Source of the DNA: an uncultured Candidatus Saccharibacteria bacterium
GTDB lineage: Bacteria > Patescibacteriota > Minisyncoccia > Phycocordibacterales > PALSA-1337
Direction: 5' to 3'
Assembly (NCBI GenBank): GCA_964646515.1
Contig: CAZYES010000002.1
Coordinates: forward strand, 1-61,347
DNA length: 61,347 nucleotides
Part shown: piece after piece, positions 1-61,347 of the stretch
Layout: every line of letters begins with the position of its first letter
How positions within the stretch are numbered: the first letter of the stretch is position 1
The notes under the pieces: generated by a model
What the model was told of the DNA's origin: nothing
Seen by the model: only the letters and a program-made list of their open reading frames with translations
Database searches by the model: none
Made by a program: the position numbers and the translations under genes

Positions 1-346
1 AACATTCTGGACATTTCTTGGTCATAGGATCATCTGGTACCTTGTTCTTTTTCGCGCGGGCAACAAGTACATTGATAGGTACAACTACAAAAAAATAAAT
101 CGCCGTGGCGACAATCAAAAAAGCGATGAATGCGTTGAGAAAATCACCGATCATAAACTTACTGCCGTTCAGAGTGAAAGATAATTGAGAAAAATCTGGT
201 ACTTTGCCCAAGGCGCCTATGAGCGGAGTTATGATATCTTTGACCAAGGCCGAAACCACGGTCCCAAAAGAAGCGCCAACGACAACGCCAACCGACAAGT
301 CAACCACATTACCGCGAAGGATAAATTGCTTGAAGCCTTTGAGCAT
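1..346 (-). CDS. mscL: Large-conductance mechanosensitive channel MscL; 3' end runs off the window
   Basis: Not in the ORF track because no stop lies inside the window. Minus-strand reading from ATG (346-344) gives MLKGFKQFILRGNVVDLSVGVVVGASFGTVVSALVKDIITPLIGALGK...FLIVATAIYFFVVVPINVLVARAKK, the canonical MscL N-terminus and two-TM layout. ORF 185..397(+) is its antisense shadow. Confidence 0.85.
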   Translation of the reverse strand, partial: MLKGFKQFILRGNVVDLSVGVVVGASFGTVVSALVKDIITPLIGALGKVPDFSQLSFTLNGSKFMIGDFLNAFIAFLIVATAIYFFVVVPINVLVARAKKNKVPDDPMTKKCPEC

Positions 347-406
347 GTTCGAAAAATTAGATTGATAATATTGACCGATCATCTAGAAAACTCGTAACCG
401 AATAAT

Positions 407-649
407 TTACTCGTTTTCAGTTTCATTGTTTTTATACCAACTCTCAATAACTTGCTTTTTGTATTCAGGATCGGGAATGCCATCAATATTTTCCAGCTGT
501 CCCATTAGATTGGCGATATTACCACTTTCAAATATTCGAACAACTTTTTGTTCATCGAATAGATCTGCCAATATCTCTCTAGCTCTTTGTAAATTGGCTT
601 CGTAACTGATCTCCACTCTTTCTGCTTGAGAATTATTATCTATACTCAT
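407..649 (-). CDS. hypothetical small acidic protein
   Basis: 80-aa ORF with no recognisable motif. Compact spacing after mscL. Confidence 0.4.
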   Translation of the reverse strand: MSIDNNSQAERVEISYEANLQRAREILADLFDEQKVVRIFESGNIANLMGQLENIDGIPDPEYKKQVIESWYKNNETENE

Positions 650-1267
650 AATTTTTAAATTAAATTAATAATACTACTTTTTTTATCCGTGATTATTGTT
701 ATCTATTTCCTGTTCTAAAATTTGATACTGGCGAATTGGCGCTACTAGAGCCATCGCTAGCAACCGCCCGAATGACATAATAATACTTCTACCACGTACT
801 GACTTTACATAAATTATCGTGTAACTTTTGCATATTTGTTAGTTAATTTATAAGCACGCATGACTTCATACTAATAATAACAAATCCGAAATAAACTTAC
901 CACGAATTTTGATATTCTTACTCATAAAATATTACCACCGTTGATTAGGCCCCCCCTACTCCTCCCAAAAATAGATGCAAGATGAGAATTCACGCAATTG
1001 CATTCCAGTGTACCGTATTGTATATTAATATTAGGTATGCACATGAATGGCTACCAGTTCACGGTGCTCCTGTTCTTGGGGGCTGTCCTATCACTCTGGC
1101 TTCAAGTCAGAGACCGGGTGGTTTATCAGTTTTCGGTCAAGAAAACGTTGCGTAGCAAAGTTGCTTCACGCAGGTTGTCGGACCCGATAGTACTGGCGTT
1201 TGCTAAGGGCGCAAATCAAAACCAGGTCGACACTTTCGATAGACCCACAAAACCGTAAACAATCAAC

Positions 1268-1299
1268 GCCGCTACGGCCAGTGCAGCGGCTTTTCTTTT
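1268..1299 (+). terminator. intrinsic-terminator-like hairpin plus T-run
   Basis: GCCGCT(1268-1273)/AGCGGC(1285-1290) followed by TTTTCTTTT. It closes a plus-strand unit of about 1000-1300 that contains only a doubtful 86-aa ORF. Confidence 0.45.
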
Positions 1300-1383
1300 A
1301 TTCTGACAGCCTGAATAAAGACGCCCCTCGTTTCGCCCACATTAAAGTCCACTAATGAATAGATTTAGAACTTATTTGGCATA

Positions 1384-1412
1384 ATAAAAAGTGGCGAACT
1401 ATTGTCCGCCAC
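1384..1412 (-). terminator. intrinsic-terminator-like hairpin plus T-run on the minus strand
   Basis: GTGGCG(1391-1396)/CGCCAC(1407-1412), with AAAAA on the plus strand at 1386-1390 giving a U-run on the minus strand. Convergent with the 1268-1299 hairpin. Confidence 0.45.
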
Positions 1413-1701
1413 ATGCAAAAGGTTCAATCCGACGAGCTGTTTCCGACCAGCATTTGACAACTAGGACCAAGCCGAGAATTCTATTACATCATACAGAACG
1501 CTCAGGTTGTTTGTTATTCGCTAAAAGTAGGGATGTAATACTATAGCAACCGTATTCCTAAACGGTCCCACACCCTGGGTGAGGAACACTCGTGCACTAC
1601 GATCCCGTGCACCGGCGTCAAGATGAACCGCCAAACACACTAGCACCGGGCACTAAATTTTGCAAGTAAATGTACCTTGCCTCTCACTGTTTCCGTCTTT
1701 T

Positions 1702-1710
1702 TGCTATAAT
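1702..1710 (+). promoter_or_regulatory. extended -10 box TGcTATAAT, 8 nt upstream of the MazF-like ATG
   Basis: The sequence ttgcTATAATgcgcatcaATG is read directly. No Shine-Dalgarno can fit in the gap. Confidence 0.5.
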
Positions 1711-1718
1711 GCGCATCA

Positions 1719-2123
1719 ATGAAAAAAGATTACAAAAAGTGGCACGAGAAGAAAACGGAAGTTAATGAAGCCGAAGGTACTGCCCTGTTCCACGAACGAG
1801 AGGTATGGTGGTGCACACTTGGAGAAAATATTGGGTACGAGCAAGACGGAAGCAGTGAGCTGTTCACCCGTCCAGTTGTAATCCTAACAAAGTTTAATCT
1901 TGATGCCTGTCTCGTAGTACCTCTTACAGCAAAGCCGAAGAAAGGAAAATACTACTTTGACGTTGGAGATATTTCTGGTCGCAATGCAGTAGCAGTGCTT
2001 TCACAACTACGCTTTGTAGACAGAAAGCGACTTTCAAGCAAAATCGCCACGATGGACCAAGATGTTTTCAAAAATCTCAACAAGGCTGTGGTCAACGCGT
2101 GTTTCCCGGACCCCATAAAATAG
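1719..2123 (+). CDS. PemK/MazF-family endoribonuclease toxin; no adjacent antitoxin ORF
   Basis: REVWWCTLGENIGYEQDGSSELFTRPVVILT...CLVVPLTAKPKKGKYYFDV...AVLSQLRFVDRKRL aligns block-for-block with E. coli MazF (GDLIWVDFDPTKGSEQAGHRPAVVLS...CLCVPCTTQSKGYPFEV...ALADQVKSIAWRAR). Confidence 0.8.
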   Translation: MKKDYKKWHEKKTEVNEAEGTALFHEREVWWCTLGENIGYEQDGSSELFTRPVVILTKFNLDACLVVPLTAKPKKGKYYFDVGDISGRNAVAVLSQLRFVDRKRLSSKIATMDQDVFKNLNKAVVNACFPDPIK

Positions 2124-2127
2124 TTTT

Positions 2128-2149
2128 CCCCCGCTCTTGCGAGTGGGGG
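2128..2149 (+). terminator. GC-rich hairpin directly after the MazF stop; no T-run
   Basis: CCCCCGCTC / GAGTGGGGG form 9 bp including one G.U pair that is valid only on the plus strand; the loop is TTGC. Confidence 0.35.
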
Positions 2150-2424
2150 CAGGCCGAAGCCGTTTGTACCCATAGACTAGCAAATGGCCAGCAATTGTCA
2201 AGTGTATGTACAATTAACCATATGGGGTGATAAAGGTTAAGGCGAAAAATCGAACTGGTTTTACAACTTAAGATATGCGTATATTAATAAGTTCAATTTG
2301 GCGCCGTCGTAGAGCTCTTCGCTTCGCTCAGAGTCTTCGAAATGTTACCTATCCTTCCGTAGCTTTAGTGGAGGAGAAGAAATATATTTGGGTGCAGAAA
2401 TGATGCGGATATTTATATTCCTAA

Positions 2425-2811
2425 TTACAAATAATGACGATTTCCACCTCTTTTTTTATATGCAACGAAACCCCACGACTCCATTATTAACCAAACAACT
2501 AATACAAGAAAAAACATATATGAAAGACTAGAATTAGAAATATTTAGAAAATAAATAAGTACGAATCCCAATACTCCCAAAATAACATCTGCTGATCTAT
2601 TAAATTTTGTCTCATAAATTTTATTGATAATTTCAAAAATCTCCCACGATATCATGGCCAAGAGTGCAATCATAAAGTTGACGACCTCGTCTAATCCCAA
2701 CAAAATTCCGACAATCGCAAGGAGAGTACCAGCGAGAAAATGATTAACGTGCCATAAATCAAAATGTTTTCCATCATTCCAAATTTTAATAAACCATGGT
2801 TGTGAATTCAT
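2425..2811 (-). CDS. hypothetical polytopic membrane protein (about 4 TM)
   Basis: 128-aa ORF with four long hydrophobic segments. Confidence 0.5.
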   Translation of the reverse strand: MNSQPWFIKIWNDGKHFDLWHVNHFLAGTLLAIVGILLGLDEVVNFMIALLAMISWEIFEIINKIYETKFNRSADVILGVLGFVLIYFLNISNSSLSYMFFLVLVVWLIMESWGFVAYKKRGGNRHYL

Positions 2812-2845
2812 TACTAATAAATCTTAACAGGTCAGAACTGAAAAG

Positions 2846-3100
2846 TCATTGCAAAATATTTGCATCCAACAATTTCAATCTCTTTTCTCTTCTCCAGCCT
2901 TTGATTTCAGCTTCCCTCTTTCGAGCTTCTTTGAGCGAAGGAAATTCTTCGGAATATAGTAACGTCACTGGCCGTCTGATTTTTGTATAGTGAGCGCCTT
3001 TTTTGGAGTTGTTGTGTTGAAGCACCCTCCTTTCCAAGTCATTCGTGGAACCGACATACAATGAATCATCGGAGCATTTTAGAATATAAACGTAATACAT
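2846..3100 (-). CDS. GIY-YIG nuclease-family minigene
   Basis: MYYVYILKCSDDSLYVGSTNDLERRVLQHN...EAEIKGW shows the GIY...YIG-type core with the conserved Arg and Glu. It ends in TGA. Confidence 0.8.
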   Translation of the reverse strand: MYYVYILKCSDDSLYVGSTNDLERRVLQHNNSKKGAHYTKIRRPVTLLYSEEFPSLKEARKREAEIKGWRREKRLKLLDANILQ

Positions 3101-3126
3101 GGTATTTCTGAATTATACTATGCCCT

Positions 3127-3224
3127 CGCTTCGCTCGGGACCTTCGTCGCTAATAAAACATTATTAAAATCTGAAAAACACCGTGGTCGAAGACCCTGAG
3201 GAGCGAAGCGACGAAGGGGTCCCC
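3127..3224. repeat. interleaved GC-rich inverted repeats upstream of the GIY-YIG gene
   Basis: A = CGCTTCGCTC (3127-3136) has an exact reverse complement GAGCGAAGCG at 3201-3210. B = GGGACCTTCGTCGC (3137-3150) pairs with GCGACGAAGGGGTCCC (3209-3224). The order A-B-A'-B' is a crossing, pseudoknot-type arrangement. Confidence 0.6.
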
Positions 3225-3367
3225 TACTGTATAGATTTAGAACTCTTCGAGCCTGAGGTCATTCGACTCCGAGAGTCTCAGACTCTAGGAGCTCTCGGAG
3301 CCGATGGCCTGTTTGAGATAAAAAGGCCACAGATTTTACTCTGCGGCTGTTTGAAAGTGTTTGTTTC

Positions 3368-3649
3368 CTAGCGACTAATTGCCACTATCCACGGCAGTAG
3401 TACCCTCCAGATTGTTATTCCCGCCATAACTATGGGGACTATTACTCCAAAGGAAGCAACAAATTTCTTGAATCCGCAGCTTTGCGAAAAACCCTTACCC
3501 CAAGTAATGAAAACGAAGAAATTAACGACGAGTTGAAGGATTCCTGCAAGAACAGCGGAGCCATTGAAAATTGTCGTGAAGTTTGCAATCAGGAAGAACA
3601 CAAAGCCTGCAATTCCTGAAACTGCCATAAGCTTTGAATTAGTTTTCAT
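3368..3649 (-). CDS. hypothetical small membrane protein (3 TM)
   Basis: 93-aa ORF that is strongly hydrophobic. Confidence 0.45.
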   Translation of the reverse strand: MKTNSKLMAVSGIAGFVFFLIANFTTIFNGSAVLAGILQLVVNFFVFITWGKGFSQSCGFKKFVASFGVIVPIVMAGITIWRVLLPWIVAISR

Positions 3650-3696
3650 AACTCTGCTCTAAATCATAGCACGACTAAGATTCTACTGTCAACTTG

Positions 3697-3769
3697 GGTG
3701 CCTATCGGGATTTGAACCCGAACTGGAGGTTCCACAAACCTCAGTGCTAACCATTACACCATAGGCACC
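3697..3769 (-). tRNA. tRNA-His (anticodon GTG) with encoded G-1
   Basis: The minus strand reads G-GTGCCTA TG GTGT-AATGGTTA-GCAC T GAGGT TTGTGGA ACCTC ... TTCGGG TTCAAAT CCCGA TAGGCAC C. G-1 pairs with C73 as expected for tRNA-His. Confidence 0.85.
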
Positions 3770-3802
3770 ATATGATTTCACCTTACAACCCCTAGCCACA
3801 AT

Positions 3803-4354
3803 TTACGCATAACTTGGCGGTACCTCATTTATACCAGATTTGTGGTTCACAAGTCGAGCCAGAGCATAGAGGAGAGATGAGAGACGATTCAAGAAAGCAA
3901 GGGTAGCATCACTCACCAAGACTTCCCCGCTATCGAAGCCATCAACCACTCTACGCTCGGCTTTGCGCGCCAAAGTTCTAGAGAAATCAAGAAGTGCTGA
4001 CAATTCCGTGCCACCAGAAACAGAGAAGAATCTTATAGGGGGCATTTCTTTTTCGGTGGCGTTGATGATATTTTCCATCTCTTTTACATTCTTCTTACGA
4101 ATCGTCTTCCTGGCTCCAGCAACTTCCGCTTGCACTGTAAATAAACAATCCTGACAAAAAACCACGATCGTCGCTATCTTCTTCCTCATAATTTTCCAGC
4201 CAACCGTGACAGACTTCAGCTTGACCAACCCTAAAAATGAATTGAGTTCATCTAGCGCACCCAGTGCCTCGGCCACTTTGGAGCTCTTGGAAAACCTCTG
4301 ATCGCAGTCAAATTTATTGGTTTTGCCATCATCGCCTTTTCCGGTATAAAGCAT
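3803..4354 (-). CDS. PduO-type ATP:cob(I)alamin adenosyltransferase family protein
   Basis: The N-terminus YTGKGDDGKT...ALGALDELNSFLG and the C-terminal LNRLSSLLYALAR match the PduO/MMAB signature. Confidence 0.75.
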   Translation of the reverse strand: MLYTGKGDDGKTNKFDCDQRFSKSSKVAEALGALDELNSFLGLVKLKSVTVGWKIMRKKIATIVVFCQDCLFTVQAEVAGARKTIRKKNVKEMENIINATEKEMPPIRFFSVSGGTELSALLDFSRTLARKAERRVVDGFDSGEVLVSDATLAFLNRLSSLLYALARLVNHKSGINEVPPSYA

Positions 4355-4419
4355 ACCTATAGATTAGAATTAACTTCTAAAAATGCAAGTACCACCGATA
4401 ATTACCAGACTTCCAATTG

Positions 4420-4790
4420 AGGGCTAGAATTCATATAGTAGAAAAAATGAGATTATGCTTCGCCGAGCAGGACATATTTACGTCTATTTCACCTACGGCA
4501 TGCATTGGACGTTGAATATCGTCGCGAGACCAAAAGATTATCCGACCGCAGTACTCATTCGCGGTGGAATAGTTTTCAAATCAAATAAAACATTCAATGG
4601 TCCTGCGAAATTGACCAAAGCACTTAAGATTAATAGTACCTTGAATGGGAAAACGCTTTCGAAAAAAAGTGGGCTATAGATCGAAATACCCAAAAACAAG
4701 ACCGCTTTCAATATCCTCAGATCAAAGAGAATCGGCGTTGATTACGCAGGACCAGCGTGAACGCACAAAAAGTGGAGATCCCTTATCCGT
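4420..4790 (+). pseudogene. decayed DNA-3-methyladenine glycosylase (Mpg/AAG family) remnant
   Basis: GHIYVYFTYGMHWTLNIV...AVLIRGG...GPAKLTKALKI is the Mpg core. An in-frame TAG (4677-4679) is followed by IEIPKNK...RIGVDYAGPA, then an in-frame TGA (4758-4760), then THKKWRSLI. The upstream RIHIVE fragment is in another frame, and most of the N-terminal half is missing. Confidence 0.65.
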
Positions 4791-4793
4791 CGA

Positions 4794-6962
4794 TTAATGA
4801 GTCGAGTACCACGCTCTAGCCGCGTCAAACATTGACGCGGTCAAATTGTTTACAGACCAAAGGTCAACACCACTTAGACCCGCCCTCAGAACATCTAGGT
4901 TCACCGACCCCGTACTTTGATTATAGACTTTCTCATACCACGAATGGAGTTCACTTGTGCCACTACTTACCACGCAGCTAGGAACACGCCCTAGTATTTG
5001 CTGGAAAATCTGAATGATTTGTTGTTTTGTTTGATACTCTATACCAGACACCATCCCCTGTTTAACAGCGTTAATATCACCATAACTATTACTCCAGTAG
5101 TCCCAACCTTGTGAATCTGGTTCGCGGCACTGCAAATCTAGATAAAGCTGTCTGACTTGATCACGACTGACTCCAGTTACACCGCCAAACTGCACATATT
5201 GCTGTCCTCCGGCACCGATGGTTTCCACATAAATTTTGTACTGATTGCTACTAGTTACCAAACCTGAAGGTACTGTCCAGTAAATTCCATTCTCCCCCAC
5301 ACCAACAGCCCTTATAGTACTAATCCCCAAGACATTGATCCATGTCATTCCTTGAAGTTCATATAGGGAAACTCTGGTCACATCTTTTGTGTTTGTCTCG
5401 CTCCATTTTATGTAATATGTGTTTCCTTTTTGAAGATTGGTTGTCCCAATACCATTCAAAGAAACCGTCACGGCATCAATGGTAGGGTTCGTGGTAACAG
5501 ATCCTACGCTAACTGTCGCACTCGTCTCTGCGGTCTGGCCACTTGCATTCCTAACAGTAAACGTCGGCGTATAAGTGCCTGACTGATAATATGAATGAGT
5601 AAATGTGGCATTCTGTACAAACGAAGCCGTGGTTGGGGCCTGATTCGTACAAGTGTATCCGGTAGGACAATTGAAATCATCGCCCCAATTTACCGAGTAA
5701 CTCAAGCTACTATTCTGTGGATCATACGCATTAACAGTCCATGTTCCTTGTTGATTGACATTGAGCTGAGTTGGAGCGGTCACACCAGTAATTACAGGGG
5801 ATTGGCTGGTGCTAGCTGGGTAGTAAAACTGAAGTGCGTTACTCCAGGTGTCACCATAACCGACCTGAATATCATAAATACTCGTGTCAGCAGGTAACGA
5901 CGGCATATAAAACATAATCTGTGTTGCGGAAGATTGGTTTGGAATGATACTTACCCTGAACGCTGTTGCGGAAGATTGGTTTGGAATGACACTTGTCTCG
6001 AACCCCTTACCTGAAACTCTCACAAAATTACCCTTCTGAAAGTTGCCACCGTTTATCGTAACGAATGTGCCCGAAGTGCCGAAACTTGGATTGAGGGATG
6101 AAATATAAGGGCCATTCTTTCTGTCTACTACGATAGAAAAAGATCCAGAATACACCTTCTCTTCTGTCGTTCTATCATTAACTACCGTATTCTTGTATAT
6201 CGCGATCCGAATCTGACCAGTTACATAGGAGGGTGGTATCCATGAATAACGACACACTCCTTTACCATAACCAATGCAACCAGCTTTAGCTTGTGATAAT
6301 CCGGAAGCTATGACGCCTCCTTTTTCCGGTATATTTGGAAGCTCCCATTGAATATTGAATGTGTCGCTACCGCTCCACATTCCACTCCAGGTAATCGGGA
6401 CTTTTGTGCCTTCCATGTATACATCACCTTGTTTGGGAGATATTACAGTCATTGATCCCGGAACCGTACCCGGAACGCAAGACGAATTGACCTTTGTCCT
6501 GGTTAGAGGTCCAAAGAAACCTGTCGCAGGAATACCTACGCTGGATTGATACCCCTTCAAGGCTAAGTATGTTGAATTACCAAAATATCCTTTGGCACTA
6601 TCAAAGCCAACGGTTAAATCACTTATAGTGAAACCTTGAGCAACCAAAAATGTCTGGAGTGCCGCCACATCCGCCCCAACAGATCCTAGTTGTAGGTTAG
6701 CCGAAAAATTGTAGCAAGATTGGGTGGAAGTTGAAATGGGTATTGGTACAGGTGTCGGTGAGGGACTAATTGGTGTGGGCGTGCACACAAATCCTGAAGG
6801 ACAACCAGCTGGTTGTACTGGGATAGGTGTACAAGTATAACCAACAGGACAAACAACCGGTGTTGTCGCTGTCTGTGCATTGGCATATTCTGGTATATTG
6901 ATAACGACCGACAAAGCAAATATCGTTAGTGTAATCGCGAACGAAAATATGATTTTTTTCAT
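4794..6962 (-). CDS. secreted multidomain surface protein (signal peptide, Cys-rich CPxGYTCTP motifs, PG-binding-like, IPT/PKD-like repeats, DUF4214-like C-terminus)
   Basis: Signal peptide MKKIIFSFAITLTIFALSVV...ANA. PG_binding-type segment GSVGADVAALQTFLVAQGF...GYFGNSTYLALKGYQ. PKD-like segment WGDD...FTHSYYQSGTYTPTFTVRNASGQ. Confidence 0.7.
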   Translation of the reverse strand: MKKIIFSFAITLTIFALSVVINIPEYANAQTATTPVVCPVGYTCTPIPVQPAGCPSGFVCTPTPISPSPTPVPIPISTSTQSCYNFSANLQLGSVGADVAALQTFLVAQGFTISDLTVGFDSAKGYFGNSTYLALKGYQSSVGIPATGFFGPLTRTKVNSSCVPGTVPGSMTVISPKQGDVYMEGTKVPITWSGMWSGSDTFNIQWELPNIPEKGGVIASGLSQAKAGCIGYGKGVCRYSWIPPSYVTGQIRIAIYKNTVVNDRTTEEKVYSGSFSIVVDRKNGPYISSLNPSFGTSGTFVTINGGNFQKGNFVRVSGKGFETSVIPNQSSATAFRVSIIPNQSSATQIMFYMPSLPADTSIYDIQVGYGDTWSNALQFYYPASTSQSPVITGVTAPTQLNVNQQGTWTVNAYDPQNSSLSYSVNWGDDFNCPTGYTCTNQAPTTASFVQNATFTHSYYQSGTYTPTFTVRNASGQTAETSATVSVGSVTTNPTIDAVTVSLNGIGTTNLQKGNTYYIKWSETNTKDVTRVSLYELQGMTWINVLGISTIRAVGVGENGIYWTVPSGLVTSSNQYKIYVETIGAGGQQYVQFGGVTGVSRDQVRQLYLDLQCREPDSQGWDYWSNSYGDINAVKQGMVSGIEYQTKQQIIQIFQQILGRVPSCVVSSGTSELHSWYEKVYNQSTGSVNLDVLRAGLSGVDLWSVNNLTASMFDAARAWYSTH

Positions 6963-7100
6963 ATAATTAAAAGTAACTAGTAATGTGAGACTCGTAATAA
7001 AACAACAAAATTGAAATGGATAGTTTCAATTCCATAAGAGTATTATTCCACATACACATACACACACAAGCACGCAGTGGGGATAGTCATTATGATGTTT

Positions 7101-7175
7101 TGGTGCCCCCACCAGGAGTCGAACCTGGACCACGAACTTCGGAGGCTCGTGTTCTATCCATTAAACTATGGGAGC
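7101..7175 (-). tRNA. tRNA-Arg (anticodon CCG), CCA encoded
   Basis: The minus strand reads GCTCCCA TA GTTT-AATGGATA-GAAC A CGAGC CTCCGAA GTTCG TGGT CCAGG TTCGACT CCTGG TGGGGGC A CCA. Confidence 0.9.
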
Positions 7176-7334
7176 TTCGCATCGCCCTTATACTATGCGT
7201 CAATTAAGATCTCATTACAACATGATAATGTTAGCACAATAAAAACAATTACTATTAACCGAGAAATAAACCAACCATGCATACTTAATTCCCCATTTTA
7301 GTTTTATTAAAAACCGCCATATATGTGCATATTA

Positions 7335-7346
7335 CCCCCCCCCCCC
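7335..7346 (+). repeat. C12 homopolymer abutting a TTGACA box
   Basis: The sequence attaCCCCCCCCCCCCgcctaTTGACAagagc is read directly, about 45 nt upstream of ORF 7391. Confidence 0.9.
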
Positions 7347-7390
7347 GCCTATTGACAAGAGCATACATTTCGTGCTAACATATAAAACAG

Positions 7391-7621
7391 ATGAATGCTT
7401 TGAATTCCTTGTTTGTCGCAATCGTGGTAATCATGATTATGTCCTTTGGTACAGGGCTAATTCTTGGAGGACCCGAGAAAGCGACGAAGATCCTTACGTG
7501 GGAGCTCAAACAGCTCACCAAATTTGGCCGATGGGTACTGAAACATTTTTTTCAGACCATGTCGGATCTCTTCAGGTATCTTGCAAAAGCATGCGGGCCA
7601 CAAAAGAAGAAGACACCCTAA
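7391..7621 (+). CDS. hypothetical small membrane protein
   Basis: 76-aa ORF with an N-terminal TM helix (LFVAIVVIMIMSFGTGLILGG), followed by a strong hairpin. Preferred over the overlapping ORF 7372..7767. Confidence 0.4.
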   Translation: MNALNSLFVAIVVIMIMSFGTGLILGGPEKATKILTWELKQLTKFGRWVLKHFFQTMSDLFRYLAKACGPQKKKTP

Positions 7622-7628
7622 AACTACA

Positions 7629-7654
7629 GGCGAGCAGTTTCAAAACTGCTCGCC
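7629..7654. terminator. bidirectional hairpin between convergent genes
   Basis: GGCGAGCAGTT TCAA AACTGCTCGCC, an 11-bp perfect stem. Confidence 0.6.
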
Positions 7655-7768
7655 TTAACCTTTATTATTGTGCGCAGTTAGATACTTTACTTGAACTCTT
7701 TGATATTATCACAAAGACCTCGATACGTTTTTGGTATATACTTATTTGTAATTATGTCAAAAAATAAA

Positions 7769-8119
7769 TTACTGTGGGTCCTTACCGACTTGAGCAAGCC
7801 ACAACTTAAATGGTTCAGCTTTCGGAGATGGAATAGATTGGATAATGCGTAAAATACCCCGCAAATCAGCACAGCTCATCTTCTGTCGACCTCCTTTTGT
7901 CATTATGTCAAGGGTATGTACAATTTGTATCCACCCTTGACTAAGTTGCTCGTCGCGTTCTCTCATCCTTTGAACGTACTGTTTTGCATCATTCGACTCA
8001 ATAAGCGCTAACACTATATCTTCCACTACAAAATACCACCGCTCTTTGTGCCATGCTCGACGAATTTCGTGCGATTCGAAAAGTGCAATTGATTTTGATT
8101 CCTGTTCCTTCTTTTCCAT
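7769..8119 (-). CDS. phage-type Bro-N/KilA-N-like DNA-binding domain protein, probably C-terminally short
   Basis: IRRAWHKERWYFVVEDIVLAL...RIIQSIPSPKAEPFKLWLAQVG resembles the N-terminal module of prophage antirepressor-like proteins. This family call comes from memory of the motif, not from a search. Confidence 0.45.
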   Translation of the reverse strand: MEKKEQESKSIALFESHEIRRAWHKERWYFVVEDIVLALIESNDAKQYVQRMRERDEQLSQGWIQIVHTLDIMTKGGRQKMSCADLRGILRIIQSIPSPKAEPFKLWLAQVGKDPQ

Positions 8120-8199
8120 GCCACAATTTTCTCACTCCCAAAAGAAAAAACAATATTGACTACTATAAATATCAGTGCGGTATCACGAATAAATTTCTG

Positions 8200-8373
8200 G
8201 TGCGCGGGAGAGGACTCGGCTTCGCCTCTCGGCCGACCAGTCGTCCTCGGGCTAGCCACCGGCTCGCGGCTCGGCTTGCTAGCCTCGCACGCTGCGCCGT
8301 TCTCGTCCCTCCTTGCGTCACAATGATGCTCCACTCGGAGGCATAACATGCCTCCTCGTGGATCATTGTGCGC
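8200..8373. repeat. left 174-bp direct repeat (19-nt tRNA-Leu 3'-end copy plus 149-nt GC-rich module X plus GTGCGC)
   Basis: Compared base by base with 13688-13861 and found identical, at an offset of 5488 bp. Confidence 0.95.
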
Positions 8374-8417
8374 CGTCTGGAACGTTATTAGAACGGAGTT
8401 AAGTCTCGCAAGTTCAC

Positions 8418-9725
8418 CTATCTGTTATAAATAGCTTTCTCTGATCGTGCTTCAACTTCCTTCTTATATTCTCTTCGTGGCTTTTTCTTTTCCGCATCCA
8501 TTGCAAGCACGAATTCACGCTTCTTATCGGGTGAAAACTTACTAATCGTGCCTACCATTTCTTGCATCTGCTCGGGAGAAAGTGGATCTATCAACTCAGA
8601 AAAAGCGAGAGCTTGTGCTGCTGTTCTCACATCACCAGCATCTAAAGCAGCCAAACCGACGCCTTTTAATACCCGAGTACTTTCCATCGGATAATCATGA
8701 AAATCTAAAGCCCTATTTATGGCACCTTCCTTTTTTCTGTAGTCAAATACATTATTGACCCTTTCAGTCAGACCACGAATGAGTTCGTCGGGTTTTTCAA
8801 TTTTTTGATTCTCTTGAGTGACGTTAAAGCCGCCATTTTTACCTTTTTGCCGAAGCCCCTGACCATCTTTCAAAGCCTCTCTGTCTCTCCTCATCAGGTC
8901 TGCGAGCTTGTTCGGATCGTTGAGCTCTGCTATCTGATTTTTAAGATATTCAATGCGACGAGATGTCTCACCTCTCTTATAGGTTAAATAATCTTCTTTT
9001 TGTTTTGGTGTCCTTATAGAATCATTGGTATACTCGCCACTTGTAATGATTAGTTCCTCATTTTTAAGGGCAATTTCTTCTCTATCAATAGTCACCTGTA
9101 GAACACCTTCAACTGACCTTTTGTACAAATCAGGGTTTCCTGAGATAACAGCATAAGCTTCTTTGCCAGTGTCAATATCTGACGTCGCGATAAGTTTTTC
9201 TGCGGCCTTATTCAGTTCTGCCATTTGTTTTTCGCGCTCAACCTTTTCCTTATCTATCGGTTTAATGACACCCCCTTCCATCGTAAAACCTTTTGATTTG
9301 AATTCTTCATGAAAACGAGAGTTTTCCGCGCCCAAGGCTTGAAATTCTGGAGTAGATGTCCATGCGTCTCCAAATTTCTTATGACCTTCTTCATATTTAG
9401 CTTTCAACTCCGCATGTTTTTGTTGCAATTCAGCCAATACTGGGTCTTCATTTTTTGGACCAGTTGTCTCGCTCTCAGCAAGACCTTGAATATCTGTTGA
9501 ACTGGCAGCAGTTGATTCAACTCTCACCTCCTCCTTGCTGTCAACTTTAATTTCCTCTTGAAGACCTTTAAGCAAATCTTCCATATTCGCCGGTGTTGCT
9601 TCACTAGTTGGTTCAAGTATTTCAGGAGACGAAGTATTCCTTTTGGCTTCGTCTTCTTGACGGGCTTTTTCTAATAATTGATCCAGGCTTGGAGTTGATG
9701 AACTTTGTGGATTTTCTATGCTCAT
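8418..9725 (-). CDS. hypothetical acidic coiled-coil protein (element cargo)
   Basis: The ORF track begins at a TTG (9761). The first ATG (9725) gives MSIENPQSS... No recognisable domain. Confidence 0.5.
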   Translation of the reverse strand: MSIENPQSSSTPSLDQLLEKARQEDEAKRNTSSPEILEPTSEATPANMEDLLKGLQEEIKVDSKEEVRVESTAASSTDIQGLAESETTGPKNEDPVLAELQQKHAELKAKYEEGHKKFGDAWTSTPEFQALGAENSRFHEEFKSKGFTMEGGVIKPIDKEKVEREKQMAELNKAAEKLIATSDIDTGKEAYAVISGNPDLYKRSVEGVLQVTIDREEIALKNEELIITSGEYTNDSIRTPKQKEDYLTYKRGETSRRIEYLKNQIAELNDPNKLADLMRRDREALKDGQGLRQKGKNGGFNVTQENQKIEKPDELIRGLTERVNNVFDYRKKEGAINRALDFHDYPMESTRVLKGVGLAALDAGDVRTAAQALAFSELIDPLSPEQMQEMVGTISKFSPDKKREFVLAMDAEKKKPRREYKKEVEARSEKAIYNR

Positions 9726-9831
9726 AGAATTTATGTTAAAAATTGATAATTGTTTGAACAAGATCGATATGATTTGACTGACATAATAATACCACGTCTT
9801 CCGATAAAAGTGGCAGTCGGTTTTTGATCTT

Positions 9832-10133
9832 CGCCCCGCCCGTATCGGCTTTGGAGGGTAGGCGGTGCGCGAGCCGCTTTTGAGATGAGAACGCGTCTAC
9901 TTCCGCCCGTCACCACGAAACCTATTCGCGCCTAGCTCCTGTTGGTGCTGCGTAGCGCACCCCTATTGCGATCAGCAATTGGGGAAATGCGCGAAGCAGT
10001 ACGAACAGGAGCGTAAGGCGCGCCACATACCCTCTTAGGGCGGAAGTGGGCGCGTTCGTACTCTCGCATGTCACACGCTCCCGAAAAAGCGGCCGCGCAC
10101 GGCCTGCCCGGAAAAGCCGTTTGGGGCGGGGCG
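9832..10133. other. ~300-nt GC-rich, multiply nested stem structure (candidate single-strand origin or structured RNA)
   Basis: Nested perfect helices: 9832-9841/10124-10133 (10 bp), 9846-9852/10113-10119 (7), 9900-9908/10038-10046 (9), 9927-9932/10017-10022 (6), 9935-9943/10004-10012 (9), plus two terminal hairpins at about 9944-9961 and 9960-9984. Line 10081-10140 is 72% G+C. Confidence 0.65.
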
Positions 10134-10174
10134 CCACAGACGCAATCAATATTCATTGGTGTTAAACTATATGA

Positions 10175-11017
10175 ATGGATCTCCTCATAGCTGAACTTAA
10201 CCACAAATATTCAGAATTTTTAACTGCCATCGAAAGACACAGCCTCTGTAGGACTTCCAGAGCTGTATATGAATACTTTGATCTTGTTCAAGGACAGAAA
10301 ACCATACAGAAAATACTGGAAACTGACAGGCAAGAAATTGCTACTCGTAAGGCCATTGTAAACTCTGGTACCAGTTCAACCCAGGATAGTCGAGACGAAA
10401 TCGTGAGACGAATCGAAAGGAATTCGCTCACATATAGCCATGATTTAATTTACAACAAAATGTATGCGCCCATGAAGGCATACAAGGAATCTACCGATCA
10501 CAATGATGAGAAGGTACTGACCGGCATGTCTTTATTGTTTCAAAACGAATCTATTTCTGGAAAACTGATGGGTACTTGGGATCAATTCAAATTATACTGC
10601 GCACTGGATGACTTAGTTATTTGGATGGAGAGAATCCACGCGACTCTCGTAAAAAAGTTGCTTGAAGTAGAGAAACCAGAACCTGTGATTGCTTTTGATG
10701 CGCCGAACAAAATTAAGATCGTTATTGATGACCGCAAAGGTATTTACCAGGCTGACAAAGAACAGAATGCTTATGGTATTGAGAGAGACAGCAACAGAAT
10801 GAAACTGATCGAGCACCTCATTTCAAAAGATAACTGTGGCATCGCAGAGTTAGAAGAAATTACGGGTCAAGCGAGAAACGTCACCATAAAATCAATAGCG
10901 AAAATTAACGAGCTATTTAGAGAATATTTACATCTTGTTGACGATCTGATTCTTAGCTTGAAGACAGGTGGCTATTCGCTCAACAAGGACGTTTTCGACA
11001 TTATCGTGAAGCCGTAA
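10175..11017 (+). CDS. hypothetical protein with a possible C-terminal winged-helix/HTH tail (element cargo)
   Basis: 280-aa ORF with an ATG start. The C-terminal CGIAELEEITGQARNVTIKSIAKINELF looks HTH-like. Followed by a terminator. Confidence 0.5.
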   Translation: MDLLIAELNHKYSEFLTAIERHSLCRTSRAVYEYFDLVQGQKTIQKILETDRQEIATRKAIVNSGTSSTQDSRDEIVRRIERNSLTYSHDLIYNKMYAPMKAYKESTDHNDEKVLTGMSLLFQNESISGKLMGTWDQFKLYCALDDLVIWMERIHATLVKKLLEVEKPEPVIAFDAPNKIKIVIDDRKGIYQADKEQNAYGIERDSNRMKLIEHLISKDNCGIAELEEITGQARNVTIKSIAKINELFREYLHLVDDLILSLKTGGYSLNKDVFDIIVKP

Positions 11018-11047
11018 CCTTTAGGTGTTGTTGGTAAGTCCAGCCTA

Positions 11048-11073
11048 GGCGTCTAAAATACGCCCTCTTTTTT
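11048..11073 (+). terminator. intrinsic terminator
   Basis: GGCGT ctaaaat ACGCC followed by CTCTTTTTT. Confidence 0.55.
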
Positions 11074-11122
11074 GCATGAAGGTCATCTAACGGTTCATAT
11101 TGAAAATTGCGACCATTATCTC

Positions 11123-11326
11123 ATGGCACACCAATTCAGCCATGAGCTAACACAACGAGCACAGACATACTTCGGGGAAAAATCCGGTCGAGATATTTCA
11201 CATGAAGAAGCCAATGAGTACATGAACAGTCTGGCTAGCTTGTACGAATCGTTTATGGAATTGGCGGTGGCCGGCGGGACTGCTTCCGATGCTTTAGCGC
11301 GGAGCAGTCCGCCGGCAGTGCTTTGA
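11123..11326 (+). CDS. hypothetical small protein (element cargo)
   Basis: The track ORF starts at TTG 11072. The in-frame ATG at 11123 gives MAHQFSHELTQRAQTYF... The 3' end overlaps the conserved-loop hairpin. Confidence 0.4.
   Translation: MAHQFSHELTQRAQTYFGEKSGRDISHEEANEYMNSLASLYESFMELAVAGGTASDALARSSPPAVL
11270..11316 (+). repeat. conserved-loop hairpin, copy b (loop ATGCTTTAGCG)
   Basis: GCCGGC-G-GGACTGC-T-TCCG [ATGCTTTAGCG] CGGA-GCAGTCC-GCCGGC, about 17 bp with two single-nt bulges. Confidence 0.6.
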
Positions 11327-11366
11327 TGACTTGCTAGAGACCTAACCTAAGACAATACAGAAAACA

Positions 11367-12191
11367 ATGGGCTACAACAAAATCGTCACCTACGGAAACA
11401 TAATTGAAACATTCACATATGCAAGAGATCCCAATATTCCTCCAAGAACACAAAGAAGACATTCGTGCCATGCTGGAATTCCTGGTGCTTCAGATGATGC
11501 TGGCTCTGTCGATGAACGAGAGGCTTTCGAAGGCAAGCGCAAGGACAACGCAGACCGCGCTTCAATGGTTTTTCGACAACTCGTCCTCGCTAACCTTACA
11601 GGAACTGAATATCCTCTACTCCTTACTGCGACGTACCGGGACAACCAAACGGACTTACGCCAAGGCTACAGAGATTTCGGCGCTTTCATCCAGGCTATGC
11701 GCTATCGATTTGGAAAAGAATGGCGGTATATTGCAGTCCCCGAATTTCAAAAACGTGGAGCTGTTCATTTCCACGCTCTCATCTGGGGATTACCCACAAG
11801 TGTGTTTGAAGAAGAGCGATCTACCCGATTGGTTGCGGGACTCTGGAAACATGGATTTGTTTACCTCAAAATGACCGATGGGAATGAAAAGCTATCGTCA
11901 TATCTGACCAAATACATGGCTAAATCATTTGTAGACAGAAGACTCATGAATCAGAAAGCATATGTCTGCTCAAGAAATCTGAAGCGGCCTCAAGTCGTTG
12001 GCCACATTTCAAAATTCAGCATTGATACTTACCTAGAAGAATGTGGTGTGACTGATCCGGAAATCGACAACTCATACGAAACGCGTTGGCTTGGAACAGC
12101 ACGCCACCGCATTTACAAGCTCTCCACAGAAAATCCACCGAAACAAAAATTGTCCGAAGAAAATATTGAGAGTACAATTCCGTTAACTTAA
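11367..12191 (+). CDS. HUH-superfamily rolling-circle replication initiator (Rep)
   Basis: Motif I LLLTATY, motif II (HUH) AVHFHALIWG and motif III YLTKYMAKS, with two Tyr spaced YxxKY, occur in the canonical order. Confidence 0.75.
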   Translation: MGYNKIVTYGNIIETFTYARDPNIPPRTQRRHSCHAGIPGASDDAGSVDEREAFEGKRKDNADRASMVFRQLVLANLTGTEYPLLLTATYRDNQTDLRQGYRDFGAFIQAMRYRFGKEWRYIAVPEFQKRGAVHFHALIWGLPTSVFEEERSTRLVAGLWKHGFVYLKMTDGNEKLSSYLTKYMAKSFVDRRLMNQKAYVCSRNLKRPQVVGHISKFSIDTYLEECGVTDPEIDNSYETRWLGTARHRIYKLSTENPPKQKLSEENIESTIPLT

Positions 12192-12233
12192 ATTATTTTT
12201 TATTCTCATTATCAACATAACCATATCAATCAC

Positions 12234-13814
12234 ATGAAATACATTTTGTACTGTAGAAAATCCACTGATACTGAAGACAAACAGGTGCTTTCCCTTGAAT
12301 CACAGGAGAAGGAGCTTACCGATCTCGCCAAAGACCGGAATCTTGAAATCGTCCAAATTCTCACTGAAAAGAAATCTGCCAAAGCTCCCGGCCGCCCTGT
12401 ATTTAACGAAATGATGACTGCCATTTCTGCCGGCAAAGCCGACGCTATTCTCTGCTGGAAAATTGATCGCCTGACGCGTAACCCCGTTGATGGAGGACAG
12501 ATCCAATGGCTACTTCAAAACGGCAATATCAAGTGTATCCAGACTTCAGAGAAAACATATTTGCCTAGCGACAATGTGTTGTTAATGAGCATTGAGCAAG
12601 CTATGGCTAACCAATACATTCGCGATTTGAGCACGAATGTAAAGCGTGGAAATAGAGCCAAACTTGAACACGGCGGCTGGCCTAATCATGCACCGTTTGG
12701 CTATCTTAACGACAAAGCTAGCAATTCAATCATCTTGGACAAGAAACATTCTAAGTATGTGCCACGCATATTTGATCTCTACATTACCGGCGCTTACAGC
12801 CTGCAACAGATTTCAGATATTCTCTTCAAAGAGGGTCTTCGCACCTGCTCCGGGGACAAGGTACGCAAGGGAAAGATTCATAAAGTCCTGTGCAATAAAT
12901 TCTATATCGGCCTCATGGAAAGAGACGGCAAAATCTATCAAGGCAATCACGAAACATTGATCTCAAAATCCACCTTCGACAAAGCCCAAGACATTCTCTG
13001 TGGCCGCATCCATTCACGAAAACGCAATCATTTCTATTCAGCCCGAGGATTCCTGCAATGCGCCTCCTGCGGCTGTAATTTAACCTGTGACACCAAGAAA
13101 GGATTCAAGTATTACTACTGCACCAACGGCAAGGGCAATTGTGAACAGCATAAAAAATACATGAGATCTGAATTCATTGATGAACTGCTGGCCAAAATGT
13201 TCCTTAATCTCAAATTCGACGAGCAACTCATTCAAATGTCCGCTGATGCTTACAAAGAATCCAACCAGAGCAAGATTGATTACACACAATCGGCTACTGA
13301 TGCCCTCACAAGCGAGCTACAAGCCCTCACAAAGAAAGAATCTGTCTTAACCGACGGATATGCTTCTGAAGTCATTAAACCTGATATGTACAAGCAGAAG
13401 ATGTTGGAAATTGAAAACAAGAGAGCCGAGCTACAAACACAGCTCACAGAAATTCAGTCAAAGGGACCAGTCACTCAAGTTACTTTCGAACAGATCAGGA
13501 ATATTTTTATGGACGGCAACAGGGCCTCGGAAAAGTATATGGCCTCCGGAGATGAAGCAAAACGAAATATGCTGTCAAAGCTACTTTCGAACGCAACCAT
13601 CAAAAATCGAGAAGTGGCGCAGTACCAATTCAAAAGCCCGTATCAGGTGCTCGCGGAAACACCCAAAAACATTGATTTTGAAAAATTGTGCGCGGGAGAG
13701 GACTCGGCTTCGCCTCTCGGCCGACCAGTCGTCCTCGGGCTAGCCACCGGCTCGCGGCTCGGCTTGCTAGCCTCGCACGCTGCGCCGTTCTCGTCCCTCC
13801 TTGCGTCACAATGA
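12234..13814 (+). CDS. large serine recombinase (integrase)
   Basis: N-terminal resolvase-type catalytic region YCRKSTDTEDKQVLSLESQ...ILCWKIDRLTRN; recombinase domain; zinc ribbon CASCGCNL...YYYCTNGKGNC; coiled-coil C-terminus. The last ~42 codons and the stop lie inside the right 174-bp repeat. Confidence 0.85.
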   Translation: MKYILYCRKSTDTEDKQVLSLESQEKELTDLAKDRNLEIVQILTEKKSAKAPGRPVFNEMMTAISAGKADAILCWKIDRLTRNPVDGGQIQWLLQNGNIKCIQTSEKTYLPSDNVLLMSIEQAMANQYIRDLSTNVKRGNRAKLEHGGWPNHAPFGYLNDKASNSIILDKKHSKYVPRIFDLYITGAYSLQQISDILFKEGLRTCSGDKVRKGKIHKVLCNKFYIGLMERDGKIYQGNHETLISKSTFDKAQDILCGRIHSRKRNHFYSARGFLQCASCGCNLTCDTKKGFKYYYCTNGKGNCEQHKKYMRSEFIDELLAKMFLNLKFDEQLIQMSADAYKESNQSKIDYTQSATDALTSELQALTKKESVLTDGYASEVIKPDMYKQKMLEIENKRAELQTQLTEIQSKGPVTQVTFEQIRNIFMDGNRASEKYMASGDEAKRNMLSKLLSNATIKNREVAQYQFKSPYQVLAETPKNIDFEKLCAGEDSASPLGRPVVLGLATGSRLGLLASHAAPFSSLLASQ

Positions 13815-13861
13815 TGCTCCACTCGGAGGCATAACATGCCTCCTCGTGGATCATTGTGCGC
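13688..13861. repeat. right 174-bp direct repeat, fused to the tRNA-Leu 3' end
   Basis: Identical to 8200-8373. Its last 6 nt are the first 6 nt (on the plus strand) of the genuine tRNA 3' end. Confidence 0.95.
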
Positions 13862-13940
13862 GGGAGAGGACTCGAACCTCCATGCCCTAATGGGCGCTAC
13901 CACCTCAAGGTAGTGCGTCTACCAATTTCGCCACCCGCGC
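13857..13940 (-). tRNA. tRNA-Leu (anticodon GAG), long variable arm
   Basis: The minus strand reads GCGCGGG TG GCG-AAATTGGTAGA-CGC A CTACC TTGAGGT GGTAG CGCCCATTAGGGCATG GAGG TTCGAGT CCTC T CCCGCGC A; 84 nt. Confidence 0.9.
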
Positions 13941-14011
13941 TTTATAAACCACAATATTCAAAAAACTATAAGATACTGGCTAACTATAACCAAAAAACAC
14001 TAGTTTTTCAA

Positions 14012-14036
14012 TTAAAAATGTCTGCCAAAAGCAGAC
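14012..14036 (-). terminator. intrinsic terminator downstream of rplS
   Basis: The minus strand reads GTCTGC TTTTG GCAGAC followed by ATTTTTAATT. Confidence 0.6.
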
Positions 14037-14064
14037 CTGACGATTCCTCAACTTGTCTCATAAA

Positions 14065-14493
14065 TTATCCCTCCACTTCCTCCTTGGCTACTTCTCCTGT
14101 AGCCACAGCCTCTGTGACCATTGCCTCCGGCACGTCCTTCATGGTCATAGTACGACGCATCTGATGGCGAATCTCCTTGGCAGCTTTGCGCCTAATAAAA
14201 TACAACTTGGCACGACGAACCTTGGCGCGACGAATGATATCTACATCATCAATCATCGGCGAGTACAAAGGGAAAGTACGCTCAACACCAACACCATCAA
14301 TAACTTTGCGTACGGTAAAAGTAGCTCCCGCTTCGCGACCGTGTTTGCACGAGATAACGATACCTTCGAATGCCTGCAAGCGGAACTTGCCTTTGTCTTC
14401 TTCTATTTTCTGCCAAACACACAGAGTATCACCAGCACGAATGCCGAGATTCCTACGTTCCTCTATATTCACGGTCGTTATTACCTTTACCAT
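14065..14493 (-). CDS. rplS: 50S ribosomal protein L19 with an acidic C-terminal extension
   Basis: GDTLCVWQKIEEDKGKFRLQAFEGIVISCKHGREAGATFTVRKV..GVGVERTFPLYSP is the L19 core. Confidence 0.9.
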   Translation of the reverse strand: MVKVITTVNIEERRNLGIRAGDTLCVWQKIEEDKGKFRLQAFEGIVISCKHGREAGATFTVRKVIDGVGVERTFPLYSPMIDDVDIIRRAKVRRAKLYFIRRKAAKEIRHQMRRTMTMKDVPEAMVTEAVATGEVAKEEVEG

Positions 14494-14560
14494 AGTGAAA
14501 ATACACTATCATAAGCAGTACAAATATTCAAGAAAACTAACCACAGACTAAAGCCTAGTC

Positions 14561-15373
14561 TCACTGTTTGAGTTGTTCTAAAGCATACTCGAAATCGGCT
14601 GGCAGGGGCGCTTCAACCGCAATGCGTTTACCTTTTGTCATATTCTCAAATTCAATAAAACACGAATGGAGCGCAAGCCTTTGGAAACCCAACACCATTG
14701 GTCTTTTTGGCGCATAGAGAATATCTCCAACAACCGGGTGATTCACGGCATTCAGATGAACACGTATCTGGTGCGTCCTCCCCGTCTTTGGCTGGACCTC
14801 AAGATAAGAAAACTTTTCCATTTTCATTTTCCCTCCAAATGTATCCCCAAGCTTTCCATGTTCATAAGAAGAGTAATCGGGTATATCAATTTTGCCACTT
14901 ACAATCTTGGTCCAATAAGTCTCGGCTTCCCTCAGTTCACCTCTCGCGCCCCTCTGTGCAGACCACTTGCGAAAATCATTTCCACTTCTGCCAATCGGTC
15001 TTATAATAGTGCCAAATTCTTCATCCATCTCTCCCCAAACAAAAGCCTTATATTTCTTCGTAATAGTTCTATCCTTGAATTGTTTCTTCAGATGAGCATG
15101 CCCGTTGGCTGTCTTCGCAATAATTAACGCCCCAGATGTCTCCCGATCTAGACGATGAACGATACCCGCCCGATTAACCGGTTTGCCACTAGCGTCAGTC
15201 ATCGGATCTCCAACATTCTCTGCCTCTGGAAAATTATTAACAATCCATTCAGTCAAGAACGGCCCTTTCGCCCTACCATCGGAATGCACCATGAGACCGG
15301 CTGGCTTGTTAACAACAACACAATCCGTATCTTCATATAAGATTTCTACTTCTATACTCTCTTTATTGCTCAT
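14561..15373 (-). CDS. rluD: RluA/RluD-family pseudouridine synthase
   Basis: HRLDRETSGALIIAK catalytic motif. The true start is taken as ATG 15373 (MSNKESIEVE), because the track ORF up to 15742 runs through tRNA-Val and the GC-rich module. Confidence 0.85.
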   Translation of the reverse strand: MSNKESIEVEILYEDTDCVVVNKPAGLMVHSDGRAKGPFLTEWIVNNFPEAENVGDPMTDASGKPVNRAGIVHRLDRETSGALIIAKTANGHAHLKKQFKDRTITKKYKAFVWGEMDEEFGTIIRPIGRSGNDFRKWSAQRGARGELREAETYWTKIVSGKIDIPDYSSYEHGKLGDTFGGKMKMEKFSYLEVQPKTGRTHQIRVHLNAVNHPVVGDILYAPKRPMVLGFQRLALHSCFIEFENMTKGKRIAVEAPLPADFEYALEQLKQ

Positions 15374-15459
15374 AGCATGAATATACGCTAATCTATGGCA
15401 AAGGTGAAGTGCCATTGAAATCTTCAATCCTTGCAACCAGTTGCCCACAAAATTAACAT

Positions 15460-15532
15460 GCGCGATTAGCTCAGTTGGTAGAGCAGTGCTTTTACACAGC
15501 AAAGGTCGGGGGTTCGAATCCCTCATCGCGCA
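15460..15532 (+). tRNA. tRNA-Val (anticodon TAC)
   Basis: GCGCGAT TA GCTC-AGTTGGTA-GAGC A GTGCT TTTACAC AGCAA AGGTC GGGGG TTCGAAT CCCTC ATCGCGC A. Confidence 0.9.
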
Positions 15533-15780
15533 CATTTGATCTGTACCCCCTAGTGAGTTTGTAAGCAACAGCAAGTCGCCTACGCGACTTGCGCGAGGGA
15601 TTCGAACAGCGAGCGATCTCCGAGCCAGCGGGCGAGGAGCGCGAGCTGGTGCCCAGGAAATGTGAGCGGGTAGCGAACATTTCCGAGGGCGAATCCTCGA
15701 TCGCGCACTGCTTCGCTCGCTATCGCGGGCTACGCAGTGCAAGCACCAGTCCTGCGTAGCTTTAGCGGAGCAGGACTAAT
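15533..15780 (+). repeat. GC-rich module V, 3' of tRNA-Val, containing a degenerate second copy of the tRNA 3' end
   Basis: GAATCCTCGATCGCGCAC (15691-15708) compares with the tRNA's GAATCCCTCATCGCGCAC (15516-15533), 175 nt upstream. An inverted T-arm copy TGCGCGAGGGATTCGAAC lies at 15590-15607. Hairpins lie at 15571-15592, 15704-15740 and 15748-15777. Confidence 0.7.
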
Positions 15781-15794
15781 TCGTAAGCGTCTGA

Positions 15795-17618
15795 TTACAT
15801 CTTCACCGCCGCAACCTTGTCCATCGGGAAGACAGAGCTAGTCAACACTTCGCAAAGTATACCTGGGCAAGCATTACTTGTTACTGGATAGAAACCGTAA
15901 TAACCCAAAGTACCAAGAGTGCCCAATCCATATATACCTTCTCCGGCCTGTGGTTGTATGGCCATTATTTCGTCCACTGTAGCAGGCCGATATCCCATCG
16001 CAGCTAGTCTCAAGGCAATTTCTTTTGGCTGTACGCCAAGTTTGTCTCTACCCAGAGCATCTATAATTGGAGAATCTGGCATTAATCTTTTGAACTGGAA
16101 CACTGTTACAGTAACCTCTTTCGGAGGAGTATCCTTAGCCTGAACAAGATTATTCATGTGCTTTCTACTAAAAAACAGGTCTTTGCCATAACGAACGTTG
16201 GCCGTATATGACTTGGCTATATATTCTGACGGTGACATAACCGGGCGAACGGGCACTATTATTATTTTCGTCTCGGGAGCATTCAGACTAAGTATTTTTT
16301 GTTTGTTATATTCTGGGGGAAGATTGGAAACATAATTACTATCCAAACACAGACCAAAGACGACTGGATTTCTATAAAGCCAATCGGCTGAACTATAGTA
16401 TCTTTGAACTCCTGAGCCCTTTTCAACGGCACCGGGCCTTGTCCCATATGATTTATACAACCAAGTAAATGGCACGTGCTCTACTACTGAACGTATGTAC
16501 AGTTTCTCTGGAGTTAGAAGTGAACTTGCTGTCGCTTGACCAGATTGGATCATTTCGTTTGCCTTCTCAAAACTTACCACATTCGTACAACCTTTCTCTA
16601 TATGATTGTACGACGCACCACCGGCTAGACCTATGGTACACCCTTCTGGTGGGCAATCCAGTGCAATATATTCACCCGAAGGATTCAGTGTCTCTTTGGC
16701 TTGTGAAATTCCTTGGATAGATTTGAGTGCCGACCTATATTCTGTTTGAGTAAACAATTTACCAGTATTTGGGTTTTTCTTCGTCATCCATGTGGTTGAA
16801 TCCCAAAAGAAATAATTTATGGAGTTATATACATGCCACTCACCAGGATAGGGATTACTCACTTTTGTACCATCAGCATTATTGCATATTACACTAAAAT
16901 CATTTGACTTGGCACCACCACATGAATAGTCATAATAAGTCGGAATGTTTACAGTCATATACTCCAAACCGTTTCGCTGTTTTACAGTGCTTGTAGCCAA
17001 CCAATCAGTTGCCCAGGTGGCCTTAGTTCTATAACTAAAAGTTGGCACGTTCAGCATAGACGCGAGAGAGACGGTATTACTAGTACCAGTGGTATTCGTA
17101 GTTGCGGTAGTAGTTGTATTGTATGGCCAAGAATTACTCGGCGTCAGAGAACCCAAGAGACTGTTCAACAAAGTTTGCCCGGCTCCCGAGTCAGTTTGAG
17201 ATGACTGGGTATTCTGATATGAAGCGGTAGTTACAGTGTTATTGGTGGCACCGGTAGTCTTCGGCGTACAAGTATAACCAGAGGGACAGTCAACACCTAT
17301 AGAATATGACGAGACCGTGTTCGTGGAATAGGACGATGTATTCGCTGGTAAATCCGAAGTATTACAGCTCTCTTGCTGTATAGCCGATCTGGTCAAAGCG
17401 CCAACATAACCCGTACCTTCTATGTTATGAGCTATCTGGTATCTTTTGACAGCACTCATAGTCATAGTACCAAAATAACCCGTTGGCTCTGTATCGAGAT
17501 AACCAGTGCGTACTAGATAATCTTGTAGAGCGGTCACATTGGTGCTGGTAGTACCTCTGCCAACATCAGCAGGAAATGGTGACACAAGAATTCTGGAGAT
17601 CACTACCCGATGGGTCAT
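15795..17618 (-). CDS. surface protein with a PG-binding-like domain; body of a gene whose signal peptide is out of frame
   Basis: ADVGRGTTSTNVTALQDYLVRTGYLD...GYFGTMTMSAVKRYQ is a PG_binding-type segment. The CPSGYTCTP motif is shared with ORF 4794..6962. See the frameshift finding. Confidence 0.65.
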   Translation of the reverse strand: MTHRVVISRILVSPFPADVGRGTTSTNVTALQDYLVRTGYLDTEPTGYFGTMTMSAVKRYQIAHNIEGTGYVGALTRSAIQQESCNTSDLPANTSSYSTNTVSSYSIGVDCPSGYTCTPKTTGATNNTVTTASYQNTQSSQTDSGAGQTLLNSLLGSLTPSNSWPYNTTTTATTNTTGTSNTVSLASMLNVPTFSYRTKATWATDWLATSTVKQRNGLEYMTVNIPTYYDYSCGGAKSNDFSVICNNADGTKVSNPYPGEWHVYNSINYFFWDSTTWMTKKNPNTGKLFTQTEYRSALKSIQGISQAKETLNPSGEYIALDCPPEGCTIGLAGGASYNHIEKGCTNVVSFEKANEMIQSGQATASSLLTPEKLYIRSVVEHVPFTWLYKSYGTRPGAVEKGSGVQRYYSSADWLYRNPVVFGLCLDSNYVSNLPPEYNKQKILSLNAPETKIIIVPVRPVMSPSEYIAKSYTANVRYGKDLFFSRKHMNNLVQAKDTPPKEVTVTVFQFKRLMPDSPIIDALGRDKLGVQPKEIALRLAAMGYRPATVDEIMAIQPQAGEGIYGLGTLGTLGYYGFYPVTSNACPGILCEVLTSSVFPMDKVAAVKM

Positions 17619-17718
17619 AGTCGCCTTCTAGAGCAAAAGTCGGTGAAAATGAGACCGTACATACAAAAAGAAACACTGCAAGGAGAATTAGGCTTACGCT
17701 AGTGATTGATTTTTTCAT
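17566..17718 (-). CDS. detached signal-peptide exon-like fragment of the same gene (+1 frame offset)
   Basis: ATG 17718 gives MKKSITSVSLILLAVFLFVCTVSFSPTFALEGDYDPSGSDLQNSCVTISC*. This is a textbook Sec signal peptide that stops at TGA 17568-17566 and overlaps the start of the 607-aa body ORF. Confidence 0.6.
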   Translation of the reverse strand: MKKSITSVSLILLAVFLFVCTVSFSPTFALEGDYDPSGSDLQNSCVTISC

Positions 17719-17845
17719 ATAATAAATTAACTAATGATAAACAAATAGGAGAACATCCTATGTACTGTATTATGACATATAGTCAGCGGGTTAGGGAGTG
17801 GGAGCCGTGGGGATAATAAATATCAGTAATATCTCCAATATAGTT

Positions 17846-20371
17846 TTACTTCATTTCTCCCCAATTTTTGCCAACCGATTTTGATGTTTTCAAAACCACG
17901 CCCCCAATATCCTTTGGATCGATAACTGACTCCATAATGTTTTTGATTTCCGAGACGACTTCTTTCTCCTTATTCTCCCTAACCTCATATACCAACTCAT
18001 CGTGCACTTGGAGCAAAGGAAAAACATCATTCTCTAATTTATTTTTCTTGATATATTCATGCACCTTGACCATCGCAAGCTTGATAACGTCCGCCCCCGT
18101 ACCCTGGATCGGCGCATTTATAGCCATGCGTTCGGCTCGTGCTTTGATATAAGGAATCTTTGACTTTACACCATCGAAATAGCGCCGTCTGCCAAAAAAT
18201 GTTTCTGTATAGCCTTTCAAATTTACTTCCGTCTTGATTTTATTCAAATAACCGGACAAGGTAGAAAAAGTATCAAAGTAATCATTCAAAAAATTTTGTG
18301 CCAGATCACGAGTGGTACCGAGATTTTGCTTCAAGGCCATAACACCCATACCATAAATGATCCCAAAATTGATAACCTTGGCTTTTCTGCGCATATCTGA
18401 CGTAACCTTATCTTGTGGAACTTTAAACACAAATGAAGCAACCGCTGAGTGGACATCCTCGCCTCTCTTGAAAATACCAATCATTTTTTCATCACCAGAA
18501 AGGAAGGCGGCAATACGCAACTCCACTTGTGAATAATCAAAACCTGCGAGAACAAACCCGTCATCGGCAATAAAAGCGTTGCGAATAGCTTTGCCTAGAT
18601 CAGATTTGATGGGAATATTTTGTAAGTTTGGATTCTGTGAAGCCATCCTGCCAGTTGTGGTACCAGAAGGAACAAAATCCGTATGTAGACGATCATTTTT
18701 GTCCAGAAGTGGTGGAATAGCGTCAATATAAGTCGAAAGAAGCTTCTGAAGTTCGCGATATTCAAATATCAATGGAACAATAGGATGAAGTTCTTTCAAT
18801 TTTTCCAACTCCGATTCCCTAGTCGACCTCGCACCGCCACTAGTTTTCTTGATATTCTTGGTCACCAGTTGGAGTTTGTCGAACAAAACCTCGCCCAATT
18901 GTTTGGGCGAATTGATGTTAAAAACCGCGCCGGCCAGTTCGTGTATTCTCTTTTCGAGCCTTGAAGATTCAGCATGATATGTCTCCGAAAGACTCTTTAG
19001 TACAGACCGATCGATTTTCACGCCACATTTTTCCATTTCGTGCGTAATTGAAATCAGTGGCAATTCAATATCTTCATAAACTTTTCGTAAACCTCTCTTA
19101 TCTAACTCAGCAAACACAAAACCTTTGGCTCGCTCGTAGTCTTCGGTGTTGGCAAAGTTTAAAATATCTTCCATAGTCGGGTTGGTCAAATCTGAGTTTA
19201 CGAGCCACAAGGCAAGAGAAGTTCTTTCGATGTCAGCTGTACTCACTGACGTTAATGATTTCACTCCTGCGCCTCTTTCTGGGTATTGTCCAATAACAGA
19301 CCCGCTCGCATTAGACAACGATTTGGTCGTATCTACGGAAAACGTGTCCGTCGCATCTACAAAACGTGACTCTGCTAGATTGCCCAAGACCTTCTTGAGC
19401 CTCTGCGTCAACGTGCGAAATTCTAGTTCCTGCCACAAAACATTTACTTTATCAACATCAACATTTTCCCTGAATTCTTTCTCTGGTAATTGAAAATTAA
19501 TAGGCACATCACGACGAATAGTGGCTAACATCTTGCTAAATTCGGCTTCTTCTTTATTATCTTTCAGCAACTGAATAATACGAGGCGTTATTCCGGCCTT
19601 TTTAAACTTGTCCTCATGGTTACCCTCTAATTCCTTGTAAATATTCTCAACCGTGCCAAATGTCGTAATCAAAATGGTCGCGGTCTTTTCACCAATACCC
19701 GGCACACCAACTATATTATCCGATGGGTCGCCACGCAGACCTTTATAATCAGCAATAAGTTCTGGACTAAAACCAAAACGAGCTTTCACGGCATCTTCGT
19801 CATACATAACTGTATCACTAATACCCTTCTTCAATGTGTAAACCTGAATATCTTTTCCGCTAACCAACTGCATCGTATCCATATCTCCCGAAGCAATGAT
19901 AATCTCTAAAGGTATCTGATCCCCAGATTTGTAATCAGTAGATTCTCGAGATCCAGAATCCGCCTTTTGCAATTTATTCTTTTTGTCCCCCCGTAACTGC
20001 TCCACAATTGTCCCCAGAATGTCGTCAGCTTCGAAACCTTGTCTGTCATATATTGGGATATTTAACGCGACGAAAATATCACGCGACCTTTTCATCTGTA
20101 CCACCAGATCGTCTTCGGCAGTCTTTCTTTGAGCTTTGTAAGCTTTGTAAGCTTCGTGGCGATATGTTGGTCCTTTCACGTCATAACAAGCAACAACATA
20201 ATCGGGCTTCAAATCCTCAAAAATTTTTATAAGCATGGCAGAAAGACCATAAAGTGCTCCCGTCGGTTCACCTTTGGCAGTGGAAAAATCAGGTAATGCA
20301 TGATAAGCACGGTGTAAAATGGCATGCGCGTCAAGCAAGACTAACCTCTTTTTCTTTTGGATAACCTGCAT
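17846..20371 (-). CDS. polA: DNA polymerase I
   Basis: 5'-nuclease N-terminus (LLDAHAILHRAYHA), and polymerase motifs DYSQVELRIAA and QVHDELV. Confidence 0.95.
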   Translation of the reverse strand: MQVIQKKKRLVLLDAHAILHRAYHALPDFSTAKGEPTGALYGLSAMLIKIFEDLKPDYVVACYDVKGPTYRHEAYKAYKAQRKTAEDDLVVQMKRSRDIFVALNIPIYDRQGFEADDILGTIVEQLRGDKKNKLQKADSGSRESTDYKSGDQIPLEIIIASGDMDTMQLVSGKDIQVYTLKKGISDTVMYDEDAVKARFGFSPELIADYKGLRGDPSDNIVGVPGIGEKTATILITTFGTVENIYKELEGNHEDKFKKAGITPRIIQLLKDNKEEAEFSKMLATIRRDVPINFQLPEKEFRENVDVDKVNVLWQELEFRTLTQRLKKVLGNLAESRFVDATDTFSVDTTKSLSNASGSVIGQYPERGAGVKSLTSVSTADIERTSLALWLVNSDLTNPTMEDILNFANTEDYERAKGFVFAELDKRGLRKVYEDIELPLISITHEMEKCGVKIDRSVLKSLSETYHAESSRLEKRIHELAGAVFNINSPKQLGEVLFDKLQLVTKNIKKTSGGARSTRESELEKLKELHPIVPLIFEYRELQKLLSTYIDAIPPLLDKNDRLHTDFVPSGTTTGRMASQNPNLQNIPIKSDLGKAIRNAFIADDGFVLAGFDYSQVELRIAAFLSGDEKMIGIFKRGEDVHSAVASFVFKVPQDKVTSDMRRKAKVINFGIIYGMGVMALKQNLGTTRDLAQNFLNDYFDTFSTLSGYLNKIKTEVNLKGYTETFFGRRRYFDGVKSKIPYIKARAERMAINAPIQGTGADVIKLAMVKVHEYIKKNKLENDVFPLLQVHDELVYEVRENKEKEVVSEIKNIMESVIDPKDIGGVVLKTSKSVGKNWGEMK

Positions 20372-20422
20372 AATAACAAAGGTATTGTAACACTAGAAAA
20401 CAAGATTCACCTTATATGCCGA

Positions 20423-20929
20423 TTAATTGGAAGTTATTATGTGATTGCCATCCACAATCTCAAATTGCAAAAACTCCGTAAATCTAGACCTGCCCATCCC
20501 CACATTTTCAGGCCATTCGATCATAACTAGGTTATAAGGATCTGAAACGATCCTTTCGAAATCAAGCGCCTGTAATTCTTGTTCTCTTTCCAACCTATAA
20601 GCATCGATGTGAACCAAACGACGCCATTTTTTGCCGTCTAATCGGTCACCGGATCTCTTGCCAATAGAACTAACTGCCAAGTCATTATCTGACAAATGAC
20701 CAGACTCATATATCTTCATGAGTACAAAAGTCGGACTAGTCACCTCCCCATCGACACCAAGCTCTTTCGCTACGCATTTGACAAACGCCGTCTTGCCAGC
20801 ACCCAAATGGCCAGACAATCCCACGATCAAAGCTTCATCTGACTTCACGCATCTATCCGAAACTTCCATCAGCCATTCCGTGGCGATTTTTTGCGTTTCT
20901 TCCAGAGAATGAGAAATGTTCGTTTTCAT
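20423..20929 (-). CDS. tsaE: tRNA t6A biosynthesis ATPase TsaE
   Basis: LSGHLGAGKTAFVKCVAKELGV...VTSPTFVL...HIDAYRL. Confidence 0.8.
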   Translation of the reverse strand: MKTNISHSLEETQKIATEWLMEVSDRCVKSDEALIVGLSGHLGAGKTAFVKCVAKELGVDGEVTSPTFVLMKIYESGHLSDNDLAVSSIGKRSGDRLDGKKWRRLVHIDAYRLEREQELQALDFERIVSDPYNLVMIEWPENVGMGRSRFTEFLQFEIVDGNHIITSN

Positions 20930-21066
20930 ATTTATATTGAAATAATACCTTACTTTGCCATCCGTGCAATTTATAGTTCCGACACTTCAAAACTACGCCC
21001 GATTTGGCTTGATCCCAAAGTAAGTTTCCGAGATCATATCAAGATTCGCATACCCGCACCAATACT

Positions 21067-21075
21067 TGCTATAAT
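21067..21075 (+). promoter_or_regulatory. extended -10 box TGcTATAAT, 8 nt upstream of the pilB-like ATG
   Basis: The sequence cttgcTATAATaatgtgcaATG is read directly. Confidence 0.5.
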
Positions 21076-21083
21076 AATGTGCA

Positions 21084-22757
21084 ATGACCATCGTTTTTGA
21101 CGAAGACAAACAAAAAAGAAAAATAAACGACCTTCTACGCAAAGAGGAAGAAGATTTGGTGCAAATACTTTCAGCCAAATATGGTGTCGAATACATCAAC
21201 CTCACGGTTACGCCCGTAAACGCCGATGCTATACGTATGATAGATGAAAAGTCCTCACGGGAAGCACAAACCGCAGCATTTGCTTTGTCTGATAAAAAAA
21301 TAAAGATCGCCTCAAGAAACCCCAACAGCGAAAAAACCCTAGCCATAATAGAAGACCTGAAAACAAAGGGTTATTTGCCAGAACTTTTCATTACCTCAAC
21401 GCAGAGCTTAGAAAAAGCCTGGAAAACATACAAAGACCTCTCCTTTGCCTACGAAAGCAAAGCCGGCGCGCTAGAAATCTCTAGCGAAGAGATAACCTCC
21501 ATCATTGCCCAAATCAAAGATCTGCCGACCATCATCTCAATTTTGCAAAATACTATGTCTGCGAACAAAAGCTACAGAGTCTCAAGAATACTGGAAACTG
21601 CCATAGCTGGCGCACTGGCAATCGACGCCTCCGACATACACTTCGAACCAGAAGAACTGTATGTTCGCCTACGCTATCGACTAGATGGCATATTGCAAGA
21701 CGTAATCAAGTTCGACAAAGAAACTTACGCCCTATTGCTTTCGCGCATAAAACTTATCTCTGGCATGAAATTGAACATCAAAAAAGACTCCCAGGATGGG
21801 AGATTCAGCATCCGCTTGGATATCGGGGATATTGAAGTACGTGTCTCAATACTTCCCGGTGCTTACAATGAATCGATCGTCATGCGTCTCTTGAACCCAA
21901 AATCAATCAGTGTCCCTCTCGAGGAGCTAGGCATCCCCGAAAATCTACTAGCAATCCTGATAAAAGAAACGCAGAGACCTGACGGCATGATCTTGACTAC
22001 CGGGCCAACAGGATCAGGAAAGACAACCACTCTCTACGCCTTTTTGAAAAAAATTCACACGTCTGACATAAAAATCATAACTATTGAAGATCCGATCGAA
22101 TATCATCTAGAAGGCATAGTACAAACACAGGTCAACGACAAAGGCTACAACTTTCTCGAAGGACTTCGCGCCGCCGTCCGCCAAGATCCAGACGTCATCA
22201 TGGTCGGTGAAATTCGCGACAACGAGACCGCGAACATCGCCATCAATTCCGCGCTAACTGGCCACTTGGTATTCTCTACGCTACACACCAACGACGCCGC
22301 CGGCACATTTCCCCGTCTGATCGATCTCGGAGTAAATTCAAAGGTCATCACTTCGGCCATCAGGGTGGCAATGGCGCAAAGATTGACGCGAAGACTCTGT
22401 GAATATTGCAAAAAAGAAGTCGCCCTGGAAAACGAAACTCAAAAAGAGATAGAACTAGTGGTAAATAGTATCGAGGATAAAACTATGATACCAAATGATA
22501 GAACAAAAATATGGGAGCCGGTGGGTTGCAACAAATGCAACAAAACCGGTTATAAAGGGCGTATCGGTATATATGAAGCCATCTTAAATAGCAAAGAGAT
22601 AGAAGACGCCGTGGAAAAGAACCCTAGCGAGAGAGAAATATGGACTGCCGCCAAAGGTCAGGGTATTTTGACTATGAAACAAGATGGTGTGATAAAAGTC
22701 CTAAAAGGAGTTACCTCATTCGAAGAGCTCGGTAGAGTAATATCTATGCAAGATTAA
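21084..22757 (+). CDS. pilB: GspE/PilB-family type II/IV secretion (type IV pilus assembly) ATPase
   Basis: Walker A GPTGSGKTTT, Walker B IMVGEIRD, His box, and tetra-Cys CEYCKK...CNKCNKTGYKGR. Confidence 0.9.
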   Translation: MTIVFDEDKQKRKINDLLRKEEEDLVQILSAKYGVEYINLTVTPVNADAIRMIDEKSSREAQTAAFALSDKKIKIASRNPNSEKTLAIIEDLKTKGYLPELFITSTQSLEKAWKTYKDLSFAYESKAGALEISSEEITSIIAQIKDLPTIISILQNTMSANKSYRVSRILETAIAGALAIDASDIHFEPEELYVRLRYRLDGILQDVIKFDKETYALLLSRIKLISGMKLNIKKDSQDGRFSIRLDIGDIEVRVSILPGAYNESIVMRLLNPKSISVPLEELGIPENLLAILIKETQRPDGMILTTGPTGSGKTTTLYAFLKKIHTSDIKIITIEDPIEYHLEGIVQTQVNDKGYNFLEGLRAAVRQDPDVIMVGEIRDNETANIAINSALTGHLVFSTLHTNDAAGTFPRLIDLGVNSKVITSAIRVAMAQRLTRRLCEYCKKEVALENETQKEIELVVNSIEDKTMIPNDRTKIWEPVGCNKCNKTGYKGRIGIYEAILNSKEIEDAVEKNPSEREIWTAAKGQGILTMKQDGVIKVLKGVTSFEELGRVISMQD

Positions 22758-22940
22758 ACTTGGTCAGCAAGAAATTGATAAAAACGCTTTGACAAAAACC
22801 TAAGTTTTTCAAAACAGCAAAAAACACCAGTGTCAATTTGCTTTTTTCCTGTGGACAGCGCTAGGATGCGACCAGTTAGTCATTTGTTGTCTGCAATACG
22901 CTCGCACACCTTTATTATTATATTAGCTAGTAGTCAAGCA

Positions 22941-23090
22941 CGAGAATCTCTAAGCAATATCATATCGCGTGATGCGTTATGCGAGGCACAGTCCCGAGGA
23001 TAATATCAGTAACTCCACGACAAGCGTGGTAACCAAGATGTCCTTAGTACTATGCCCAAACCTGGGAAGGCCATTGCTTAGAGGTTCTTG
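22941..23090 (+). ncRNA. candidate structured RNA of unknown class in the pilB-ruvB spacer
   Basis: An 18-bp closing helix pairs 22941-22958 with 23073-23090. Its two wobbles (G22942.T23089 and T22947.G23084) are valid pairs only on the plus strand. Nested helices: 22985-22992/23049-23056 and hairpin CCACG-ACAAG-CGTGG at 23015-23029. Confidence 0.4.
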
Positions 23091-23136
23091 GGCTCGAATG
23101 GATCGTTCACCAACATACTAGCATACCTTAATATAA

Positions 23137-24147
23137 ATGTCAAGAACTAGCCCCAAACAAACCGCCGAAGAGAAAGACGTCGGATTCCTCGACCAGACCT
23201 TGCGCCCATCGCGTTGGGATGAATATATAGGCCAAAAGAACATAAAAGACAACTTAAACATCCTCCTCACCGCCGCCAAAGAGCGCAAGCATCCGCCAGA
23301 ACACGTACTTTTTTATGGTCCACCTGGATTGGGCAAAACAACCTTGGCCCATTTGATCTCCAAAGAGACTGGAGCACAAATGAAGGTCACTTCTGGGCCA
23401 GCCATATTGAAAGTGGGCGACCTGGCTTCGGTCTTGACCAATCTATCCGCCGGCGACATCTTATTTATCGACGAAATACACCGACTCAATAAAGCCATCG
23501 AGGAAGTACTCTACCCCGCAATGGAAACTGGAGTACTGGATATTATCATAGGAAAGGGGCCATCGGCAAGAACTATTCAACTAGACCTTCCGCCATTCAC
23601 CCTCATCGCCGCAACTACACGGATTGCCATGATCTCTTCTCCATTACGCTCAAGATTCTCTGGGGGTGTATTCAAGCTTGAATTCTATTCAAATGCAGAA
23701 ATTTCCAGCATAATCAAACGCTCTGCTAAAATATTAGGAATAGAAATTCACCCCGAAGCCATAAACGAAATCGCTGTCCGTTCGAGATTTACCCCACGTA
23801 CCGCCAACTACCACCTGAAAAGGTGCCGAGATTATGCACAGATCAACAAAACAACATTGACCAAAGACGTCGTCGAGAAGGCCCTGGCGATGCTCGGCGT
23901 AGATATCATCGGCTTGACTTCTGCGGACCGTGATATCTTGAAAACAATTATAAACAAATTTGGCGGTGGCCCAGTCGGCTTGAATACCATTGCTGCCGCA
24001 TTATCTGAAGAGCAAGCAACCGTGGAAGAAGTCTACGAGCCATACCTGATCCAACTAGGTCTACTAGAAAGAACTTCACGAGGCAGAACAGCCACTCAAA
24101 AAGCCTACGAACACCTAGGTATAAAAGATGTAGCCAAATTATTATAA
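23137..24147 (+). CDS. ruvB: Holliday junction branch-migration helicase RuvB
   Basis: GPPGLGKTTLA, LFIDEIHRL, and overall RuvB collinearity. Confidence 0.95.
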   Translation: MSRTSPKQTAEEKDVGFLDQTLRPSRWDEYIGQKNIKDNLNILLTAAKERKHPPEHVLFYGPPGLGKTTLAHLISKETGAQMKVTSGPAILKVGDLASVLTNLSAGDILFIDEIHRLNKAIEEVLYPAMETGVLDIIIGKGPSARTIQLDLPPFTLIAATTRIAMISSPLRSRFSGGVFKLEFYSNAEISSIIKRSAKILGIEIHPEAINEIAVRSRFTPRTANYHLKRCRDYAQINKTTLTKDVVEKALAMLGVDIIGLTSADRDILKTIINKFGGGPVGLNTIAAALSEEQATVEEVYEPYLIQLGLLERTSRGRTATQKAYEHLGIKDVAKLL

Positions 24148-24174
24148 TTTTTTATATCAATCTAATATAACTCT

Positions 24175-24702
24175 ATGTCAGGACACAATAAATTTTCAAA
24201 AATAAAACATCTGAAAGCCAAGAACGATGCCCAGAGGAGCAAACACTTCAGCAAACTTGTCCGTATGATAACTGTCGAAGCCAAGGAGGCCAAAGGCAAT
24301 CTCTCATCTCCCGGATTGGCGGCCGCTATTGACAAAGCACGTAAAGAAAATATGCCCAACGACACGATCGAACGTGCCATCAAAAAAGCAAACGACAACA
24401 GCACCGTCATGGAATCGATCACTTATGAGACTTACGGACCAGGTGGTGTGGCAATGCTCATCCACGCTTTGACAGACAATAAAAACCGTGCCGCGCAAGA
24501 AATAAAACATATTATTTCGAAACATGGATTCGAACTCGCCTCTCCCGGTAGTGCTTCTTGGGCATTCAAGAAATCCCATAACGGATGGGAGGCTACAACA
24601 ACCATCCCCCTAGAAGACACCGACATTGAGCTTCTCTCAAAAATGGTGGAAGATTTAGAAAATAACGAAGACGTACAAGAAATATTTACGAATGCCGAAT
24701 AA
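24175..24702 (+). CDS. yebC: YebC/PmpR-family regulator (short form, 175 aa)
   Basis: MSGHNKFSKIKHLKAKNDAQRSK...MPNDTIERAIKKA. Confidence 0.8.
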   Translation: MSGHNKFSKIKHLKAKNDAQRSKHFSKLVRMITVEAKEAKGNLSSPGLAAAIDKARKENMPNDTIERAIKKANDNSTVMESITYETYGPGGVAMLIHALTDNKNRAAQEIKHIISKHGFELASPGSASWAFKKSHNGWEATTTIPLEDTDIELLSKMVEDLENNEDVQEIFTNAE

Positions 24703-25204
24703 CCGAACAAAAATACTCGGGATTGACCCGGGCTACGACCGAATAGGCATAGCTATCATAGAAAAAGCACCAAAGACAAAAGAACTTGTACTATATTCCG
24801 ATTGCCTACAAACATCGGCAAAAGATCACATTTACAAAAGATTCTTGGAAATAGGCGCTGAAATTGACCGCGTACTCGACAGATTTGAGCCAGACGCCGT
24901 AGCCATAGAAACACTTTTCATCACTAGGAATCAAAAAACCGCCATGCGCGTATCCGAAGTGCGCGGTATCATAATCTATCAATCGATAAAAAGAAACATT
25001 CCCGTATTCGAATATAGCCCCATGCAGATAAAAACCGCCATCACCGGCGATGGTACGAGCGACAAGACTCGAATGGTAAAAATGGTCGAATTGCTCGTCA
25101 AACTACCAAAAGGTGCAACCAAAAAAACAAGTAATAAAAAAGATGACGAATATGACGCCATCGCCGTAGCGCTTGCTCATTCCGCATACCAAAAACAAAT
25201 ATAG
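24692..25204 (+). CDS. ruvC: Holliday junction resolvase RuvC
   Basis: ILGIDPGYDRIGIAII...AIETLF...DEYDAIAVALAH. 11-nt overlap with yebC. Confidence 0.9.
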   Translation: MPNNRTKILGIDPGYDRIGIAIIEKAPKTKELVLYSDCLQTSAKDHIYKRFLEIGAEIDRVLDRFEPDAVAIETLFITRNQKTAMRVSEVRGIIIYQSIKRNIPVFEYSPMQIKTAITGDGTSDKTRMVKMVELLVKLPKGATKKTSNKKDDEYDAIAVALAHSAYQKQI

Positions 25205-25295
25205 CCCCCGACAATTATCCACAGCTCTACCCTGTTGCAAAAAATATAAAGTTTGGTACAAATTACTCACAAGTAATTACAAACTAAAAAAGACC

Positions 25296-25571
25296 ATGTC
25301 ACCAACAAAAGTTGCTAATTATAAAAAACAAAAAAATACCAGACATTCGAATGTTTCCGTGGATGAGACGCCCAATCACGCTCCACCGAAGAAAGCAAAA
25401 TCTTTAGAGATCGACGACTTGGATCACATTGCGAGCACTACCATCAGTATAGAAGAAAAACTCCCTGAAGATCCGATCGCCACAGAAAACGAAGACACCG
25501 ACCTAGAACTAGAAGAACTGGAGCTAGACGACGAGGAACTAAACCCTTTTGGCGACAAATGGGAACAATAA
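25296..25571 (+). CDS. hypothetical protein with a basic N-terminus and a highly acidic C-terminus
   Basis: In-frame ATG at 25296 (MSPTKVANYKKQK...ELEELELDDEELNPFGDKWEQ). The longer track ORF from 25173 would overlap ruvC. Confidence 0.4.
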   Translation: MSPTKVANYKKQKNTRHSNVSVDETPNHAPPKKAKSLEIDDLDHIASTTISIEEKLPEDPIATENEDTDLELEELELDDEELNPFGDKWEQ

Positions 25572-25621
25572 CACAAGCAATTATATTGACGCGCTAGTAA
25601 AAGCAAGCTTCTTGTGATTTC

Positions 25622-25630
25622 TGCTATAAT
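25622..25630 (+). promoter_or_regulatory. extended -10 box TGcTATAAT, 10 nt upstream of the PBP1A ATG at 25641
   Basis: The sequence ttctgcTATAATaagattcgtcATG is read directly. It lies inside the GTG-extended track ORF. Confidence 0.45.
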
Positions 25631-25640
25631 AAGATTCGTC

Positions 25641-28169
25641 ATGTTCAAAAATCACAGGAAAAGGCATCATTACGTAAGATCTGCAATACTCGTTTTAATT
25701 TCAATCTTTTTGATCGCCACTGGAGCTGGCGTTTTTTGGGTTGCCACATTAAAAATGCCAGATCTGAGTTCTTTCAAAAACAGAAAAATAGCGGAATCAA
25801 CCAAAATATATGACCGCACAGGCACAGTTTTGCTGTATGACACGGGGATCAATGCCAAACTCACGGTTGTCCCGCTATCTGACATATCCCCTTTCATACA
25901 AAAAGCGGCCATAGCTATCGAAGATTCAAACTTTTACCAAAACACCGGCATTGAACCAAAATCAATAATCAGAGCAATAATCGCCAACTTGTCCACGGGC
26001 AATTATAGTCAAGGCGCGTCAACAATAACACAACAAGTAGTCAAAAATTCACTTCTGACACAAGACAAGACTGTTACCAGAAAGATAAAGGAATGGGTCT
26101 TGGCAATAAAATTGACCAAGATAATGGAAAAGGACCAGATCCTTGAGGCCTACCTCAACGAAAGCCCATATGGCGGGACTATATATGGTGTTGAGGAAGC
26201 TAGCCAACAATTCTTCGGGAAACAAGCCAAGGATGTGAGTCTGGCTCAGGCAGCATATTTAGCAGCAATACCGCAAGCACCAACCTACTACTCGCCCTAT
26301 GGCACACACCGTGAAGAGTTGGACAATAGACAAAAACTAGTACTGTCGCGCATGAAGGCCCTGGAAATGATATCCGAGGACGAGTACAACAACGCCAAAG
26401 CAGAAAAAGTACAGTTTCTTTCCAAACAAGCTGGTGGCATACGTGCGCCACATTTTGTAATGTTTGTAAGAGACTACATAGTACAAAAATACGGCGAGGA
26501 TGTCGTGAACAACAACGGACTGCGAGTCACAACTTCCCTAGACTACAATATGCAACAAAAAGCAGAAGAGGTCATAAAAAAATTCGGACCATCTCTAACT
26601 TCAAACTTCAACGCAAGCAATACAGCCATGGTAGCAATAGACCCAAAAACCGGTGACATTTTAACGATGGTTGGTTCTCGTGATTATTTCGATGAAACAA
26701 TAGACGGAAACTACAATGTCGCCATAGCAAAAAGACAACCAGGATCAACGTTCAAACCTTTTGTGTATTCAGCACTATTCAAAAAGGGCTATACGCCAGA
26801 AACAATACTATTTGATGTAAAAACAGAATTTTCCACCTATTGCACCCCAGAAGGCAAACCCATCAACCGTTCTGATGACCCAAAAAAGGCCTGCTACACA
26901 CCCGGAGAATACGACAATATTTTTGCTGGACCAATGACCGTAAAACAAGCATTGGCACAATCTAGAAATATCCCAGCAGTCAAAGCCCTGTATCTGGCTG
27001 GTATACAAGAATCCATACAAACCGGTGAAGATATGGGCATTACAACTCTCACCGACCGCAACCGTTATGGACTAACCCTGGTACTAGGTGGCGGAGAAGT
27101 GACTTTACTAGATCTTACCAGCGCTTATGGAGTTTTTGCCAACGATGGAGTAAAAAATCCAACCAGATCTATACTAAAAGTCGAAGACAGCAAGGGAAAC
27201 ATATTGGAAGAGGCGACAGCAAGCCCCTCACAAGTATTACAGCCGGAGATATCTCGGCAGATCTCGGATATACTCTCCGACAACGCTGTTCGTATGGAGA
27301 GCCTCAAACCGATCGCAAACAGCGTAGGTAGACAAGTGGCTATAAAAACCGGTACAACTAACGACTATCGTGATGTCTGGACTGTTGGATACACGCCAAA
27401 CCTGGTCGTTGGCGCTTGGGCAGGCAACAACGACAACACACCGATGCAACATAATGTAGCCGGATTGATAATCTCGCCACTTTGGGGGGCGTTCATGTCA
27501 GAAGTGGCAAAAACTTTCCCGCCGGAGAACTTCCAAACACCACCACCATCACCCCACATAGACAACAAGCCTGTACTACACGGAATATGGCAGGGTGGCA
27601 TTTCCTATAAAATAGACAAGATATCAAAAAAATTGGCAACGGAATATACACCACAAGAAACCATCGAGGAGATAGCGTCGCCAGATGTACACACGATACT
27701 ACATTGGATAAACAAAGACGATCCGCGTGGTCCCGCACCAACAAACCCAACTCAAGACACACAATATTCTCGCTGGGAATATGGTGTACGAAACTGGGTG
27801 CAGACATACAAACAAAGTCACCCCGAATTTGTAGAGACGCCCAATGCAATTGTGCCCACGGCCACAGACGACGTACACACTCCAGACAAAATGCCAAAGG
27901 TTACCATAGAGTCGCCGATAACAGATTCTGTTATCAATCCGCAAAACATGATATTACTACGGCTAAAATCCACTGGAGCCTATCCGCCACAAAAAACTGA
28001 GGTCTACTTGAACGGCAAATACGCTCTGACAGCAGACAAAGATCCTCTCAATATCTCGTTCGTACCAGCCGACATAGGCAGTCTCTCTAAAACAAACACC
28101 ATATCAGTAACCCTTTACGATAGCGTATTCAACAAAGGCCAAGCATCGGTGAACTTCTCGGTACAATAA
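25641..28169 (+). CDS. ponA: class A penicillin-binding protein (transglycosylase/transpeptidase, PBP1A type)
   Basis: GT51 motifs EDSNFYQNTGIEP and RKIKEW; TP motifs STFKPF, SRN and KTGT. N-terminal TM anchor. Confidence 0.9.
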   Translation: MFKNHRKRHHYVRSAILVLISIFLIATGAGVFWVATLKMPDLSSFKNRKIAESTKIYDRTGTVLLYDTGINAKLTVVPLSDISPFIQKAAIAIEDSNFYQNTGIEPKSIIRAIIANLSTGNYSQGASTITQQVVKNSLLTQDKTVTRKIKEWVLAIKLTKIMEKDQILEAYLNESPYGGTIYGVEEASQQFFGKQAKDVSLAQAAYLAAIPQAPTYYSPYGTHREELDNRQKLVLSRMKALEMISEDEYNNAKAEKVQFLSKQAGGIRAPHFVMFVRDYIVQKYGEDVVNNNGLRVTTSLDYNMQQKAEEVIKKFGPSLTSNFNASNTAMVAIDPKTGDILTMVGSRDYFDETIDGNYNVAIAKRQPGSTFKPFVYSALFKKGYTPETILFDVKTEFSTYCTPEGKPINRSDDPKKACYTPGEYDNIFAGPMTVKQALAQSRNIPAVKALYLAGIQESIQTGEDMGITTLTDRNRYGLTLVLGGGEVTLLDLTSAYGVFANDGVKNPTRSILKVEDSKGNILEEATASPSQVLQPEISRQISDILSDNAVRMESLKPIANSVGRQVAIKTGTTNDYRDVWTVGYTPNLVVGAWAGNNDNTPMQHNVAGLIISPLWGAFMSEVAKTFPPENFQTPPPSPHIDNKPVLHGIWQGGISYKIDKISKKLATEYTPQETIEEIASPDVHTILHWINKDDPRGPAPTNPTQDTQYSRWEYGVRNWVQTYKQSHPEFVETPNAIVPTATDDVHTPDKMPKVTIESPITDSVINPQNMILLRLKSTGAYPPQKTEVYLNGKYALTADKDPLNISFVPADIGSLSKTNTISVTLYDSVFNKGQASVNFSVQ

Positions 28170-28207
28170 CTGGCACACTCCAAAAAAACGTCCTCATGAA
28201 ATTGACA

Positions 28208-28471
28208 CTAACGTATATCCAAAACCTTTTTAACCGTCTGTAATTTATTAATCTCTTTGAGAAGAGCTTCCTTTTTTATGTAAATTGTAGACCTGTCAGC
28301 CTGGTTGATATTGGTCAACGTCACCAACGAATCTTTGAACTTTATATTCTCTACACCAACCTCTATACCAACTAAATTTCTCAAAGAATCAGCAACCGCC
28401 ATACGCAAAAATAACTCTTTCGCATAAGAGCTCTGTATTTTTTTGAATAAATGGCCAATTCCAAACATCAA
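28208..28471 (-). CDS. small DUF721-like protein downstream of dnaN (possible DciA-type)
   Basis: 87-aa ORF placed immediately after dnaN as in many genomes. The call rests on position and size only. Confidence 0.3.
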   Translation of the reverse strand: MMFGIGHLFKKIQSSYAKELFLRMAVADSLRNLVGIEVGVENIKFKDSLVTLTNINQADRSTIYIKKEALLKEINKLQTVKKVLDIR

Positions 28472-28473
28472 AT

Positions 28474-29580
28474 TTACCTGTTCATCGGCATCACTAGATA
28501 CATGAAAGTCTGATCGCCAGAAACCGGACGTATAACCATGGGCTTATTTATACCACCCAGCTGTAACGAAATACTATCAGAGTCAATGGACTGGAAACAG
28601 TCAGCAATATACTTGTAATTAAAATTGACCTCTATCTTATCGCCAGTAAGAGCCGAATCAACCACCGTGTCGTTCTCACCAACATCGCTATTTTTTGTCT
28701 TTATTTCAAATAATTTACTCTTTGGATCAATAACCATCCTTATTTGGTTAAATTTATCAGAAAAAATGTTGGATATCTTCAGGGCATTTACAAAATCCTG
28801 TTTCAACATAACCGCTTCGGTAGAATAACCCTTCGGGACGATCTGCCTGTAATCTGGAAACACACCATCAATTATTCTTGACGCTACGTATATACCATTT
28901 GCCTCAAAAGAAATGAGGTTCTTGCTTGTTTTCATTGTCGTGTTTTCACCCATACCCTCTAATAACCTTATTAGATCGGAAATGTTCTTGAAAGGAATAA
29001 GAATATCGTTCAGTTTCACTGTTGTTGGCACTTTGACCTTTCTTTCGGCCAAACGAAAAGAATCTGTGGCTACAAAAATCAAATACTCACCGTCACGATA
29101 AATATAAACGCTGGAAAGTTCCGGTTTTACGCTGGAAATCGAGGAACTATACCAAACCGATTTTAACCCTTTGATAAAAACGTTCGTGGGTAAAGAAAAT
29201 TCTTGACCACCAATTACCTTCGGAACGGACGGAAAATCTTCATGGGGAATCGTTTTTATCACTCCTTTTGACCTAGAAGTTGATATATGTAAGTTTTCAG
29301 AGATAATTTCCAATTTAACAACCTGATTGTCTTCATAAATCTGAGAGACAAAAGGAGAAATAACATTAGCCGGTACCGTTATAATACCTTCATCGTTCGA
29401 TTTCACTGGAACTGTTACTTCGATTCCAATATCAAGGTTAGTTGTTTTGAATACAGCTGTGTTCTTACTAACTTCTATTAAAATACAAGAAAGTACAGGC
29501 AGGGTCATATGTTTGCCTGCCACTTTCTCAACGAGTAGCACGGCTTCTTTGAATTTCCGAAAATTTATTTCCAGTTTCAT
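28474..29580 (-). CDS. dnaN: DNA polymerase III beta sliding clamp
   Basis: 368 aa with a three-domain clamp pattern. LVMPMNR C-terminus. Synteny with dnaA. Confidence 0.9.
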   Translation of the reverse strand: MKLEINFRKFKEAVLLVEKVAGKHMTLPVLSCILIEVSKNTAVFKTTNLDIGIEVTVPVKSNDEGIITVPANVISPFVSQIYEDNQVVKLEIISENLHISTSRSKGVIKTIPHEDFPSVPKVIGGQEFSLPTNVFIKGLKSVWYSSSISSVKPELSSVYIYRDGEYLIFVATDSFRLAERKVKVPTTVKLNDILIPFKNISDLIRLLEGMGENTTMKTSKNLISFEANGIYVASRIIDGVFPDYRQIVPKGYSTEAVMLKQDFVNALKISNIFSDKFNQIRMVIDPKSKLFEIKTKNSDVGENDTVVDSALTGDKIEVNFNYKYIADCFQSIDSDSISLQLGGINKPMVIRPVSGDQTFMYLVMPMNR

Positions 29581-29807
29581 AATAGTTTTAATTTAAATTA
29601 TTTTATATGTTTTTATTATTAGTGTTGTTGATATGTTGATATCTTTTTACGTAGCCTGACATATACATTTTTTTGTAATAAAGACTTTTTAGGGTGTTAA
29701 TTATTTCCGGATAAATTTTATTGATCTCATTTTTGTGTTAAATTTAACTTTTTTATTCCAAACTAATCAACATCCTAAATACATCTTATCAACAGGCTTT
29801 ACACTTT
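29581..29807. promoter_or_regulatory. AT-rich dnaA-dnaN spacer with DnaA-box-like 9-mers (candidate oriC half / DUE)
   Basis: TGTTGATAT occurs twice, overlapping, at 29626-29642. TTATCAACA lies at 29786-29794. The surrounding sequence is extremely AT-rich. Confidence 0.5.
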
Positions 29808-31154
29808 TTACAACATTGATCTAAGCTGGCTTATTTCTTGTGATAATAAGGTGTCGGTTTTCAGTTCCTCTTTGATTTTTTCATAGGAGTGTATCACGGT
29901 TGTGTGGTCTCGGCCCCCCAGTTTGTTGCCAATAGAAGGAAATGAGATGTTGAAATCTTCTCGGAGTATATACATGACTACTTGTCTGGGGCGCACCACC
30001 TCTTTTCGGCGTGTTTTGTTGAGAACGCTGTCCTCATCTATATTGTAGAATTCGGACACGACCCTTACAACATCCTTGATGGCGATGGTTTTTTTGGGTT
30101 TGGCGCTGTTTTTGAGTATATTTTTTATCTCATTTATATTTAATTCTCGATTTCGGAGCTGTGTCTGACAGGCAATGACATTCACAATGCCTTCTATTTC
30201 TCGAATGTTGTCTTTGATAGATGAGGCTAGATAATCGACAATCTCTTCAGAAAGAGTGATGTTTTGAACACAACACTTGGTTTTTACGATGGCCATTCGC
30301 GATTCGTGATCGGGCTCGGGAATATCGACGATCATACCAACACTAAATCTGCCACGCAGGCGGTCTTCTAGGCCGGGAATAATGTTTGGGTGTCTGTCTG
30401 ACGAGAAGACCAGCTGTCTACCTGTATCATGGAAGGTGTTGAAGAAATGGAATAGTTCTTCTTGGAACTTGTCTTTATTTGAGAAAAACTGGACGTCGTC
30501 CATGATCATCACGTCATATTTACGATATCTATCTTTGAATTGTTGAACTCTGCCTTCCTGTATGGCCACGAAAAATTCAGAACCAAAGCGCTCAGAAGTA
30601 AGGTAAAAAACTTTTTTGTTGGGGTGGGCCTTTTTGATTTGGTTCCCTACGGCTTGGATCAGGTGAGTTTTGCCTCTGCCCGTAGAGCCATAGACGAATA
30701 ATGGGTTGTAGATCTGCCCAGGGGTTTTTATAACGGTTTGCGAAGCCGCATGGGCAAGCTCATTAAAAGGTCCCACAACGAAATTTTCGAAGGTATAACG
30801 TGGGTTGAGGTTGTCTTCTTTGTTTATGTAGAAGTCTTGCAAAGGCATTGGTATGGTGGGAGTAGACGATTGCCTTTTTAGCTCATCTTTTTTGGAGCCG
30901 GACTCTTCTTTGGTCACAACATACTCTAGTGCTCTGACGCGGTCGTTCATCTGGCGAAGTATTTTTAGTATAGAATTATGAAATTTTTTAAATAGCCACT
31001 GTTGGGTAAAAGAGTTTGGTACTCCTAGATAAATAACGCCCTCTTCTTCTTTGATGATAGTGGTTTCTTTGAACCACGTTGAAAAATTAGCCTGAGATAC
31101 TGCGGTTTCTATCTCTACCAAAGCCGTTTGCCACATTTTTGTGTAGTCGTTCAT
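29808..31154 (-). CDS. dnaA: chromosomal replication initiator DnaA
   Basis: GSTGRGKTHL Walker A, MIMDDVQF, and C-terminal DNA-binding helix GGRDHTTVIHSYEKI. Start taken at ATG 31154 (MNDYTKMWQ). Confidence 0.95.
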   Translation of the reverse strand: MNDYTKMWQTALVEIETAVSQANFSTWFKETTIIKEEEGVIYLGVPNSFTQQWLFKKFHNSILKILRQMNDRVRALEYVVTKEESGSKKDELKRQSSTPTIPMPLQDFYINKEDNLNPRYTFENFVVGPFNELAHAASQTVIKTPGQIYNPLFVYGSTGRGKTHLIQAVGNQIKKAHPNKKVFYLTSERFGSEFFVAIQEGRVQQFKDRYRKYDVMIMDDVQFFSNKDKFQEELFHFFNTFHDTGRQLVFSSDRHPNIIPGLEDRLRGRFSVGMIVDIPEPDHESRMAIVKTKCCVQNITLSEEIVDYLASSIKDNIREIEGIVNVIACQTQLRNRELNINEIKNILKNSAKPKKTIAIKDVVRVVSEFYNIDEDSVLNKTRRKEVVRPRQVVMYILREDFNISFPSIGNKLGGRDHTTVIHSYEKIKEELKTDTLLSQEISQLRSML

Positions 31155-31202
31155 AATTTGCAAATTTACTCTGATAGTATATACCTGTTTATAAATATGC
31201 AA

Positions 31203-31270
31203 ACTTGTGGAGAGCCATAAAATATGTTGATAAGTTGTGGACAGTAAAAAACTTGCGCACTTGTGAATTT
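31203..31270. promoter_or_regulatory. cluster of four co-oriented DnaA-box-like 9-mers between dnaA and rpmH (candidate oriC half)
   Basis: TGTGGAGAG 31206-31214, TGTTGATAA 31225-31233, TGTGGACAG 31236-31244 and TGTGAATTT 31262-31270, compared with the consensus TGTGGATAA. Confidence 0.55.
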
Positions 31271-31275
31271 TCTAC

Positions 31276-31281
31276 TATAGT
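31276..31281 (+). promoter_or_regulatory. -10 box TATAGT, 6 nt upstream of the rpmH ATG
   Basis: The sequence ctacTATAGTgcctacATG is read directly. Confidence 0.4.
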
Positions 31282-31287
31282 GCCTAC

Positions 31288-31422
31288 ATGTCATTTACGT
31301 ATAATCCCAAAAAAAGGAAACGAGCGAAGTCTCATGGATTTCGTGTACGCATGAAAACAACTAGTGGCCGCAAAGTTCTTGCCCGTAGACGTCACAAGAA
31401 GCGTGCCAGGATAGCGGTTTAG
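31288..31422 (+). CDS. rpmH: 50S ribosomal protein L34
   Basis: Below the ORF-track size cut-off. Translation [44 protein letters not shown] is a canonical L34. Classic rpmH-rnpA-yidC synteny. Confidence 0.9.
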
Positions 31423-31518
31423 GTTTTGACGCCTGCCATTTTGTGTCTAAATCATGTTTGCCAAAAATAGATTATCTGGTGGTGGGTAGGAAGAGCGCTA
31501 ATCGGGATCTAAATCGTT

Positions 31519-31854
31519 ATGTTGCCACGACAAAAAAGACTACAGACCAGACAATTCAACGAGGTGATGGCAAAAGGGAAAGTTAGCCACTCGCTTTTTT
31601 TCTTGTTGCGTACGTTGATTGTTGGTAAACCGACTAGGGTTTCGGTGGTGGTACCACAGAAGATTGGCAAAACAGCGGTCATCCGCAACAAGCTACGACG
31701 TAAAGTGTATGAGGCTGTTCGACCATTATTTTCTTTGGTTGCTCCCGATGTTTATATTATTATTTTTGCAAAAAGTTCTGCACTATCAGCGTCATTTGCT
31801 GAACTCCAAAGAGAAATAAGAGTCGCCTTTGTAAAAGCGGGAGTTTTGAAGTAG
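31519..31854 (+). CDS. rnpA: RNase P protein component
   Basis: 111-aa basic protein containing KIGKTAVIRNKLRRKVYEA (the RNR motif region). Synteny supports the call. Confidence 0.85.
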   Translation: MLPRQKRLQTRQFNEVMAKGKVSHSLFFLLRTLIVGKPTRVSVVVPQKIGKTAVIRNKLRRKVYEAVRPLFSLVAPDVYIIIFAKSSALSASFAELQREIRVAFVKAGVLK

Positions 31855-31883
31855 TATTATCAGGTTGGTGTAAATTTATTACG

Positions 31884-32633
31884 ATGTATCATAATTTAAT
31901 TTTTCTTCCCCTCTATAATGGTCTTGTTGGTATTATGGATTTTATTCCCGGAGTTGATATTGGTATTGCTGTAATTATCTTTACTATAATAATTCGCCTG
32001 ATTCTCTTCCCTCTTTCCAAGGGCTCTTTACTCACGCAGGTCAGAATGAAAGAAATTGAACCGGAAGTCAATAAAATCAAAGCCAAATACGCAGATGACA
32101 AACAGACACAAGCACTGAAAGTGATGGAGCTTTATAAAGAAAAAAAGATAAAACCATTTTCTAGTATATTACTTTTGATTATACAGATACCCATTCTGAT
32201 AGCACTCATTTCGGTTTTTTATAAGATAATTCCTTCGGTCAATCCAGAATTTTTGTATAGTTTCATCGGTGTCCCCACGGCAAAAGCGACCTTGCTTGGT
32301 CTCGATTTGACTCAGAAAAGTCTAATCTTGGCGCTGATTACTGGTGTGGCTCAATTTCTTCAGTTACATTTTTCTGTGGCAGTTAGGCAACAGAACATCG
32401 CGACTTTGCAAACACTTAAAAGTGGCGGAAAACTTGATACAGCCTCGCAACTATCTAGTTCCATGAACAAACAGATGAAATTTTTCTTGCCAATCTTGGC
32501 TTTTGTCTCCGTATATTGGATTATTCCCGCCAGTTTCCCGCAAGCGGCGGCGATAATTGCTATCTATTGGTCTGTAAGCGCGCTATTTACGCTTGGTCAA
32601 GAATTGTATATCAAAAAAAGACACTTAGGATAA
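31884..32633 (+). CDS. yidC: membrane protein insertase YidC (short, Gram-positive-type)
   Basis: IAVIIFTIIIRLILFPLS...MKEIEPEVNKIKAKY...ELYKEKKIKPFSS, and five TM segments. Confidence 0.85.
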   Translation: MYHNLIFLPLYNGLVGIMDFIPGVDIGIAVIIFTIIIRLILFPLSKGSLLTQVRMKEIEPEVNKIKAKYADDKQTQALKVMELYKEKKIKPFSSILLLIIQIPILIALISVFYKIIPSVNPEFLYSFIGVPTAKATLLGLDLTQKSLILALITGVAQFLQLHFSVAVRQQNIATLQTLKSGGKLDTASQLSSSMNKQMKFFLPILAFVSVYWIIPASFPQAAAIIAIYWSVSALFTLGQELYIKKRHLG

Positions 32634-32647
32634 CCAGAATGGCTATC

Positions 32648-34054
32648 TTATTTGGAGGAAACCAGATCCAACGACCACAGTGACAGGTCGTTTTTGTTCA
32701 TGAAGTACAAATAATTGTCTTTTGGGTCTAGGCCCAGATTGAAAGCGTCTATGACACGATCACTTTCGTCCAAGATAGATGAAATCAGGTGTATCTCCCC
32801 AGTTAGAACGTTGATTTGCCAGATTTTGTCTGCGAAAGAGACCTTGCCCATTGCCCAATCGTCAGGATAGGTAGCATTTGTTAGTTGCGAAGGAGTAGCG
32901 CAGTAAACTATTTCTTTATAAAAATTTCCCCAAGCACATTTGTCGGCCAAAGTTCTTACCACCGCATCTGTTATAGTGGCGTCTGCTATCGAGTATATGT
33001 TTGTTTGGAGTTTTTTGTCGCTATTGACCGATGAAACGATGGCGAACTTGGCATCATGGCTGACCTTGGCGCTGAGTCCCAGCATTGGTCCAGCAACTTT
33101 TTTCCATGTACCGGTTTTCATATTTATTAGGTACAGGAAGCCACTTTGACTGGCAGATCCTTTGGTGATTATAGCTATGGTGTTGTCTTCTGGCCAATCT
33201 ACGTTGATTTGAGTCATTGGCGTGTCGAATATCTTGGTTATCGATTTACCATCGAACGTGGCAGTGTATCCTACTCCTACCCCGCTTTCGTTGACCACCA
33301 TGAGAACCTTGTCTTTCTTGGGAGATGTGGCATAGGAAATTACGCGGTCTGATAGATTGTTTCCTTTGAGCGTGAAGGGTGTTAGCGGTAGTTTTGAATT
33401 GTTGGAAACAGTAGTTGAGGTGGCATTATATGTGCTTGTTGCTACTTTTGTATTTGATGCTGTCTGGGTTTTTAGTTCTGCATATAGTGTTGTGGCCCAC
33501 GATGAATCGTCATCGAGCATTGAACCGACAAATATCGTTAGGTTTTTGTTCCAAACGCTGTCGTATATTTTGGGCAATACGGTATTGGATAATGTTGTTA
33601 TGGCCAATGAATCATCTCTAGCCTCATAGATATTTCCTCTTCCCCGATCGACCCACCTGACCACGGCTACGTCTCTTGATGTTGTCTGTGGCTTGGTTAA
33701 TTTTTTTGTGGTCGTACCGGTTGAGCTTGTGGCTACAACAGGGGTTATGATAACGGTCGTGCTGGCGCCGTATCCGCCGACGGGCGTATTACTGAGCAAT
33801 CTCAATATAGGTATTTTTGTGGCCACGCTCGTCGTAGTTGAAATGTTGTTGCCATTATTGTTGGTGCCGGTGTTAGTGGGCAGGTTGCCACCTGTGGCTG
33901 GTCTGTTTAGTGGCTCAAATCCGTTCGTTGGTTCATTTGTCACTGGCTCGGTGCTAGTTTTTGTTGTGCGTGCAAAAAAATACCAGTAACCACCCGCAAC
34001 CAAGACAAGAATGGCGATCAACATGACAATAATTTTCCAAGTGGGCTTATTCAT
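32648..34054 (-). CDS. N-terminally anchored, Thr/Asn-rich linker plus beta-propeller-like protein (last gene of the T4SS-like operon)
   Basis: TM anchor KIIVMLIAILVLVAGGYWYFF. A low-complexity T/N linker, then a beta-rich region. Confidence 0.5.
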   Translation of the reverse strand: MNKPTWKIIVMLIAILVLVAGGYWYFFARTTKTSTEPVTNEPTNGFEPLNRPATGGNLPTNTGTNNNGNNISTTTSVATKIPILRLLSNTPVGGYGASTTVIITPVVATSSTGTTTKKLTKPQTTSRDVAVVRWVDRGRGNIYEARDDSLAITTLSNTVLPKIYDSVWNKNLTIFVGSMLDDDSSWATTLYAELKTQTASNTKVATSTYNATSTTVSNNSKLPLTPFTLKGNNLSDRVISYATSPKKDKVLMVVNESGVGVGYTATFDGKSITKIFDTPMTQINVDWPEDNTIAIITKGSASQSGFLYLINMKTGTWKKVAGPMLGLSAKVSHDAKFAIVSSVNSDKKLQTNIYSIADATITDAVVRTLADKCAWGNFYKEIVYCATPSQLTNATYPDDWAMGKVSFADKIWQINVLTGEIHLISSILDESDRVIDAFNLGLDPKDNYLYFMNKNDLSLWSLDLVSSK

Positions 34055-34067
34055 AGGTAATATTTTG

Positions 34068-35288
34068 TTATGGTGCTTTTACATCTTGTATACCTTTTGT
34101 TATTTCATTGGCGTATGTTGTTAACTCATTATATTTTTCTTGTGGCAGTTTATTTCTTGATGCATACAAAATGTCTGCCACATTACCCGCAGCCGCGTTC
34201 TTGGCGCCTTCTTGGCCGGATGGCGACCTGAAGGCGCTGGCTACTCGTTGTATATTTCCTAATAATGGTGTTGTTGCCACGATGATATGAGTCGTGTCTT
34301 CGATAACACCTCCCCAAAAAGTTGGGTCATTTGCTCTCCTGACTGCGGCCAATTGGGCCAGCATGGCCAGTTTGGTTTGTGTAAAGTTTGACTCAATTTC
34401 TAATTGTTTTACTTTTTCTGTTTGTCCCAGTGCTGTCAATTGTTCTTTGTAGGTTTCTTCTGTATCTCTGCACGCTTGTATCGCTTGATTTATGGTGTCC
34501 ACTGTTTGCACAGCCGTGTCGGTACTGATCATCTGGTTATCGATTGACTGGGTGCTGTAAATTAGGTATTGTTCGCCTCGACTTTCATTTATTTGCGCTA
34601 TTATTTCTTGAGCTTCAGGGTCTGTGGACGTGTCGACTTCATAGCCATTAGATTCTCTATATGACTGTTTGTATTGTTCTAGCTCATCTTCTAATACCTC
34701 GATTTCCTCATCGATTTCTTCTATTCTTGTTACAGCACCTTGGTTGGTTTGTCTTATTTGTTCTCTTTCTCTTTCAGCTATATTGTCAAAAAAAATTGTA
34801 GATGAATTGGTCCTACAGCCCGGATCTGTTATTTTTTTATTGCGGTCGCTCGGACAAGTCAGCTCTATATCGGGCACTAAAGTTTTTGGTATTTCTACCA
34901 GACGCGGATTGATGGTTCTTAGTATGATATAGGAGCACAATACCAAAAGGAGACCAAGTAAAGCATTTTGGATTTTCTTTTTGCCGTCGGTTTTTACTCC
35001 GGGGATAGAGCTTGTCATATATTGGAAGCCCCCCAAAACAATCATGAATACGGCAGCTACAGCAGCCAGGGCGACAAGTAAGTTGAAGGCATACTTGATA
35101 TATTCTTCGACAGTTACTGTCTCTTCCATTGACATACTGCCGTCTTTTTCGATCTGTGGCAAAGGTGCAAGCATGGTATATGTTTGAGGCTCTGTGGCCA
35201 TTGATATGCTTGGCAAGATAAATAAAAAGAGCAAGATTACTAGTAAAAACTTTTGGCCTTGGTTTGTCTTGTTTGAATTTATTTTCAT
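34068..35288 (-). CDS. T4SS-pilin-like (TrbC/VirB2-type) N-terminal domain protein with a long coiled-coil C-terminus
   Basis: Signal sequence, then two hydrophobic helices FNLLVALAAVAAVFMIVLGGFQYMTS and ALLGLLLVLCSYIILRTINP, the layout of T4SS pilins. The C-terminal 250 aa are acidic and helical. Confidence 0.5.
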   Translation of the reverse strand: MKINSNKTNQGQKFLLVILLFLFILPSISMATEPQTYTMLAPLPQIEKDGSMSMEETVTVEEYIKYAFNLLVALAAVAAVFMIVLGGFQYMTSSIPGVKTDGKKKIQNALLGLLLVLCSYIILRTINPRLVEIPKTLVPDIELTCPSDRNKKITDPGCRTNSSTIFFDNIAEREREQIRQTNQGAVTRIEEIDEEIEVLEDELEQYKQSYRESNGYEVDTSTDPEAQEIIAQINESRGEQYLIYSTQSIDNQMISTDTAVQTVDTINQAIQACRDTEETYKEQLTALGQTEKVKQLEIESNFTQTKLAMLAQLAAVRRANDPTFWGGVIEDTTHIIVATTPLLGNIQRVASAFRSPSGQEGAKNAAAGNVADILYASRNKLPQEKYNELTTYANEITKGIQDVKAP

Positions 35289-35297
35289 GAATATATT

Positions 35298-36335
35298 TTA
35301 AAAGGTTACTGTTGTGTTTTGCGGACTTGAATCGGTGTCTTTGAATACTACCGAGAAGCCAGCTTGGGCGTTCTGCAAGATTTGCTTGTTATTTCTGACA
35401 GACAGTTGGATATTTGAAGAACCAGTTAAGCCGTCAGGCGCGCGCAGTACCACCGACTCGTTCATGGTAAGTTCTGGGTGTCTCACGTTGTTGATTAGCC
35501 AAGTCAATACAAGATCGCCGTTACTATTATTTGGCTTGTTAAAACCAAAAGGTACCATGAGTACACTCGTTTCTTTTTCCGATCCTATATTGACGGAGTT
35601 ACCAATAGATTTGTTAAAAAGCGGTCCATACAATGGATCATCTACGTAAAAACCGATCAACGGCGCCACGAAGCTTATGGTAACTGTTCCTATCGCTTGT
35701 GAGCTGTTATCTCTTGGTGAGACGGTAACAGATATAGATGAAGCCTGAGGAACGATCTCACCAGTCAAAATGATTGACTGTTTGCCATAACCAGACAGGT
35801 TTTCTATGGCTTGTCCGTTTCTTTTCCACTTGTAGACGAGAGTTTCCGGATCGTATTCTACTCCAGACGAGTCGGCAATATGTGGGATAGCTATGATTTT
35901 ATAACTATTTTGGTATACAACGGGCATTTTCCCTCTGAACATTGGTGGCACATAACCATCTGTCTCAACGATTAGGTCCACTGAGCCAGAGCCTATTGTG
36001 ATTGAATTTGTTAGATTAGTCCCACCTGTAGTTATCGCCGTGGCTATGATCTTTAATTTTTGACCAAGTTGCGGTGCTTTTACTTCCAGTTTTGTGATAC
36101 CAACATCATTTTGTACGGTTTCTCCGTTTACGGACCAGGTAATTTTTGCCGAATCAATGTTGGCACTGTAACTTCTTGCTGTGATAGTGACCATTTGTCC
36201 TGGAGACGGATTGTTTGGAGAAGCAGAAAGAACTAACCCACTAGTTGCCAAAGGCGCTATCTGTGCATGTGCCGTCGAGATAGAGAATATAATATAGAGG
36301 ACAATTAATGAGACACAACGTTTCATTGCAGTCAT
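35298..36335 (-). CDS. secreted beta-rich (Ig-like repeat) protein
   Basis: Start placed at the ATG giving MTAMKRCVSLIVLYIIFSISTAHA, a signal peptide. The track ORF extends 20 codons further upstream. Confidence 0.5.
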   Translation of the reverse strand: MTAMKRCVSLIVLYIIFSISTAHAQIAPLATSGLVLSASPNNPSPGQMVTITARSYSANIDSAKITWSVNGETVQNDVGITKLEVKAPQLGQKLKIIATAITTGGTNLTNSITIGSGSVDLIVETDGYVPPMFRGKMPVVYQNSYKIIAIPHIADSSGVEYDPETLVYKWKRNGQAIENLSGYGKQSIILTGEIVPQASSISVTVSPRDNSSQAIGTVTISFVAPLIGFYVDDPLYGPLFNKSIGNSVNIGSEKETSVLMVPFGFNKPNNSNGDLVLTWLINNVRHPELTMNESVVLRAPDGLTGSSNIQLSVRNNKQILQNAQAGFSVVFKDTDSSPQNTTVTF

Positions 36336-36401
36336 TTTATCAATAAACACGGATAATTGCGATTGTAGCTGTGTACGATGTGCTTTTTGAGTCATATAAA
36401 T

Positions 36402-36830
36402 TTAATTTTGTGGGGCACGGACGCCGTCGACATTGGCTGGTTGCATGGCTTGTGCTGGCAATCTGATACCATCCTGATTGAGTGGGCGAGACGCATGACC
36501 GTTCATGGCAGATATGGTTTTTGACATACCTAGCTTGTCTTCGGTTCTGACCATGACTATTACGATGATGATACCGGCCAGAGTCATAGGAAAGGCCTGG
36601 ATTGCGGGGATCATCTCGGCTATTGTTGATATAGCTCCTGTGGCCAATCTTTTTGCGTTTACGAAACCACAGCCAATTTTCCAGAGATATACGCTGGCGC
36701 ACACCCAGAATACTGGCCCAGAAATGTCCCCAACAAATGGTATCAAACTAAGGAGATCGGCCAATACTGCAAAAGAAATGAAGAAGACCATTCCGATTAT
36801 CCCTATACGATATTTGGTTTGTCCTTCCAT
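36402..36830 (-). CDS. small polytopic membrane protein
   Basis: 142 aa with 3-4 TM segments and a soluble tail. Confidence 0.5.
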   Translation of the reverse strand: MEGQTKYRIGIIGMVFFISFAVLADLLSLIPFVGDISGPVFWVCASVYLWKIGCGFVNAKRLATGAISTIAEMIPAIQAFPMTLAGIIIVIVMVRTEDKLGMSKTISAMNGHASRPLNQDGIRLPAQAMQPANVDGVRAPQN

Positions 36831-36873
36831 GGTGACCTAATTATAGCAGAACTTATTTGTTTGTAGGTTTTAT

Positions 36874-38688
36874 CTATTGACCTGACGCTTCTAGTTCCCT
36901 CTTTGCTTGTTGTATCTGCATTATTTGCGCGGGGTTGGTGGTGATGATCTGGTCTTCCGTGTATGAGGCAACGATTTTCATGGCCACGTGTTTCAATCCT
37001 ACGAAGAACATCCCTTCGCCAACGTCAGATTCTAGGAGTAAATATTTTTCTTCGTCGGTTAGGTTGAAGGTTTTTTGTATGTGGTCTATAACTGATGGTG
37101 ATTGTTTCAAAAGAATTTGTATAGAAGAGTTGGTCACAATGGGCATGCCGTATGGGGAATTTAGAAAGTCGTCCACATCTTGCGTGATTGTCGCTAGACC
37201 AAGAAAATATTTACGTCCACGTTTGGCTAGGCTGAACAGGAACGAGGCGGTATCTTCAGATTTCATCATCCACCACGCTTCATCTATCACTAGTAGTCGT
37301 TTCTTTAGGTCCTTACGGACGGCATTCCATATATAGTGAGTCACGATGTACATTGCCACTGGTTTCAGTTCGTCCTCCATGTCTCTCAAGGAAAATACGG
37401 CAAATTTTTTGTTTATGTCCACATTTGAAGGACGATTGATGAATCCAGCCCAAGTTCCTTTGGTATACTTGGTCAATCTTTGTACCAATGAATCGGCGCC
37501 TTCCATTCCCGCAAGGACCATTTCAAAGTCTGAAAGTAATGGGGGTTCAACGCTTCGAAAATCTGATTCGGGGGTTATATCTTTGAGAGCGTAGGTCTCT
37601 GAAATAGCTCGGTCAATGATGGCGTCTTCTTCTTGTGTTAGACCTCCTAACATGATGCGGAATAATCCGACAAGGTTGATGATATTTGATCTCAGAACAT
37701 CAGAGGCTGACTCATCCTCTCGGGGTATTGGCAGATCAAATGGATTGATATGATGTTCGGAATTGAGAGAAATATTGAAATACTTCCCTCCCGTGGCTTC
37801 GGCCATGTATTCGTATTCTTTTTCTGGATCGATGACGATAACATCGGTGTCAAACATCAAAGTTCTCAGAATCTCAAGCTTTGTGCAATAAGATTTACCG
37901 GCGCCAGCAACGGCAAAAGTCACCGAATTGTAGTTTTCCAACAAAAAACGATCAAAAAGTACCAGAGAAGAATTGTGTCGATTGATACCATACAAAATGC
38001 CTTTGTCGGAGGTCAAATCGAAAGAAACGAATGGAAATAGCGATGAAAGTGGCGAAGAATTAAGCTTTGAATGTACAGCCAATTGGTCGTCCCCTATTGG
38101 AATAACGCTCTTGAACCCTTGTTCCTGTTGAAACAGTGCCGGTTTTACGTAGACGAGTTTTGATTCAAGAATGGATTTTATCTCTGATTCTAGTTTATCC
38201 AACTCGCCTTCGGAGTCTGCAAAAATAGTTATGTAGACGCCAACATCAAAGAGATGTTCTTGTGCCTGCATGAGCTGGTCACGCAAAGCTTCTAGATCTT
38301 GATAAGCGGTGTCTAATGCTGGGTCACGCACTAACCCCTTTTCTTCTCTTCTGGATATTTGGCTTTGCACTTCGGCTACTTTCTTTTGGAAATGACGCAA
38401 CACTTTGGCCGTGTCCACCGGATGTATGAAGATAGAGACATTAAAAACCTTGTCTAGATTAATAATTGGCGCGAACCAGCTTCCATCGAGAAAACGCGGA
38501 TATGAGATAACGAACAGGGTGCGTCCTACTTTTTCGCCCAGATTCAATTCCTTGGGACTTATTTTTAATGCCGATGGAGCAATAACATCTTTTAATTCCA
38601 ATACGCCAGCTTGGTATATCTCTTCAGGTAGGATAGAAACTATTGGGGATTCTTCTTTTTTGCCTAGTAATTTGTTGAATAGAGACAT
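36874..38688 (-). CDS. virB4: VirB4/TrbE-type T4SS ATPase (C-terminal ~3/4 of a Gram-positive-type VirB4)
   Basis: Walker A FAVAGAGKSY; Walker B LLVIDEAWWMM; LGLATITQD. The start codon lies 1 nt after the stop of the upstream ORF. Confidence 0.8.
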   Translation of the reverse strand: MSLFNKLLGKKEESPIVSILPEEIYQAGVLELKDVIAPSALKISPKELNLGEKVGRTLFVISYPRFLDGSWFAPIINLDKVFNVSIFIHPVDTAKVLRHFQKKVAEVQSQISRREEKGLVRDPALDTAYQDLEALRDQLMQAQEHLFDVGVYITIFADSEGELDKLESEIKSILESKLVYVKPALFQQEQGFKSVIPIGDDQLAVHSKLNSSPLSSLFPFVSFDLTSDKGILYGINRHNSSLVLFDRFLLENYNSVTFAVAGAGKSYCTKLEILRTLMFDTDVIVIDPEKEYEYMAEATGGKYFNISLNSEHHINPFDLPIPREDESASDVLRSNIINLVGLFRIMLGGLTQEEDAIIDRAISETYALKDITPESDFRSVEPPLLSDFEMVLAGMEGADSLVQRLTKYTKGTWAGFINRPSNVDINKKFAVFSLRDMEDELKPVAMYIVTHYIWNAVRKDLKKRLLVIDEAWWMMKSEDTASFLFSLAKRGRKYFLGLATITQDVDDFLNSPYGMPIVTNSSIQILLKQSPSVIDHIQKTFNLTDEEKYLLLESDVGEGMFFVGLKHVAMKIVASYTEDQIITTNPAQIMQIQQAKRELEASGQ

Positions 38689-38689
38689 G

Positions 38690-39331
38690 TTAGGTTATTT
38701 GGATGGGTTTTTCTGTTTCGCCCGGGTTGAATAATTTATAATATAACTCCACTACTTCTTCTGTCCCCAACTCTGCTACACGAACACCGCATCTTACCAA
38801 GCCCTGTTCGACGACGGTGACGCGTTGTTCCAACTGGCTTCGATATTCTTGGAATTGTTCATCGGCGCTCTCGGTTCGTGTTTTTCCTTTGTTTCTGCCT
38901 GGCATTATGTTGGAAATCGGGTTGTTACTACTGCTCATAATTGCCGGATCATATGGTATGACAACGAAGAAACTTTTTGACATGATGTTGGTGCTTTCTA
39001 CGAAAGCCTTGATGAATTCTATATATTCGCGAACTTGTATTTTCATTAACTCGGTTTGTTGCTCTTTGTAACGATCTTCGAGTAGCGCTATATATGGCCT
39101 GATGTCTAGTTTTTTTGATTGCACAAAAATTTGTATCGGGAAATCCAGGGAGTTTAAGAAATTTTGAAATTGAAAAAGAATAGAATTTTGCTCATCCTGT
39201 GATTTTAGGGCGAAATTCAATGATGAAGCCAAAATGATCGAACGCATGTTGCCATTTTTTAGGACGATTACGCCGTCGCGAATTTCTTGTATTGGCACAA
39301 AGTCTTGAGTTGTTTTTGATTTGTCAGCCAT
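38690..39331 (-). CDS. 213-aa protein resembling the N-terminal domain of Gram-positive VirB4 ATPases (possible split VirB4)
   Basis: TQDFVPIQEIRDGVIVLKNGNMRSIILASSLNFALKSQDEQNSILFQFQNFLNSLDFPIQIFVQSKKLDI...FFVVIPYD follows the pattern I recall for the N-termini of Tn916-Orf16/PrgJ-type ATPases. Not verified by alignment. Confidence 0.45.
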   Translation of the reverse strand: MADKSKTTQDFVPIQEIRDGVIVLKNGNMRSIILASSLNFALKSQDEQNSILFQFQNFLNSLDFPIQIFVQSKKLDIRPYIALLEDRYKEQQTELMKIQVREYIEFIKAFVESTNIMSKSFFVVIPYDPAIMSSSNNPISNIMPGRNKGKTRTESADEQFQEYRSQLEQRVTVVEQGLVRCGVRVAELGTEEVVELYYKLFNPGETEKPIQIT

Positions 39332-39333
39332 TT

Positions 39334-39768
39334 TTATTTTTGGTTTTTGTTAGAATATATACTCTCTTTAATATCCAAACTCCAAGTCAAATCTTTGAGT
39401 TTACTATTGGAAATTTTTGGAACGGTTATGGAAGCATAATTTTTGGCATCCTTGATTGAGCTTTGCACGTCTTTGGGTTGTGGTTTTTGGGTCTTTTCCC
39501 AGATGTAAAGTTTGTTGCCGATGAAATACTTGAACCCGTATTCTACTACATTTATGAGTGGTTTATTATTTATTTTGTAAAATGCCAAAGCGCCTGATAT
39601 GCCTATAATAACCACTATAGGGATGGCCGATAGCCACAAACTGCCCAAAAGTACATATACCAAAAACGATAGACCACCTCCGCCAGCCAGGTATATAAAC
39701 TGTTTCAGTGTAAGCGGTCCGAAGATTTTGTCTTCTATTTCTATGAATTGAGGTACTTGGAAACGCAT
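39334..39768 (-). CDS. PrgI/VirB3-like two-TM protein
   Basis: MRFQVPQFIEIEDKIFGPLTLKQFIYLAGGG followed by two TM helices, the PrgI-family signature. Confidence 0.6.
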   Translation of the reverse strand: MRFQVPQFIEIEDKIFGPLTLKQFIYLAGGGGLSFLVYVLLGSLWLSAIPIVVIIGISGALAFYKINNKPLINVVEYGFKYFIGNKLYIWEKTQKPQPKDVQSSIKDAKNYASITVPKISNSKLKDLTWSLDIKESIYSNKNQK

Positions 39769-39822
39769 TGCTTGTATTATAGCTTATTTGTTCTGGAACA
39801 GCGAAAGTATTTTTGGTAATGA

Positions 39823-40536
39823 TCACTCTATGGGTTCCCTATATGGGTCTGGACCGGTTCTTTTTGCTGGTATAGCTTGAGCCGGTCTCTCATTTTGTGT
39901 GGGGTTTACTGTTTTTGCTGGACCATCTGGTATCTGTTTCGTGGGCACATTTTCTGGCGCTGGCGCTCCGACATTATAGGTTGTTTTTTCTTCTACTTGT
40001 GCTCTACCACCTTCTAGTAATTGGTCGATCAATGGCTCGGTGAATGTTTCACTACTTTCTTTCTGTACAACGGTTTCTTTGCTCGGTGTGGGATTTTCTA
40101 TGTCTGAAATGATTTTTTCTTTATCTGCTGGGGTTACGCCGTTATTGCCATTTTCAGTTTCTTTTTTTTCTTGTTCGACCGTGAAATTGCCAACAGTCTC
40201 TAGATTTGAAATTGTTTGTGCCTCGTATTCTTGTATTTGTGCTTGCATTTCCTTCTTTATAGTTTGGAATACATCTTCGTTTACCATTTTTGCTATTTTT
40301 TCGGCGGTATCTCTGTCGATTTCGAGTCGTTTTACTATGTTCGTGACGAAATCTTTTGATTGGCTCTGTCCCGTAATGGTGTCGCCTATCTCGGCATCGA
40401 GTTCCCCTATCTGGTCTATGTGTAGGCCAAATTGATTTCCTATTTTTTCACAGGCATCGTATATCATCGGCGATTGAGCCAACTTGATCATGTCCTCGTT
40501 TTTTGTTTTTGTTGTGTCCATTTTTTTATTAGTCAA
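39823..40536 (-). CDS. hypothetical acidic soluble protein
   Basis: 237 aa, rich in E/T/Q. No recognisable motif. Confidence 0.45.
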   Translation of the reverse strand: MTNKKMDTTKTKNEDMIKLAQSPMIYDACEKIGNQFGLHIDQIGELDAEIGDTITGQSQSKDFVTNIVKRLEIDRDTAEKIAKMVNEDVFQTIKKEMQAQIQEYEAQTISNLETVGNFTVEQEKKETENGNNGVTPADKEKIISDIENPTPSKETVVQKESSETFTEPLIDQLLEGGRAQVEEKTTYNVGAPAPENVPTKQIPDGPAKTVNPTQNERPAQAIPAKRTGPDPYREPIE

Positions 40537-40592
40537 CTGTATTAGTATATTTATCGAATACTTTTTTCATTGGCTAGTTCTTCTCCGTTAAA

Positions 40593-42569
40593 TTATGTCC
40601 AGCTATCAATGTTACGGTTGATATATCCAGCTGCTGCATGTTTTCGTCCTGCTCTAGGGCCAGTGGTACTTGTTATTTGATTTAGGACCTTATTGGCGAT
40701 CAGGGTTTTTGTCCCTTGGTCTAGGCCATTTTTGTCCAAATAATCTAGTTGTCCAGCATTCAGGAATGGGACGAAATAAGCACCCGATACCATGCCAGGA
40801 TTTTTTGTGGCGATTTTTAGTAAATCTGGACCATTAAGGTTTTTTACCATGTTTTCTATACTTGAAGTGTTGCCACTCGTCACGGCGTCGTTCACTGACA
40901 GATTCAGGGCCTTTTCTCTGTTATCCATTACTGATTTCTTGTCTGCGTCAGAAATATCTTCCGATTTCATTATGGCTTCGAAGTCATCTTTTCCTAACCG
41001 CTTTATTACTTCAATGTTTTTGAGGTTATCGGCTCCCAGTGCAAGTCTTTCTTTTGTATTCATTTTGCCGATGATATTTTCTACGGTTATTATCTCACCA
41101 GTCTTTGGATCTTTTCTAATTACTGGTGGCGCTCCCGGTTTGATGTCTTTCAGTGCGATACCAAGTTGATCTCTGCGATCAAATTCAGCCTTTTTGCTTT
41201 CTGCCACCTTTTTTTCTTTTGAGTATTCCTCGGCAGATCTCTTTGTGCCGAATTTCTTTTTAGCCAGAGCTCCCGTTGTAGCACCTCTAATATCTTTTCC
41301 GAGTACAGTATCTCCGAAGAATCTTGAGTTTGATAACTTTTTGTCCAACGACATGGCCCCTGCTCCTATGGTGCCTCTGGCAAGCACTCCGCCAGCTGTT
41401 GTGGCTGTCCCAACAGTCGCTGATTTTGCCAAACCTCCTGCTCTACTCCACATTGCTCCGGCGCCGATCTTACCACCGAGTTTGTTCAAGTATTGGTTCG
41501 CTATACCTTCTCCACCAGCGCCAAGCTTGAGTGCGGCCAGCAATGGCAAGTTGAGCATTATTATTACAAAAACGCAGTTAGCGATGAGACCGAAGAAACT
41601 GAAGTAGAAATTGGTATTAGCTACACCCAAGCTTTCAGTGAAATTGGTACCGTTTACGACCTGTAGAGCCATATACATGAGAAGCAGATATGCCGGCATG
41701 AATATCAGTTGCCCGGATAGCAGTTTCCAACCTTTGTTAGCGTATTCTTTGAGTTGGGGTATTATATATGCCGCAAACCAGATCGGTGAGAATCCAAGTA
41801 GAAAGACCAAAATAGCCAGTCGTATGATAAAAGCCAGAGACGCAAATAGAAAACTTAGACCAGCTGTTATCATCATCCCTGCTCCAGCAAAACTGACGAT
41901 GGCTATACGTATCCAGTTTGGTAATCTATCCCCAGTATTGGCGGTCATATTTTCAATACCTTCACTTTTATATAACTGAGTGAGATTTAATGAATTCATA
42001 AAGACATCGGATATACTGCCTTTGACCATAGATTCTTGTGCCAACGAAGTAATTGGCACGTCTTTGATTGGTAATACATTGGGGGTTAGTTGTTTGAACA
42101 ATTGTACAGAGACTATGTTGGAGGCATCTATCAAGACGCTGACGATGAAAAAACTGAAGTTTATTAGAACCCCAGCGATAATTATGTTTTTCATTATTTC
42201 GCCGAATCCCGGTCTTTTTAGGTCCAATATCATCTGAAAGGCCATGAACAACAAAGAGAATATGATGAACATGCCTGTTATGTCTCGTATTGATCTCCAA
42301 ACAACATATATGGCGGGTGTGCTATCCACGAAATCTTTTATCTGTATGGTGATATTGATAGACATGTTCAATATCAGTCCACATATGCTTAGAAAAGCAG
42401 AGGCAAGTGTTAGGACAAAGTATCCCAATCTATTAAAAATCGCTTCCGCAATGCTATCTCCAAGACTAGCATTAGCAATATGCGCAGGTATGCTTATCAT
42501 GTAAATGATCAGGATCGATATTATGATTAATGGCAGGTATTTCTTCATTTTTTGTTGGTAGCGCGACAT
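40593..42569 (-). CDS. VirB6/TrbL-like polytopic membrane protein with a Gly-rich linker and a soluble C-terminal domain
   Basis: At least 6 TM helices in the first 370 aa, then GAGGEGIANQYLNKLGGKIGAGAMW..., then a 250-aa charged domain. Its position next to PrgI/VirB4 is as in Gram-positive T4SS loci. Confidence 0.55.
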   Translation of the reverse strand: MSRYQQKMKKYLPLIIISILIIYMISIPAHIANASLGDSIAEAIFNRLGYFVLTLASAFLSICGLILNMSINITIQIKDFVDSTPAIYVVWRSIRDITGMFIIFSLLFMAFQMILDLKRPGFGEIMKNIIIAGVLINFSFFIVSVLIDASNIVSVQLFKQLTPNVLPIKDVPITSLAQESMVKGSISDVFMNSLNLTQLYKSEGIENMTANTGDRLPNWIRIAIVSFAGAGMMITAGLSFLFASLAFIIRLAILVFLLGFSPIWFAAYIIPQLKEYANKGWKLLSGQLIFMPAYLLLMYMALQVVNGTNFTESLGVANTNFYFSFFGLIANCVFVIIMLNLPLLAALKLGAGGEGIANQYLNKLGGKIGAGAMWSRAGGLAKSATVGTATTAGGVLARGTIGAGAMSLDKKLSNSRFFGDTVLGKDIRGATTGALAKKKFGTKRSAEEYSKEKKVAESKKAEFDRRDQLGIALKDIKPGAPPVIRKDPKTGEIITVENIIGKMNTKERLALGADNLKNIEVIKRLGKDDFEAIMKSEDISDADKKSVMDNREKALNLSVNDAVTSGNTSSIENMVKNLNGPDLLKIATKNPGMVSGAYFVPFLNAGQLDYLDKNGLDQGTKTLIANKVLNQITSTTGPRAGRKHAAAGYINRNIDSWT

Positions 42570-42599
42570 GACACTATATTAACGTAACCAATCTTCTAT

Positions 42600-44165
42600 C
42601 TAAATCGTAGTGGTGCAGGCGGATAATAACTGACCATATTGTGTCTGCAACATTTCCAGTGTTGAGTTAACTGATTCTTGGTCGTTATTTGCATTGGTGA
42701 TATCATTTTCGGTTATTATGGTTCCAGACGAAAGCATATTGCCGTACCTCTTGCTCAACTGATCGATCAGTTTAGGATCATTTGTTCTAGATGCCTCAGT
42801 TTTTATTCCGTTGAGGGTATTCAAACTATTATTTGCCTGGTCGGCCTTGTTCTGATACTGCGCCTGAAGTGGTCCAATCTGTCCAGCCAAGATATTGTCT
42901 CTTTGACTTGACGGGCACAGAGACTCATAGAGGGCTTTCATATTGTTGATATCAGCCAGAGTCTTGTCTCTCAAAGCCTTGTATCTGTTAGCTATTGTTA
43001 TGTTCCCCTCGATATTATCCAATAGTTCTGTTTTGGTATTGTCCGCCGGTTTTGTGTTGGCCGTATCAGTTCTCAGGTTGTCAATTAGTGATTGTGTTTC
43101 GCCATAATTGTATTCTCCCTGGCTAGATGAATATAGTCCTTTCTGCAGGATATTTTTTACGAGTTGATTGAAGGCGGCACTGATGATTTCGTCTATTTCG
43201 TCTGCGGCAACCAAACTATCGTTCCCTGATGATAATTGGACATTTAGCGCAGATGATATGACCGAGCCAGGAGTTTCTGTGTGGCATATCTGATATGTAA
43301 CGTTTCCATCGCTACCCATTTTCGGAGTGATTTCTGGATTGTTCAAAGCGGAATAGTCTTCTGAATTTTCTGGGTCTATATTTTCACATACTTTGTAAGA
43401 CATAAATCCACCACCTCGGTTTAGATCGTTATTGATGGCAGTTTGTGCCTTTTCTATTTCGTTTTGTAGGTCCGCGTCCGCCAGGAGTTTTGCTCCTATC
43501 CAGTTATTTTGTTGTTCAGTAGTCATGGCAATGAAAGCTGGCCAACCACCCTGCGAAAAGTCTCCACCCATAAAAGCGTCGATACCGCCTGAACCAGCCT
43601 GGACACCTGCAACAGTTGACCCGTTAACAGAGACTCCGGCACTAGCACGGGCATTTCTCACATTTTCGATGATGGTGTCCAAAGTACAAGCATATCTCTG
43701 TTGTCTGGCCGGTAAACTTTCTTGAGCCCTTAGCGCTATATCCAAACGGAGGTTGAGATTGAATGGAGAACAGAGGTCTTGCAGAATCCCATTGTTTGCG
43801 ATAAAGGCTCCAGTTAACTGATTGGCAGAGTCTAGGAAAAATGATTGTGGGTGAGTCAAAAATGCTGGACTGCCGTTGAAACCACTGTTAATCCAATCTA
43901 TTACATCTGCTGTTACTGACTGTAACAATTGTTTTGCCAATGCCCAAGCCAAAGGATCTAAGACCGTTTCCTTGAGTTTCATATACGTGTCGTGAACAAC
44001 TTGAAGTATTGATTGGATTGAAGTTATTTTGTTTACTGAAGTGTTTGCGGCATCAAATACAGGGTAGACCGCTTGCGTTTGTTTGGGCACAGACATACTT
44101 ATGATGGCCAGTATCAATCCGATGATGACGAGCTGTTTTGCGATTGAGTGTTTTTGATTTTTCAT
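42600..44165 (-). CDS. secreted/anchored protein of unknown function
   Basis: N-terminal anchor or signal IAKQLVIIGLILAIISMSVPKQTQA; 521 aa. Confidence 0.45.
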   Translation of the reverse strand: MKNQKHSIAKQLVIIGLILAIISMSVPKQTQAVYPVFDAANTSVNKITSIQSILQVVHDTYMKLKETVLDPLAWALAKQLLQSVTADVIDWINSGFNGSPAFLTHPQSFFLDSANQLTGAFIANNGILQDLCSPFNLNLRLDIALRAQESLPARQQRYACTLDTIIENVRNARASAGVSVNGSTVAGVQAGSGGIDAFMGGDFSQGGWPAFIAMTTEQQNNWIGAKLLADADLQNEIEKAQTAINNDLNRGGGFMSYKVCENIDPENSEDYSALNNPEITPKMGSDGNVTYQICHTETPGSVISSALNVQLSSGNDSLVAADEIDEIISAAFNQLVKNILQKGLYSSSQGEYNYGETQSLIDNLRTDTANTKPADNTKTELLDNIEGNITIANRYKALRDKTLADINNMKALYESLCPSSQRDNILAGQIGPLQAQYQNKADQANNSLNTLNGIKTEASRTNDPKLIDQLSKRYGNMLSSGTIITENDITNANNDQESVNSTLEMLQTQYGQLLSACTTTI

Positions 44166-44167
44166 TG

Positions 44168-45058
44168 TTATTGATTAAAGATTGAACCGCCTTCAAAATC
44201 ATTGTAGGTGATATTGGCTGAGGCTAAGGCCATTTTTATAGAAAGTATATTTTGTGTGATAAGACCGTATGCAGTCTCGTACGTTTCCAGGGCATTTATG
44301 GCTTGCATAGGATCTGTTTCTTGTTTTTGAAATGAAATGTTCACATATATCATATTACTGATTCCATTTATTAGACCGATATGATAGGTTGCCAAGTCGG
44401 TCGGTACAGGAATTTTTAATAATCCAGCCAGTATCGCGCGGTATTTTTTCTCATTTCCAGCCAGTTCCTCTACATATTTCGGATTTTTTTTCTGCATGCC
44501 TTCCAAAGCCAAGGATGCGTCCTCTTGCGTTGGGGCGTATGTCTTTATTAGTGTTCCGATACTATTGCCATATTGACGAAGCGCGGTAATGTCATTATTG
44601 CGGTTAGTTTTGATGTCGCCCGTTGTGTATGTTTTTGGTTTATCTTGTCCAGAATAATCTTGTGCCAAAAGACTAGCTATTGTACTACTTACGACACTTG
44701 AGTCATTATTTAAACCGATTTGTTTGAGGTTGATGTACTGTGTGAACAGGTCTCTGCCAAATAATTGGGTGGCAGTGAGATTTTCTTCTGTTTTTATGGT
44801 TTTGTCAGATGTGGGCGTAGATTTGAGGACGTTATTGCTGGGATTACCTTGTAAAAATGACTTTTGCCAATCTGTACTAGTACTTGTCGTGGTGTTTTTA
44901 TTGTTTTGTGTCTCTGTCGATATGAGAGGGGCTTCTTGATCTTTTTGTTTTTGTTTTGTCGACGTATTTCCAAACGCATAAATAGCCGTAGCCACTACTG
45001 CTAAGAGGCAGACGATAAATATTAGCATGGTCTGTTTTTGCGGGTGAAACGTGGCCAT
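44168..45058 (-). CDS. N-terminally anchored protein of unknown function (first gene of the operon)
   Basis: TM MLIFIVCLLAVVATAIYAF; a T/N/K-rich linker; a helical domain. Confidence 0.45.
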   Translation of the reverse strand: MATFHPQKQTMLIFIVCLLAVVATAIYAFGNTSTKQKQKDQEAPLISTETQNNKNTTTSTSTDWQKSFLQGNPSNNVLKSTPTSDKTIKTEENLTATQLFGRDLFTQYINLKQIGLNNDSSVVSSTIASLLAQDYSGQDKPKTYTTGDIKTNRNNDITALRQYGNSIGTLIKTYAPTQEDASLALEGMQKKNPKYVEELAGNEKKYRAILAGLLKIPVPTDLATYHIGLINGISNMIYVNISFQKQETDPMQAINALETYETAYGLITQNILSIKMALASANITYNDFEGGSIFNQ

Positions 45059-45105
45059 AAAACTGCAACAAGTATAGCAGATTATGGTCAGTTATGGGAT
45101 AAAAG

Positions 45106-45942
45106 TTATACACATTTTGCAATTTCTAGCCATTTTTCTAGTGATATATCCTCTGGTCTGCTTTTTGGGTCCAAATTTAACCTTAACCAATGGGCTTCTA
45201 ACTTTTTTCTATCGGCGATGATTTCGAGATTTCTGATAGCGTACTTGCGTTTATGTGCGAATCCTGATTTGACGACCGCGAAGAATTTTTTTATTTCCAT
45301 ATGGTTGTCAACGAATATTTTGTCGCTTATGTCGGCGATAGAAAGAATGGCAGAATCAACATTTGGCGGTGGCGTAAATGCTCCTTTCGGTACGTTTTTA
45401 ATGATTTTTGGTGTGCCAAATGCTTTGACTGATATAGATAGCACGCTTTCTTTTTTGTCGCGGGCCACGATACGATCGGCGACTTCCTTTTGGACAAGCA
45501 GAATCATTCTGGTGGGCCTCGGTTTGTTTTCTAGGAATTTTTCCAAAATAGCGCCAGTAATATAGTAAGGAATATTTGCGACAACAGCGTACTTAGAATC
45601 AATTATCTTGAATGATTGTTCGATAGATTCTGACTTATCGTCTGATGTTATTTTGTCGCTCAGTATATCGCCAGGTATCAGTTCTAGCTGTTTTGTATTT
45701 ATTTCCCTAAAGAATTTTTCTTTTAGTAGCTCGCATATTTCCCGGTCTTTTTCTATGGCCAGAACTTTCGCTCCACTTTCGAGTAGCGCTGTAGTCAAAA
45801 CGCCAGTACCAGGGCCAATTTCTAGTATCAACTCGCCCCTTTTGACGTTAGCCGCTGAAATGATTTGACCAAGAACGATTCTTGAATTTAAGAAATGTTG
45901 CCCCAACGTTTTTTTCGCTTTTATTTTGATTTTTTGTGGCAT
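45106..45942 (-). CDS. rsmA: 16S rRNA (adenine1518/1519-N6)-dimethyltransferase RsmA/KsgA
   Basis: LGQHFL, the SAM motif ILEIGPGTGVLT, and NIPYYIT. Confidence 0.9.
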   Translation of the reverse strand: MPQKIKIKAKKTLGQHFLNSRIVLGQIISAANVKRGELILEIGPGTGVLTTALLESGAKVLAIEKDREICELLKEKFFREINTKQLELIPGDILSDKITSDDKSESIEQSFKIIDSKYAVVANIPYYITGAILEKFLENKPRPTRMILLVQKEVADRIVARDKKESVLSISVKAFGTPKIIKNVPKGAFTPPPNVDSAILSIADISDKIFVDNHMEIKKFFAVVKSGFAHKRKYAIRNLEIIADRKKLEAHWLRLNLDPKSRPEDISLEKWLEIAKCV

Positions 45943-45982
45943 GAAGTTATTTTTTGTCGCGGGTTATCTCACGAGCCAGTGG

Positions 45983-47932
45983 TCAAAAATCGATGAATAT
46001 TGCTTTGGCACCGCTTGGTTTTTCTTGAGGCGTGTCGTCAATCAATATTTTTTCAATATCCTCAATAAATTCCGAGGGGGTGTTCACCCTTTGTGCGCCG
46101 TATATTGTGCGAATCATGGCGTAACTGAGATACACCTTCTTTTTAGCACGAGTTAGCGCAACATAAAAGAGACGTCGTTCCTCTTCCTCTTCTGATTGGT
46201 CAATATTTTTCTCATCTATATGTTTGAATGGGAAAAGATCCTGTTCCATTCCAGCAATGAAAACATGTTTAAATTCAAGGCCTTTCGAGGCGTGTACGGT
46301 CATTAGTTTTACCGCGTTTTCTTCTTTTGTCAGATCGTCTTGGTCAGTTGCCAATGCCGCATTGTCTAGTAATGCATCGATATATTTTGGTCCTGCTGAC
46401 TCTGAGCTTGGATTGTCATATTGTGTGGCCACCGAGACAAGCTCGCGAATGTTCAACAGTTGTTCTTCGTCCGCACTATCCCCTTTTTGTAGCGCTCTTT
46501 CCATGCCAGTCTCTTGGATTACGAATTTTACGACTTCTGATGGCATCTTTTCGAATATTTCTTTTTTTATATCATCCAAGAGTTTCCAAAAGTTTTTGAT
46601 TTTTTCTCTTATCGCTAGAGAGAGTAGGTCTTCTCTGCCAGACATGATTTTGGCGATGGTTGCTTTTCCTATGCCTCGACTTGGTGTGTTGATGATGCGA
46701 CTGATGTCATTCCACGATTCCCTATTCAGGGCCGCCCGTATGTATGAGAGCACGTCCTTGATTTCTTTCCTTTCGAAAAAACGTATTCCAACTAGTTGGT
46801 AGGGAATATTTTTCTTGATGAATGACTCTTCCAATAATCTCGATTGGAAGTTTGCGCGATATAGTACGGCGATCTCTCTTGGCGATTCGCCATTTTCGAC
46901 CAATGATCTTGATATATCAGCAATTGTGCGGGCTTCGTCAACGTCGGTGTATGAGATAATTAGAGATATCTTTTCTCCCTGGTCGTTATCAGTATACAAA
47001 GTCTTCTTTTTTCTCATGGTGTTTTTTTCTATGACATTATTGGCTGCCGCCAGTATTGTTTTGGTAGAACGGTAGTTTTTTTCAAGAGTAATCACCGTCG
47101 CTTCCGGGTAGTCTTTCTCGAAGTCCAATATATTTTTGATTGTTGCTCCACGCCAGCTGTATATATTCTGATCAGCATCACCCACGACGCAAATATTTTT
47201 ATGTGATTCTGCCAAATATTTTGCGATTTTATATTGTACGCGGTTCGTATCCTGATATTCGTCAACGTGTATATATTTCCAGATGTCAGAGTAACGTTCT
47301 CTAATAGTTTTATTTTTTTCGAAGAGTAAAGCCGTCTTTAATAGTAGGTCGTCGAAATCTAGCGCTTTTTCTTTGGCAAGAATATTGTCATATTTCTGCC
47401 AAATCTGTGCCACGGTTTCTTGGATATAGTCTTTGGCGCTGTCGGAGTATTCGATCTGATTCAAACTTTCGCCCTTGGCACGGGATATCATATTTAGTAC
47501 TACGCCAGGCTCGAATTTTTTTGGGTCCACGGAGCACTGCGTCATGCTTTCTTTGATTGCTCGACGTGAGTCATTGCGGTCGAATATTGTAAAATGGCGA
47601 TTTAGACCGAGAAATTCTGCGTTTTCGCGTATGATATGTACGCCCAAAGCATGGAAAGTACTTATAAACGGTCTTTCATTTATGGAAATTGGCAGATTCA
47701 ATCTAGTGTCTTCGCTCAAAAGTATTGAGACTCTTTCCTTCATCTCCTTGGCGGCTTTATTGGTGAAAGTTATTGCCAAAATAGATTGGGGTGGTATGCC
47801 TTTCCTGATCAAATTGAGAATACGATGGGTTATTACTTTAGTCTTTCCTGCCCCAGCGCCAGCAATGATCAAAACTGGACCGTTTGTTGTCTCGACAGCT
47901 TTTTTTTGTGCTTCATTTAGCAATGTCATCAA
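45983..47932 (-). CDS. pcrA: UvrD/PcrA-family ATP-dependent DNA helicase
   Basis: AGAGAGKTKVITHRI, VDEYQDTN, TVHASKGLEF, and YVALTRAKK. Confidence 0.9.
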   Translation of the reverse strand: MMTLLNEAQKKAVETTNGPVLIIAGAGAGKTKVITHRILNLIRKGIPPQSILAITFTNKAAKEMKERVSILLSEDTRLNLPISINERPFISTFHALGVHIIRENAEFLGLNRHFTIFDRNDSRRAIKESMTQCSVDPKKFEPGVVLNMISRAKGESLNQIEYSDSAKDYIQETVAQIWQKYDNILAKEKALDFDDLLLKTALLFEKNKTIRERYSDIWKYIHVDEYQDTNRVQYKIAKYLAESHKNICVVGDADQNIYSWRGATIKNILDFEKDYPEATVITLEKNYRSTKTILAAANNVIEKNTMRKKKTLYTDNDQGEKISLIISYTDVDEARTIADISRSLVENGESPREIAVLYRANFQSRLLEESFIKKNIPYQLVGIRFFERKEIKDVLSYIRAALNRESWNDISRIINTPSRGIGKATIAKIMSGREDLLSLAIREKIKNFWKLLDDIKKEIFEKMPSEVVKFVIQETGMERALQKGDSADEEQLLNIRELVSVATQYDNPSSESAGPKYIDALLDNAALATDQDDLTKEENAVKLMTVHASKGLEFKHVFIAGMEQDLFPFKHIDEKNIDQSEEEEERRLFYVALTRAKKKVYLSYAMIRTIYGAQRVNTPSEFIEDIEKILIDDTPQEKPSGAKAIFIDF

Positions 47933-48179
47933 GCCAGTCTAGCATACATTATTTGGTCATTATTATGATAAAAAAGTTTGTCCATATATCGATGTCATAT
48001 AGTTTGACAATATAGCAAATAAGTTAGTCCCATAAAATAGTTGTTGACAATAAAATACCGACTGCTACCCTGAATAGATGCCATAATGATGTGATACCAT
48101 TATATGGCTAATTATAGCCTTTTGTTATGTGTAGCGTTCAATACGGCAAGGTAGAGAGATATTATGGAAGTATTGCGGA

Positions 48180-49265
48180 ATGATACAAAATGTTATGAAA
48201 TATGTAACCTCAAATAAAAATCAATACCGTGGTTTTCCTAAGCGTATGGTCATATCGACCATCATTTCTATTGCTATAGTTATTTTCATATTTACTTTCT
48301 CAAGGACCGCTCATGCCGGTCTTATTTCATTTGTGAACTCTCTGTTTGGCAGTGAGCAGGCATCCGCTAGAATCGGTGACAATGTTGGCAATACATTAAA
48401 TTCACAAACTATTGCTCTGCTTGCGCCAGCTGTTAATCATGAGCCAAACCCAGAAAAATCCACAGAGATTGTGCCTATTGACGACGGTAAAGCATTGGTT
48501 GCTGATTTGGCTAGTCAAAATGTAGCGAGTCTTGATAATTATAGTACGCAGATTAGCACTTATGTCGTTCGTAACGGTGATACTATCTCCGGAGTGGCTA
48601 AGATGTTCGATGTGTCAGTTAGCACGGTCTTGTGGGCAAACAATCTGACGAGCAAATCTGTCCTAAAGGCTGGACAGACTTTGGTTATATTACCTATATC
48701 TGGTGTTAATTATACAGTGAAAAAGGGAGATACTTTGAGAGGAATTGCTAATAAATATGACGCCGATATTATCGATGTGCTTAATTATAATGACCTGACT
48801 ATTTCTTCTCCGATTGTAGTTGGACAGAATCTCATTATCCCCTATGCTGAGCCTTTGGCGGGTGATAAGGTATTGCCGTCTGTGTCTTCTGGAAGTACAA
48901 AACTTGCCAAAGCGCCAGACAAATATTATCTTAGGCCCATTAGTAGTGGCCGAGTAAGCCAAAAACTTCATGGCCACAATGCTATAGACTTCGCCTCTCC
49001 AGTTGGCACCGCAATAATGGCCTCTGCTTCTGGTACGATTATTATCGATAGAATGAACGGTGCTTATAATGGCGGATATGGTAACTATGTAGTTATCTCT
49101 CATCCAAATGGTACCCAGACTCTTTATGCGCATATGTCCAAGAGTACAGTTTCAGCAGGTCAAGTAGTTTCACAGGGTGAAGTTATTGGTTATATAGGTA
49201 TGACAGGCAGAACTACTGGTCCACATCTACATTTTGAGATTCGCGGTGCCCAAAACCCATTCTAG
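48180..49265 (+). CDS. LysM-repeat M23-family peptidoglycan endopeptidase
   Basis: Two LysM modules (YVVRNGDTISGVAKMF and YTVKKGDTLRGIANKY). M23 motifs HNAIDF and GPHLHFEIR. Confidence 0.85.
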   Translation: MIQNVMKYVTSNKNQYRGFPKRMVISTIISIAIVIFIFTFSRTAHAGLISFVNSLFGSEQASARIGDNVGNTLNSQTIALLAPAVNHEPNPEKSTEIVPIDDGKALVADLASQNVASLDNYSTQISTYVVRNGDTISGVAKMFDVSVSTVLWANNLTSKSVLKAGQTLVILPISGVNYTVKKGDTLRGIANKYDADIIDVLNYNDLTISSPIVVGQNLIIPYAEPLAGDKVLPSVSSGSTKLAKAPDKYYLRPISSGRVSQKLHGHNAIDFASPVGTAIMASASGTIIIDRMNGAYNGGYGNYVVISHPNGTQTLYAHMSKSTVSAGQVVSQGEVIGYIGMTGRTTGPHLHFEIRGAQNPF

Positions 49266-50795
49266 CTAGATTGGTTTCTGCTTATATTGTAAAGCCTCGA
49301 GTATGTGTTCTTTCCTAACAGAACTTGCTTTTGCCAGATCGGCTATTGTCTGTGCCACTTTTATCACTCGGTGAAAAGCTCTACCTGATAGTTCAAATTT
49401 TTTTGCCGATAATGTAAGTAGCGATCTTGCCTCGTCCTCCATGGTTACACATTTTTCGATATCCCCGACGTTCATTTCACTGTTGAACGATTTGGCGATT
49501 TCGTGAGATTTGAATTTTTGTAATTGGATTTTTCTAGCTACCATTACCCTCTCTTTGATCTGCTCTGAACTTTCTGCCGTAGACGATTTCTCTGCTAGTT
49601 TTTCGTAATCAATTTTGTTTATGTTTAGCCAAATATCCAACCGGTCCATGATTGGACCGGAAATCTTACGTCGATATGATCCGATAATATGTTCGGGACA
49701 AGTACAACCTTTTTCTCTATCTTTTCCGCAGGGGCAAGGGTTCATGGAAGCTATCAGTATGCATTGTGCCGGAAAGGTGATCGTGCCACGCGCTCTGGAT
49801 ATTGTCACGACCCCGTCTTCTAATGGCTGTCGCATTGCCTCAAGTACGCTTCGATCAAATTCTGGAAATTCATCCATGAATAAAACACCGCGGTGAGCTA
49901 GGGTTATTTCCCCCGGTCTGGGTAATCTGCCCCCACCAACGATCGATGGATATGAAGCTGTATGATGTGGGGCGCGAAAAGGCGGGTAGGCCATCAGGTC
50001 TTCTCTCAGTGTTTTTGCTACAGAATGTATGCTTGTAACTTCCACAGATTGTTCATAAGAAAGCGGTGGTAGTATAGAAGAAAAACTCTGTGCCAGCATT
50101 GTTTTACCGGTGCCCGGCGGTCCACACATGATAATGTTGTGGGCACCAGCGGCTGCTATTTCTAGCCCTCTTTTTGCCGTTTCATTGCCACGGATAGTGC
50201 TCATATCCACGAATGGTGTCTTTGTATTATTTTCTATCACCGAACGGACGTTGATTGGTTTTATTCTTTTTTCTCCTTTCAAATGTGCTATGACTTCTGC
50301 CAGAGATGATATGGCGAATGTAGAGATGTTTTGCGCTAGAGAGGCCTCGTTGGCATTATGCAAAGGGATGAAGGCCTGAGTGAAACCATGCGCACTTGCT
50401 TGACAGAGTATAGGCAAGATTCCACTTACTTTGTTTACTTTGCCCTCCAGGGACAATTCTCCTAGAAACAGTTTTCTTTCGTGATCGAACTCGATATCAC
50501 CAGAGGCGACTAGATAGGCCAAGGCCATTGCTAGATCAAAAGACGGACCCTCTTTGCGGACGTCGGCTGGCGCCAAAGAGATGACCACTTTTTGGTTTTT
50601 TTGTTTTGGGGAAACATAGCCGGTATTTTTTATTGCGGCCGCAATGCGGTCTTTTGATTCTTCAACGGCCCGGTCGCCTAGTCCAACTACAGAAAATGAA
50701 TGCAAACCATTTGCAATATCTACCTCGACCTCAATTATTTCGGATTGTAGGCCAACCAATTGTGCGCTGTATGATTTTGCGATACTCACGGGCAC
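49266..50795 (-). CDS. comM: YifB/ComM-family Mg-chelatase-like AAA+ protein
   Basis: GPPGTGKTMLA, LFMDEFPEF, and MNPCPCG. Confidence 0.9.
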   Translation of the reverse strand: MPVSIAKSYSAQLVGLQSEIIEVEVDIANGLHSFSVVGLGDRAVEESKDRIAAAIKNTGYVSPKQKNQKVVISLAPADVRKEGPSFDLAMALAYLVASGDIEFDHERKLFLGELSLEGKVNKVSGILPILCQASAHGFTQAFIPLHNANEASLAQNISTFAISSLAEVIAHLKGEKRIKPINVRSVIENNTKTPFVDMSTIRGNETAKRGLEIAAAGAHNIIMCGPPGTGKTMLAQSFSSILPPLSYEQSVEVTSIHSVAKTLREDLMAYPPFRAPHHTASYPSIVGGGRLPRPGEITLAHRGVLFMDEFPEFDRSVLEAMRQPLEDGVVTISRARGTITFPAQCILIASMNPCPCGKDREKGCTCPEHIIGSYRRKISGPIMDRLDIWLNINKIDYEKLAEKSSTAESSEQIKERVMVARKIQLQKFKSHEIAKSFNSEMNVGDIEKCVTMEDEARSLLTLSAKKFELSGRAFHRVIKVAQTIADLAKASSVRKEHILEALQYKQKPI

Positions 50796-50890
50796 ACTCT
50801 ATCAAGCCAAGATAAAATTATGATAAAAAAATAATCAACTTTTGATAAAAAAAGATTAAAACCGTTGGGGGCTATATACTTTTTGTCTCT

Positions 50891-51259
50891 CTACTGATTG
50901 TGAGGATGTTTTATGGATACTTTTGCTGATGGATTTGCCTCTAAACGCTCTTTCTCTATAGGTTTACCGCAGGTCTCACATATTCCGTAAGTTTTTTTGT
51001 CGATTTTGTCTAGCGCTTTCTGTACTTCGTTCAGTTGATTCTCAAGTTGGTTCAAAATAGTTTTGTTTCCTTCCAACTCCTCTAGTTTGTCAGCCAGCTC
51101 ATTTTCATCAGCTGTGTCTACTTCGATGTCTTTGGTACTAGCGTCCCAGTCATTTGGATTATTGGGGTTCTTTTGGCCAATACTAGCCAACTCTTCTTCT
51201 AGTTCAGTTTTTTCGGCCAGGAGTTTATTTTTGAAATATTCTAGATCTTTTGCATTCAT
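50891..51259 (-). CDS. DksA/TraR-type coiled-coil protein with a degenerate zinc finger (one CxxC)
   Basis: A long acidic coiled coil, then YGICETCGKPIEKERLEANP. The second Cys pair is absent. Confidence 0.6.
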   Translation of the reverse strand: MNAKDLEYFKNKLLAEKTELEEELASIGQKNPNNPNDWDASTKDIEVDTADENELADKLEELEGNKTILNQLENQLNEVQKALDKIDKKTYGICETCGKPIEKERLEANPSAKVSIKHPHNQ

Positions 51260-51268
51260 GTCTGTATT

Positions 51269-52969
51269 TTAGCGCATGAAAGATTGTTTTTCAAGCCGTG
51301 TCAGTATTTCTATAAGAGCCGATTCGCTTCCAGTAATCACAAGCTTAGAATTGTCGATGAATGAATATAAGAAAAGCATTCTGCCGTTATCAGTGATAAA
51401 TTCTCTGACATCTCTATTTTTTATGAGGCGATCTTTGAATTGCCCGCGTAGAGTTAGATATGGTTGAGTTGCATCGCTGATTATCTCAATTGTTGATGTT
51501 GCTTGCATAGTAGAAGTTGGTGTTTCTAGCTGTCTTGGCTTTGTTGTTGTTGTGTTTGTTTCACTCATATTAACACTGTTGGTTGCTGTGGTTGGCAAAA
51601 TCGAACCCAAGTTGTTAAGAAAACTGCCCATGTTGATGTTGGTTGTTGTCATGTTTGCAGTCGGAGTAGTATTTGCGGGAGGATTGGTCAACAGATATTG
51701 TTTGAGGTCATTTACCATCATTGGTTCCCATTGCAACATGCCAGCGAAAGCATTTTGGAAGAAATTGTTAGTTACAATTATAAAGACACTTTTTTGATCG
51801 TTTGCGTTGTTATATACACCGAGCATCCATTCGGCAGTAAGTGATCGAAGCAAAATATCAGGAACGTCAATATCCAACAGCTTGACCATCTCTGGTCCGG
51901 TTACTCTTACTACTTGTTCCTGGTTTTTGCCTTCACTGCTTTTGATGGTTTCGGTTAGGACTATTTCTTTTATGCTATTACCCGGCATGATCTTGTCTAC
52001 TTCGGCCTGAATTTTTGAAATTAGTGTATTGTGGCTAGTATTGTCTATAGGTAACAGGACCTGGACATCAGAAGAGACTATAGGGGCCACCGTCTGTTGT
52101 TGGCCTTCTGGCACTTTCGCCGATGGGTATAACGGACTTATAGTGTACAGGTAATATGCTCCTATTATTCCTCCTACAATCATAATGAGACTCAATAATG
52201 TTATGATTATTTTTTTCAAGGCCAACGAAGATTGTTTGTTGGTTATAGATTCTTTTATATTATCTTCTGATACGATATTTCTGTCTACGGCTTTTTCACT
52301 TTCGGCGATGACCATGGAAGCAACAGATGCTTTCTTATTAGACATGATTTTGGCCACGTCGCTTTCATATGTGCGTATTGGTTTTATCGCGGAAGCATCC
52401 ATGGTGCTCTTGTCTATTCTGATTTTCGGTTGGGCCTTTTGGCCGTTTTTCGAAATCTCGGGTGGAATTATTGCTGATATAGCAGATTGCAAATCCCCCT
52501 TTGCGTCTGCCTTGTCAAATTTTTCTTGATGGAGTGTGCCTATAGTTTTTGCTGGTGGGCTTGCTGGCTGATTTCTTGTTGTTCCAGATGCCTGATTTGT
52601 TGGAGTGATGTTTATTGATGGTGACGGAACACTTTGTTGCGGTATTGTTTTTTCTATTTGTGTCGGATTTTTGGGTACTGATAGATCTGACTGGACAAAG
52701 GTGTTTTCATTTTGGGGTTTTTGTTGGACCGTCTGTTTTTCCTCTGGTGATATTTGACCGACCTCTGGTATGGTACTTGTATATTCTATATCTGTGATGG
52801 GAGAAATGTTCAGGTCTGGAGAAATATCAAAAATACGCTCTCGTGGGATGTTTCCCTCTTTGGCTTGTGCGCCGTTGTCATCTTGTCCGGATGTTGCTGA
52901 TTGTGGTTGATTTATTTTGTCATCATCCATTTGTGTATCATTATAACCTATAGTTTTATTTCCGCCCAC
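51269..52969 (-). CDS. hypothetical single-pass membrane protein
   Basis: 566 aa. Disordered Q/P/T-rich N-terminus, a TM helix (IIITLLSLIMIVGGIIGAYYLY), and a C-terminal domain. GTG start; an alternative ATG lies at 52930. Confidence 0.5.
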   Translation of the reverse strand: MGGNKTIGYNDTQMDDDKINQPQSATSGQDDNGAQAKEGNIPRERIFDISPDLNISPITDIEYTSTIPEVGQISPEEKQTVQQKPQNENTFVQSDLSVPKNPTQIEKTIPQQSVPSPSINITPTNQASGTTRNQPASPPAKTIGTLHQEKFDKADAKGDLQSAISAIIPPEISKNGQKAQPKIRIDKSTMDASAIKPIRTYESDVAKIMSNKKASVASMVIAESEKAVDRNIVSEDNIKESITNKQSSLALKKIIITLLSLIMIVGGIIGAYYLYTISPLYPSAKVPEGQQQTVAPIVSSDVQVLLPIDNTSHNTLISKIQAEVDKIMPGNSIKEIVLTETIKSSEGKNQEQVVRVTGPEMVKLLDIDVPDILLRSLTAEWMLGVYNNANDQKSVFIIVTNNFFQNAFAGMLQWEPMMVNDLKQYLLTNPPANTTPTANMTTTNINMGSFLNNLGSILPTTATNSVNMSETNTTTTKPRQLETPTSTMQATSTIEIISDATQPYLTLRGQFKDRLIKNRDVREFITDNGRMLFLYSFIDNSKLVITGSESALIEILTRLEKQSFMR

Positions 52970-52974
52970 ATAAC

Positions 52975-53006
52975 AAACAAGATATTACGGCAGTAATATC
53001 TTGTTT
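52975..53006 (-). terminator. 14-bp perfect hairpin downstream of pnp
   Basis: AAACAAGATATTAC GGCA GTAATATCTTGTTT, between the pnp stop (53032) and the next start (52969). Confidence 0.6.
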
Positions 53007-53031
53007 GATCTTGTATGTAATAGTCACTTTT

Positions 53032-55173
53032 TTAGAATCTTTTATTGGAATTACTTCTTGGCCTCGGTGTTTCTTCTCTTTTTTTGAAGAAGTTTGGATC
53101 GGCCTGTTTGATGGATAGGTTGATTCTTCCCTTTTCGTCGATTTCTTTTACTACGACTGGTACCTTATCACCTTCTTTCATATATGTTTCTACTCTTTCT
53201 ACTCTAAAGGGAGCAATCTCGGAAACGTGTACCAATCCCTCTGCATTGTGGCCGATCCTGACGAATGCGCCGAAATCCATTAGACGTACGACTTCGCCGT
53301 CGAATTTTTCTCCAGGCATATATTCACGAGTCATGTTATATATGATCTCCTTCGCTTTTGCCGCTGTTTCGTTCTTACCTGTAATGAATATCGTGCCGTC
53401 GTCTTCTATGGTGATGTCTTCGACGTGTGTTACGTCACGAATCTCATTGATTGTTTTGCCACCAGTACCGATGACGAGGCCGATCTGATCTGGCTTGATT
53501 TTCATGGTTATTATTTCTGGCGCGTTTGGTGATATTTTTTCTCTTGGAGCGGAAATCTCTTTCTCTATAATGTCGAGTATTTTCAATCGGGCTGTTTTTG
53601 CTTTTTCGAACGCTTCTCTGAGAATATTTAGAGTGATTCCACCAACCTTGATATCCATTTGTACGGCTGTGATTCCGTTCCTAGTACCAGCGACCTTAAA
53701 ATCCATGTCGCCATGATGGTCTTCCGGTCCTTGAATGTCGGTAAGTATTTTGTATTCTTCCGGACTACGCATCATGAGGCCAGAAGCGATGCCTGCAACT
53801 GGCGCTTTTATCGGTACGCCACCGTCCATCAATGCCAAAGTGGAGCCACAGACTGACCCCATTGAAGTGGATCCGTTTGAAGCCAATGCTTCAGAAACGA
53901 GGCGAATAGTATATGGAAATTTGTCTTTTTCTGGAATAACTGGCAATAAGGCTTTTTCCGCTAATGCACCATGCCCTATCATTCTTCTATTTGTTCCGCC
54001 CATTCTACCAGTTTCTCCTGTTGAAAATGGTGGGAAATTGTAATGGTGCATGAATCTTTTGTTTTCTTGAACCGTGAGGCCGTCGATTATGAGTGCGTCA
54101 CCAGGTGAGCCCAGGGTTAATGTTGAAAGTATATGTGTTCCACCACGGAAAAATATTCCTGAGCCATGAAGTATTGGAGATATCCCCCCGGCTTTGGCAA
54201 AAAGAGGGCGGATTTCATCCATCTTTCTGCCATCGGGACGTTTTTGATTGTCGATTGCTTCGTTGTGAATGAGTTCGTTTACTGCTTCCTCAAATATTTC
54301 CATAGCCATGCCAATATTTCCTTCGGGTATTTTTTCTGTGAAGGTTGTTATCCAGTGGCCTGTGATCTCTTCAAGTTTTTTCTTGCCCGGTTCGCCACTC
54401 ATGACGAATTTTTTCAGTTTTGGTTCGATCTCTTTTATGAATAGCTCTTTTGTACCTGGAGTTATCTCTGGCAGTGGAACTTTGATCTTCTTTTTCCCAA
54501 TATCAGCGATGATCTTTTTTTGCCAAACTTGTATTTTCTCTATTTCTTCTGATGCTAGAGCTAATGCTTCATTCACTAGATTTTCTCCAGCCTCTTTACT
54601 GGCCACTTCGATCATGTTGATCATATTGTCTTTACCGCAGGCAACCATATCTAATATTACGGCGGCCTCTTCACGAGCCTTAAAATCAGGATTTACCAAC
54701 CAGTTGCTATTTTTGCCAATTCTTACGGCCGAAACGGGGCCATTCCATGGGATATCTGAAGTCCCTAATGCCAAAGAAGCGGCGATAACTGATATCACGT
54801 CTGGATCATCTTGGTCGATTGAAAGTGTTGTCAAGACGACCTGTACTTCATTTCTTGTCTTTTGATTGAACAGGGGTCGAATAGTACGATCTACGATACG
54901 GCCAGATAGAATGGCTTCGGTGGAAGGCCTTCCCTCTCGGCGCATAAATCTAGATCCAAGGATCTTTCCGGTGGCGTAGAATCTTTCCTCATAATCAACT
55001 GTAAGAGGAAAGTAGTCGCTTTCCTTGGGTTCTTTTCCCATAACAGCAGTTGCCAAAACAACGGTATTGCCATAACGAACCATTACCGATCCGTTGGTTT
55101 GGTCGGCTAGATCATTGAATTCTGCGGATAAAATTTTATCGCCGATCTCTAACGTGTATTCTTTTTTATTCAT
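53032..55173 (-). CDS. pnp: polyribonucleotide nucleotidyltransferase (PNPase)
   Basis: Two RNase PH domains, a KH domain (GKTINEI) and an S1 domain (GEKFDGEVVRLMDFGAFVRI). Confidence 0.95.
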   Translation of the reverse strand: MNKKEYTLEIGDKILSAEFNDLADQTNGSVMVRYGNTVVLATAVMGKEPKESDYFPLTVDYEERFYATGKILGSRFMRREGRPSTEAILSGRIVDRTIRPLFNQKTRNEVQVVLTTLSIDQDDPDVISVIAASLALGTSDIPWNGPVSAVRIGKNSNWLVNPDFKAREEAAVILDMVACGKDNMINMIEVASKEAGENLVNEALALASEEIEKIQVWQKKIIADIGKKKIKVPLPEITPGTKELFIKEIEPKLKKFVMSGEPGKKKLEEITGHWITTFTEKIPEGNIGMAMEIFEEAVNELIHNEAIDNQKRPDGRKMDEIRPLFAKAGGISPILHGSGIFFRGGTHILSTLTLGSPGDALIIDGLTVQENKRFMHHYNFPPFSTGETGRMGGTNRRMIGHGALAEKALLPVIPEKDKFPYTIRLVSEALASNGSTSMGSVCGSTLALMDGGVPIKAPVAGIASGLMMRSPEEYKILTDIQGPEDHHGDMDFKVAGTRNGITAVQMDIKVGGITLNILREAFEKAKTARLKILDIIEKEISAPREKISPNAPEIITMKIKPDQIGLVIGTGGKTINEIRDVTHVEDITIEDDGTIFITGKNETAAKAKEIIYNMTREYMPGEKFDGEVVRLMDFGAFVRIGHNAEGLVHVSEIAPFRVERVETYMKEGDKVPVVVKEIDEKGRINLSIKQADPNFFKKREETPRPRSNSNKRF

Positions 55174-55231
55174 TTTTATGTGAAAACAGTTTATGAACTT
55201 GTGTTCTTTTGTCTGTATTTCGATTAGTGTT

Positions 55232-55291
55232 CGCCGCCAGATTTCAGACTTGGTCCGCTACGATGCGGACAAACCTGTGTATCTGCCGGCG
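55232..55291 (-). promoter_or_regulatory. long GC-rich stem-loop in the pnp 5' leader
   Basis: The outer stem pairs 55232-55242 with 55281-55291 (10 of 11 bp). The inner hairpin is GTCCGC TACGAT GCGGAC (55253-55270). It lies about 60 nt upstream of the pnp ATG. Confidence 0.5.
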
Positions 55292-55448
55292 AAAGTGACT
55301 ATAATAAAGTACTTCTAACGAAGTCAATGTAACATATGGCCATTAGTTTTGACAACATTTGACTAGGCCAACTGGTTTTTTCACTTTGTTGGTAGTTTCT
55401 TATTTCCCGTCACTTGACCCGAGAGAAATCTTTTTTTCATATACATTT

Positions 55449-55967
55449 TTATTTTTTACCTCCCCTGAGCAAGTATTTGTTTGAGTTATCATCCAAGTCC
55501 ATGAAATGGTCAGTGGCTTCTATAAGTTTTGCAGAGGTAGATTTACCGAATGAAGCCACTTCTACTTGGCAACCTTGATTCATTTGCAAGTATTCTACTA
55601 ATGGCACAAAGTCTCCATCTCCTGTCAAAAGGATAACGGCATCGAGCTTTGGGGCCAGACGAAGAGCGTCAACGGCCATTCCCACATCCCAGTCGGCTTT
55701 TTTCGCGCCAGAGCTGAATATTTGAAGATCTTTGACCTTGGTTTCGATGCCCATTTTGGTCAACGCTTCAAAGAAAGCTGTTTCTTCGCCTGATTCTGTG
55801 GATATAACGTAGGCTACGGCTCTCACGAGTTTACGCCCATCTAGAGCATCTTTTACTATGGCGCCGAAATTTACTTTGGAATGATATAAATTTTTACCAC
55901 TATGATACAGATTTTGCGCATCTATGAAAATGCCGACGCGCTGTTCCTTGTGTTTTATTACTGACAT
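55449..55967 (-). CDS. NYN-domain (LabA/DUF88-like) putative RNase
   Basis: VGIFIDAQNLYHS...DWDVGMAVDAL...LLTGDGDFVPLVEYL. Confidence 0.75.
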   Translation of the reverse strand: MSVIKHKEQRVGIFIDAQNLYHSGKNLYHSKVNFGAIVKDALDGRKLVRAVAYVISTESGEETAFFEALTKMGIETKVKDLQIFSSGAKKADWDVGMAVDALRLAPKLDAVILLTGDGDFVPLVEYLQMNQGCQVEVASFGKSTSAKLIEATDHFMDLDDNSNKYLLRGGKK

Positions 55968-56072
55968 AAAAATTAACTGATTATTATTAAAAATATCTAA
56001 CTACAAGTATACTATGTTCTCGCTGTTACCGCGAAAATTTAATAACTGAAACCACGAGAAAAGATGTGGCGG

Positions 56073-56345
56073 TTATTTTTTTAAGTCTAACTTTTTTATA
56101 ATGGCCGAATAGCGCTTGGGGTTGTTCTTTTTGAGGTAACTCAAGTGTGTCTGTCTATCAGCAACCATACCAAGAAGCCCGCGCCTAGAGTGGTTATCTT
56201 TGCGATGCTTTTTGAGGTGGCCTGTCAGTTCGTCTATTCTTTTTGTTAAAAGGGCTACTTGGACTTCGGAAGAGCCAGTATCTTTGTCGTGAATGCCCGT
56301 TTCATTGATTATTCGTGTTTTTTGTCGTGTAGTTAACATGTGCAT
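56073..56345 (-). CDS. rpsO: 30S ribosomal protein S15
   Basis: [40 protein letters not shown]. Confidence 0.9.
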
Positions 56346-56397
56346 ATGTTAGCACATATAAGTGTTGGAGGCAATCATACACGTTAATTTGGTTGCA

Positions 56398-56406
56398 TGT
56401 TATGAT
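56398..56406 (+). promoter_or_regulatory. extended -10 box TGtTATGAT, 6 nt upstream of the xerC/D ATG at 56413
   Basis: The sequence gcaTGtTATGATaaagctATG is read directly. Confidence 0.45.
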
Positions 56407-56412
56407 AAAGCT

Positions 56413-57339
56413 ATGTCGCACAATATATTTGAGTTAAAGAGACAATTTTTGGAGTACATTGAGATAGAGAAGGGCCGTTCTGTCAATACGGTTGAGAATT
56501 ATGACCGTTATTTATCTCGTTTTTTAAATTTTATAAAGAGCAAGAAACCAGAAGATATAAACCCAGAAACTATCAGAGAGTACAGGCTATGGCTCAACCG
56601 TCAGTCCACCGGCAACAATCGTGCCACTGGTCTAACATTGAAGAAAAAGACGCAGAATTATTATCTGATTGCTTTACGTGCTTTTTTGAAGTTTTTGTCC
56701 AAGAAAGGCATAAAAACACTCTCTCCGGAGTATATAGAACTTGCCAAGGTCGGCGAGCGTTCACTTGATTTGATCAACGGCGACGAACTCAGAAGACTTC
56801 TTTGTGCTCCAGAAGGTAACGATCTAAAGTCACTTCGAGATAAGGCCATTCTCGAACTGCTTTTTTCAACTGGTTTGCGTGTTTCCGAACTGTGTTCCCT
56901 TTCAAGTGAAATAGATTTGTCTACTGACGAAATGTCTGTTCGTGGCAAGGGAGACAAAGTCAGAGTTGTATTTTTGTCTAATGACGCGAAGAAGGCCATG
57001 AAGGAATATTTGAAAAAAAGAACAGATATGAGTGATGCCTTGTTTGTGAATATAGATGTCAAAAACAAGGAAAATGGTAGCCAGAGATTGACGAAGAGGT
57101 CAATTGAACGCATCGTGAAGCATTACGCGATCAAAGCTGGTATTTCTAAAAAAGTTACACCGCATGTTATTCGTCATTCATTTGCAACAGATTTGTTAAG
57201 GAATGGTGCTGATTTGAGGTCGGTTCAGATGCTTCTCGGTCATGCAAATATCAACACTACTCAGATTTATACTCATGTGACTGATAGTGAGCTCAAAAAA
57301 GTCCACCAAAAATTTCATGGCATAAATAGGAGGGAGTAA
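56413..57339 (+). CDS. xerC: XerC/XerD-family tyrosine recombinase
   Basis: RDKAILELLFSTGLRVSEL...HVIRHSFATDLLRNGADLRSVQMLLGHANINTTQIYTHV contains the R-H-R-Y residues. Confidence 0.9.
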   Translation: MSHNIFELKRQFLEYIEIEKGRSVNTVENYDRYLSRFLNFIKSKKPEDINPETIREYRLWLNRQSTGNNRATGLTLKKKTQNYYLIALRAFLKFLSKKGIKTLSPEYIELAKVGERSLDLINGDELRRLLCAPEGNDLKSLRDKAILELLFSTGLRVSELCSLSSEIDLSTDEMSVRGKGDKVRVVFLSNDAKKAMKEYLKKRTDMSDALFVNIDVKNKENGSQRLTKRSIERIVKHYAIKAGISKKVTPHVIRHSFATDLLRNGADLRSVQMLLGHANINTTQIYTHVTDSELKKVHQKFHGINRRE

Positions 57340-57379
57340 TTATCGTCACCTTGTAGGTGCGCAACCTTCTACATAGCGA

Positions 57380-57385
57380 TATAAT
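57380..57385 (+). promoter_or_regulatory. -10 box TATAAT, 6 nt upstream of the xth ATG
   Basis: The sequence gcgaTATAATcaggttATG is read directly. Confidence 0.45.
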
Positions 57386-57391
57386 CAGGTT

Positions 57392-58186
57392 ATGAGAATA
57401 ATTTCTTGGAATGTTAACGGGTTTCGCGCCAATATCAAAAAAGGTGGTTTTGATTGGTTTGTCAATGAATCGCCAGACATTTTTTGTATTCAAGAAGTGA
57501 AAGCAGAGGCTTCTCAGTTGGAAGATGGTATTCGTAATCCGGCCGGTTATTTTTCTTTTTTTGATCATTCGAAGGGCAGGAAGGGCTATAGTGGCGTGGC
57601 CGTTTATTCAAAGGTAGAGCCAGAGAAAGTGACTTACGGTATGGGCGACGAAGAATTTGATCAAGAAGGACGGTTTTTGGCCCTGTATTTCAGGGATGGA
57701 ACTTTTGGTAACGACTTGAAGAAATTTGTTTTGCTGAATGTATATTTCCCCAATGGTGGAGGTGGTCCAGATCGGTTGCTGTTCAAACTGAGGTATTATG
57801 ATCAATTTTTGAAGTATATAAATGCTCTAAAAAGAAATGGTTACGAAGTCATTTTTTGTGGTGATGTTAACACTGCCCATAAGGAGATAGATCTAGCGCG
57901 ACCCAAAGAAAACGTTGAAAACACGGGCTTTCTGCCTATTGAACGCGCCTGGATTGATCAGGTTATAAATGCTGGTTATGTGGATGTGTTTCGTCATTTT
58001 CATCATGATGGGAAAGATATGTACACTTACTGGGATATGAAAACGTTTGCCAGAGATCGTAATGTTGGTTGGCGCATTGATTATTTCTTTGTAACTGACG
58101 GAGTTTTGAAATTGGTAGATAGGGCCAGAATTTTAGATAACATAATGGGGTCAGATCATTGCCCGATCGATTTGGTAATTAAATAG
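57392..58186 (+). CDS. xth: exodeoxyribonuclease III
   Basis: MRIISWNVNGFRA...CIQEVK...GDVNTAH...SDHCPI. Confidence 0.9.
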   Translation: MRIISWNVNGFRANIKKGGFDWFVNESPDIFCIQEVKAEASQLEDGIRNPAGYFSFFDHSKGRKGYSGVAVYSKVEPEKVTYGMGDEEFDQEGRFLALYFRDGTFGNDLKKFVLLNVYFPNGGGGPDRLLFKLRYYDQFLKYINALKRNGYEVIFCGDVNTAHKEIDLARPKENVENTGFLPIERAWIDQVINAGYVDVFRHFHHDGKDMYTYWDMKTFARDRNVGWRIDYFFVTDGVLKLVDRARILDNIMGSDHCPIDLVIK

Positions 58187-58325
58187 AAATAGCCAGTCTG
58201 CATTCGTTCGCTGATTGTATTTTATAAAAAGAAAACCGCGTAGAGGTGATGTTCAGATGAATACCACATACCGCGGTTCTGAAGTTCAATCGAAAAAAAG
58301 AAAGAACTATAGGTCTTTTGACCCC

Positions 58326-58352
58326 ACGAATCCAAAAGGTGGATTCGTTTTC
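58326..58352 (+). terminator. intrinsic terminator 140 nt past xth
   Basis: ACGAATCC aaaaggt GGATTCGT followed by TTTT. Preceded by a second hairpin, AACCGCG(58234-58240)/CGCGGTT(58272-58278). Confidence 0.5.
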
Positions 58353-58422
58353 ATCGTGACCATTCCTTGAGTGACAGTGTGCACGTCTGATTGATACTAC
58401 TCTTCCGGAGGAAGGTATTTAT

Positions 58423-58665
58423 GTGATTGAGACGGAATACACGATCATATTATCGAGCAATGGAGCGATGAGAATTAAAAAGATTTTTTTCGAGAGAACT
58501 TCACGGACAAGAGAGATAGTGAAGCCTACCCTGCTTTTGGAAAGATCTATGATTTGTCTAGATCGCAGAAAAGTATTACCGAAAAAATTTCCATGCAGTT
58601 TCAGTAATATTTTTCTGCGATCACCTCGGATGACAAACAGGTCTGGTACAATTTTATGTCTTTAA
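58423..58665 (+). CDS. doubtful small basic ORF
   Basis: GTG start preceded by GGAGGAAGG. 80 aa with no recognisable motif. Confidence 0.2.
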   Translation: MIETEYTIILSSNGAMRIKKIFFERTSRTREIVKPTLLLERSMICLDRRKVLPKKFPCSFSNIFLRSPRMTNRSGTILCL

Positions 58666-58715
58666 AGGACATCTGTAAAGGACATAACTGTGGATAACTC
58701 GTATGCTATATTTTC

Positions 58716-60203
58716 TTAAAGGACATAATATTTACCTCGTATTTTTTCTAAGTCCTGTTTTTCTGCATCGTTTTTTCTCTCCTTACCTTTTTCTGATAAT
58801 AATTTAAGCTCATTTTCGGAAAGAGAAATTAACTTAACTATTCTTTTATTTAGGTATTCTTCGTTGTTTAATTCGGGGTTCTCCAAGACTTCTTCGAGTA
58901 AAGAGTTCAATATATAACCAATTTTGGGTCCAGGAGATATGTTCCCTATTTCCATAATTTTTTTACCATCAACCTTTAGCATTTTTACAGAAATAGGATC
59001 TCTCAGAGCTTCTTCTATCATAGATTTGTATTTCCTTAAGCGATAAGGGTTTTCTTTTGGCCTTCCTGTGCCTATTCGGTCACAGATACGTAAATTCATA
59101 AGATCCCATATATTTTCTTTACCCACATTAGCAATCATTCTTCTTACCGCTGAAAGCGTAATCGTCCCAGTATCGGCGAAAAACATGTGCCAACGTACCA
59201 ATTTTGTTACTTTTTCGATTGTTGCACGTGAAAACTTCAATCTTTCTAGTATTTTACGTGTTTCACGTGAACCAGTGATTTCGTGGCTATAGAATGTTGG
59301 TTGGCCTGTTTCACGTGAAAAACCCTTAGTTTTGGGCTTTCCAATATCATGTAATAGTGCTGCTAGCCTTGTTTCTAGGTCGAATTTCTTGAGAGCGGCG
59401 TGCTGTAGCGTTCTTATAAGATGGCCCCACACATCATAAGAATGCGCCTGTGGTTGTTCTATGCCCTTGGCGGTAGTAATTTCGGGGATAATATATTGGA
59501 GAATGCCAGAATCATATAGCATTTCCATACCTGTTTTTGGGTTTTGAGACATCAAGATTTTTATAAATTCATCACGGACTCGTTCTGCCGATATGCCTTT
59601 TATGAGTGAATTATGGCTCTTTATAGCCTTGAAAGTATCTCGGTCTATGGTAAAGCCGAGTTCAATGGCCAATCTTATAGCCCTTATCATTCTTAAGGAG
59701 TCCTCACTAAAGCGGTCGCCGGGATTTCCTACGGTTCTGATAATTTTGTCCTTTATATCAGAAAATCCAGCGTATAGATCAATTACGTCCTTTATAGCTC
59801 CATTGGACAAGCTGATAGCTATGGCGTTTACAGTAAAATCACGTCTTTTAAGATCATCCTCTATTTTGTCGCTAAACTTTACTTGATCGGGGTGTCTGCG
59901 GTCAGAATATCTAGATTCTAGGCGATATGGCGTGATTTCGACTTTCTTTATTGCTTCATCATTAGCTTCTTCGTTGATGACTATTACTGTACCAAATGTG
60001 TTTTCATATACTGTTTTCGGGAAAAGCTTTTGTATTTGTTCGGGTTTTGCATTGGTGGTGATATCCCAGTCTTTTGGTACTTTACCTAGAAATAGGTCAC
60101 GTACACAACCTCCAACTAAATATGCCTGGAAGCCACTCTTTTCAATAGTATCTATGATATTGACAATTTCTTTTGGGATGATGGTATTCGGGTCAATTTT
60201 CAT
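58716..60203 (-). CDS. cca: CCA-adding enzyme / poly(A)-polymerase-family nucleotidyltransferase with an HD domain
   Basis: GGCVRDLFLGKVPKDWDITT, RDFTVNA, and the HD segment LLHDIGKP. Confidence 0.85.
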   Translation of the reverse strand: MKIDPNTIIPKEIVNIIDTIEKSGFQAYLVGGCVRDLFLGKVPKDWDITTNAKPEQIQKLFPKTVYENTFGTVIVINEEANDEAIKKVEITPYRLESRYSDRRHPDQVKFSDKIEDDLKRRDFTVNAIAISLSNGAIKDVIDLYAGFSDIKDKIIRTVGNPGDRFSEDSLRMIRAIRLAIELGFTIDRDTFKAIKSHNSLIKGISAERVRDEFIKILMSQNPKTGMEMLYDSGILQYIIPEITTAKGIEQPQAHSYDVWGHLIRTLQHAALKKFDLETRLAALLHDIGKPKTKGFSRETGQPTFYSHEITGSRETRKILERLKFSRATIEKVTKLVRWHMFFADTGTITLSAVRRMIANVGKENIWDLMNLRICDRIGTGRPKENPYRLRKYKSMIEEALRDPISVKMLKVDGKKIMEIGNISPGPKIGYILNSLLEEVLENPELNNEEYLNKRIVKLISLSENELKLLSEKGKERKNDAEKQDLEKIRGKYYVL

Positions 60204-60258
60204 AGGACTATTCTACAATAATTTGGGATTTTTTCAAATATGCGTTAGTATTGCAACA

Positions 60259-60330
60259 TGCCCTCGTGGTGAAATGGATATCACTACAGTCTTCGGAACT
60301 GTCGTTGGGGGTTCGAATCCCTCCGGGGGC
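60259..60330 (+). tRNA. tRNA-Arg (anticodon TCG)
   Basis: GCCCTCG TG GTGA-AATGGATA-TCAC T ACAGT CTTCGGA ACTGT CGTTG GGGGG TTCGAAT CCCTC CGGGGGC A. Confidence 0.9.
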
Positions 60331-60450
60331 ACCGTTGATCTGTACCCCATAAAGTGGGTACAAATGATTAAGGCGTTTTCATTGGTAAGCCAATTACTTT
60401 TTTGTTTATATGCTTGCAAACCGAACTATTGATATAGTATTATATAATAC

Positions 60451-61125
60451 ATGCGTACAGATAGAGAAAAAGCCAATATAATGAGACACTCCGGAATGAC
60501 TTATTCGGAGATAAAGGCAAAACTCGGTATTTCTAAAAGCACTCTTTCAGATTGGTTTCGGGGCCAAGAATGGTCAAATGATATAGCCAGAGAAGCTGTG
60601 CGTAAAGCATCGCATTTTGGGGCGATGAGGTTGGTTGTATTGAATACAGTGAGAGGTGGTCGATTGAAGAGATTATATGAAGAGGCTAGGCAGGATGCAT
60701 TGGGTGACTTCAACGAACTCAAATATCATCCATTATTTATTTCTGGTGTTATGACATACTGGGCACATGGTGACAAAAGTTCAAAAAATAGGGTACTGGT
60801 CACCAGTTCAGACCCGAATATAATAAAAATTGCCAAACTGTTTCTTGAAAATATTTGCATGGTAAAACAGTTAAAAACGTGGTTGCTTATTGACCCAAAA
60901 ATACCAGAATCTATATGTCGAGCCCACTGGATATCAAAATGTGGCTTAAAATATGGACAGTTTGGTAAAAATATATTGGTGAGGCATAAAAGACAGTCAA
61001 AGAGACTGCATTATGGTGTTTGCAATATTGGCACCAGTAGTGCATACTTGAAAAGAAAAATTATGAAGTGGATAGAATTGATGGTAGAGGAAATCGGTGA
61101 AGAGAAGTATTTGATAATAGAATAG
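60451..61125 (+). CDS. HTH protein with a possible LAGLIDADG-like homing-endonuclease fold, between two tRNAs
   Basis: N-terminal HTH GMTYSEIKAKLGISKSTLSDWF. The YWAHGDKSSKNRVLVTSSDPNIIKIAKLFL segment resembles the (L)YxGEG.K...v.nsD block of LAGLIDADG enzymes. Tentative. Confidence 0.35.
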   Translation: MRTDREKANIMRHSGMTYSEIKAKLGISKSTLSDWFRGQEWSNDIAREAVRKASHFGAMRLVVLNTVRGGRLKRLYEEARQDALGDFNELKYHPLFISGVMTYWAHGDKSSKNRVLVTSSDPNIIKIAKLFLENICMVKQLKTWLLIDPKIPESICRAHWISKCGLKYGQFGKNILVRHKRQSKRLHYGVCNIGTSSAYLKRKIMKWIELMVEEIGEEKYLIIE

Positions 61126-61135
61126 TTCGAAATAA

Positions 61136-61206
61136 GCGGGTATCGTTTAGTGGTAGGACGCGTCCTTGCCAAGGACGAGGTGGGAGTTCGATTCTCCCTA
61201 CCCGCA
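61136..61206 (+). tRNA. tRNA-Gly (anticodon GCC)
   Basis: GCGGGTA TC GTTT-AGTGGTA-GGAC G CGTCC TTGCCAA GGACG AGGT GGGAG TTCGATT CTCCC TACCCGC A. Confidence 0.9.
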
Positions 61207-61259
61207 CCTCGACTCGTCGTCTCTCGCATACTACGTATGCTCGAGACTCCTCGCTCGGT

Positions 61260-61347
61260 GCAGGCACCATATTATTGCCTAGATCTTTGTTAGCAGGCAC
61301 CATATTATTGCCTAGATCTTTGTTAGCAGGCACCATATTATTGCCTA
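61260..61347 (+). repeat. 33-bp head-to-tail tandem repeat (2.7 copies, cut by the window edge)
   Basis: GCAGGCACCATATTATTGCCTAGATCTTTGTTA starts at 61260, 61293 and 61326. The copies are identical, and each contains the hairpin AGGCA-N9-TGCCT. Confidence 0.9.

Follow-up and report, generated by a model that had tools for sequence, protein, structure and literature searches.

The window, a stretch of 61,347 nt, contains five intact-looking open reading frames beside a tRNA-Leu(GAG) gene, bracketed by two direct repeats with an offset of 5488 bp, the whole forming an element of 5.3-5.5 kb. The repeats with their coordinates and the five reading frames, as given by an earlier reading of the sequence alone, were borne out. 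The features are as follows:

8200..8373, strand not applicable: left copy of the 174-bp repeat R, 100% identical to 13688-13861
8365..8401, + strand: attL, consisting of the identity block ATTGTGCGC (8365-8373) and then the conserved P' arm CGTCTGGAACGTTATTAGAACGGAGTTA (8374-8401)
8418..9725, - strand: 435-aa acidic protein (pI 5.2, 19% D+E), variable cargo
9826..10141, + strand: rod-like structured element of ~315 nt, supported by DNA fold, conservation and strong covariation
10175..11017, + strand: p280 (280 aa), core protein built of a helical domain at the N terminus and a winged-helix DNA-binding domain at the C terminus (AlphaFold2 model, conservation)
11123..11326, + strand: p67 (67 aa), small acidic core protein, directly upstream of rep in >30 relatives
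11367..12191, + strand: Rep, HUH rolling-circle initiator of the two-tyrosine class, 274 aa (PF23343, 2.8e-21; phrog_3419, 1.3e-28)
12234..13814, + strand: large serine recombinase (LSR), 526 aa, with Resolvase, Recombinase and Zn_ribbon_recom domains (phrog_95, 8.5e-86)
13660..13693, + strand: attR side, consisting of the P arm CACCCAAAAACATTGATTTTGAAAA and then the identity block ATTGTGCGC (13685-13693)
13688..13861, strand not applicable: right copy of repeat R, the last 6 nt of which overlap the first 6 nt of the tRNA 3' end
13856..13940, - strand: tRNA-Leu(GAG), intact integration target, CCA not encoded (ARAGORN; Rfam RF00005, 52.4 bits)

The profile searches proposed as a check on the sequence-only reading revealed both the HUH/Tyr homology of Rep and the catalytic serine-recombinase domain. 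The three rolling-circle motifs of Rep occur in the expected order (LLLTATY, HFHALIW and YLTKYMAK, starting at residues 84, 134 and 179), and the catalytic residues H134, H136, Y179, K182 and Y183 are invariant in an alignment of 20 homologues. At E <= 1e-3, the structure model of Rep hits 242 models of viral Reps (G2P, gene A, microvirus). In sequence it shares ~30% identity with the Reps of Ralstonia inoviruses and of small rolling-circle plasmids from Gram-positive bacteria, and Pfam RepSA gave a weak partial match to the element (32.5 bits, cutoff 34). The LSR aligns to SPbeta integrase structures and carries Ser10 in an N-terminal YCRKS; both enzymes are presumably active. As noted earlier, no capsid, relaxase, coupling protein or tyrosine integrase is seen, none being matched in Pfam or PHROG, and the assignment to a CPR host is backed by a PolA 73% identical to that of Ca. 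Paceibacterota. The claimed G+C enrichment of the element failed: its 43.4% compares with 41.8% for the window, in which 5.3-kb windows span 39.0-45.6%, and the two 60-nt lines on which the claim was based had been counted correctly (51.7% and 38.3%) but are not representative. The only G+C-rich parts are the repeat (66%) and the ~315-nt intergenic hairpin (63%).

Among the remaining proteins, p280 is conserved in relatives (33-83% identity), and a profile search retrieved 342 cluster representatives, 26 of them full-length. Its suspected HTH-like tail corresponds to the C-terminal winged helix of the AlphaFold2 model (pLDDT 83), which matches OmpR/AdeR/CadC-type domains. For p67, no family match was obtained in Pfam or PHROG, and the protein is a candidate directionality or regulatory factor. 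The 435-aa protein, correctly described as acidic, has neither a Pfam or PHROG match nor a homologue in any related locus and is the sole member of its 90% cluster.

The hairpin lies upstream of the p280 gene in all of the ~15 relatives in which it was found, at 68-77% nucleotide identity, and its DNA fold is far more stable than expected (z = -10.4). In the consensus, 38 of 81 pairs show compensatory changes, and 95% of cells pair, compared with 85.5% in shuffled alignments (0/500 as high) and 33-50% with partners slid. Since G-U-type cells greatly outnumber A-C-type cells (70 versus 14), the + strand is the folded one. As candidate roles of the hairpin we regard those of single-strand origin, of packaging signal or of both, and alternatively that of a structured RNA. 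The last of these, a transcribed RNA serving as 5' leader of a p280-p67-rep-LSR operon or as a stand-alone ncRNA instead of a DNA origin, has a realistic though minority chance of being right: the operon downstream has the folded strand as its sense strand, the p280 start codon is only 33 nt away, and one U-G pair is retained in 14 of 16 sequences. However, no Rfam family matched the hairpin, and it is the only conserved non-coding block in a replicon of a type that requires a single-strand origin, which is the role we presume for it.

The element is not a one-off but belongs to a family of more than 70 loci, mostly in Patescibacteria: a related Rep was found in 116 loci, and in 74 of these an LSR lies directly downstream. 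Among the 63 LSR ORFs that are complete, 49 overlap a convergent tRNA gene, most often one for Gln (23) or Glu (8), followed by Ile, Tyr, Trp, Leu, Asn and others. Family elements measure 5-8 kb and differ in their cargo, in which Shedu, GmrSD, transporters and type II restriction-modification systems occur. The family would ferry genes for defence and transport from one of these tiny bacteria to another. A published description of such a family was not found. We consider it likely that the window contains a plasmid-like element of Patescibacteria in its integrated state, probably still able to move, which the LSR would integrate and the HUH Rep would replicate as an excised circle. Transfer functions encoded by the element were not detected in the Pfam and PHROG searches, and its passage from cell to cell by some route is presumed.

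This lack of transfer genes would also suit a satellite or defective derivative of Patescibacteria inovirus-like phages, which replicates as ssDNA with its own Rep, is packaged by a Zot helper and uses the hairpin as packaging signal or minus-strand origin. The Rep is indeed 36-55% identical to those of five circular genomes of 5-6 kb (L114, L115, L116, L120, L064) encoding a Zot ATPase (PF05707), a pIII-like protein of 490-535 aa and small membrane proteins, and, like the intergenic hairpins of inoviruses, the hairpin adopts its fold on the + (coding-sense) strand. On the other hand, homologues of Zot, coat or pIII proteins are missing from every locus with Rep and LSR, the hairpin was undetected in the Zot-bearing genomes, and the viral collection contributed none of the Patescibacteria Rep-LSR loci; in IMG/VR, an LSR stands beside Rep in only two loci (L128, L129), and their Reps share no more than 24-28% identity with the one here. 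A satellite-like ssDNA replicon, as suggested earlier, is conceivable given the related Reps in Zot-encoding inovirus-like circles, although its packaging would be hypothetical; we regard a phage satellite as rather unlikely and retain the integrated plasmid-like element as the preferred reading.

How such an element would integrate is indicated by its ends. The P' motif forms the left end in 12 genome-locus relatives at different tRNAs and in 20 metagenome loci, and it occurs once in the window, where 0 chance matches are expected. The P arm, which codes for the C-terminal ..TPKNIDFEK of the LSR, abuts the tRNA 3' end in 49 of the 63 relatives with a complete LSR ORF. The conserved LSR protein stops at about residue 485, and the last 42 codons (13688-13814), overlooked by the sequence-only reading, are read-through into the right repeat. 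In the window and in eight relatives (L031, L034, L040, L049, L060, L063, L071, L166), attL and attR are identical over 3-11 nt only, spanning the last tRNA bases; in the window they have only ATTGTGCGC in common. With the conserved arms locating the true LSR crossover in this 3-11 nt block at the last tRNA bases, the LSR-defined element comprises 8374-13687. As attP lies inside the LSR ORF, integration would exchange the C-terminal tail of the LSR (13-22 codons). Neither ~45 sister-sample loci nor 20 metagenome loci nor IMG/VR yielded an attP junction, with P arm, identity block and P' arm in a row, and LSR-mediated excision is therefore unobserved.

The 174-bp repeats themselves were considered as the product of integrase crossover and rejected, since the relatives place attL at 8365-8373|8374 and attR at 13685-13693. 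Each repeat begins, as described earlier, with a 19-nt copy of the tRNA 3' end (8200-8218 and 13688-13706; within the tRNA, 13856-13874), followed by a G+C-rich spacer and a tRNA-trailer hairpin (8315-8373 in the left copy) ending in GTGCGC. Folded as RNA, the repeat reaches z = -6.2, and its trailer-hairpin part recurs as the B arm in three relatives (L037, L155, L162). The repeat is best described as a 168-bp host-side unit duplicated on either side of the element, not as an integrase footprint. A host-side unit is likewise present on both sides of a relative at tRNA-Tyr (L033), which hints at a systematic cause.

Circular junctions and empty sites, the other check proposed, were both present at contig level in sister assemblies. 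Sister metagenomes contain an empty tRNA-Leu site with a single repeat copy (L011/L020, L015), in contigs from two samples that run from the flank through the repeat to the tRNA side, and one contig (L006) joins the two ends of the element via one repeat. Another (L138) closes into a circle of exactly 5,488 unique nt through a terminal overlap of 127 nt, and the point at which it is broken falls within rep. In sample 3300076256, a 60-kb chromosome contig crosses the empty site while the element occurs only as 2-3 kb fragments. Since the repeat, at 174 bp, exceeds the largest assembly k-mer (127) and probably the read length as well, these contigs rest on the assemblers' read-pair logic and are suggestive of gain and loss of the element, not proof. 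Gain and loss in the sister samples are best explained by recombination between the 174-bp repeats, for which a homologous, RecA-type exchange, as the presumed mechanism, is most likely rather than canonical attL x attR excision.

The same length of the repeat would be compatible with a decayed island fixed in the chromosome, flanked by a local duplication, whose empty site and circle are alternative walks through one repeat node of the assembly graph. Many contigs (L003, L004, L007, L008, L010, L016) end within the repeat, as an unresolved repeat would predict, and the missing attP junction fits as well. We nevertheless consider such an island improbable, given that all five ORFs are intact and identical in more than 10 samples, that the empty-site path is embedded in a 60-kb contig from a sample with a fragmented element, that L138 closes on itself away from the repeat and that the two repeat copies, being identical, point to recent exchange. 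Size and gene number would allow an integrative mobilizable element (IME) in which Rep serves as the relaxase on an oriT and conjugation machinery supplied from another locus brings about the transfer, and streptococcal IMEs, which combine serine or tyrosine integrases with Rep-related relaxases, offer a precedent. This is nevertheless very improbable, as Rep is a PF23343 protein of the phage gene A / G2P type and not a member of the Rep_trans MOB_T family, conjugation genes are absent from the window region and the related loci examined, and conjugation systems appear to be rare in Patescibacteria.

The initial interpretation as an integrative rolling-circle replicon with an LSR at tRNA-Leu, in a CPR host and of no described family, therefore stands, given the profile matches together with the empty-site, junction and circle contigs in sister samples. 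For this plasmid-like element we propose that attP, made up of P arm, short identity block and P' arm, is contained in the 3' end of the integrase gene, and that the integrase recombines it with the outermost 3' bases of a tRNA gene (tRNA-Leu in the window), leaving the tRNA intact. The LSR ORF would then run antisense into tRNA-derived sequence, and the far end would bear the conserved P' arm. On the circularised element, Rep would nick an origin, although no nick site or double-strand origin was identified in the element, and the displaced + strand would be converted to duplex DNA at the hairpin as single-strand origin. p280 and p67 would act as core accessory or regulatory proteins, and exchangeable cargo occupies a slot of divergent orientation between the P' arm and the hairpin.

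Several known systems resemble the element in part. AICEs are likewise small, integrate at the 3' end of tRNA genes and excise before rolling-circle Rep replication, but they use a tyrosine integrase with Xis, a long tRNA identity segment and an FtsK-like transfer gene, whereas the element has an LSR, a target identity of 3-11 nt, no transfer gene and a host from another phylum. Firmicutes serine-integrase IMEs of 5-18 kb also combine a serine recombinase with an HUH-type initiator and variable cargo; their initiators, however, are relaxases (Rep_trans/MOB_T or MOB families) acting at oriT for conjugation, in contrast to the phage-type gene A / G2P Rep described here, which has no evident conjugative partner. 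Filamentous phages that integrate, together with their satellites (CTXphi/RS1, Ralstonia Rs551/RSIBR3), share with the element the integrated life of a replicon of ssDNA type; those of Ralstonia have Reps of a related family, and CTXphi forms repeat-flanked arrays able to yield circles. The element differs from them in lacking Zot and coat genes and in using its own LSR, not XerCD at dif.

Prochlorococcus tycheposons are small tRNA-targeting integrative elements of streamlined genomes in which a site-specific recombinase is joined to exchangeable cargo and to a module for replication; they line up in arrays at tRNA hot spots, and there are subpopulations without the element or with a circularised one (bioRxiv 10.1101/2020.12.28.424599). 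In that study, tyrosine recombinases were present in 910 of 937 tycheposons and cryptic elements, and the replication modules are primases, helicases or polymerases instead of an HUH Rep. The large serine integrases of temperate phages (SPbeta SprA, phiC31, Bxb1, A118) share with the LSR the Resolvase and Recombinase domains and a Zn ribbon with coiled coil, as well as short asymmetric sites with few common bases and an attP adjoining the integrase gene. In the family described here, by contrast, integration targets the last bases of tRNA genes, attP is contained in the integrase ORF so that its C-terminal codons are exchanged, and the carrier is a small rolling-circle replicon instead of a phage.

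The element is bounded by two 174-bp direct repeats (8200-8373 and 13688-13861) which are, as the sequence-only reading had stated, 100% identical and spaced 5,488 bp apart. A tRNA-Leu(GAG) gene (13856-13940, minus strand) adjoins the right repeat. Each repeat opens, at 8200 and 13688, with the 19-nt copy of the tRNA 3' end (GTGCGCGGGAGAGGACTCG, plus strand), of which a third copy stands at 13856 in the tRNA gene itself. The five open reading frames (ORFs) described between the repeats were likewise borne out.

Features of the integrated element
8365-8401, attL, the left junction
8418-9725, minus strand, p435, 435 aa
10175-11017, plus strand, p280, 280 aa
11123-11326, plus strand, p67, 67 aa
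11367-12191, plus strand, Rep, 274 aa
12234-13814, plus strand, large serine recombinase (LSR), 526 aa
13660-13693, attR-side site, on the LSR and tRNA side

What had been taken for a G+C enrichment of these genes did not hold, with 43.4% for the element against 41.8% for the window, in which 5.3-kb windows span 39.0-45.6%; this comparison rules out a G+C contrast as a sign of foreign origin. The only G+C outliers in the locus are the repeat (66%) and an intergenic hairpin (63%). The PolA of the host is 73% identical to that of Ca. Paceibacterota and 67-68% to that of Ca. Taylorbacteria, and the host is, judged by its sequence, a Patescibacteria (Paceibacteria) bacterium. A PemK-family toxin gene, a GIY-YIG gene and the gene of a 722-aa PG_binding_1 surface protein occupy the left flank at 1700-5600 (mapped from the genes of locus L001), all of them outside the element.

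The rolling-circle initiator and the recombinase proposed earlier were both recovered in profile searches. Rep matched PF23343 (REP_ORF2-G2P; 76.1 bits, cutoff 27.8) and phrog_3419 (1.3e-28), and its motifs follow each other in the order claimed, namely LLLTATY from residue 84, HFHALIW from 134 and YLTKYMAK from 179 with its two tyrosines spaced YxxKY; H134, H136, Y179, K182 and Y183 are invariant in an alignment of 20 homologous sequences. The AlphaFold2 model of Rep (pLDDT 79) gave 242 BFVD matches at E <= 1e-3, the best being a G2P-domain protein (2.1e-15), and the viral initiators matched, all of them predicted models, include G2P, gene A and microvirus Reps. Against the PDB the model gave weak matches to AAV, circovirus and geminivirus Rep domains (E >= 0.03), and a PDB sequence search with Rep returned no match. 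In tblastn, Rep is about 30% identical to the Reps of 1.5-8 kb Gram-positive plasmids and of Ralstonia inoviruses. Rep is firmly predicted to be an HUH rolling-circle initiator of the phage gene A/G2P class, with nicking and joining as its predicted activities. The catalytic domain of the LSR was found with Resolvase (4.4e-23), Recombinase (3.5e-13) and phrog_95 (8.5e-86), and Zn_ribbon_recom scored 23.5 bits, just below its cutoff of 25.3. Its N terminus reads YCRKS with Ser10, and residues 48-458 align to SPbeta integrase structures; it is firmly placed in the large serine recombinase family, and its activity is predicted. In the sister-sample locus L018 (3790-5012, corresponding to 12603-13814 of the window), which is 99.8% identical in nucleotide sequence, the LSR gene is called in two pieces, one of 217 aa and one of at least 122 aa; this copy may have been inactivated by a frameshift.

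The attachment sites can be read from the ends of the element. On the P arm, the element-side half of attP at the tRNA, the conserved end of the LSR (..SPY..LA..PKN plus 6-8 aa) reaches precisely to the 3' end of the tRNA, beyond which LSR ORFs run antisense into the tRNA for 3 to >60 codons. The P' arm motif CGTCTGGRACGWTATTAGAACGGAATTA lies at 8374, at the opposite end of the element, and recurs at the left ends of eleven homologous loci (L031, L033, L034, L037, L040, L046, L047, L049, L060, L063 and L071) and at 20 more metagenome loci with mutually unrelated host-side arms. Identity between attL and attR extends over only 3-11 nt, and the P and P' arms are conserved among relatives at different tRNAs. 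The crossover blocks (ATTGTGCGC in the window, TGTGCGCCG in L040, TGTGC in L063, CTG in L060 and TGCTGGG in L071) always cover the last tRNA bases (about positions 70-74), and their intersection suggests a crossover at the discriminator/72 dinucleotide. Such a short shared block is the signature of a serine and not of a tyrosine integrase. The arms therefore set the LSR-defined element at 8374-13687, or 5,320 bp counting one GTGCGC core. The target tRNA genes of the window and its relatives encode no CCA. Since the P arm takes the place of the native 3' trailer directly after the base following the discriminator, integration alters the 3' trailer of the tRNA precursor.

The 174-bp repeat consists of a 168-bp unit and the 6 nt that follow it, and the element in the window is placed between two such units. 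The unit starts with the crossover hexamer and 13 more nucleotides of the tRNA 3' end, together the length of an integrase half-site, continues with a G+C-rich spacer of about 100 nt, in which ARAGORN and Rfam found neither a degenerate tRNA nor a known RNA, and closes with a hairpin ending ATCATT/GTGCGC. This trailer hairpin forms, without the spacer, the host-side arm of attL in three homologous loci (L037, L155 and L162), and it is the native tRNA trailer. That the whole repeat is a product of integrase crossover is ruled out by the conserved P and P' arms and by the simple junctions in seven relatives (L031, L034, L040, L049, L060, L063 and L071). Locus L033, at a tRNA-Tyr gene and with an LSR 87% identical to that of the window, shows a window-like arrangement with a unit of about 170 bp in flanking copies 97.7% identical; its sequence differs from that of the window unit except for the common motif TTCTCGTCCCTC, and a third, partial copy followed by a relic attL is present. 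Locus L040, with an LSR 91% identical, has plain junctions. The unit may have been duplicated by slippage between the 19-nt copies that made a second pseudo-attB, by aberrant excision capturing a unit, or by exchange between alternative insertion states, each of which is possible. Locus L028 has, between the P arm of its LSR and a tRNA-Gln gene (10263-10490), an insert of 225 nt that is rich in G+C and starts with a degenerate P'-like sequence; a spacer of a second kind separates integrase gene and tRNA there.

Identical element proteins were found on contigs from more than ten metagenomes of one JGI series and in Logan assemblies. With the left flank, repeat, element and tRNA side abbreviated F, R, E and T, the path F-R-E (integrated, left side) occurs at 18 loci, E-R-T (integrated, right side) at nine, F-R-T (empty site) at three on two contigs from samples 3300076256 and 3300076255, and E-R-E at two (L006 and L138). 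L138 is a 5,615-nt contig with a 127-nt overlap of its ends and a break point inside rep; the overlap counted once, it is 5,488 nt long, exactly R plus E with zero mismatches. In sample 3300076256 the empty site lies inside a 60-kb contig, and the element is present there only as contigs of 2-3.4 kb. Thus the circular junction and the empty site for which a search had been proposed are both present in sister assemblies, but the joins run across a repeat longer (174 bp) than the k-mer used (k = 127), so that F-R-T and E-R-E depend on the read-pair resolution of the assembler, and many contigs end inside R. The evidence that the element is a population polymorphism with a circular (or tandem) form is good but not conclusive. 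Among the sister samples, strain-level indels were also seen: L019 has 72 additional nucleotides at about 7334, and L015 is without 65 nt at 3245-3309 (indel region 3244-3310).

Canonical excision by attL x attR recombination would yield a circle of 5,320 bp, closed by a junction of P arm, identity block and P' arm (predicted attP junction CATTGATTTTGAAAAATTGTGCGCCGTCTGGAACGTTATTA), and leave two units in tandem (predicted unit/unit junction CTCCTCGTGGATCATTGTGCGCGGGAGAGGACTCGGCTTCGCCT). Neither junction was found in any contig examined. In the metagenome contigs, a collection evidently without the source samples, the exact P-arm pattern had no match and the P' pattern hit 20 loci, all of attL type and none excised; a search of viral contigs for the attP junction had no match, and the loci of five related Rep proteins, most on contigs of about 5 kb, showed integrated or truncated forms only and no excised attP. 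The alleles seen, an empty site with one unit and a circle of 5,488 bp, are the reciprocal products of an exchange between the two repeats. A published account (PMC3783163) reports that serine integrases recombine only attP with attB, or attL with attR together with a directionality factor, and on that account homologous recombination between the 174-bp repeats is the favoured origin of these alleles. An unconventional LSR reaction on sites with one common arm would be conceivable as a second route.

A feature of the integrase gene itself emerged when attP was reconstructed for nine elements by joining P arm, 6-nt core and P' arm. In all nine, the reading frame of the LSR stays open across P' and stops 10-22 codons further on, with a conserved tail (e.g. 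LCAVWNVIRTEL.., LCAVWDVIRTEL.., LCALWDDIRTEL.., LLRVWDSIRTEL.., LLGVWDCIRTEL..). The P' arm encodes the motif [VL]W[DN]x[IV][RG]TEL, which recurs in frame at 33 attL sites. Since attP lies within the LSR ORF, integration swaps the conserved tail for tRNA-antisense codons, in the window for 42 codons of the repeat; the predicted attP form of the window LSR has 506 aa, against 526 aa when integrated. Third-codon positions in the attP tail are as conserved as the other positions, which clearly points to constraint on the DNA site itself. In the literature searched, we found no serine integrase described as having attP within its own gene; an analogy is known among tyrosine integrases, in the SSV type of archaeal viruses. 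To our knowledge, Patescibacteria are largely without conjugation. It is an improbable, speculative idea that the tail swap is a built-in state sensor setting directionality without a separate factor and that the elements are, additionally, single-stranded DNA satellites of Patescibacteria filamentous phages, which would make them the main vehicles of defence-gene exchange in the phylum. If this were true, the state of the tail would distinguish an integration-competent from an excision-competent enzyme.

Among the remaining proteins, p280 is modelled (pLDDT 83) as a helical domain at the N terminus followed by an OmpR/CadC-like winged helix at the C terminus, and its profile search returned 342 cluster representatives, of which 26 are full-length and about 300 have only the C-terminal module in common. 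The small p67 is conserved in relatives without a family match. The acidic p435 had no homologue in any search made and is missing from relatives, and we therefore regard it as cargo. The 400-nt gap between p435 and p280 holds a rod-like hairpin (9826-10141; DNA fold -116 kcal/mol, z = -10.4), kept in about 15 relatives at 68-77% nucleotide identity and always just upstream of p280. Its consensus from a 16-sequence alignment has 81 pairs, of which 38 show compensatory changes. The fraction of cells that pair is 95%; shuffling the columns gives 85.5% (none of 500 shuffles came up to 95%), and sliding the partners by 1-3 columns gives 33-50%. Wobble-type (G-T) cells number 70 against 14 A-C cells, an excess which marks the plus strand, the sense of rep, as the folding strand. 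The strand that rolling-circle plasmids displace, or filamentous phages package, is normally rep-sense and bears a long, orientation-dependent structured origin for complementary-strand synthesis. By this analogy, we read the hairpin as a candidate single-strand origin. A structured RNA leader in place of a DNA origin is a live alternative; neither hairpin nor repeat matches any Rfam family, and scans for sigma-70 promoters and terminators gave no informative signal. A Rep nick site or double-strand origin was not found in the element. Placing the nick site within the repeat, with CTXphi-like copy-out between repeats, is judged unlikely because the repeat is not conserved among relatives, being absent from L040 and, save for one short motif, different in L033.

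A scan of one genome per species returned 132 stretches with a relative of Rep, and the best 80 of these 132 belong mostly to Patescibacteria (Taylor-, Nomura-, Zambryski-, Campbell-, Magasanikbacteria and others). Among all loci fetched, Rep is encoded in 116 and directly followed by an LSR in 74, and 49 of the 63 complete LSR ORFs enter a tRNA gene of convergent orientation (Gln 23, Glu 8, then Ile, Tyr, Trp, Leu, Asn and others). The cargo slot, which lies between P' and the hairpin, invariably has the opposite orientation and holds, in relatives, Shedu SduA, TdeIII-type restriction-modification with two methylases, GmrSD with an EcoRI-type methylase, ABC and MFS transporters, or secreted proteins. 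We found no description of a Rep+LSR element family in the literature searched.

Traces of further insertions were seen around these loci. At 7619-7696 of the window, ATTATTGTGCGC and a degenerate arm resembling P' (AGTTAGATACTTTACTTGAAC) come after a hairpin of terminator type (7619-7664), and the whole looks like a relic attL of an older insertion. ATTGTGCGC has five copies in the window against 0.48 expected, four of them in this locus. Directly outside attL (7769-8199) stands a gene for a Bro-N-domain protein, preceded by a conserved region (CAATTTTCTCACTYCCAAAA..). It occupies the corresponding position in two unrelated metagenome loci (L149, 2454-2850; L157, 3291-3700), and in L157 its flank is joined directly to a P' arm; it may be a small non-autonomous element travelling with, or targeted by, the Rep+LSR family. 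Distal to the full element, L033 (266-2860) and L037 (3439-4540) carry relics of attL. Behind each relic come a few genes, among them a similar ORF of about 200 aa starting MKPDEPK..IYIDDSNLY, and then a further G+C-rich unit copy. These distal regions consist of decayed insertions arrayed at hot spots in tRNA genes.

The genomes of Patescibacteria are tiny, few mobile elements have been recognised in them, and their gene exchange is poorly known. A widespread family of 5-8 kb elements that targets the terminal bases of a variety of tRNA genes and bears Shedu, restriction-modification, GmrSD and transporters would be a concrete vehicle of gene exchange in this group. It also provides dozens of natural serine integrases that target conserved tRNA ends and whose attP/attB pairs can be read from sequence; such enzymes are of interest for genome engineering and for genetic tools in CPR bacteria. 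It poses two puzzles, an integrase C terminus that depends on the integration state and the nature of a large, conserved structure, single-strand origin or new RNA.

Five circular genomes of 4.8-6.2 kb (L114, L115, L116 and L120 from IMG/VR, L064 from GTDB; terminal overlaps of 121-141 nt) encode a Rep 36-55% identical to that of the window, a Zot-like ATPase, a pIII-like protein of 490-535 aa and membrane proteins of 84 aa, and no LSR; they look like putative filamentous phages of Patescibacteria. Their Zot and pIII-like proteins had no tblastn match in any Rep+LSR locus, and the ORFs of the element gave no Pfam or PHROG match to a Zot/pI ATPase or coat proteins, so that the element differs from an Inoviridae-like prophage, which has both. 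An AICE of the pSAM2 type has a tyrosine integrase with Xis, RepSA and an FtsK-like Tra protein, whereas the element has a serine recombinase, RepSA scored below cutoff and a Tra protein is absent. An integrative mobilizable element (IME) has a relaxase with oriT and a conjugative helper, and the element ORFs are without a MOB-family match. As had been suspected, the element could not be assigned to a described family; it belongs to neither the AICEs nor the tycheposons, and probably not to the IMEs, because it differs in integrase class, in Rep class, in host and in having no transfer genes. With pSAM2-type AICEs, serine-integrase IMEs and tycheposons it nevertheless has in common the combination of integration at a tRNA site, autonomous replication and exchangeable cargo, and by analogy with these systems it would work, in function, like an integrative plasmid.

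Follow-up and report, generated by a model that had tools for sequence, protein, structure and literature searches.

A GC-rich, covarying rod-like hairpin as a candidate single-strand origin of integrative rolling-circle elements in CPR/Patescibacteria

Background

The ssoA class of single-strand origins (sso's), about 160 nt long, is marked by a conserved RS_B region and by the CS-6 hexamer in its terminal loop. Together with ssoU, ssoT, ssoW and ssoL and the minus-strand origins of Ff/M13, it is non-coding and heavily paired and belongs to a replicon with an HUH Rep and a double-strand origin (dso). Known sso's are meaningful on the displaced strand only and are patchily distributed among related replicons (PMC5703833, PMC4595007). 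Their function is strictly orientation-dependent and they form separate, host-limited classes of variable position (PMC5703833), those of plasmids usually lying upstream of the dso (PMC4595007). In ICEBs1 an sso comes into use after entry by conjugation, and second-strand synthesis can finish without sso1 (PMC4595007).

Other described systems share parts of this design. GEBRO (GC-Enriched, Between Replication Origins) is a GC-enriched, covarying motif of 223-349 nt in the non-coding region of Streptococcus rolling-circle plasmids, for example pUA140, where it lies between sso and dso; its authors left undecided whether it acts as RNA or as ssDNA, and state that bioinformatics offers no reliable distinction between motifs of the two kinds (Weinberg et al. 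2017; PMC5737381). The Frpo/ssi elements of conjugative plasmid leading regions are long ssDNA hairpins upstream of a gene templated by the single strand (PMC11541004), and could give rise to early transcription as well as to priming of DNA synthesis. In 6S RNA, a large central bubble separates the closing stem from an apical stem-loop.

The locus described here lies in a window of 61,347 nt, the whole stretch of DNA analyzed, from an uncultured Candidatus Saccharibacteria bacterium (contig CAZYES010000002.1, assembly GCA_964646515.1). It holds a rod-like hairpin of 305 nt and 63% G+C, which resembles the sso's in being a non-coding, heavily paired, patchily distributed segment upstream of the dso in a replicon with an HUH Rep, with its preferred fold on the strand expected to be displaced. 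Unlike them, the rod is a single 110-bp structure rather than a cluster of hairpins, has no sequence similarity to known sso's and no conserved terminal-loop element, is strongly GC-enriched and occurs in CPR/Patescibacteria. Compared with ssoA, it is about twice as long and more GC-enriched, and its apical loop is variable, so that it has no element like CS-6. The likeness to GEBRO lies in GC enrichment, length, covariation and placement in non-coding DNA of a rolling-circle replicon, whereas the rod is of simple shape, occurs in another host phylum, has no Rfam match and resides in an element with no other sso candidate. As in Frpo/ssi, a long hairpin precedes a gene for which the single strand would be the template; however, the rod has no conserved -35, -10 or UP mimic and no sequence similarity to these elements, and its carrier is a rolling-circle integrative plasmid. 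The plan of 6S RNA recurs in the rod, with its core of ~170 nt, but the rod has no Rfam match at E <= 10, sits on a mobile element and is confined to one clade.

Results

The host element and its genes

The rod is part of a ~5.5-kb insertion at the 3' end of a tRNA-Leu(GAG) gene, bounded by a perfect 174-nt direct repeat. The repeats, genes and putative dso of this element are the following.

8200 to 8373, no strand: left copy of the bounding 174-nt direct repeat, which is perfect.
8418 to 9761 (other start 9725), minus strand: variable cargo gene, 447 aa, no Pfam or PHROG match.
10175 to 11017, plus strand: p280, 280 aa, with a predicted helical N-terminal domain and a predicted C-terminal winged-helix DNA-binding domain (AlphaFold2, Foldseek).
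11270 to 11316, plus strand: GC-rich hairpin of the dso, whose loop GCTTTAGC is conserved; 14 of the 16 loci listed have the hairpin here.
11327 to 11336, plus strand: TGACTTGCTA, putative Rep nick-site motif, from its likeness to the pC194/phiX174 site.
11367 to 12191, plus strand: HUH rolling-circle Rep (PF23343 REP_ORF2-G2P, 2.8e-21; phrog_3419, rolling-circle initiation, 1.3e-28).
12234 to 13814, plus strand: large serine recombinase (PF00239, PF07508, PF13408).
13688 to 13861, no strand: right copy of the 174-nt direct repeat, abutting tRNA-Leu(GAG) at 13856-13940 (minus strand).

The order rod, p280, small ORF, Rep and recombinase is the same in all loci long enough to show it. The small gene, between p280 and rep, encodes about 66-84 aa, and p280 is followed by an intrinsic-terminator-like hairpin with a T-run (~11045-11075). 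The cargo position is occupied in other loci by unrelated surface-type genes (T4SS_pilin, N_methyl/Laminin_G_3, RDD) or by unknown proteins. The last ~35 codons of the recombinase gene, inside the GC-rich terminal repeat, are probably not real, since most homologues align only to residue ~491-497.

Thirty-two homologues of p280 were identified, and in the elements that have the rod p280 always follows directly downstream. The genomes that carry p280 are CPR/Patescibacteria MAGs, assigned to Saccharibacteria, Paceibacterota, Taylorbacteria and Nomurabacteria. As modelled by AlphaFold2 (pLDDT 83), p280 matches CadC/ToxR/OmpR-type winged-helix domains in Foldseek with weak E-values, which points to a DNA-binding regulator; the structure search returned this generic domain only, with no link to priming or RNA binding.

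The ~25 element copies recovered are all integrated, with no circular excised copy among them, two extra look-ups included. The rod was rejected as an att site of the recombinase because the junctions of the element are the 174-nt repeats, more than 1.4 kb away. The co-location of a recombinase and structured DNA also led to consideration of retron msr/msd, TnpB or IscB omega RNA and IS110 bridge RNA; no gene for a reverse transcriptase, TnpB, IscB or DEDD recombinase is present.

The double-strand origin

Both the window and 27 loci carry the plus-strand sequence TGACTTG(C/A)TA at a distance of 30-40 nt upstream of the rep ATG. It is single in 25 loci, while L004 and L032 have a second copy away from rep; variant forms are ACTTGATAAAG in L006 and L040 and GACTTGCTAATAGCCTAAC in L001. 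The motif resembles CTTG^ATA (^ marks the nick), the nick site of pC194/phiX174. The origin sequence of pC194 is TCTTGATAATAAGGGTAAC (PMC7072734). Judged by this likeness, Rep would nick the plus strand at TGACTTG(C/A)TA, 1.2 kb downstream of the rod, so that the plus strand would be the one that comes off as ssDNA. A nick site within the rod itself was rejected, TGACTTGMTA being absent from the rod and present upstream of rep.

Fold and composition of the rod

The 449-nt spacer between the minus-strand ORF 8418-9725/9761 and the plus-strand ORF 10175-11017 contains a fully nested rod at 9832-10133, the sole large non-coding segment within the element. In the MFE fold, its helices are, from the outside inward, 10 bp (9832-9841/10124-10133), 7 bp (9846-9852/10113-10119), 8 bp (9856-9863/10102-10109), 7 bp (9865-9871/10094-10100), 9 bp (9873-9881/10085-10093), 20 bp (9889-9908/10038-10057), 7 bp (9927-9933/10016-10022) and 9 bp (9935-9943/10004-10012), followed by helices of 7, 5, 4 and 5 bp that lead to an apical loop at 9970-9974. 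The rod and its parts are as follows.

9832 to 10133, plus strand: GC-rich rod-like hairpin, candidate single-strand origin, ~305 nt with ~110 base pairs (fold z score, ~20 homologues, covariation).
9888 to 10059, plus strand: conserved core (20-bp helix, central internal loop and apical helices), common to the most distant homologues and to rod b of locus L008.
9909 to 9926, plus strand: central internal loop, 5' side, where the motif (C/T)CAC(G/A)(G/A)A is semi-conserved (alignments A3 and A4, MFE helix boundaries).
10023 to 10037, plus strand: central internal loop, 3' side, where the motif CCACATAC immediately follows the conserved helix GGCGCG (alignments A3 and A4, MFE helix boundaries).
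10058 to 10084, plus strand: asymmetric, poorly conserved insertion in the 3' arm, forming a weak side hairpin in the window; group C homologues have another small hairpin there.

With RNA parameters, the plus strand has a folding energy of -202.2 kcal/mol and its dinucleotide shuffles one of -128.8 +/- 5.1 (z -14.3); the minus strand reaches -180.5 kcal/mol (z -9.6). With DNA parameters, the values are -110.9 (z -10.6) for the plus strand and -99.5 (z -8.4) for the minus strand. The comparison of both strands with shuffled controls that the initial annotation had proposed thus gives folds far more stable than the controls on either strand and with either parameter set.

The G+C content is 63.2% over the whole rod, 71.7% at 10081-10140 and 41.8% over the whole window. 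The nested helices that had been described in a GC-rich domain of this spacer are recovered, as is the value of 72% G+C given for 10081-10140. The GC enrichment of the rod also holds, although the measured composition of the window is to be set against the 38-40% that had been guessed for the genome. Two terminal hairpins had been described as well; there is instead one rod with one apical hairpin, the insertion at 10058-10084 forming a weak side hairpin only.

Conservation, covariation and the folding strand

Searches with nhmmer and a covariance model recovered ~20 distinct homologues of the rod, situated directly upstream of p280 in constant orientation, including loci whose p280 is only 35-45% identical to that of the window. 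Folded singly, 20 of 20 homologues give the same rod, with sequence divergence to about 60-70% identity. Covariation was assessed in a plain sequence-only MAFFT alignment (A3), with the structure taken from per-sequence folds; pairing partners slid by 1-3 columns and 500 shuffles served as controls. Two-sided changes are present in 62 of the 102 rod pairs, against 16-21 in the slid controls, and standard pairs make up 83.3% of cells, against 36-50%. The covariation score of 0.322 compares with 0.07-0.10 after sliding and is reached by none of the 500 shuffles. Entire helices are exchanged between subgroups, for example GCTCCTGTTGG/CGAACAGGAGC versus GCGCATATCGG/CGGATATGCGC versus GCACACATCGG/CGGATGTGTGC. 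Compensatory change among homologous elements, a check suggested at the outset, is therefore extensive, and on the evidence of these alignments the pairing of the rod is under selection.

A covariance model of 173 positions (R1) was searched against the window and 38 loci (361 kb). It scores 169.9 bits in the window, 141-152 bits in L019-L021 and 104.9 bits at L008 2201-2388(-), and its hits amount to a single copy in each element, at the orthologous site, and one additional copy, rod b. A MITE or REP-like palindromic repeat was rejected on this distribution, a single orthologous copy per element with none dispersed over the 361 kb.

In each of the 20 homologues the plus strand folds more stably than the minus strand, the margin being 8.5-30.6 kcal/mol with RNA parameters and 4-19 kcal/mol with DNA parameters. 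Among the consensus pairs, G.T/T.G accounts for 109 cells, whereas A.C/C.A accounts for 64, which is the background mismatch level (~32 per mismatch class). The constant advantage of the plus strand, the enrichment of G.T and the background level of A.C suggest that the plus strand is the functional single strand. Because the nick motif of the dso is on the plus strand, the strand that folds best would also be the one displaced by rolling-circle replication. G.U makes up only 3-8% of rod pairs, which is low for a large structured RNA, and 29% of unpaired rod positions are A.

A six-frame check of 20 rod homologues found at least one stop in every frame and no frame consistently open, and gene-caller frames differ between loci; a protein-coding rod was rejected on these grounds. 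The ORFs 9922..10149 and 9932..10204 (minus strand), which the initial annotation had dismissed as artefacts, prove to be so.

Rfam includes a model of GEBRO. An Rfam 15 cmscan of the whole window at gathering thresholds reported six tRNAs only, and at E <= 10 over 7900-10400 it gave chance microRNA-type matches with none to 6S RNA, so this previously proposed search assigns the rod to no known RNA family. No match was obtained by blastn (word size 11, E <= 0.01) among 72,556 plasmid and 50,697 phage records, and the rod is accordingly unlike ssoA, ssoU, ssoT, ssoW or ssoL in sequence. A two-block DNA pattern found nothing in IMG/VR, nor did protein-based scans of viral contigs. A -35/-10 pair of the Frpo/ssi type is conserved on neither strand of the 20 rods, 8-of-12 matches being confined to group C, and a Frpo-like promoter mimic is thus unsupported.

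Transcription signals around the rod

Two putative promoters flank the rod.

9786 to 9795, minus strand: putative extended -10 of the divergent cargo gene, GTGGTATTAT on the minus strand, directed away from the rod.
10160 to 10177, plus strand: putative extended -10 promoter TGtTAAACT (10160-10168) with -35-like cAGACg, upstream of the p280 ATG at 10175.

In 17 of 17 group A-C loci, TGnTA(A/G)A(A/C)T ends exactly 6 nt before the p280 ATG, a spacing that suggests a leaderless p280 mRNA starting after the rod. The -35-like element of this promoter (cAGACg in the window, cAGACA in the family) is the 3' tail of the rod. A 5' UTR or riboswitch of p280 was rejected because the conserved extended -10 comes after the rod, at 6 nt from the ATG. 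Upstream of the rod, at a distance of 30-60 nt, 9 of 17 group A-C loci have the reverse complement of ATA(A/T)TACCA(C/T). Since both flanking promoters would fire outward, neither is expected to transcribe the rod. No promoter directed into the rod and conserved family-wide was found, and no intrinsic terminator at its 3' end; four loci share TG(A/G)TAAAAG, with a predicted start site 1-11 nt before the rod.

Relatives without a rod, and a second copy

The rod is absent from the more distant relatives L024, L037/38, L009 and L010, and from L023, despite the same backbone of Rep, dso and recombinase. The gap between cargo gene and p280 is 45 nt in L024. No equivalent of the rod was found elsewhere in L037 or L024: L037 has short GC hairpins only, and L024 is GC-rich only in a coding stretch at ~1600-2400. 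Because these relatives go without it, the rod appears to be an accessory module, and by analogy such patchiness is compatible with an sso, given the flexible position and separate, host-limited classes of sso's.

The extra copy, rod b (L008 2201-2388(-), 104.9 bits), is a shorter, well-paired version of the core with z -7.9 and its own compensated helices. Its neighbours are a second serine recombinase and a 256-aa gene, then an EMARD_N protein, an N6/N4 methyltransferase and an SNF2 helicase. Within this defence-type island, the setting of rod b is that of the main elements, a divergent intergenic region in which it has the orientation of the downstream operon. The 5.4 kb visible show neither a Rep nor a dso motif, and a GC-rich stretch beside it (L008 1740-2200) has no significant structure (z -0.9). 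Either the island passes through a single-stranded stage or the role of the rod is independent of Rep. A single-stranded stage has precedent in the use of an sso by ICEBs1 after conjugative entry (PMC4595007) and in the conjugation-type T4SS of Patescibacteria (bioRxiv 10.1101/2025.01.22.634366).

Discussion

With a probability of roughly 0.5, the rod serves as the lagging-strand (single-strand) origin of a CPR/Patescibacteria replicon, an integrative rolling-circle element of ~5.5 kb, and belongs to a type whose sequence is unrelated to that of the known classes. This non-coding segment has conserved pairing, lies in a replicon that has an HUH initiator and a dso, and folds preferentially on the strand that would be nicked and displaced. 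The single-strand origin proposed in the initial annotation gains from the HUH Rep, the conserved dso, the fold on the same strand, the upstream position and the outward promoters. Against it stand the placement of the rod in no known sso class, the lack of a conserved -35/-10 stem mimic, the variable apical loop, a size and GC enrichment greater than those of ssoA, and the absence of a circular form among the copies seen, as well as the fact that folded ssDNA and RNA look alike to sequence analysis (PMC5737381); rod b, in its Rep-less island, speaks against a role tied strictly to Rep.

Under the single-strand origin reading, the serine recombinase would excise the element, after which Rep would nick the plus strand at the dso (hairpin 11270-11316 plus TGACTTG^CTA, 11327-11336). 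The plus strand would be peeled off during leading-strand synthesis, and the 305-nt segment, 1.2 kb upstream of the nick, would be displaced late and fold into a GC-rich rod with conserved internal loops. This partly duplex rod would recruit host priming machinery, which may be RNA polymerase (as at ssoA, ssoU and M13) or a primase/primosome, and leftward extension of the primer would turn the plus strand into duplex DNA. Three points of this scheme are inferences: where Rep nicks, that the molecule which folds is ssDNA rather than RNA, and that priming takes place on it.

It is possible but doubtful that the rod is an independent structured RNA of ~300 nt, non-coding and transcribed in the plus direction from a promoter of its own just upstream, which would act in trans or in cis for the element. 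High GC content against an AT-rich genome classically marks structured RNA, covariation is strong and the plus-strand bias suits RNA equally; G.U is tolerated at many positions (for example UA:11/UG:8 and GC:10/AU:5/GU:5), and the internal loops are purine-rich (GGA/GGA, GAA, GUAA). However, GNRA and UNCG tetraloops are absent and the apical loop varies, the shares of G.U among pairs and of A among unpaired positions are low, Rfam yields nothing even at E <= 10, 6S included, and the rod is missing from close relatives of the element. The promoter-like TG(A/G)TAAAAG of four loci would suit an RNA start, but there is neither a family-wide promoter nor a 3' intrinsic terminator, and the conserved flanking promoters point outward. 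Possible variants are an RNA-polymerase-binding 6S-like rod containing a central bubble, an RNA that regulates p280, Rep or the recombinase, and an anti-defence RNA; the alternative offered in the initial annotation, an RNA that assists the recombinase or regulates Rep, found no specific support. Rod b, divergent intergenic and co-oriented with the downstream operon without a visible Rep, agrees with an RNA, and its Rep-less defence island may point to a new Rep-independent class of ~300-nt rod-shaped RNAs on serine-recombinase mobile elements of CPR/Patescibacteria, a reading that is equally doubtful. Such an RNA might be a 6S-like RNA-polymerase decoy, or a cofactor or regulator for the life cycle of the element.

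It is unlikely that the rod is an ssDNA promoter of the Frpo/ssi type, in which the folded plus strand, single-stranded after rolling-circle replication or after transfer into a new cell, mimics a duplex promoter and RNA polymerase transcribes leftwards, with the joint role of priming the complementary strand and expressing the cargo gene before the element becomes double-stranded. The long intergenic hairpin upstream of a gene fits the way in which Frpo elements are described and sought, in regulatory regions of 50-350 bp (PMC11541004). Directly 5' of the rod on the plus strand comes the cargo gene, whose coding strand is the minus strand, so the displaced plus strand would be its template; cargo genes encode surface or pilus-type proteins, and a copy in a non-replicative, possibly transferable island would also be explained. 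Nevertheless, the 3' arm has no conserved -35/-10, with weak 8-of-12 matches in one subgroup, the plasmid collection holds nothing similar, and ssDNA transfer of these elements is hypothetical. More improbable still is a function in duplex DNA, whether as a cruciform, an insulator or a platform for p280 between the divergent promoters, or as a MITE-like palindrome with gene-converted arms. The placement between divergent promoters beside a gene for a DNA-binding protein, the near Watson-Crick arms with few wobble pairs and the significant folding of both strands agree with it. Perfect symmetry would then be expected, whereas internal loops, bulges and a 27-nt one-sided insertion are kept; the strand asymmetry of 20 of 20 homologues, with G.T enriched and A.C not, also tells against it, as does the restriction to one copy per element at the orthologous site. 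Finally, compensatory change between diverged arms points to selection on pairing.

Conclusions

To our knowledge, the mobile elements of CPR/Patescibacteria have been little studied experimentally. The present analysis delineates, in these bacteria, a family of integrative rolling-circle elements of ~5.5 kb, which gains a recognisable leading-strand origin and a covarying 305-nt structure as the best candidate for its lagging-strand origin. The rod alignment and covariance model make the choice between ssDNA and RNA directly testable. If the single-strand origin reading is true, the rod would be a sixth-or-later sso type, specific to this phylum. Known sso's limit host range, and some Saccharibacteria are now genetically manipulable; on the same reading, the rod may provide a practical part for replicating vectors in Saccharibacteria. 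If it acts as RNA instead, it would represent a new class of large structured RNA tied to mobile elements.

Double-strand origin and transcription starts

The putative double-strand origin of the integrated element, a rolling-circle replicon of about 5.5 kb, lies directly upstream of rep:

11270-11336: putative double-strand origin, made up of a conserved GC-rich hairpin (loop GCTTTAGC) and, after it, TGACTTGCTA

At the sequence level, TGACTTGCTA resembles the CTTGATA nick site of pC194. The hairpin loop (CTTT|A) is also similar to the f1 gene II nick site; thus, the origin contains two candidate nick positions, TGACTTGCTA and the loop. At its 3' end, the small ORF 11072/11123-11326 overlaps this hairpin.

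Extended -10 promoters (TGnTAnnnT) occur just 6 to 10 nt from the start codon in genes of these CPR elements, both in the window and at L008, the locus of a related element:

10160-10177: extended -10 promoter site
9786-9795: extended -10 promoter site
L008, about 1738-1760: extended -10 promoter site
L008, about 2485-2520: extended -10 promoter site

This spacing, as read from the DNA, implies that the element genes would be expressed from leaderless or near-leaderless mRNAs without a Shine-Dalgarno sequence.

Terminal repeats and neighboring regions

The 22-nt 3' end of tRNA-Leu(GAG) is present in three copies:

8197-8218: tRNA-Leu(GAG) 3' end
13685-13706: tRNA-Leu(GAG) 3' end
13853-13874: tRNA-Leu(GAG) 3' end

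The copies at 8197-8218 and 13685-13706 are each followed by an identical GC-rich unit of 146 nt, which includes a 50-nt hairpin (ACAATGATGCTCCACTCGGAGGCATAACATGCCTCCTCGTGGATCATTGT); the result is a perfect repeat of 174 nt. The tail of the recombinase ORF (about 13707-13814) runs into this unit. The repeat greatly exceeds the length that a serine recombinase needs for crossover, which suggests that integration at a regenerated att site was tandem or accretive.

Directly downstream of tRNA-Val(TAC) is another GC-rich stretch (15534-15790; about 64%) containing diverged copies of the 3' end of that tRNA, GAGGGCGAATCCTCGATCGCGCAC among them, that resemble att-site remnants left by another integrated element. 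Because the listed ORF 14561-15742 (-) spans both this stretch and the tRNA, its true start is probably further in. The region at 7100-8200, with a tRNA-Arg and a Bro-N protein, may be left over from a neighboring element.

A second rod in a related locus

The rod family has a second, shorter member, rod b, at L008 2201-2388 (-), corresponding to about 5200-5390 in the locus L042. It adjoins a second serine recombinase (32% identical) in an island distinct from the main element, which is inserted immediately downstream. The island also contains a 256-aa ORF, an EMARD_N protein, an N6/N4 methyltransferase and a SNF2 helicase; no Rep is encoded within its visible sequence. Rod b is separated from the 256-aa gene by a 450-nt GC-rich stretch that is unstructured (z -0.9) and carries two copies (L008 1822-1850 and 2018-2046) of a direct repeat of about 29 nt, also GC-rich (cggcattcctcccc(g/a)(a/g)acccctcctgccgc).

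Cargo genes

Members of the family carry unrelated genes, for the most part of surface or pilus type, in one slot:

8418-9761 (-): cargo slot, with the equivalent position in L026/L027, L029, L033 and L036

The encoded proteins include T4SS_pilin-like (402-469 aa), N_methyl+Laminin_G_3 (487 aa) and RDD (527 aa) proteins and one of 1166 aa; the window's own cargo is a highly charged protein of 447 aa. A rod-less relative (L037/L038) has at its cargo position a PG_binding_1 protein of 754 aa (L037 3801-6065 (-)), which resembles a protein of 722 aa, with domains PG_binding_1 and PKD, encoded to the left of the element in the window (4794-6962 (-)). These small elements may carry cell-surface proteins between episymbiotic bacteria.

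Follow-up and report, generated by a model that had tools for sequence, protein, structure and literature searches.

We found that a 61,347-nucleotide stretch of DNA (hereafter the window) probably contains, at its tRNA-Leu(GAG) gene, a 5,488-bp integrative rolling-circle element that encodes both a rolling-circle replication initiator (Rep) and a large serine recombinase (LSR), carries a copy of a module that trails the tRNA gene of its host, and integrates or excises by exchange within 174 bp shared with the chromosome. Judged from sequence comparisons, this module, which comprises a 149-nt segment (X) and a 19-mer that copies the tRNA end (168 nt together), is a separate unit and a member of an undescribed family of tRNA-trailing structured modules of the ultra-small CPR bacteria. 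On the same grounds, the family appears to be one that serine-integrase elements have picked up.

A repeat search of the window recovers a direct repeat of 174 nt that is 100% identical between 8200-8373 and 13688-13861 (start-to-start distance 5488 nt), and identity at 174 of 174 positions cannot be due to chance. The right copy is composed of core copy 2 (13688-13706), X1 (13707-13855) and GTGCGC (13856-13861), and the left copy of core copy 3 (8200-8218), X2 (8219-8367) and GTGCGC (8368-8373). The 19-mer corresponds to the 3′ end of tRNA-Leu(GAG), running from the T-loop (GGTT/CGAGTCC...) through the discriminator plus one base, because ARAGORN and Rfam (tRNA, 52.4 bits) place this gene on the minus strand at 13856/7-13940, with its last 19 nt (13856-13874) constituting core copy 1. 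The same search returned a 22-nt repeat family, ATTGTGCGCGGGAGAGGACTCG, with members at 13685-13706 and 13853-13874 and a third, 91% identical, at 8197-8218. Both X copies have a G+C content of 63-65%, against about 42% for the window. The first-pass annotation of this DNA had described three tRNA-Leu 3′-end copies interleaved with two copies of a GC-rich 149-nt X, a duplication that starts inside the T-loop and a recombinase ORF that stops within X; all three observations are borne out, with the ORF at 12234-13814 terminating in X1. A consensus scan places a promoter-like site, TTGAAA-17-TATAGT, upstream of the tRNA gene (13983-14011, minus strand; a pattern match only) and calls no terminator-like site between tRNA-Leu and X1.

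Folding and comparison of modules resolve the first module copy into two parts on the minus strand. Immediately after the tRNA 3′ end lies s1 (13808-13855), previously read as a long perfect inverted repeat, which is instead an imperfect hairpin of 7+4+7 bp interrupted by an internal loop and a 3-nt bulge; in other members its position is taken by a terminator-like hairpin. It is followed by a structured core (13688-13806; covariance-model matches with E about 1e-26, and covariation counts), in which an inverted copy of the tRNA 3′ end (C_inv, GGAGGGACGAGAAC) precedes the conserved helices P2-P4 and the direct 19-nt copy (C2). The covariance model likewise matches the core of the second module copy at 8200-8318. 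The segment GAGAGG-N11-CCTCTC, formerly taken as a T-arm mimic, belongs to a family-wide motif, GA(G/A)AGGCGAAGC, whose counterparts elsewhere in the family (e.g., in the tRNA-Lys module of locus L159) lack complementarity to the T stem; since the motif is conserved where such pairing is impossible, the complementarity in the window copy is largely coincidental and we rejected the mimic reading.

Covariance-model matches were obtained at no fewer than 13 loci, each time immediately 3′ of a tRNA gene or LSR attR site and oriented the same way. In the family alignment, whose fitting followed the model structure, pairing holds for 90.5% of cells; the corresponding values are 62.5% for shuffles (0/500) and 35-44% for slid controls. 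Of the 39 pairs, 33 display changes on both sides, i.e., compensatory changes. The closing helix is formed by the inverted and direct copies of the neighboring tRNA 3′ end, which lie about 90 nt apart, and its sequence tracks the tRNA in question (Leu, Val, Arg, Lys, Gln, Asp and others). A second member is found within the window itself, on the plus strand at 15534-15708 (covariance-model match at 15591-15708, E=5e-11 and 1e-18), directly after tRNA-Val(TAC) at 15460-15533; its end matches the tRNA-Val 3′ end at 16 of 19 positions, and no recombinase lies next to it. For homology between Leu-X and the Val module, local alignment and nhmmer gave marginal or negative results, and the covariance model was later positive. 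Five loci (L125, L150, L159, L170 and L177) bear X on contigs with neither Rep nor LSR. Thus, the family occurs after many tRNAs, including those on recombinase-free contigs, and the idea of X as a private relic of the element finds no support. The first-pass annotation had itself proposed looking for X-like sequence downstream of tRNA genes in relatives, where it is indeed found, and had regarded X next to tRNAs without any link to recombinases as evidence against its att reading. The presence of X beside recombinase-free tRNAs largely holds, but the lack of any link does not, since the modules are clearly enriched at LSR attachment sites (integrase association of about 20% versus about 4%). 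Searches of Rfam 15 at both gathering and E-value thresholds gave no match over the window X or four other members, and pattern scans of IMG/VR for the module returned only chance matches in coding DNA.

T-loop-type tyrosine integrases classically leave a direct repeat that extends from the T-loop to the tRNA 3′ end, which raises the prospect that X is the leftover arm of an island of that kind, unrelated to the serine recombinase. The repeat boundary does fall in the T-loop in all modules, and this fits the sublocation classes of tRNA integration sites reportedly set out by Williams in 2002. However, no tyrosine recombinase lies beside any module examined, the only recombinase being a serine enzyme, and the modules are complete and uniform in size with no random truncation. 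Moreover, their helices vary in sequence while retaining pairing and the conserved loops AGTA/AGCA, which points to a folded nucleic acid rather than to protein-binding arms. We therefore consider a tyrosine-integrase origin quite improbable.

A better candidate for the identity of X plus core, which we hold to be plausible if somewhat short of an even chance, is a small RNA gene: a tRNA-like minihelix with a three-helix insert that is transcribed with, or just after, the tRNA, and whose tRNA-identical 3′ end would offer a second attB-like target by which elements acquire and spread X. The covariation, the unvarying orientation of the modules along their tRNAs and a G+C content far above that of the genome are all consistent with this. 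So is the order tRNA-Arg-X-tRNA-Lys-X-terminator at L159, which puts at least X(Arg) inside a tRNA operon, as are the terminators that follow the direct copy at four loci (L150, L116, L159 and L221) and the lack of a called terminator between tRNA-Leu and X1 in the window. The pairs, in which G-T combinations outnumber A-C by 26 to 13, favor folding of the tRNA-sense strand, the one antisense to rep. Against it stand the strong terminator-like hairpin ahead of the module in several members and the lack of a matching Rfam family.

Public contigs of the same population present the integrated, circular and empty states of the locus. The integrated form is seen in at least five other contigs. A 5,615-nt contig (L004) whose ends overlap by 127 nt reproduces window 8200-13687 as a circular permutation without a single mismatch, and a linear contig from another sample (L005) passes from the integrase end through the core and X to GTGCGC and the cargo; the resulting 5,488-nt circle holds one core-X-GTGCGC, its unit length equaling the repeat spacing. 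In contigs that lack the element (L014/L023, of 60 kb, and L018), the order is tRNA-Leu-X-core-flank, precisely 5,488 nt are absent, and 323 of 323 positions agree with the empty site as reconstructed, with the proviso that a tandem pair of modules (168-nt period) at such a site would collapse during assembly. As in accretion of the CIME type, a recombinase-less unit with att-type repeats (tRNA-core-X-core-flank) is thus present without the element, and X-core is co-excised, with L004 and L005 each carrying one copy in what could be assembler paths. A metagenome scan with a 26-mer of the tRNA-Leu end recovered no naive same-species site without X, because this 26-mer is common to many species. 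The scan also yielded new members of the module family.

As the 174-bp repeat exceeds the probable k (note the 127-nt overlap of L004), the circular and empty contigs are possibly alternative graph paths through the repeat, with only the integrated form being real, and many contigs do break within it. We consider such an artefact rather unlikely: the empty site lies inside contigs of 60 kb and 7.8 kb from two samples, the circle junction recurs in two further samples, once in a linear contig, and the three forms (integrated, empty and episomal) stem from different samples within a single series. The first-pass annotation had suggested recombination of the element into a pre-existing X-att relic; the element-free contigs uphold a pre-existing X and core beside the tRNA, but not the notion that these are a relic of this element. 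Because the 174-nt copies are 100% identical across 30 contigs of the population and in every sample, the crossover cannot be mapped from sequence variants.

The element codes for an LSR of 526 codons (12234-13814, plus strand), with Pfam matches to the Resolvase, Recombinase and Zn_ribbon_recom families and a PHROG match to integrase. The resolvase catalytic domain (PF00239, 4.4e-23, residues 4-148) is accompanied by PF07508 (3.5e-13) and by PF13408 at 23.5 bits, slightly under the cut-off of 25.3. In our LSR alignment (A1), Y6, R8 and S10 of the YxRxS context are invariant, as are four cysteines, and the protein matches the SPbeta integrase YokA in the PDB (E=6e-12, residues 48-458). The last 42 codons are antisense core copy 2 plus X1, and in A1 homology to relatives stops near residue 488-491, where core copy 2 ends. 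What follows is a read-through into antisense X, just as the tails of homologues in A1 are antisense tRNA (e.g., ...DSNQD...) or antisense P-arm (see below). We rejected a functional X-encoded extension of the integrase, as homologues end at about residue 488-504, and equally X as an inverted remnant of the integrase gene, since on inspection the frame upstream of C_inv is unlike the conserved C-terminus.

Upstream of the LSR lies the Rep gene (11367-12191, plus strand; PF23343 REP_ORF2-G2P, 2.8e-21; phrog_3419, 1.3e-28), in which the HUH motif HFHALIW and the tyrosine motif YLTKYMAK are readable. The remaining cargo includes a 280-aa protein (10175-11017, plus strand), called as a gene on all contigs and with no Pfam or PHROG match, and a 447-aa ORF of unknown family (8418-9761, minus strand; 435 aa in other calls) that shares the orientation of the tRNA and X. 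No candidate directionality factor was apparent among the element's three ORFs of unknown family, and Pfam and PHROG searches found no tyrosine recombinase among its ORFs. At 9832-10133, GC-rich nested inverted repeats (I1, I3 and I5) form one hairpin of about 300 nt (DNA fold z = -10.1), a candidate replication origin. No likeness between X and this hairpin was found.

The combination of Rep and folded modules bears on another, unlikely, reading that competes with the small RNA over the identity of X: X-core as a site that rolling-circle elements would use, as a folded single strand, for attachment or replication, comparable to the attP(+) hairpin of CTX phage or a plasmid single-strand origin. 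Here, the copies of the tRNA end on the displaced strand would pair to mimic a duplex gene end, and the chromosomal modules would be footprints or miniature satellites; flanking X copies could even permit Rep-driven release of unit circles without excision, as in CTX-RS1 arrays. A phage-pII-type Rep, inverted and direct target copies about 90 nt apart that close a covarying structure, and a unit-length circle equal to the repeat spacing all accord with it, and the terminator-like hairpins between tRNA and module in several members are awkward for a co-transcribed RNA. However, the element has no tyrosine recombinase, Xer-type or otherwise, among its ORFs, and a serine recombinase, which by established chemistry cuts both strands, cannot productively use a hairpin site. 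The G-T-favored strand is antisense to rep, opposite to the usual orientation of an origin, the five loci named above bear X with neither Rep nor LSR, and the cargo offers a far larger hairpin as candidate origin. Of these two views of X, the small RNA can stand alongside the explanation that we favor for the locus.

Comparison with related LSRs of CPR genomes indicates where the enzyme is likely to act. At 60 of 80 such loci, an antisense tRNA gene overlaps the 3′ end of the LSR gene, and 3-6 kb upstream there is a conserved P-arm site of about 30 nt, GGTTCCAAC(A/T)TCGT(A/C)CCA(G/C)A, after which comes the acceptor 3′ strand. Identity between attL and attR in these relatives spans only 5-10 nt at the extreme tRNA end. 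A second copy of the last 20 nt of the tRNA, sought as attR, was found at only five of about 60 loci; a long repeat is therefore not the rule for this LSR family, and the search was turned to the P-arm motif. An HMM built from 56 sites of other loci has its sole match in the window at 8364-8395 on the minus strand (CGTTCTAATAACGTTCCAGACG-GCGCAC-AATG; E=2.8e-4), where GCGCAC (8368-8373, 6 nt) is the stretch common to the P-arm site and the tRNA terminus. Hence, GCGCAC, earlier passed over as a mere fragment, ends the single P-arm match of the window, and the 19-22-nt repeat, earlier considered as a serine-integrase identity core, lacks support from relatives that share the P-arm and 5-10 nt only. 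By this comparison, the 19-mer is probably not the crossover core of the integrase, and we infer that crossover takes place in the last 6-9 nt or so of the tRNA, GCGCAC[A]; the partners in the window also share the 168-nt module. The HMM finds no P-arm motif in X, which furthermore occurs at LSR-free tRNAs, unlike a small unit decayed from an integrative element of the same recombinase.

The closest relatives (L032 and L052, 91% identity) have an integrase gene directly abutting the tRNA with no X. In contrast, L031, from another genome and with an 87% identical LSR at tRNA-Tyr, has three 172-nt repeats (90-98% identical, at spacings of 5,226 and 2,453 nt), each directly after the tRNA end or a P-arm site, and thereby provides an independent replicate of the window architecture; it is also, with L055 and L058, one of the multi-unit arrays. 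This recurrence bears on a tandem double insertion, of which the tRNA-proximal copy lost its cargo through deletion between GCGCAC microhomologies to leave X1-core2, as had been entertained earlier. Because GCGCAC stands before X as well as at the end of the 19-mer, a deletion of this kind could formally have occurred; but cargo-free contigs hold exactly one X-core, many tRNAs on contigs without an element have an X-type module behind them, and GCGCAC marks where an att site conserved across the family ends rather than a chance microhomology. Together with the recurrence at tRNA-Tyr, this makes a partly collapsed tandem very improbable. Literature searches found no description of CPR serine recombinases at tRNAs.

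In the favored explanation of the locus, the host, a CPR/Patescibacteria-type chromosome, has one module after tRNA-Leu irrespective of the presence of the element, organized as hairpin, inverted T-arm/3′-end copy, conserved three-helix core and direct copy from the T-loop to the tRNA 3′ end. An identical module in the element is wedged between the attP half-site (P-arm-GCGCAC) and the 3′ end of the integrase gene, which abut each other in relatives. Integration and excision would then be reciprocal exchange anywhere in the 174 bp common to circle and chromosome (the LSR core GCGCAC plus the module), and the integrated state would therefore display two modules and three tRNA 3′ ends. The exchange is about equally likely to be catalyzed by the LSR (P-arm-GCGCAC-X versus tRNA-GCGCAC-X) or to proceed by homologous recombination over the 174 bp. 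Because the partners are identical on one side, products and substrates are the same in sequence, which would make an excision factor dispensable. Under the rules accepted for LSRs, all four junction types fall short of a complete attP or attB, the module always supplying one half; LSR catalysis of this exchange is accordingly not expected from known enzymes. The element may have gained its module from a tRNA trailer by alternative excision or recombination, or may itself seed modules.

More broadly, we tentatively suggest, at a little less than an even chance, that X-core modules are undescribed structured elements (most likely small RNAs, possibly single-stranded DNA) on about 4% of CPR tRNA genes, whose terminal helix is rebuilt for each tRNA. 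They would act as portable second att sites, decoys or landing pads that serine-integrase elements enter, capture into their attP and carry to new tRNAs, giving reversible, factor-independent integration and multi-cassette arrays. The locus offers a natural serine-integrase case with attP and attB identical on one side and with integrated, empty and circular forms in one community; if the integrase catalyzes the exchange, directionality control, which is central to the biology and engineering of these enzymes, would be bypassed by site architecture alone. Beyond this locus, a large CPR-specific clade of serine integrases targets the last few nucleotides of tRNA genes, its attP arm imitating an expanded T arm, and so constitutes a compact comparative data set for how LSRs read attP versus attB. 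The X module itself adds a new structured element, well supported and linked to the 3′ ends of tRNAs in organisms whose genomes are minimal, with tRNA processing, decoy and integration platform as directly testable candidate roles.

With respect to known systems, the window LSR shares its resolvase catalytic, recombinase and zinc ribbon domains with the phiC31, Bxb1, A118 and SPbeta SprA/YokA integrases. As in known large serine integrases, attP adjoins the gene, and in the relatives of the window enzyme attP and attB have a short common core of 5-10 nt. In the window family, the P-arm is similar to the B-arm (here the T arm) but longer by 4-5 nucleotides, a feature reminiscent of the extended attP half-sites of known LSRs. 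Characterized LSRs mostly target protein-coding genes; unlike these, the present enzymes target the extreme tRNA 3′ end, with the integrase stop region overlapping the antisense tRNA, and in the window a 168-nt module, found at attB as well, interrupts attP. The two partners consequently carry one identical arm each, rendering attL/attR indistinguishable in sequence from attB/attP.

The arrangement also resembles ICESt3/CIME accretion in Streptococcus thermophilus and tandem tRNA islands, in which an integrase-less unit with att-like repeats sits beside an autonomous element to give three repeats, and in which the small unit may leave with the element, much as the window circle contains X. The ICESt3/CIME systems employ tyrosine recombinases, and CIMEs are decayed and kilobase-sized; the module, in contrast, measures 120-190 nt, has a conserved fold and is re-specified for each neighboring tRNA. 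A rolling-circle replicon with a pII-type Rep, flanked by copies of a small element, recalls the CTX phage/RS1 arrays, and the two inverted, pairable target copies about 90 nt apart recall the folded single-strand attP of Xer-exploiting elements. The window element differs from CTX in its serine recombinase and in its target, which is a tRNA end and not dif, and the folded form is a hypothetical substrate. Finally, like mascRNA, the bacterial Y RNA YrlA and the tRNA-like domain of tmRNA, the module joins 5′ and 3′ segments into an acceptor/T-stem-like helix that ends in genuine tRNA 3′ sequence, with a structured insert replacing the remainder; it lacks a T-loop because the T-loop nucleotides are paired. 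Unlike those RNAs, its helix copies the adjacent tRNA and has no match in Rfam, and the RNA is a predicted one.

We found the tRNA-Leu(GAG) gene (13856-13940, minus strand) to lie at one edge of a perfect direct repeat of 174 nt (8200-8373 and 13688-13861), the copies of which start 5,488 nt apart. The first-pass annotation had described three tRNA-Leu 3′ ends and two copies of a 149-nt module, X, and the sequence recovered by our repeat search matches it: the 19-nt tRNA 3′ end, from the T-loop (GGTT/CGAGTCC) onwards, recurs at 13856-13874, 13688-13706 and 8200-8218, and X occupies 13707-13855 (X1) and 8219-8367, with a G+C content of 63-65% against ~42% for the window. The left repeat terminates in GTGCGC, after which the cargo begins, and the same six terminal bases of the right repeat run on into the tRNA. 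Two details of that description are revised by folding and covariance modeling: the hairpin opening X, given as a perfect inverted repeat, is imperfect, and the supposed T-arm mimic is an instance of a conserved motif, GA(G/A)AGGCGAAGC, which the model pairs elsewhere, with GGCT.

Five genes lie between the repeats, coding for 447-aa and 280-aa proteins of unknown family, a small ORF product, a rolling-circle Rep that matches PF23343 and contains HUH and Tyr motifs, and a large serine recombinase (LSR) in which resolvase, recombinase and zinc-ribbon domains are recognized and which is kin to the SPbeta integrase of solved structure. A GC-rich hairpin of ~300 nt between divergent cargo genes (9832-10133), built of three nested inverted repeats, has a single-strand DNA fold z of -10.1 and is a candidate for the origin of this rolling-circle element. 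Same-population contigs retrieved from a series of JGI samples by exact-protein look-ups present the element in three forms. Several repeat the integrated form as in the window. Another (L004; 5,615 nt with a terminal overlap of 127 nt) matches window 8200-13687 exactly when circularly permuted, i.e., it is a 5,488-nt circle bearing one core-X-GTGCGC, the junction of which is also crossed by a linear contig from a different sample (L005). The element is absent from L014/L023 (inside a 60-kb contig) and L018, where the order is tRNA-Leu, X, 19-mer and flank, with exactly 5,488 nt missing. Thus, the chromosome without the element retains one X-core (X plus 19-mer) and the circle bears another. 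As the repeat exceeds the probable assembly k-mer, the circular and empty forms are known from assembled contigs, pending read-level confirmation; even so, several samples yielded them, and long as well as linear contigs are among them. On this assembled sequence, the integrated form appears as the sum of chromosome and circle, joined by an exchange at some point of their common 174 bp; this point is unreadable from variants because the copies are identical in all samples.

Another contig (L021; JGI 3300076588) is 99.8% identical to window 12603-17603 with one gap, inside the integrase gene, which gene calling splits into two ORFs (217 and 122+ aa); accordingly, some cells of the population may have an inactivated recombinase. 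About 700 nt past the third core copy (8200-8218), and separated from it by a Bro-N-domain gene (7769-8119), a 33-nt stretch (7664-7696; ATTATTGTGCGCAGTTAGATACTTTACTTGAAC) is 73% identical to the attachment half-site of the element with its GTGCGC and is not significant against the site HMM described below. This region may be an older, decayed cassette, in which case the "host flank" of the first-pass annotation could itself be mobile DNA.

Relatives of the LSR are found by the thousands in assemblies of the ultra-small CPR/Patescibacteria (45-67% identity, the closest 91%, among the best matches listed), from which we infer the host group. Across 80 related loci from species-representative genomes, an antisense tRNA gene (including Gln, Ser, Leu, Ile, Lys, Trp, Tyr, Pro, Arg and Asn) overlaps the LSR gene 3′ end by about 19 nt in 60 cases, so that the C-termini of many homologues are translated antisense tRNA (...DSNQD...). 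Homology to the window LSR stops near residue 488-491, at the end of the second core copy (13688-13706), and the homologues do not share the tail of 42 codons that X contributes. The C-termini in our alignment of the homologues (e.g., P0007, P0010, P0040, P0097 and P0117) fall into two readable classes, ...DLDSNQD..LQR..SYH, a translated antisense tRNA (integrated, attL form), and ...AVWDDIR..LL.., a translated antisense half-site (attP form); hence, the state of an element can be read from the tail of its protein. More distant LSRs (30-37% identity) also end against tRNA-Leu genes on unrelated metagenome contigs (L188, L176, L212, L224 and L198), which extends tRNA-end targeting well past the close family.

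A second tRNA-end copy was mostly not found upstream of the related LSR genes. Situated 3-6 kb upstream of them is a conserved ~30-nt half-site, the P-arm, with the sequence GGTTCCAAC(A/T)TCGT(A/C)CCA(G/C)A in the tRNA orientation, which resembles a T arm plus 4-5 additional nucleotides and is followed by 7-9 nt matching the acceptor 3′ strand of the target tRNA type. Where attL and attR are comparable, their identity block spans 5-10 nt at the extreme tRNA 3′ end (CGGCGCACA in L032 and GCGCGCACAA in L033), and such short blocks are typical of serine integrases. An HMM of 56 P-arm sites, none from the window, has one match there (8395-8364, minus strand; CGTTCTAATAACGTTCCAGACG-GCGCAC-AATG; E=2.8e-4). 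Its ending identifies GCGCAC, earlier taken for a fragment, as the common core of a canonical attP half-site. The closest canonical relatives (L032 at tRNA-Tyr and L052 at tRNA-Leu, both 91% identical) have an integrase gene abutting the tRNA directly; in the window element, the 168-nt X-core sits between P-arm-GCGCAC and the integrase 3′ end. Arrays of the ~30-nt site also occur upstream of LSR genes (10-12 copies in L058:1-5600, where no tRNA abuts the integrase gene, and 5-7 in L055:300-6500), in a single orientation, at a spacing of 360-1,400 nt and typically with one small ORF between neighbors, a layout that we read as an integron-like cassette array beside a serine recombinase.

X belongs to a structured family linked to tRNAs. 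A covariance model built on five members and rebuilt on thirteen matches the two Leu copies (E~1e-26) and a second module in the window (15534-15708, plus strand; 175 nt, ~60% G+C; 5e-11 with the first model and 1e-18 with the second), which directly follows tRNA-Val (15460-15533), has an inverted copy of its 3′ end (GCGCGAGGGATTCGAAC) and a terminal direct copy matching at 16/19 positions, and has no recombinase adjacent. Further members are found in L049, L051, L067 (two), L070, L090, L099, L125, L150, L159 (two), L170, L177 and L199, and each match is positioned immediately 3′ to, and oriented like, a tRNA or an LSR attR site. In the tRNA orientation, the tRNA end is followed by a hairpin, often terminator-like, the T-loop and T-stem 3′ strand of that particular tRNA copied in inverse orientation (in some cases with the acceptor), a conserved core (GCCGGAGCG, an AGTA/AGCA-loop hairpin, CGCGAG.CGGTGGCTAGCCCGAG, a hairpin and GA(G/A)AGGCGAAGC) and a direct copy of the tRNA from T-loop to end. 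The adjacent tRNAs Arg and Lys of L159 have one module each, with near-identical cores and tRNA-specific ends. Among 12 distinct module sequences, 90.5% of alignment cells are paired versus 62.5% in shuffles (0/500 reach 90.5%) and 35-44% with slid partners; 33 of 39 pairs have changes on both sides, and the covarying pairs include the closing helix, where the inverted copy pairs with the direct tRNA-end copy. The excess of G-U over A-C pairs (26 vs. 13) mildly favors the tRNA-sense strand. The module has no match among the Rfam 15 families, and two module pattern scans of IMG/VR found nothing. In the tRNA-His module of L221 (4846-5080), the trailer and terminator of the tRNA are repeated after the direct copy over at least 37 nt (AATAATGAGTCAAACACGAAAGTGTTTGACGAGTGTA), so the duplicated segment can outrun the tRNA end. 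Rfam group I introns were also matched beside or within tRNA genes on module-bearing CPR contigs (L159:6418-6645, minus strand, 81 bits; L170:752-974, minus strand, 70 bits).

Of 128 tRNAs from the window and LSR loci, 7 have their own last 18 nt repeated after a spacer of 80-183 nt (0 in the upstream control), as do 14/368 (3.8%) from 120 metagenome loci that form an independent set. Five module-bearing contigs (L125, L150, L159, L170 and L177) have no LSR, Rep or P-arm site, which indicates that the module exists independently of these elements. Modules directly follow a canonical attR in the window, L031 (twice), L049, L051, L067, L070 and L099, and a divergent subtype does so in L044 and L074; they occur at roughly one-fifth of loci with a recognizable P-arm site versus ~4% of tRNAs overall, a rough comparison given that the detection criteria differ. 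The architecture of the window is reproduced at tRNA-Tyr in another genome (L031; LSR 87% identical), with 172-nt repeats (90-98% identical, spacings of 5,226 and 2,453 nt), each directly following a tRNA or a P-arm-GGCGCAC site. The architecture thus recurs and is no accident.

With one module after the chromosomal tRNA-Leu and an identical one within the att region of the element, the three forms are formally interconverted by a single reciprocal exchange in the shared 174 bp. We posit that the LSR's own crossover would fall within GCGCAC(A), the tRNA terminus, where P-arm-GCGCAC-X and tRNA-GCGCAC-X would give exactly the observed integrated form, as would an exchange elsewhere in the repeat. 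Because one arm is identical in both partners, product and substrate sequences are the same; should the LSR accept sites of this kind, a single reaction would serve for both integration and excision, without the need for a directionality factor. Under the rules established for known LSRs, such sites count as hybrids (attR-like versus attB-like), which makes homologous recombination across the 174 bp just as good a candidate. The element probably gained its module at a tRNA that already had one, by excising with the outer copy of the tRNA end or recombining through it, and L070- and L099-like loci display the precursor-state arrangement for such capture. As for the module itself, we favor a small RNA whose terminal helix is tRNA-like and has a 3′ end that doubles as a second attachment site, because in L159 the module sits within a tRNA operon, terminators come after the direct copy and none was called between tRNA-Leu and X1 in the window; a role as folded single-strand DNA is possible.

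We found no description of the tRNA targeting of this integrase clade or of the module in the searchable literature, and there is a credible chance that the module represents a new class of element. The locus resembles accretion, in which an integrative element and a small cis-mobilizable unit share a tRNA attachment site, a behavior known for tyrosine-recombinase elements. The present case departs from this in three respects: a serine integrase serves as the enzyme, integration is directed to the very 3′ terminus of the tRNA, which the integrase gene overlaps, and in place of a decayed element the small unit is a folded, conserved module that is specified anew for each tRNA.

Follow-up and report, generated by a model that had tools for sequence, protein, structure and literature searches.

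Folded, non-coding cassettes with tRNA-matched ends trail tRNA genes in Patescibacteria

Three GC-rich modules in the 61,347-nucleotide stretch of DNA analysed here (hereafter, the window), one directly behind tRNA-Val (V) and two at tRNA-Leu (X1 and X2), belong to a single family of folded, non-coding, tRNA-trailing cassettes of Patescibacteria (CPR). The cassettes are ~130–175 nt long and follow at least 14 tRNA isoacceptors. No description of them was found in the literature that we searched, and the family is apparently undescribed.

Results

The cassette behind tRNA-Val

The gap between tRNA-Val and the stop codon of a convergent gene for a 607-aa peptidoglycan-binding protein is 261 nt long, and its GC content rises to ~0.60, compared to ~0.42 window-wide. 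V occupies 15534–15708, directly 3' of the tRNA. The features of this locus are the following:

15460–15533, plus strand: tRNA-Val(TAC), host tRNA of V (ARAGORN; Rfam tRNA model, 69.9 bits)
15534–15570, plus strand: spacer from tRNA-Val to P0 (sequence; indels at 15536–15549 in a contig of run X5)
15571–15592, plus strand: P0 hairpin, GCAAGTCGCC-TACG-CGACTTGC (fold, family sequences)
15590–15607, plus strand: P1 5' arm, inverted copy of tRNA-Val positions 53–73
15607–15648, plus strand: P2 hairpin of the conserved core, with loop AGCRGGC and tandem GA (model alignment, covariation)
15650–15691, plus strand: P3 hairpin of the conserved core, with base UGCCC/GGGCG containing an invariant U.G, and loop GAGCGGGTAGCGA
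15690–15708, plus strand: P1 3' arm, degenerate direct copy of tRNA-Val from the T-loop to one base past the discriminator
15701–15780, plus strand: strain-variable 80 nt with hairpins C (15705–15740) and D (15748–15777)

Both arms of V copy the stretch of tRNA-Val around positions 53–74. The direct copy, GAATCCTCGATCGCGCAC (15691–15708), is identical to the tRNA-Val end (15516–15533) at 15 of 18 positions, with 3 mismatches and an offset of 175 nt; 0.06 matches as good as this one are expected by chance in the whole window, so that the near-copy reported in the initial annotation is borne out. It is a direct repeat downstream of an intact tRNA, the arrangement by which displaced tRNA fragments (attR) are recognised. 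Between the two tRNA-Val repeats (175 nt), we found no integrase-bearing element and no remains of one, that is, no ORF matching a family and no likeness to element ends. The inverted copy of the T-arm and acceptor (15590–15607), also noticed earlier, is real: 13 nt of it (15595–15607) are perfectly complementary to 15512–15524. This arm has a 3-nt deletion at the T-stem/acceptor junction and scores 15 against the cognate tRNA vs. 12 against the best non-cognate tRNA, and the outer 6 bp of the P1 helix that it forms are those of the tRNA-Val acceptor stem.

Among related strains, the 15534–15570 spacer carries many indels. P0 hairpins of the GCAAG...CTTGC type are also present in L097, L102, L103, L115 and L129, with compensatory changes, and a terminator scan detected no U-run after V's P0 on the plus strand. 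Hairpins C and D continue V beyond the tRNA-end copy; the 80-nt block that contains them (15701–15780), which is flanked by TCG repeats, is missing in a related strain (joint 15700 to 15781, runs X6 and X14), and a homologue of hairpin C stands after the L137 module. Hairpin C (GCACTGC...GCAGTGCAAGCAC) is itself a miniature of the 'core, inverted core, core' pattern.

Neither a plus-strand terminator separating tRNA-Val from V nor a promoter of V's own was found, so that V, if transcribed at all, would be co-transcribed with tRNA-Val. The depth of metatranscriptome contigs over V is ~2, equal to that of the neighbouring genes, without enrichment. In the predicted lowest-energy fold of a transcript containing tRNA-Val and V, 15595–15607 would pair with the tRNA T-arm and the cloverleaf would be broken. 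Other readings of V were rejected by eye: a direct copy of the 5' strands of the tRNA, which gave way to a true inverted copy given that V reads GAGGGATTCGAAC, the exact complement of GTTCGAATCCCTC; a hammerhead-type junction, the strands of which do not fit; and a retroviral-type primer-binding site, as the inverted arm is complementary to the genomic trailer rather than to CCA.

V and X belong to a family with tRNA-matched arms

A covariance model built solely from members found in other metagenomes, and containing no window sequence, scored V at 87 bits (E ~ 1 × 10−28), X1 at 77.8 bits and X2 at 72.7 bits (E range 10−28 to 10−23), and detected no further cassettes in the 61-kb window, where the next-best match had E = 0.7. 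This outcome answers the refuting condition that the initial annotation had set. Direct comparison of X and V yields a local alignment score of 23, vs. 17.9 ± 2.7 for shuffled sequences (z = 1.85; 59 of 1000 shuffles scored as high). Because this pairwise similarity is not significant, the homology of V and X rests on intermediates, and L050 links the two in sequence. The proposal that V and X share ordered blocks was therefore correct with respect to their membership in one family, which the independent model demonstrates, but not with respect to pairwise similarity beyond that of shuffled sequence, nor to the third block, which does not match V as it was written (there is a 1-nt indel in V, CCGAG-GGCGAA).

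Further copies with tRNA-matched 3' ends came from other metagenomes. A metagenome scan with the core pattern of V and L050 returned 50 loci, ~22 of which are genuine low-GC members; about half of the 50 were rejected as chance matches in high-GC coding DNA or a CRISPR array, to which the model assigned no score. In seven of these loci (L090, L096, L105, L107, L119, L127 and L128), the pattern matched by chance a CRISPR-like array (repeat GTAGCATTCACCCCCAAGGGTGGGTGC..) of a high-GC organism. The tRNAs ahead of the genuine pattern loci are those for Ile, Ser (three isoacceptors), Arg, Lys, Glu, Gly and Leu, with the tRNA end ~96–113 nt upstream of the pattern and a copy of the tRNA end 16–17 nt downstream. 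This copy begins within the T-loop (positions 54–59) and stops one base past the discriminator. The 3' arm copies the upstream tRNA end exactly in L100, L103, L110, L118, L129, L131 and L111b, and is cut back or decayed in L097, L102, L106, L114 and L133 (truncated in L097, L114 and L106). The suggestion, made from V and X, that a conserved core is combined with a 3' end specific to the host tRNA is thus borne out.

The inverted arms follow their tRNAs as well: the mean score of the inverted arm is 12.1 against the cognate tRNA vs. 8.3 ± 1.8 against non-cognate tRNAs (Mann-Whitney p = 2 × 10−10). The cassette's own tRNA is the top match of the inverted arm in 12 of 24 cassettes, V being among the best, and the inverted arms of L102 Arg, L106, L133 and L114 do not match their tRNA.

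A search of 13400–16000 against Rfam 15 (including the tRNA, tmRNA and TLS models) at E up to 10 retrieved only two tRNAs, and the whole window at the gathering score only six tRNAs. A coding region was rejected, as the indels in the core are not multiples of three and break the frame.

A shared fold with compensatory changes

The fold common to these cassettes consists of an optional 5' P0, a closing helix P1 formed by the inverted and the direct arm, with a recurrent 3-nt bulge, and a three-way junction with P2 and P3; the core contains conserved loops and tandem G.A motifs. The z scores of the fold are −4.4 for V and −6.0 for X, and both strands of V and X fold well, as palindromic DNA would. 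Base pairs were counted in an alignment of 32 sequences that was fitted to the model, such that the counts are biased towards structure: 95.3% of the cells are paired (vs. 73.9% in shuffled and 32–47% in slid controls), 22 of the 24 pairs changed on both sides (vs. 13.0 of 24 in shuffled controls and 5–10 in slid controls), and the covariation score is 0.55 (vs. 0.18 in shuffled controls, 0 of 500 of which reach 0.55, and 0.04–0.09 in slid controls). Application of RNAalifold to a plain MAFFT alignment shows compensatory changes at 18 of 24 pairs. In the paired columns, read on the tRNA-sense strand, there are 36 G.U pairs vs. 5 A.C pairs (13 vs. 5 without one invariant U.G). This excess of G.U over A.C indicates that the tRNA-sense strand is the favoured folding strand, in agreement with what had been deduced from a single T.G wobble, which is indeed present in the 15705–15740 hairpin as read from the sequence.

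Two identical cassettes flank an integrative element at tRNA-Leu

At tRNA-Leu(GAG), the following features were identified:

13857–13940, minus strand: tRNA-Leu(GAG)
13688–13861, minus strand: X1, cassette after tRNA-Leu(GAG), between the tRNA and the 3' end of the recombinase gene
8374–13687: integrative element, 5.3 kb (Pfam, PHROGs, strain joint)
12234–13679: large serine recombinase (the ORF continues to 13814)
11367–12191: rolling-circle Rep, PF23343
8374–8396, minus strand: 'site a', CCGTTCTAATAACGTTCCAGACG, conserved sequence at the far end of the element; next comes the core GCGCAC (8373–8368)
8200–8373, minus strand: X2, second copy, 100% identical, between the conserved end of the element and the chromosomal flank

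The initial annotation had a single X at tRNA-Leu. This X is present, and it occurs twice, X1 and X2 forming a 174-bp perfect direct repeat (13861–13688 and 8373–8200) on either side of the 5.3-kb element. The tRNA-Leu 3' end repeat is exact with the reported period of 168 nt, and its third occurrence lies at 8200–8217. The recombinase contains Resolvase, Recombinase and zinc-ribbon domains and carries the PHROGs label integrase; besides the recombinase and Rep genes, the element has a further three ORFs of unknown function. Site a is the putative P half-site of attP. X sits outside site a, on either side of the element, and is accordingly not part of the recombinase element, contrary to the earlier assignment; cassettes are missing from most of the element's relatives, many far ends of which are plain. 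A contig of a related strain (run X7), in which 8197 is joined to 13687, contains tRNA-Leu, one X and the flank, without the element. Among the contigs of runs with the window, there were no circular or excision junctions, the 5489-nt deletion form being the only one present. The presence of X on both sides of the element, both in the window and in L001, is not the product of one standard serine-recombinase event; homologous recombination between insertion isomers, or a cassette-carrying element, would explain it.

Several further observations concern this region. The recombinase ORF crosses the att core (13680–13814), so that its last 6–45 codons are set by the joined DNA (tRNA antisense, cassette or site a); the protein lengths of the relatives, 487–548 aa, vary with the joined sequence, and the C-terminus of the recombinase could be integration-dependent. 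Within the element, between divergent genes, the stretch 9800–10150 is ORF-poor, with a GC content of 0.56–0.58 and no relation to the cassette model, and may be a replication origin or a regulatory region. The chromosomal flank of X2 is adjoined by a gene for a Bro-N domain protein (7769–8119), and a similar-looking gene lies downstream of the L099 cassettes.

The recombinase family and its integration sites

Relatives of the recombinase number more than 3,700 at E ≤ 1 × 10−20, and the few of these with a source name are from Patescibacteria. We compared 80 genome loci of this family. In ~60 of the 80, a tRNA gene on the opposite strand begins 9–23 nt past the recombinase gene (residue 482); these tRNAs are mostly Gln and Ser, and also Leu, Lys, Trp, Tyr, Ile, Arg, Pro and Asn. 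The far end of the element consists of site a (CCGTTCCAAC..CGTCCCA..) and the last 6–10 nt of the target tRNA, after which the flank follows. Site a is conserved in ~30 related loci, and many loci contain 2–3 stacked copies of it. From these junctions, we infer that the family integrates one base past the tRNA discriminator, with tRNA positions ~53–74 as the putative B half-site and the ~27–29-nt site a as the putative P half-site. The attP half-sites of serine integrases are longer than their attB half-sites, and the size difference between the putative half-sites agrees with this.

No close relatives of the recombinase or Rep were found in viral contigs, where three distant matches were detected, none with a usable circular junction; nor did terminal overlaps reveal a circular form among short recombinase-bearing metagenome contigs. 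Five loci with a Patescibacteria-type recombinase (L044, L048, L049, L060 and L069) are labelled Bathyarchaeia, Bdellovibrionales or Gammaproteobacteria, which are likely binning or labelling errors. In L069, no tRNA abuts the recombinase gene; site a lies ~4.7 kb upstream of the recombinase, and behind it come first a palindromic hairpin and next a complete inverted tRNA-Gln, an arrangement that may have arisen by inversion or by an event in the opposite orientation.

Cassettes stack and shuffle at element junctions

Cassette boundaries coincide with element junctions, and cassettes stack and shuffle. They stand directly after site a in L019, L021, L037, L039, L053, L070, L095 and, as X2, in the window; between the tRNA and the recombinase end in X1, L001 (Tyr) and L050 (Gly); and alone after the tRNA in V, L037 (Thr) and L079 (His). 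The recombinase end abuts a cassette arm in the window (13688), L001 and L050, and in L050 the element is inserted precisely 3' of the cassette arm, its far end being plain. Cassettes without a recombinase on the contig are common, comprising most of the solo ones, on contigs that are short. All cassettes are co-oriented with their tRNA.

The order and combination of cassettes differ between loci. L095 and L099 contain the same two cassettes after site a in reversed order, each ending in the tRNA-Ser core. Behind tRNA-Leu(CAG) in L111, two different cassettes with identical, exact 19-nt arms stand in tandem, and two more are found behind tRNA-Ile. In L102, as in the window, an X-type cassette follows tRNA-Leu(GAG) and a V-type cassette follows the next tRNA, and this locus contains mosaic P0/P2/P3 combinations. 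L001 has the order tRNA-Tyr, cassette, element, cassette, ~2.3-kb remnant, cassette. None of the contigs examined contained a circular cassette or element junction.

Other cassette types occur at these loci. A second, smaller type, which starts with ..TGAGCGAAGCGAA.. and ends in a tRNA core, stands right behind the tRNA or site a cores in L095, L099, L111, L129 and L001. Two more core types, with the same layout of arms plus hairpins, follow tRNA-Thr, His, Tyr and Leu(CAG) and were missed by models R1/R2; one has the form GGGGTCGG..GGAAAAC..CCCGTGG and the other GGTTCTCCCATAT..GGGAAACC. The loci of these two types are:

L037, 16526–16670
L079, 145–347
L001, 7908–8074
L111, 4261–4385

Discussion

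The explanation that we favour, and to which we give an even chance of being correct, is that the cassettes are a non-autonomous family that regenerates an integration half-site and that V is a solo, partly decayed relic. The 19–22-nt arm has the length and position that the attB half-site of the tRNA-targeting elements with a large serine recombinase (LSR) and a rolling-circle Rep would have. A cassette would then be a non-autonomous unit that is delimited by recombinase cores and occupies the integration site, and its 3' end would rebuild a usable half-site, which would allow more cassettes or whole elements to stack behind one tRNA. Presumably, the recombinase moves the cassettes. The cassette ends are unlike the P and P' arms of the element, so the standard rules of attP × attB recombination fail to explain cassette movement, and a function of the folded strand beyond the regeneration of a half-site is indicated by its conserved loops, its tandem G.A motifs and the G.U bias of the sense strand. 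Also at odds with this explanation are the presence of X on both sides of the element, the absence of circular junctions from the contigs, the many elements that lack a cassette, the solo cassettes on short contigs that bear no recombinase, and the inverted arms that do not match their tRNA. The description of V in the initial annotation as a solo relic or miniature of the same element family captures its solo state, its decay and the lack of a recombinase nearby, but V is not simply a deletion derivative, having nothing in common with the element ends.

The same features of the fold can be read in other ways. The cassette could be primarily an RNA gene encoding a tRNA-like small RNA co-transcribed with the tRNA, with mobility secondary; this we consider unlikely. 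Under this explanation, P1 would mimic the acceptor/T-arm stack and discriminator, RNase P and the tRNA 3'-end enzymes would excise the RNA, and P2 and P3 would carry its function. The strong covariation, the 36:5 ratio of G.U to A.C on the sense strand, the conserved loops with tandem G.A motifs, the constant co-orientation with the tRNA, the core indels that exclude coding, the match of V's outer 6 bp of P1 to the tRNA-Val acceptor stem, and the absence of a plus-strand terminator between tRNA-Val and V and of a promoter of V's own are all compatible with such a gene. However, the core of L108, L110, L053 and L070 is preceded by a P0 that forms a strong hairpin and, with its U-run, resembles a terminator, the cassettes at site a are ~5 kb away from the tRNA promoter, V is not enriched over its neighbours in the metatranscriptome (depth ~2), Rfam contains no match, and an RNA gene leaves unexplained why the arms stop at the recombinase junction and why P1 matches the neighbouring tRNA. 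Somewhat less probable, in our view, is that V and its relatives are functionless scars, namely displaced tRNA 3' fragments and end pieces that stayed behind after elements had integrated repeatedly and been lost imperfectly. These tRNAs often carry stacked element ends and remnants, tycheposons are known to leave partial tRNA repeats when they integrate one after another, and the arm of V is decayed, while those of L097, L114 and L106 are truncated; yet scars would keep neither a tRNA-matched inverted arm nor a core of ~90 nt with compensatory changes, which is found with at least 14 types of tRNA and in many samples unrelated to one another. This core also has no relation to the ends of the sole element family found alongside.

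We doubt that the cassette is a functional, mobile, target-programmed module, built on a conserved three-way-junction scaffold with two arms rewritten to suit the tRNA ahead of it, the folded sense strand of which, as tRNA-like RNA or single-stranded DNA, is active in site choice, integration control or tRNA-end processing for the serine-recombinase/rolling-circle elements. That the folded strand, as RNA or single-stranded DNA, is a target-matched guide or site mimic for the recombinase or Rep at a given tRNA seems highly improbable to us: a conserved scaffold with two target-tracking arms, a rolling-circle Rep that implies a single-stranded stage, and an arm equal to the putative attB half-site would all suit a guide, whereas most elements integrate at tRNAs without any nearby cassette, the cassette lies outside the element, and the favoured strand in the window is opposite to the coding strand of rep and the recombinase. 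Furthermore, we know of no serine recombinase that uses a guide. The probability that the cassette is a cis-acting switch, an idea that goes back to the initial annotation, is, we believe, very small too. Here the inverted arm would alternate between two partners, preventing the cloverleaf when paired with the 3' half of the tRNA and releasing it when paired with the decoy 3' arm, and would thereby tune tRNA maturation, as could be expected from three mutually exclusive segments in the correct order and from the disrupted cloverleaf in the predicted lowest-energy fold of tRNA-Val with V. Such a switch is difficult to reconcile with a single mobile core that serves many tRNAs, with cassettes that persist when a 5-kb element separates them from the tRNA, and with members that have a terminator before the inverted arm or an unmatched arm; moreover, the tRNA folds before the arm is transcribed.

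Among known systems, the nearest precedent for stacked partial tRNAs together with serine recombinases at tRNAs is provided by tycheposons, in which partial tRNA repeats result from successive integrations and some of which use a large serine recombinase (bioRxiv 10.1101/2020.12.28.424599). As in Islander-type islands and tycheposons, a direct repeat of the tRNA 3' end lies downstream of an intact tRNA and successive units stack, but the cassette between the repeats is just ~130–175 nt long and non-coding, and it has a covarying core across many tRNA types as well as an inverted copy of the tRNA end. Like integron cassettes with their attC sites, the units form arrays in which each cassette ends in a recombination site and the order differs between strains, and the sites themselves are imperfect palindromes with unpaired bases (the 3-nt bulge of P1) and a strand-specific fold, as the G.U and A.C counts show. 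Unlike integron cassettes, they carry no gene, their palindrome arms copy the host tRNA, and the associated recombinase is a serine enzyme, acting on duplex DNA; among the nine proteins scanned around both modules, there was no IntI tyrosine recombinase with attI, the neighbour being the serine enzyme. With MITEs, the cassettes share small size, a highly structured non-coding sequence bounded by inverted repeats, and the lack of an enzyme of their own. However, their inverted repeats match the neighbouring tRNA and not an autonomous parent, differing from both site a and the recombinase-gene end; and they occur only behind tRNA genes or element ends. As to a target-site duplication, none of the ordinary kind is evident; the 19-nt copy could be read as one, although the spacer and P0 part the tRNA from the inverted arm.

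The folded single-stranded attP of CTX-phi-type phages resembles the cassettes in that two inverted target copies ~90 nt apart form a stem that mimics the site, and in the rolling-circle partner element. These phages mimic dif, use the XerCD tyrosine recombinases and carry the hairpin inside the phage, in contrast to the cassette, which is outside the element and the stem of which mimics one half-site only. The bridge RNAs and seekRNAs of IS110/IS1111 likewise combine a conserved folded scaffold with target-matching segments; they are, however, encoded in the element beside a DEDD-type recombinase and needed for every event, whereas the cassettes lie outside site a and most elements have none. 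Finally, P1 reproduces the acceptor stem, discriminator and T-stem, with other helices replacing the rest, as in tRNA-like structures (the tmRNA domain, viral TLS and minihelices), but no T-loop is formed and the models of tRNA, tmRNA and TLS do not match.

Little is known of the mobile elements of CPR bacteria, the genomes of which are tiny. The analysis defines a very large family of ~5-kb elements with an LSR and a rolling-circle Rep at many tRNAs, for which P and B half-sites can be inferred, and a widespread, covarying cassette with arms that follow the host tRNA. If the cassettes are mobilised in trans, they would represent a new type of miniature passenger of serine recombinases and would supply naturally occurring attB variants for enzymes that are of interest to biotechnology. 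Should the fold act as RNA, it would constitute a new class of tRNA-like RNA, and if the cassette is a target-programmed module, no serine recombinase system before it would have had a structured accessory matched to its target. The cassette accounts for GC-rich islands behind tRNAs in these genomes and provides a model for their annotation.
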